From Candidatus Heimdallarchaeota archaeon (GTDB lineage Archaea > Asgardarchaeota > Heimdallarchaeia > Heimdallarchaeales > Heimdallarchaeaceae), in assembly GCA_019057375.1 (NCBI GenBank), contig DXJF01000023.1:1-10657 (forward strand): a stretch of 10,657 bases of DNA, read 5' to 3'. This document shows, piece after piece, positions 1-10,657 of the stretch. Every line of letters begins with the position of its first letter. Position 1 is the stretch's first letter. Made by a program: the position numbers and the translations under genes. The notes under the pieces were generated by a model. That model was not told where the DNA came from, ran no database searches, and saw only the letters and a list, made by a program, of their open reading frames with translations.

Positions 1-1
1 T

Positions 2-1210
2 GCAAGGGGTACGTTTCAATTTATATTTAATGAGAAAAATAAGATAGTACCAGTTATCATTCCTGATACACAACCAAATCAAACAATAGAAGAAATGGCT
101 GCTTTATCTTTTTTCAATTACGAAGCATTGTTTGGCTTATTATCTACTCAAGAGAAAATTCCTCTCAGGAAACTTGCTACTCTAATGAATAGAAAAGTTG
201 ATGAGGTCTTAGATGGTGTAATGAATCTATATCTAGAGGGATTTGTTACTTGTACATTAAAGGGTGCTACAATTTATGTAGATAGCCTCAAAAGGTATAG
301 CAGAGCTCAAGAAGGATCCCTTGAAAGATGGGAAAAAATTGTACTGGGTATGATAATTGCAAAAACATATATCACTACCAAAGATATCGAAGACGCATTA
401 GGAATAGACAAAAATCATGCTAAAGAAAGAATGTATGGTTTTTATGGAAAGGGATTAATCAAAGGTAATATCACTGGAAATAAACTTGAGCCTGAAGAAA
501 TTCCTATATTTCCGCCTTTGATTCAATTAGATGACCTTCCAATTCATTATCAGGAAATTTTTGGTTATATTATTTCGAACTCTAGAGTTTCATTTAGGAA
601 TATAATGAAATTCTGGGAAAAAACACTTGTTGCATCAAAGAACATTGTTTACGAATTAACAGGTTCTGGTCTGATGAATATATCTTTACGTGGAAGTACT
701 GTAACAATAGTTTCAAGCCAAAAATTCCTACCAAATAAACAGTTGAACGAACTAGGTGAAATTTACTCTAGAGTTGTAAATGAGATTGAAAAATCAAGAA
801 GAAAAAGGATTAAGTTAGCAACAATTGCAAATTCTGTTGGAATGGAAACTTTAGATTTGTTTAAGTTGTTATGCCAGCTAATCTCCCATGGTTATTATAA
901 AGGAGTTTTAACTTCAGCTTATTTTGAAAGAGTTGGCAAAATAGTATTACCAAAGGGTAAAAATTATTGCCTTAATTGTGGACATGTAATAAAATCTTCA
1001 ACTGAACCATGCAGTAATTGTAGACTGTTGCATCAAAAATGTATGGTTTGTCAAGGATTAATTAAGAAGGGCGATAATGTGAAGGAATGCCCAACTTGTA
1101 ACAATGTTGCTCATGATGATCATTTAGAACAATGGATGAAGATAAAACAAGAATGTCCGATATGTAAAACTAGAATTTCGAAAAGAAATCTAAAGAAATA
1201 TGCAGCATAA
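2..1210 (+). CDS. 5'-partial tandem winged-helix (PCI-like) protein with C-terminal Zn ribbon and RING-like finger; putative E3-ligase-like protein
   Basis: The frame of the ATG at 95 is open back to base 2 (ARGTFQFIFNEKNKIVPVIIPDTQPNQTIEE-M), so the gene probably starts upstream of the window. Four ~55-aa units end in a 'helix-(L/F)xxxG(F/L/Y)-beta' wing pattern (LYLEGFVTCTL, FYGKGLIKGNI, LTGSGLMNISL, LISHGYYKGVL). They are followed by CLNC-x10-CSNC (968-1021) and CMVC-x12-CPTC-x4-H-x2-H-x3-W-x6-CPIC (1040-1165). Confidence 0.75.
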   Translation, partial: ARGTFQFIFNEKNKIVPVIIPDTQPNQTIEEMAALSFFNYEALFGLLSTQEKIPLRKLATLMNRKVDEVLDGVMNLYLEGFVTCTLKGATIYVDSLKRYSRAQEGSLERWEKIVLGMIIAKTYITTKDIEDALGIDKNHAKERMYGFYGKGLIKGNITGNKLEPEEIPIFPPLIQLDDLPIHYQEIFGYIISNSRVSFRNIMKFWEKTLVASKNIVYELTGSGLMNISLRGSTVTIVSSQKFLPNKQLNELGEIYSRVVNEIEKSRRKRIKLATIANSVGMETLDLFKLLCQLISHGYYKGVLTSAYFERVGKIVLPKGKNYCLNCGHVIKSSTEPCSNCRLLHQKCMVCQGLIKKGDNVKECPTCNNVAHDDHLEQWMKIKQECPICKTRISKRNLKKYAA

Positions 1211-1222
1211 TGGTTGGTTTTG

Positions 1223-1534
1223 ATGGAACTACATAAAATACAAAAAGAAATATATAATTTTCTAAAGGAAAGAAACTGGTTCAAATATTCGCCAAATGAT
1301 GTTCTTATCCATTTGTACGAGGAATTAAGTGAAATTGGAAAACATCTATTATTCAGATCAGAGTATAAAGAAGAAGGGGGTCATTCAAAACCTAATGAAA
1401 AAGAATTGCCGAGGGAATTTGCCCAAGCTTTTTCATTGTTCTTACAACTCTGTATTCTGCTTGATGTTGATTTGGAACAAGCATGGAAAAATGAGATAAA
1501 AATAATGAGAGAAAGATTTCCTATAGATAAATAG
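1223..1534 (+). CDS. MazG-like nucleotide pyrophosphohydrolase family protein (103 aa)
   Basis: Small helical protein with 'LHKIQKEI..F.KERNW' N-terminus, HLYEELSEIGK (EExxE) motif, ELPREFAQ second motif and 'LDVDLEQAW..EI..MRERFP' tail, all typical of MazG-like/dCTPase proteins. ATG at 1223 preferred over TTG at 1214. Confidence 0.75.
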   Translation: MELHKIQKEIYNFLKERNWFKYSPNDVLIHLYEELSEIGKHLLFRSEYKEEGGHSKPNEKELPREFAQAFSLFLQLCILLDVDLEQAWKNEIKIMRERFPIDK

Positions 1535-1561
1535 AAATAGCAACTCGGGAGAAGTTAGTGA

Positions 1562-2296
1562 ATGAGTGACAAAAAGAAGAGTAAACCTCGAAAGAAGAAG
1601 ACCACAAAAAAAATCTTTGTTGACGTTAAGAAGGCATCAAAAAGTTATCAAATGGGTGAGATTGAGGTTCAAGCTCTAAATAACGTGTCACTTTCTTTAA
1701 GTTTGGGGGAAATAGTTTCAATTGTTGGAGCTTCAGGAAGCGGTAAAACGACACTATTGAATGTTATTGGAGCTTTGGACTATGTTGATTCTGGATCAAT
1801 TAGCATTAACCGGAAGAAATTAAGTTCAATGAATGATAAAGAACTAAGCTTTCTTCGAAGAGATACCATAGGATATATTTTCCAAAATTTTAACTTACTA
1901 GAGGAAATTAATGCTGAAAAAAATATTGAAATGCCTTTAATTCTAGCTAAGTTAGAAAAAGAAGATCGTAAAAAGAGAGTTGAGGAATTGTTAGAATGTG
2001 TTGATCTTATTGAGAGAAGATCACATAATCCTGATCAACTATCTGGAGGGGAACAACAAAGAGTTGCAATAGCAAGAGCTTTAGCTAACAATCCAAAATT
2101 ACTACTTGCAGATGAACCCACAGGAAATCTAGATTCTATAACAGGAGAAAAAGTTCTAAAATTACTCATAGACCTGAGTAAAAATCGAAATAAAACACTA
2201 ATTTATGTTACTCATGACATAAAATCAGCCACTTTAGCTGATAGGCAACTATATATGAGTGATGGTAAAATTGTAAAAGATATTTCCACTAAATGA
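1562..2296 (+). CDS. ABC transporter ATP-binding protein, LolD/MacB/FtsE-type
   Basis: Walker [10 protein letters not shown]-loop [10 protein letters not shown], signature LSGGEQQRV, Walker [14 protein letters not shown]-loop YVTHD. GGGAGA SD-like motif upstream. Confidence 0.93.
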
Positions 2297-2400
2297 GAGA
2301 TAGAGTGTCCTTTTACAATTGGAAATAACTTTTAAAGCTGTTACTTAACAAAATTATAAAAATAAATTTTATTTGTAAAGAAGCAGAGATTTGAAAGTTA

Positions 2401-4164
2401 GTGAAAAAAATGGGTTATAAAAGCTGGTTTCTGAAACATCTACTAAAAGAGAAATTACTATCCACAATATTGCTAGCATTTCTCTTAGTATTTATTGGAA
2501 CCGTCTCTATAACACCATTATTTATAGGAAATATTTTTAATGAACTAGCTAGTGAAAATAGCTCATTTAAAGCAATAGTGAGTATTGCTTTATTTATCGT
2601 AGGAGCGGGAGTAATCAGAGCAGTTGCAGATTTCACACAGAGTTATGCAAATGAGGTTTTAGCTCATAAAATTACCAAGAATGTTACTGAAGAATTCTAT
2701 GAAAATATGCTTGAGAAAAGTCAAGAATTTCACGATAGAATTAGAATAGGAGATGTGATGGCAAGAGCTACATATGATACACGTCAGATGAACATTTTCA
2801 TTTCTCCTGGAATAAAATTTCTATTTGAAGCATCTTTTACACTCCTCTTTTCGGTTTCTCTAATGATTTGGATCAGCCCAAAATTAACACTTCTTCTAGT
2901 AGCAGCTCTGCCTTTCTATGTCATAGCAATTTATGATTATAATAAAAAATTGCGTCCAATTTCTAAAGCTCAAATGGAACAAAATAGTCTTTTGAATGCC
3001 AGATTGCAAGAAAGTGTTACAGGAATCAGAGTGATTCGAGCTTTTGTGAAAGAAGAGAAAGAGATAAATGAGTTTGATGATGAAACAGATAAATTACGAG
3101 ACATAAATACTCGAAGAGGAATTCTTAGTGCACGTTATTATGCAGTTGTGATAACAGTGTTGATTATCGCTTTCAGTTTCTTATGGGGATCATATGAGGT
3201 AATTAACGGAGATTTAACTCTTGGTAATTTGATTACCTATGTCTTTCTAATGATGACTTTAATGATGCCTACTTGGCAATTTGGTTGGGCGATTACACAA
3301 TTTCAAATAGGAATGGCAGCTGCAAAAAGAATTTTTGAAATGAAAGAGAGAGAGGAGTATGTCCCAGAGTCTTCATCACCTATAGAATGGCAAAGTAAAG
3401 AAGGAACGATCAGTTTCATGAATCTCTCGTTCTCTTATAATGAAGGAAGTAGTAGAAAAAAGGCGCTGAGCAATATCAACCTAGAAGTTCCTGGAGGATC
3501 CACTGTAGCAATCATTGGTAATCCAGGATCAGGCAAATCCACACTAATAAAATTACTAATGAGACTTTATGATCCCACACAAGGGAGTATATTCATTGAT
3601 GGAGTTAATATTAAGGACATGCTTCTATCTGATCTCAGAGATCACATAGGTGTTATTGAACAAGAAGTATTTCTGTTCAGTAAATCAATTAGGGACAATA
3701 TAGCCTATGGAAAACCAAATGCAACAAAGGAAGAAATAGAAGAAGTTTCTGAATTAGCACAAGCTCACGAATTCATAATGAGTTTTGAAAAAGGATATGA
3801 TACAATTATCGGAGAGAGAGGGGTTACTCTTTCGGGGGGACAAAAACAAAGAATTGCAATTGCTAGAGCATTGCTAGTTGATCCTTCATTTTTAATTCTT
3901 GATGATGCAAGCAGTGCCATAGATGCAGAAACGGAAAGAAAAATCCAAACAGCAATAGCTAATGTATTAAAAAATCGAACTACCTTTATTATCACACACA
4001 GGTTAGCCACAATTAAGCATGCTGACCTAATCATAGTTTTGAGAAATGGTTTACTTAAGGACAGCGGATCCCATGATGAACTTATTCTAAGAAATATCGA
4101 CTACAGAAGATTGTTTGAAAGGTTTTCTGAGCTTCCACCAATGACAACAATGGAGGAGAACTAG
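2401..4164 (+). CDS. Type IV ABC exporter half-transporter (TMD+NBD), subunit with degenerate Walker B (TM287/TmrB/MdlA-like)
   Basis: About six hydrophobic TM segments, then Walker A GNPGSGKST, signature LSGGQKQR (from 3829), Walker B LILDDASSAID (Asp replaces the catalytic Glu, 3901-3906), H-loop ITHRL. Start is GTG 2401 or ATG 2410. Confidence 0.93.
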   Translation: MKKMGYKSWFLKHLLKEKLLSTILLAFLLVFIGTVSITPLFIGNIFNELASENSSFKAIVSIALFIVGAGVIRAVADFTQSYANEVLAHKITKNVTEEFYENMLEKSQEFHDRIRIGDVMARATYDTRQMNIFISPGIKFLFEASFTLLFSVSLMIWISPKLTLLLVAALPFYVIAIYDYNKKLRPISKAQMEQNSLLNARLQESVTGIRVIRAFVKEEKEINEFDDETDKLRDINTRRGILSARYYAVVITVLIIAFSFLWGSYEVINGDLTLGNLITYVFLMMTLMMPTWQFGWAITQFQIGMAAAKRIFEMKEREEYVPESSSPIEWQSKEGTISFMNLSFSYNEGSSRKKALSNINLEVPGGSTVAIIGNPGSGKSTLIKLLMRLYDPTQGSIFIDGVNIKDMLLSDLRDHIGVIEQEVFLFSKSIRDNIAYGKPNATKEEIEEVSELAQAHEFIMSFEKGYDTIIGERGVTLSGGQKQRIAIARALLVDPSFLILDDASSAIDAETERKIQTAIANVLKNRTTFIITHRLATIKHADLIIVLRNGLLKDSGSHDELILRNIDYRRLFERFSELPPMTTMEEN

Positions 4165-4165
4165 T

Positions 4166-6043
4166 ATGTCAGAAGAAGATGAATTCAAAAAATCATATGA
4201 TAGACAATATGCAGATATTGAACTATTAAAACGATTTTGGAGATATCTGAAAGTATACAAAAAATATCTTCTCTTTATAATAGTAGGTATTTTAGCAACA
4301 GCTGTTGTTACTATCCTCCCACCGTCTATGGTTCAAAGTGCTTTTGAAGCTTTGGCAGATAGAAACAAACCTTTCCCTCAAGCAATTGATTTTATGCCAA
4401 CATCACTTTTCTTATGGAAATTTCAAATAAACTTGTGGAGAGCTGTTTACCCTTATGCAATTGGATATGTTCTTCTATCATTATTTTTATGGTTAGCCCA
4501 AGTACTTCTAGGGATTATTGTAACCATTGTTTCACAAAGGATAATCAAACGCATTCAAATGGAAACCTATGAGAGTTTACAAGAACATGATTTGATGTAT
4601 TTTGACACGCAGTCAACAGGTCAAATATTGAGCAGAATAACAAATGATTCCCAAGAACTGAATGATATGATCAACGTTGTTTCACAGTTTGTAGCTAATT
4701 TCTTCATATTATTTGCAGTACTGATATGGATGTTCGTTGTAAATTGGAGACTGACATTTATTACACTTGGAATGGCTCCTTTTGTCTTTATTGTTGCTTT
4801 TTTCTTCAGAAGAATAACAAGATTAACCACTGGAAAATGGAGAGCAGCAATTGGAGAAGTAAATGCTTCTTTCCAAGAGAGTGTAGCGGGAATTTCAGTA
4901 GCTAAAGCATTTGGAAGAGAAAAAAAATCTAAAGAAGAATTTGAAGTGATAAATCAAGCAACCTTCTATCACGCAAAAAAAAGAGCTTTTGCGGTGATGG
5001 GAATCTGGCCTTTGATGGATGGCATAAGTACTATTGGAGTGTTTGGAATTACTCTCTACGGTAGTTGGTTATTTTTTGGAAGTTTAGCTTCGTCAGATGT
5101 TATTTTATTGTTCCTCCTACTTCTCAATAGATTCTTATATCCTCTTGTAAGAGTAGCATCACAGTTTTCAGTCATCCAAAGTGGTTTCGTAGCTATGGAA
5201 CGTATTTTCAGTATAGTTGATGCTAAAAAGGAAATCACTAATCCAGCTAATCCAGTCAGTAAAGAGTTGCATGGACAAATCACTTTCGAAAATGTTTATC
5301 ATCAATATGTTCAAGGAGAATCCGTATTGAAAGATATCAATCTTAAGATTCAACCTGGAGAATCTATCGCTGTGGTGGGTCATACAGGGGCAGGGAAGAC
5401 AACTATTGCTTCCCTATTGATGAGATTTTATGATATCTTCAAAGGTTCCATTAAAATTGATGGTGTTGATATTCGAGATTATGACTTGCATAATTTAAGA
5501 TCACAGATAGGCTTAGTAAGTCAAGATGTTTTTCTGTTTAGTGGAACTGTTCTAGATAATATTAGATACGGAAATCCTGAAGCAAGCTTATCACAAGTTC
5601 AAGAAGTTATCAATATAGTTTCAGCTCAAGAATTCATTGATGCATTACCTGATGGTTTAGAGACTGAATTAGGAGAACGAGGTAAAGGACTTTCAGCAGG
5701 TCAGCGTCAGATGGTTTCATTTGCTAGAACACTACTAACCGATCCTAAGATATTAATTTTGGATGAAGCTACAGCTGCAGTTGATGCTTATACTGAGAGT
5801 TTAATTCAAGAAGCTCTTGACAAGCTTCTAGCTGACAGAACTTCTATTGTAATAGCTCATCGTTTAACAACTATAAAGAATTCAGACAGAATCATAGTTC
5901 TTGATCAAGGTAAAATAGTTGAAGAAGGGAATCATGAGAGTCTTATGATTAAAGAAGGATTATATTCAGAGCTTTATGAGACTTACTTTAAACACCAATC
6001 TGCAGAATGGATAGCAGAAATAAGTGAGGTATTTACCGATTAA
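4166..6043 (+). CDS. Type IV ABC exporter half-transporter (TMD+NBD), subunit with canonical Walker B (TM288/TmrA/MdlB-like)
   Basis: TM domain, then Walker A GHTGAGKTT, non-canonical signature LSAGQRQ (from 5690), Walker B LILDEATAAVD, H-loop IAHRL. Starts 1 nt after the previous stop, with a GGAGGAG SD inside the upstream gene. Confidence 0.93.
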   Translation: MSEEDEFKKSYDRQYADIELLKRFWRYLKVYKKYLLFIIVGILATAVVTILPPSMVQSAFEALADRNKPFPQAIDFMPTSLFLWKFQINLWRAVYPYAIGYVLLSLFLWLAQVLLGIIVTIVSQRIIKRIQMETYESLQEHDLMYFDTQSTGQILSRITNDSQELNDMINVVSQFVANFFILFAVLIWMFVVNWRLTFITLGMAPFVFIVAFFFRRITRLTTGKWRAAIGEVNASFQESVAGISVAKAFGREKKSKEEFEVINQATFYHAKKRAFAVMGIWPLMDGISTIGVFGITLYGSWLFFGSLASSDVILLFLLLLNRFLYPLVRVASQFSVIQSGFVAMERIFSIVDAKKEITNPANPVSKELHGQITFENVYHQYVQGESVLKDINLKIQPGESIAVVGHTGAGKTTIASLLMRFYDIFKGSIKIDGVDIRDYDLHNLRSQIGLVSQDVFLFSGTVLDNIRYGNPEASLSQVQEVINIVSAQEFIDALPDGLETELGERGKGLSAGQRQMVSFARTLLTDPKILILDEATAAVDAYTESLIQEALDKLLADRTSIVIAHRLTTIKNSDRIIVLDQGKIVEEGNHESLMIKEGLYSELYETYFKHQSAEWIAEISEVFTD

Positions 6044-6065
6044 AAGTCTATTACAAAAACTGCAA
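5872..6065 (+). repeat. Direct repeat copy 1 (3' 56 codons of ABC exporter gene plus 22 bp); putative attL-type junction
   Basis: Aligns by eye to 7365-7558 with 5 substitutions (5879/7372, 5954/7447, 5995/7488, 6028/7521, 6037/7530) and two 1-nt indels after the stop codon; about 188/195 identical. The repeat is directly visible; the att role is inference. Confidence 0.95.
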
Positions 6066-6125
6066 GTTTTAGAATATTTCTGTAGTATGAACATCTATAC
6101 AATTAGAATACCGACCTTTATAAAA

Positions 6126-7334
6126 TTAACTTAGATTACCGAATTTTATGTTTTTTGCAGAATCTATTGCAGTAGCTATTGTCACTTGACATACTTTTTT
6201 AATGAAATCAAAGTCTAGCTTATCAATTGTATCTGCTTCTGTATGGTAAAATGGATATCTGAAATTTGCTGAATCAGTTATCATTAATGCAGGAATTCCT
6301 TCAAGCCAAAAAGGTGCATGATCTGATCTCAATAGATCAAAAAATCTCTTAGCTATTGTTTCAAAACTCAATGGTATTCTTATTCTTATATAAGGTAGTT
6401 GAATGGAATCATTTTTACATTGTTTGCTGAATGATTTTGCTAGCATTTTTGATTTTTTATCACTCACTACTGTGATGAAATTACCAATTGCTTTAAACTG
6501 ATTAACTTTGTAGCTGGGAAATAGAATTGGATGCATTAATGGTGGATAAATTTGAGAGTTTTTTCTTTTTGCGGTATAGCCTACAGTTTCATTATTTATA
6601 ACGCCAATTATTTCTCTCTTATCTCTCATAGCTTTTGCAACCCATTCACTGCTCCCAACCATTGCTGCCTTTCCTATCCAAGAGGTATAAGTGTCCTTAG
6701 AATATAGCTGACTTATAAATTCAAAATACTTCTTCTCTTGATCTGTAAGCTCATTCATAATCTCTTTTAATGCAAGTTCCCATGACTCTGCTAATGTTCT
6801 TCCCTTTGCTACATTTCTATAAACGAAATTAGAACACTCTTTATACATTTTTTGTGTATGATAAGTTAAAAACCTATAACTCTCATCCATTAATTCTAAT
6901 TCCTGTGCCAACTTTAGCTGTTTTAATTCTCTTGAAGGATTAAATTCTTCTAAAGTAAAACTTACAAAACGAATATTGTTAGTTTCCTTTTCTTTCGCTA
7001 AAATTCTAGCTGCTTCCAGCATTATTGCAATAGCAGATCCATTATCATTTGCTCCAGGTGCATTTATGACCGTATCATAATGACTAGTAATCAATACTTC
7101 TGGACCAGAACTATTTTCAAAATATCCTTCAATATTTCTAAAAGACTGATCAAAATCTTCAATTTTTAATACTTGTTCTTGAACTTGTAATCCATATTTC
7201 ATGAACTTATTTTTTATATAATCTGCTGTTTCATCCAATTTTTTTTGTGCCAATATTGGATGTTTAATTCCCTCAACATTCAAGATATGTTGGTATAATC
7301 TCTCTATATCAACCTGTTCAATAATGTCCTTCAT
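6126..7334 (-). CDS. M28 family metallopeptidase (402 aa) with ~94-aa internal insertion
   Basis: Motifs VLITSHYDT, PGANDNGS, FTLEE, INNETVGY, RSDHAPFW, YHTEADT. Start moved to ATG 7334 (MKDIIEQ) because the track start at 7388 lies inside repeat copy 2 and a TTTATAAA box sits ~29 bp upstream of 7334. No signal peptide is evident. Confidence 0.9.
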   Translation of the reverse strand: MKDIIEQVDIERLYQHILNVEGIKHPILAQKKLDETADYIKNKFMKYGLQVQEQVLKIEDFDQSFRNIEGYFENSSGPEVLITSHYDTVINAPGANDNGSAIAIMLEAARILAKEKETNNIRFVSFTLEEFNPSRELKQLKLAQELELMDESYRFLTYHTQKMYKECSNFVYRNVAKGRTLAESWELALKEIMNELTDQEKKYFEFISQLYSKDTYTSWIGKAAMVGSSEWVAKAMRDKREIIGVINNETVGYTAKRKNSQIYPPLMHPILFPSYKVNQFKAIGNFITVVSDKKSKMLAKSFSKQCKNDSIQLPYIRIRIPLSFETIAKRFFDLLRSDHAPFWLEGIPALMITDSANFRYPFYHTEADTIDKLDFDFIKKVCQVTIATAIDSAKNIKFGNLS

Positions 7335-7362
7335 CTGTAACATTAACATAAAGTTATACATG

Positions 7363-7370
7363 TTTATAAA
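7363..7370 (-). promoter_or_regulatory. Putative TATA box for the M28 peptidase gene
   Basis: Palindromic TTTATAAA 29 bp upstream of ATG 7334, consistent with a leaderless or short-leader archaeal transcript. It straddles the left edge of repeat copy 2. No good BRE seen. Confidence 0.4.
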
Positions 7371-7558
7371 GGATTCAGACAGAATCATAGTTCTTGATCA
7401 AGGTAAAATAGTTGAAGAAGGGAATCATGAGAGTCTTATGATTAAAAAAGGATTATATTCAGAGCTTTATGAGACTTACTTTAAACATCAATCTGCAGAA
7501 TGGATAGCAGAAATAAGTGATGTATTTACAGATTAAAGTCTATTACAAAACACTGCAA
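7365..7558 (+). repeat. Direct repeat copy 2; putative att junction of integrated element(s)
   Basis: Near-identical to 5872-6065. Homology begins abruptly at TATAAAG and ends at ACTGCAA; the flanks differ on both sides. Confidence 0.95.
7366..7536 (+). pseudogene. 3' fragment (residues 570-625 equivalent) of the ABC exporter gene 4166-6043
   Basis: IKDSDRIIVLDQGKIVEEGNHESLMIKKGLYSELYETYFKHQSAEWIAEISDVFTD* matches the exporter C-terminus except N>D, E>K, E>D. The 14 residues upstream of this in the track ORF 7324..7536 are unrelated sequence. Confidence 0.9.
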
Positions 7559-7617
7559 AGGACACCACCTTCTTGTTTACTCCAGATTTTCGAAAGGAGA
7601 ACTTGAAACAGCAGATA

Positions 7618-7938
7618 TCATGAAAAGACCCCCTTATTAGAAGCCTGTCTACTTGCTTCATCTGATGTGAGTTGGTCTAGTATCTGTAAGAGTTGTTCAT
7701 AAGGAATTAATCTCGGTGGATAATGGCAAATGATCTTTAATCCAGTTGCATGATGTTGAAAAATAATAGAATGGTTATTTTTGATAACTTTATTTATTTC
7801 GAAAAGCTGTCTCAAGAAACTAATTACCTTGATAAATTCCTTTATTTTGTCTTTTTTCTGTACTGCTTGTTCTATATGATAATCAGTAGCAATGGTTGCT
7901 AATTTATCAAAATTATTGTTAGAGCTAATTATCCTCAT
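7618..7938 (-). CDS. Hypothetical protein, 106 aa; weak HicA-like (dsRBD-fold) pattern, alternatively a recombination directionality factor
   Basis: ATG overlaps the recombinase 3' end by 14 bp. Segment KVISFLRQLFEINKVIKNNHSIIFQHHATGLKIICHYPPRLIPYEQLLQILDQL loosely resembles the HicA helix-beta3-helix pattern. Judged by eye only. Confidence 0.5.
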   Translation of the reverse strand: MRIISSNNNFDKLATIATDYHIEQAVQKKDKIKEFIKVISFLRQLFEINKVIKNNHSIIFQHHATGLKIICHYPPRLIPYEQLLQILDQLTSDEASRQASNKGVFS

Positions 7939-8713
7939 CCTCCAGTGTTCCTATTATTGGTTCAACTCTGTAAGCTACCTTCCCCCTGAAGAGATATTCC
8001 CCTGTTCGATAAATTGGATTTCTTACCATATAGGATAATGTACTAGTAGGAATCTTGAATTTATGACTAATTCTGGAATAAGAATAATTATTATCAAACA
8101 TACGAAAAATTTCAATGATTAAAGATCTAAGCTCTTCATCAACAACTAATTTACCTTCAATTATTTTATAACCATAAGGAGCTCGAGACATTACTTTTTC
8201 ATCTTTAAGCCTTCTTTCTATCCCCTGCTCGCTTTTCAATCTAGTTTTTCTTAATTCTTCCTCTCCCATAACATCATAGATCCTTTTCTTAAGATTAGAA
8301 TCATCATCTTCAGTAGAAAGAATTTCAACACACAGTTTCCTAAGCAAAATAGCAGTATAACCTAGATAATCTACATCTCTAGCTATACGATCCCGAGTTT
8401 GTACCCAGACTTCTTTAATAGGACCACTAGAATTCTGCAGGTTGAAGTCTTTTGTAAATTTCAGTAGTTCTTTAAAAGCTGGCCGCTCTTCAGGTGAAAT
8501 GTCTCCTGAAACACCTTCATCAATAAAGGTCTTGATAATAGATCTAAAACCTAAAGATTCTATTTTCTTAGTAATAACATCTATTTGTGTGCTGATTCCT
8601 GATTCTTGGTTATTGGTACTAGCTCGAGAATAAACAAGAATAGGAATAGGGGTACTTTTCAAACCGCCCCCTTTAATCTCGTTACTATCTATCTTTTCCT
8701 TATCCTTTATCAC
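7925..8713 (-). CDS. Serine recombinase: catalytic domain plus short recombinase DNA-binding domain, no Zn-ribbon/coiled coil
   Basis: VYSRAS (nucleophile S32), FIDEGVSG, ERPAFKELL, DRIARD, long helix E, then RAPYGY, RNPIYRTG and EPII, ending 8 residues later. The GTG start overlaps the upstream TGA (GTGA, 8710-8713). Confidence 0.9.
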   Translation of the reverse strand: MIKDKEKIDSNEIKGGGLKSTPIPILVYSRASTNNQESGISTQIDVITKKIESLGFRSIIKTFIDEGVSGDISPEERPAFKELLKFTKDFNLQNSSGPIKEVWVQTRDRIARDVDYLGYTAILLRKLCVEILSTEDDDSNLKKRIYDVMGEEELRKTRLKSEQGIERRLKDEKVMSRAPYGYKIIEGKLVVDEELRSLIIEIFRMFDNNYSYSRISHKFKIPTSTLSYMVRNPIYRTGEYLFRGKVAYRVEPIIGTLEDEDN

Positions 8714-9657
8714 TTACAATCCCCCAATCCTTCTTTTGCTTGTTTAACCCAAGTGTCTAAAGTAGAATCCTTTTTAGAAATAGCTGTTTTTGCTTTTTCA
8801 GTTTTATCCAGTCTATTATTCAGCAAGCTAACAACTTCTTTGTAATTTTTAATATCTAAAGCACTATATCTATAAATGTTGAAAGCTCTTTTGAGTTCAT
8901 TACAAACCTGGTTAAAATGTACTCCTTCCTTTTGAGCAACGGCTTTAATTAGAAATTTGATTGTTTCTACTTGTTTTCTTATAGTTCCAGGTTCTGGAAC
9001 CTTTGAGGCTCCATTTTGACTGTCAATTTGAAACTGGTTGATTGATTTGATTTCCTTAATCTCTCGTTCAACATCTTCAAGTTTGTTATGGAAATAATTA
9101 ATTTCTCCACTATAGAAGAGATCATTGACCTTTAATTTTTCTACTTCCTTTCTAATTCTCACTTGATGGTTTTCCAAATTCACTATTGTTAAAGAATCTA
9201 TAGGAGTAATGGAGGTAGTTTGAGAAACAATTGGTTGAGAAGTAGCTTTGGAGAGCATTTTCATTGATAAAATATTTACAACCCAATCCATTATTAGAGA
9301 TCTTTCAGGAGTTTTGATTAGCATGAGAATTTTAAGAATACCAGGAAAAGTTATGAAAAGCTTAAGATTTTTATATTGGACATTCTGTCCAATATTGGAC
9401 AATCTGTCCAGAATGACATAATTTTCTAATTCATCTTTATTTCTATAGTAAGCTTTGTAAATTGAGTTTGGATTTTTAGGATAGGCAATTTTACCAAATT
9501 GATTTAGAGCTAGAACTTTTTGTCCAGCAATATGGAAAACAGGAATCTCAATACCATTAAAAAGTAAAGTTTCTGCTACTTCAGGTGGATTAAATGTCTC
9601 TTTCAAATGAGGAATGATTGAGGTTTCCTCTTCTTTATCGAATGGCATAGATTTCAT
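8710..9657 (-). CDS. Bro-N domain / ORF6C-domain phage antirepressor-like protein
   Basis: N-terminal 'FNGIEIPVF...IYKAYYRNKDEL...LFITFPGILKILM...LIMDWV' fits the Bro-N pattern, followed by a central coiled coil. C-terminal 'QVETIKFLIKAVAQKEG.HFNQVCNELKRAFNIYRYSALDIKNYKEVVSLL' fits ORF6C. Clear AGGAG SD upstream. Confidence 0.7.
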   Translation of the reverse strand: MKSMPFDKEEETSIIPHLKETFNPPEVAETLLFNGIEIPVFHIAGQKVLALNQFGKIAYPKNPNSIYKAYYRNKDELENYVILDRLSNIGQNVQYKNLKLFITFPGILKILMLIKTPERSLIMDWVVNILSMKMLSKATSQPIVSQTTSITPIDSLTIVNLENHQVRIRKEVEKLKVNDLFYSGEINYFHNKLEDVEREIKEIKSINQFQIDSQNGASKVPEPGTIRKQVETIKFLIKAVAQKEGVHFNQVCNELKRAFNIYRYSALDIKNYKEVVSLLNNRLDKTEKAKTAISKKDSTLDTWVKQAKEGLGDCK

Positions 9658-9736
9658 TTGTTACTCTCCTTTTTGGAAAACAGAAAGAAATATGCTAAAA
9701 CTTTAAGAACCAAGAAAAAGTGTTATTAATTGATTG

Positions 9737-9761
9737 AAAAGCTGGATTTAATCCAGTTTTT
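9737..9761. terminator. Inverted repeat, possible terminator/attenuator or protein-binding site
   Basis: AAAAG-CTGGATT-T-AATCCAG-TTTTT: perfect 7-bp arms extended by A/T runs, 10 bp downstream of the small RHH gene stop. Confidence 0.45.
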
Positions 9762-9771
9762 CTTTCTTCCT

Positions 9772-9930
9772 TTAATCTTCTTTTTCCTGATCCTGTTGTT
9801 CAGCTAGGTATTTCTTAACTGCTTTTTCTAGTTCTGTTTTTGCACTCCTAGCGTTTCGATGCTTTTTAAACGAAAATTCTTGAAGCTGATTATACAGCTC
9901 TTTATCTATTCTGGCTAAGGTTGATGACAT
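9772..9930 (-). CDS. Small ribbon-helix-helix (CopG/Arc-like) DNA-binding protein, 52 aa (not in ORF track)
   Basis: Hand translation: MSSTLARIDKELYNQLQEFSFKKHRNARSAKTELEKAVKKYLAEQQDQEKED*. Beta strand (TLARI), helix A (DKELYNQL), helix B (SAKTELEKAVKKYL). AGGT SD-like motif and TTATATTA box upstream on the - strand. Confidence 0.75.
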   Translation of the reverse strand: MSSTLARIDKELYNQLQEFSFKKHRNARSAKTELEKAVKKYLAEQQDQEKED

Positions 9931-9974
9931 TTTTTTTACCTATTAATATATTAGAAAATCAGTTAATATAAGGG

Positions 9975-10051
9975 TTGTCGTAACTTTGTCTGACAAAAAA
10001 GCTTATAACTTGTTAATGAGTATATTAAATAATGTCAGACAAAACAGACAA
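9975..10051. promoter_or_regulatory. Divergent promoter region with operator-like palindromes
   Basis: TTTGTC-T-GACAAA (9985-9997) and TGTC-A-GACAAAA (10033-10044, over the start codon). Extra half-sites TTGTC (9975-9979) and GACAA (10047-10051). TATA-like TTATAA (10003-10008) after an A-rich BRE-like run, ~24 bp before ATG 10032. Confidence 0.6.
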
Positions 10052-10657
10052 TCTCTTACAAAAAGTGGCTTTTAGACTATCTAATGATAAACATGAAAAA
10101 ATTAACTCTGTTTTAGAAGATGGAAAGTATTATCGTCAATCTAATTTCTTACGTAGTGCTGTTGATTTACTTCTGTTTTGGGAAAATAAACTTGACATAG
10201 AAGAGGTAACAGATCTTTCATTGAGAAAGAGTATTAAAAATCGTTTTGCTAAAGCTGAAAAAGTAGAAAAGGAGTTTCCAGAAATAAGAGCGAAGATAAT
10301 GGAAGATTATGAATTAAATAAAAGATTCCAAGCAAAGTTAATGGAAATGACTGAATCATATGAAAAAAGGCTTGAAAAGGATAGAAAGAAAATTGATAAA
10401 AAAAGAAAAGAAGATCAAAATTTTGTAGAAAAGTTTGCTCCAAGTTTAAAAGAATACGAAAAAGAAACAAAGAAAACCGCAATGGAAATAGTTCTATTCA
10501 TCATTCAATTAATAAAAAATCTATACTCGCAATTTGAAGAAAAAGAAACACCGCTTAAGATTAAGGAATGGGAAACACAAACTTTAATTGATGCTAAAAA
10601 ACTGTTTGATGAGATTACAACCGAAGATAAAAAGAAGACATCAAAAAACGATATTAA
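10032..10657 (+). CDS. 3'-partial protein with N-terminal ribbon-helix-helix domain and long coiled coil; putative repressor (not in ORF track)
   Basis: Open frame from ATG 10032 to the window end (208 codons, no stop): MSDKTDNLLQKVAFRLSNDKHEKINSVLEDGKYYRQSNFLRSAVDLLLFWE... The 'VAFRL...SNFLRSAVDLLL' segment is a typical RHH pattern, followed by an E/K-rich helical region. Confidence 0.78.
   Translation, partial: MSDKTDNLLQKVAFRLSNDKHEKINSVLEDGKYYRQSNFLRSAVDLLLFWENKLDIEEVTDLSLRKSIKNRFAKAEKVEKEFPEIRAKIMEDYELNKRFQAKLMEMTESYEKRLEKDRKKIDKKRKEDQNFVEKFAPSLKEYEKETKKTAMEIVLFIIQLIKNLYSQFEEKETPLKIKEWETQTLIDAKKLFDEITTEDKKKTSKNDI

Follow-up and report, generated by a model that had tools for sequence, protein, structure and literature searches.

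ICESt1 and ICESt3 of Streptococcus thermophilus are known for gene-restoring att duplications, for CIMEs and for tandem accretion. Rhs, CDI and T6SS effector-immunity loci carry displaced gene tails, or 'orphan' arrays, at conserved anchors. Homology-facilitated illegitimate recombination and Campbell-type insertion-duplication have reportedly been observed in naturally transformable bacteria, in work that is said to go back to de Vries & Wackernagel and to Prudhomme et al., both in 2002. The MMBIR/FoSTeS model of template switching was described for nonrecurrent rearrangements and built for eukaryotic copy-number variants (PMC2621351). Here, we analyzed a 10,657-nt stretch of DNA from a Candidatus Heimdallarchaeota archaeon (hereafter, the window) and found a 1493-bp unit (i.e., a spacer, a peptidase gene and one 194-bp copy) that is an insertion-duplication in the tail of an ABC exporter gene. 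Two sister species of an Asgard genus in the Heimdall group share this unit.

The features of the locus are collected in Table 1. A repeat search returned an ungapped core (5872-6044 versus 7365-7537, 97% identical), and gapped alignment stretched the repeat to its full extent with five substitutions and two one-base indels. The two copies, named A and A', are thus direct repeats of 194/195 bp that are 96% identical and spaced 1493 bp apart (BLAST of A against A': 195 bp, 96.4%, E 2e-86), which bears out the duplication of the exporter 3' end noted in the preliminary description. The repeats are target-derived, and the exporter stop codon, TAA, lies within copy A at 6041-6043. The M28 peptidase is the only gene between the copies, and Pfam found no integrase inside the unit, as had been proposed. 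Copy A' forms a 58-codon open reading frame (7360-7536) whose ATG is supplied by an ACATGT palindrome at the joint, and in the sister species G011 and in contig L066 this relic has a premature stop. In practical terms, the 58-aa protein that gene callers report here is a pseudogene fragment, copy A'. A search for RNA genes as target or cargo returned no Rfam family or tRNA in the window or at analogous loci.

Table 1 Features of the exporter-peptidase locus and the adjoining island in the window.
Feature	Coordinates	Strand	Basis and remarks
ABC exporter gene, intact, 625 aa, second of two fused TMD-NBD exporter genes	4166..6043	+	ORF; Pfam ABC_membrane + ABC_tran
Copy A: last 56 codons of the ABC gene + stop + ~22 nt, joined to the ABC gene body	5872..6066	+	Alignments
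Spacer, copy A to peptidase stop	6067..6125	.	Without match elsewhere in the genus
M28 peptidase CDS, 402 aa from conserved Met	6126..7334	-	Pfam PF04389; open frame extends to 7361/7388
Palindromic TTTATAAA, putative archaeal TATA box	7363..7370	-	29-36 nt upstream of the peptidase ATG; straddles the insert/copy A' joint
Copy A' (copy 2): displaced ABC 3' relic	7365..7559	+	Gapped alignment; colinear with native flank
Native ABC downstream flank + left arm of attL	7560..7584	+	attB/attL/attR comparison
Left 3.07 kb of separate integrated island	7585..10657	.	Continues on G000:C134:1-15195
o106	7618-7938	-	Island gene
Serine recombinase, Resolvase domain, 262 aa	7925-8713	-	Pfam Resolvase E 1.6e-13
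o315	8710-9657	-	Island gene
o208	10032-end	+	Island gene

The duplication structure is not an assembly artefact. Fusion of two strain variants might be suspected in a short-read MAG, and several assemblies (L063, L065, L076-L078) do break inside the repeat; however, the insert and copy A' have only 6-7 nt in common at their joint, too few for a graph join, and the same joints occur in at least 10 independent assemblies from varied samples, pipelines and two species whose repeats are species-specific in sequence. Such a fusion is therefore vanishingly improbable. Both copies with their unique flanks are found on single contigs in the sister species G011, in seven ENA scaffolds from different samples, in GCA_022096915.1 and in GCA_019056895.1, the last of which is 99.95% identical to the window. 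Perfectly identical repeats are under-detected in short-read assemblies, so nothing can be concluded from the absence of young, identical examples.

Comparison with relatives established which copy is which. In the insertion-free relative G009, the gene order is ABC - d131 - d126 - d384. Homology between copy A and G009 ends at 6066, while copy A' together with positions 7560-7590 is colinear with the G009 exporter tail and flank. The duplicated segment is thus the homologous anchor itself. Copy A is colinear with the gene body and completes a working exporter gene; copy A' is colinear with the native flank, a dead, displaced tail still followed by the sequence that originally lay downstream of the gene. 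This agrees with the earlier reading of an intact gene plus a displaced 3' fragment. The exporter orthologues of sister species are 91-95% identical at the nucleotide level, and identities along the ABC operon fit the tree ((G000,G011),(G009,G013)), so that one ancestral insertion event is enough. No empty site, pop-out or independent re-insertion of the peptidase unit was seen in any assembly of the two species (exact-protein look-ups of d131 and the exporter).

These comparisons also bear on the proposal that the peptidase was native beside the exporter, and that the recombinase element had placed an ABC-like attP arm in the peptidase promoter. Copy A' does stand directly before the element in the window, as this would require. 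Yet strains of a sister species have the arrangement ABC-A-PEP-A'-attB-d131, in which the native downstream genes directly follow copy A' and the island is missing, and these strains refute the proposal. In addition, copy A' and its flank are the native exporter tail and flank of insertion-free relatives, the reconstructed attP of the element contains no ABC coding sequence, and the closest relatives (G009, G013 and G018) have no peptidase downstream of the exporter gene, all of which makes a native peptidase scarcely credible.

The island arrived separately and later, by site-specific insertion at an attB of its own. We compared attB (L058, G009), attL (the window, G011:C29) and attR (G000:C134, G011:C14), and found that the three sites are exactly reciprocal within the G011 species with an overlap of 4 nt, TCCA. 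Crossover took place within this TCCA, at 7581-7584 (i.e., 22-25 nt past copy A' and ~45 nt after the relic stop), in an imperfect att of ~35 bp. The preliminary description had taken the 194-bp repeat for the att of the recombinase element and predicted a third copy beyond it; neither holds, since the crossover lies in this separate site and the far end of the island (G000:C134, ~15196) has only the ~35-bp att arm in common, with no 194-bp copy. Across the whole 3.47-Mb assembly there is likewise no third copy, the other matches being ABC paralogues at 71-72%. The island spans at least 18 kb, carries defence-type cargo on C134 and is polymorphic for presence and absence among strains. Homology to the same recombinase module in G022 begins at 7592. 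Many strains have the peptidase and copy A' but lack the recombinase element, so the two insertions are unlinked; they are two independent events in tandem downstream of the exporter, peptidase unit first and island second, and not the joint accretion of cassette and element that had been suggested.

The activity of the island recombinase is predicted from its sequence. The protein resembles Ccr of SCCmec and XisF in its Resolvase-fold catalytic domain and in the position of its gene at the element end, and the element resembles theirs in site-specific integration downstream of a conserved gene and in a target duplication limited to the crossover overlap (at most 4 nt). Unlike Ccr and XisF, it has only 262 aa and corresponds to the N-terminal half of large serine recombinases, in an archaeal (Asgard) host; NCBIfam models of XisF and CcrA match in their N-terminal half only, followed by a separate, overlapping 106-aa open reading frame. 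A PDB sequence search with the recombinase returned no match. The term 'serine recombinase' was absent from two papers on Asgard mobile elements in a term search (PMC8813620, PMC11529989).

Could the 194-bp repeats nevertheless be the attL and attR of an integrase-less, CIME-like cassette that was mobilised in trans by a site-specific recombinase and accreted in tandem with the recombinase element? The locus resembles ICESt1 and ICESt3 in having the target intact at one end and a 3' fragment at the other, and in the presence of an integrase-less unit beside an integrase-bearing element. Direct repeats surround a single promoter-to-terminator unit, and the genus has single-gene units that move between species (an APH kinase unit is 92% identical where its flanks are 66-78%). 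In G018, a 1.08-kb single-gene insert occupies the crossover site of the island. The two ends of a 1576-bp MAG contig, L068, repeat the same 83 bp exactly at a period of 1493, as if derived from a circle. Unlike the ICESt1 and ICESt3 repeats, however, the repeat does not contain the point of crossover of the adjoining recombinase, which acts outside it at a different att, and the assemblies yielded neither excision products nor empty sites. The missing third copy, the occurrence of the unit without the element, a joint that lies in microhomology with the native promoter of the cargo, an interspecies tract that leaves out the repeats and the left spacer (below), and the many specificities that the many target genes elsewhere would demand all count against a cassette as well, and we consider this reading improbable. 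We rejected L068 as evidence of a circle, as a de Bruijn graph cycle through the shared 83-mer yields the same contig; contigs L063 and L065 have no terminal repeat.

We next turn to the cargo and its joints. The peptidase matches PF04389 (E 2.6e-26, 93 bits against a cutoff of 21.3). At E <= 1e-50 it has 358 homologues, which are named as M28 peptidases from Heimdall/Asgard archaea. The start called by the ORF finder, at 7388, was corrected to ATG 7334-7332, which encodes Met-10; this residue is invariant and is the start residue in distant homologues. With this start, the coding sequence does not overlap copy A'. An orthologue occupies a different conserved locus (548aa-441aa-(364aa)-PEP) in G015, G021 and the metagenome contig L057, and locus C89 of G000, which matches this native neighbourhood, has no peptidase. 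All five members of the 90% protein cluster of the peptidase stand in the ABC context, and a metagenome scan for peptidase contexts gave one locus, with the native-type context.

The palindrome TTTATAAA upstream of the peptidase is probably an archaeal TATA box, with its position pointing to a promoter role. The native peptidase locus of G021 has an identical box in the identical place, and similarity to the G021 upstream region stops inside TTATAAA, exactly where copy A' starts (TATAAAG in the exporter gene). The insert/copy A' joint is therefore a microhomology joint, with TATAAA common to the peptidase upstream region and ABC codon ~570 in the one native comparator available, G021. Retroposition of a leaderless mRNA was also considered and is unsupported, as the TATA box region belongs to the unit and as many as 194 bp are duplicated. 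At the other end, the spacer and the last five peptidase codons form a 76-nt stretch (6067-6142), and the surrounding interval, 6060-6150, has no match elsewhere among the genus's 25 genomes. By eye, the spacer bears a weak similarity to the island att arms.

A microhomology joint is what one-step replicative template switching of the MMBIR/FoSTeS type would leave. Here, a nascent strand would exit the exporter flank 22 nt past the stop, copy the peptidase unit from the native locus or from incoming DNA, re-enter through TATAAA at ABC codon ~570 and re-copy the 194 bp. The insertion with duplication of the departure region fits this scheme, which needs one step and no donor in which exporter and peptidase are adjacent; such a donor state (i.e., exporter followed by peptidase, with no relic) was not found in the genus's 24 other genomes or in public protein and contig collections, where sampling is sparse and the contigs of P0002 and P0003 have no usable upstream DNA. 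On the other hand, the source of the spacer was not found, so the first switch has no microhomology evidence behind it. The locus would also differ from MMBIR/FoSTeS in that the template may be foreign DNA, with weak evidence for imported homologous sequence.

Species-specific variants are common to A and A', and a Ser/Gly polymorphism co-varies between them among strains. The copies have undergone concerted evolution, in which gene conversion would have kept them 93-96% alike. Most states absent from the three nearest outgroups sit in the insert-proximal half of the working copy A, where A' is outgroup-like, although the sites are few and confounded by recombination. This hints at a weak resident|donor - insert - donor|resident pattern in both species, which inter-species recombination could yield instead. 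A similar mosaic occurs at an MFS locus on contig C77, where the cargo is accompanied by an extra, diverged piece of the target gene, which points to imported homologous DNA. The surplus of non-outgroup states in copy A would not be expected if both copies had started out as identical resident sequence by template switching, although later recombination could explain it; taken with the C77 locus and the first switch, this leaves template switching unlikely but well worth weighing.

Between the two species, the peptidase tract is 99.2% identical; it does not extend into the repeats or into the left portion of the spacer (3 differences in 34 nt of left spacer versus 10 in 1271 of the tract; Fisher P = 0.004). 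We considered a recent transfer of the whole cassette between species and rejected it because the 99.2% tract is confined to the peptidase ORF. A recombination tract of ~1.1-1.3 kb may instead have homogenised the peptidase ORF between the two species. Further short tracts of high identity are seen along the ABC operon.

Together, these data lead us to favor, at a little under even confidence, a recombinase-independent insertion-duplication driven by homology or microhomology in the ancestor of the two sister species, followed by gene conversion. The most likely route, which we put forward somewhat more tentatively, is import anchored by homology, as a Campbell 'pop-in' or by homology-facilitated illegitimate recombination. 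DNA arriving from a close relative would have carried the end of an exporter orthologue followed by the peptidase unit, and this exporter end would have paired with the resident gene. The other end of this DNA, or the junction if the fragment had circularised, would then have been sealed at the 6-bp TATAAA shared by the peptidase TATA box and the Ile-Lys codons of the exporter (~codon 570), which would push the resident's last 194 bp downstream. Survival would have been limited to products that kept the exporter gene intact and provided the peptidase with a TATA box, and no dedicated recombinase would be needed.

This homology-anchored import would match Campbell-type insertion and homology-facilitated illegitimate recombination in its one-sided homologous anchor, its microhomology joint at the other end, its independence of a dedicated recombinase, its placement of foreign DNA beside the anchor gene and the possibility of pop-out through the repeats. 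It would differ from them as a natural event fixed in an Asgard archaeon, in having the illegitimate joint inside the anchor, giving a 194-bp duplication and not a deletion, and in that the donor state was not observed. As at Rhs, CDI and T6SS loci, incoming DNA would have recombined at a conserved part and displaced the former 3' end, which persists downstream as a relic. Recurrent events at such loci produce serial relics, and serial relics of this kind occur at an M28 paralogue in G001:C12. Unlike at those loci, the new tail is near-identical to the old one and brings no new toxin tip, and the cargo is an unrelated, housekeeping-type peptidase.

Integrase-free architecture of the same kind recurs in the genome (C77, C40, C112, C117 and ~12 gene-end/relic repeat pairs), and such gene-end/cargo/relic loci affect a wide range of genes, at their 3' or 5' ends. 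This variety of targets suits a target-agnostic, homology-based route better than a single att-specific enzyme. We therefore raise, as a speculative and rather doubtful generalization, that Heimdall-group and other Asgard archaea may routinely gain genes by integrase-less 'pop-in/pop-out' units: promoter-to-terminator blocks that carry the end of a neighboring gene, enter by host homologous recombination and a microhomology joint, leave a displaced tail and can exit by recombination between the copies. About a dozen loci per genome would be of this type, with the peptidase unit as one fixed example.

The locus would thus offer a base-resolved record of gene gain in an Asgard archaeon without a mobile-element enzyme, in which the target stayed intact and the cargo kept a TATA box, and the peptidase event is cleanly set apart from a true site-specific integration 22 nt away. 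If the gene-end/cargo/relic architecture does represent one general route, it would bear on gene flow in the archaeal lineage closest to eukaryotes.

The two copies of the direct repeat at the 3' end of the ABC exporter gene (194/195 bp) align at 96% identity with a period of 1493 bp, and differ by five substitutions and two one-base indels. We refer to the copy on the gene as copy A and to the second as copy A'. The peptidase between them, whose true start is an invariant Met (codon at 7334-7332), has named homologues in Heimdallarchaeota or Asgard, and the ORFs beyond copy A' encode, in order, 106 aa, 262 aa (Resolvase domain), 315 aa and an open-ended 208 aa. Upstream of the ABC operon, window 2-1210 encodes a RING-finger protein (PF13639, just over the Pfam cutoff) with a faint PCI-domain match, the kind of eukaryote-like signature that Asgard genomes typically carry. 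The source assembly (G000; other G numbers denote genomes of the same genus, C numbers contigs and L numbers sequence stretches looked up) is a 159-contig MAG, 89% complete, and the window is the whole of its contig C118. We found the same joints in G011, a sister species carrying the insertion, in seven ENA scaffolds from different samples, and in GCA_022096915.1 and GCA_019056895.1, the latter 99.95% identical to the window; the reported duplication is thus real. An assembly artefact is excluded because the joint between insert and copy A' shares merely 6-7 nt, insufficient for a mistaken assembler join. A further contig of 1576 bp (L068; GCA_021399335.1 JAAFKH010000019.1) comprises one 1493-bp period plus an 83-bp exact terminal overlap and is most simply explained as an assembly-graph cycle; a circle would yield the same contig. 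The popped-out state was not seen in any assembly of either carrier species.

Features of the peptidase locus and of loci with a similar layout in G000
Feature	Location	Strand	Description
ABC exporter ORF	window 4166-6043		625 aa
Copy A	window 5872-6066		final 56 codons of the ABC ORF, stop (6041-6043) and ~22 nt
M28 peptidase CDS	window 6126-7334	minus	sole gene between the repeat copies
Palindrome TTTATAAA	window 7363-7370		at the joint, 29-36 nt upstream of the conserved peptidase start
Copy A'	window 7365-7559		second repeat copy
Island crossover	window 7581-7584		4-nt overlap, TCCA
Recombinase and overlapping 106-aa ORF after it	window 7618-8713	minus	two-ORF layout conserved in G011 and G022
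MFS locus	G000:C77:11927-17071 (L082)		final 165 bp of MFS transporter gene repeated (92%) 5 kb downstream
78-aa ORF at C77 cargo edge	C77:12161-12397 (L082 3162-3398)	minus	member of a ~270-bp multi-copy family
APH-family kinase locus	G000:C40:39841-41117 (L084)		single unit 39936-40994, constant ends, inside 95-bp direct repeats
3' relic	contig C112		598 bp
5'-end case	contig C117		

In G009, the closest insertion-free relative, the conserved genes d131, d126 and d384 come immediately after the ABC gene; in G000 the same block starts at about 15196 on contig C134. Copy A' together with window 7560-7590 is colinear with the ABC tail and downstream flank of G009, while the G009 homology of copy A ends at 6066. 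Copy A' thus marks the original position, now displaced, and a spacer, the peptidase and one additional 194 bp make up the inserted material. Orthologues of the peptidase (79-84% nucleotide identity) lie elsewhere, in a 548aa-441aa-(364aa)-peptidase neighbourhood found in G015, G021 and one metagenome contig. The matching native locus in G000 (contig C89) lacks the peptidase, and G009, G013 and G018 contain no orthologue, having 66-68% paralogues or nothing. These results demonstrate that the adjacency of ABC gene and peptidase is derived.

Comparison with the native G021 upstream region revealed similarity that spans the 5' end of the peptidase gene to TTATAAA and ends exactly at the start of copy A'. 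The repeat starts in the ABC sequence with TATAAAG (codons Ile-Lys), which makes the joint a microhomology of 6 bp. From its geometry, at the usual position, we infer that the palindrome TTTATAAA is a putative archaeal TATA box. An adjoining ACATGT palindrome supplies an in-frame ATG to the relic, which is why gene callers annotate a 58-aa ORF there; this ORF is dispensable, since it is cut short by a premature stop both in G011 and in the stretch L066. The 76 nt from copy A to the start of peptidase homology matched nothing elsewhere. Near the peptidase 3' end (window 6150), a one-base length difference from G011 in a T-run alters the last few codons.

The preliminary description read the repeat as the attachment-site duplication of the neighbouring recombinase, with the peptidase as a possible integrase-less cassette accreted in tandem. 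Strains of the G011 species that are 99-100% identical to G011 across 7.4 kb allowed the recombinase-bearing island to be separated from the repeat. These strains are free of the island and read ABC-A-peptidase-A'-flank-d131, while G011 itself and the window carry it. Within this species, joining the left portion of attL (G011:C29) to the right portion of attR (G011:C14) reproduces attB (stretch L058) exactly, and the crossover lies 45-48 nt past the relic's stop and 22-25 nt outside copy A'. Similarity between the reconstructed attP and attB is confined to ~35 nt, and this attP has no ABC coding sequence. A link between the repeat and the neighbouring crossover is therefore excluded, and the third 194-bp copy that had been predicted was not found in the G000 assembly or at the far end of the island on C134. 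Also excluded is the alternative of a native peptidase neighbour with an ABC-like arm brought by the element, because the island-free strains keep copy A' and attP lacks ABC coding sequence. What stands of that reading is that there were two tandem insertions that left the ABC gene intact; the recombinase has no role in the repeat, and peptidase and copy A' occur without the island. By these junctions, the island is an event separate from the peptidase insertion, with its own att.

The island spans 18.3 kb or more (3.07 kb in the window, 7585-10657, plus G000:C134:1-15195), has the recombinase at its left end, and is present in some strains of one species and absent from others. The C134 part carries cargo of defence type: an IetA-like AAA ATPase, an LmuB-like SMC ATPase and a SIR2-domain protein. 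The 262-aa recombinase matches XisF and CcrA, which are large serine recombinases, over their N-terminal half only (positions ~2-210). Because the layout with the 106-aa ORF is conserved in two other genomes, the two ORFs may represent a split recombinase. Three paralogues (45-62% amino acid identity) lie on contigs C127, C16 and C56, and we saw serine recombinases mentioned in neither of the Asgard mobile-element papers PMC8813620 and PMC11529989. A Logan unitig of the window's own species (L081, ERR1299386) begins exactly at the island crossover (CTCCACC...), a hint that this sample contains both occupied and empty sites. The same crossover position bears a 1.08-kb single-gene insert (295 aa) in G018 (L023, G018:C99, about 3100-4180), whose right side has an att-like arm, and a 1.6-kb single-gene insert (473 aa) in G013 (L018, G013:C169, about 7830-9410), which shares the right junction. 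These inserts could be deletion derivatives or trans-mobilised mini-elements. Their reuse of the crossover makes the ABC/d131 intergenic region a true site-specific hotspot; the peptidase is located away from this site.

Identities along the ABC operon are consistent with ((G000,G011),(G009,G013)), so a single peptidase insertion in the common ancestor of both carrier species suffices. Each carrier species has its own variant block, present in copies A and A' alike, and a Ser/Gly polymorphism covaries across the two copies among strains; the copies thus undergo concerted evolution. With 10 differences in 1239 nt, the peptidase ORFs of the two species are 99.2% identical, whereas the flanks diverge by ~5.7% (binomial P = 5e-20). 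Further short high-identity tracts occur along the ABC operon, and the 99.2% stretch is a recombination tract within a pre-existing structure. We reject a recent transfer of the whole cassette between species: the tract takes in neither the repeats, which stand at 91-93%, nor the left-hand stretch of the spacer, where 34 nt hold 3 differences (Fisher P = 0.004).

Comparing G000 with itself revealed the same layout of gene end and relic at other loci. Across the genome, ~12 direct-repeat pairs (70-600 bp, 70-96% identity, copies separated by 0.3-10 kb) place one copy where a long ORF ends or starts and its partner outside any long ORF; 3' ends and 5' ends are both represented. Four cargo genes, including a CAP12/Pycsar-type TIR protein and a subtilase, occupy the MFS locus on C77, whose site is empty in G011:C125 and G010:C121. 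The family of the 78-aa ORF (80-90% identity) has copies on C117, C132 and C84 and in G011, G013 and G024. The APH unit recurs at 92% identity behind a different gene in G001, G005 and G023, where the species' other genes are 66-78% identical. In G001 (G001:C12:37600-42916; L104/L105), serial 3'-end relics of an M28 paralogue (191 bp and 391 bp), together with a 135-bp flank that is also repeated, enclose one inserted gene between each relic pair, forming a displacement array. No recognisable integrase was found in any cargo block scanned.

We favour a recombinase-independent insertion, and tentatively commit to homology-anchored import, by Campbell pop-in or homology-facilitated illegitimate recombination, in which incoming DNA would have borne an ABC tail followed by the peptidase. 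Compared with the nearest outgroups, non-outgroup states lie mostly in the working copy A and not in the neutral relic, in the insert-proximal half and in both species, which argues for such import. So do the resident/donor pattern at the C77 MFS locus, where a more diverged partial MFS fragment attached to the cargo is joined out of register to the relic, and the G023 APH unit, which sits between the tail of its target gene and a 99-nt relic of the same 3' end at 76% identity. Counting against it, we looked for the donor arrangement, ABC tail then peptidase, in the other 24 genomes of the genus and in protein and contig collections, and did not find it. One-step template switching (PMC2621351) fits as well and requires no such donor, but is a rather unlikely alternative; an att cassette mobilised in trans is improbable. 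Although a wider and more novel reading is conceivable, the peptidase locus itself cleanly exemplifies a known kind of event, here fixed in an interesting lineage.
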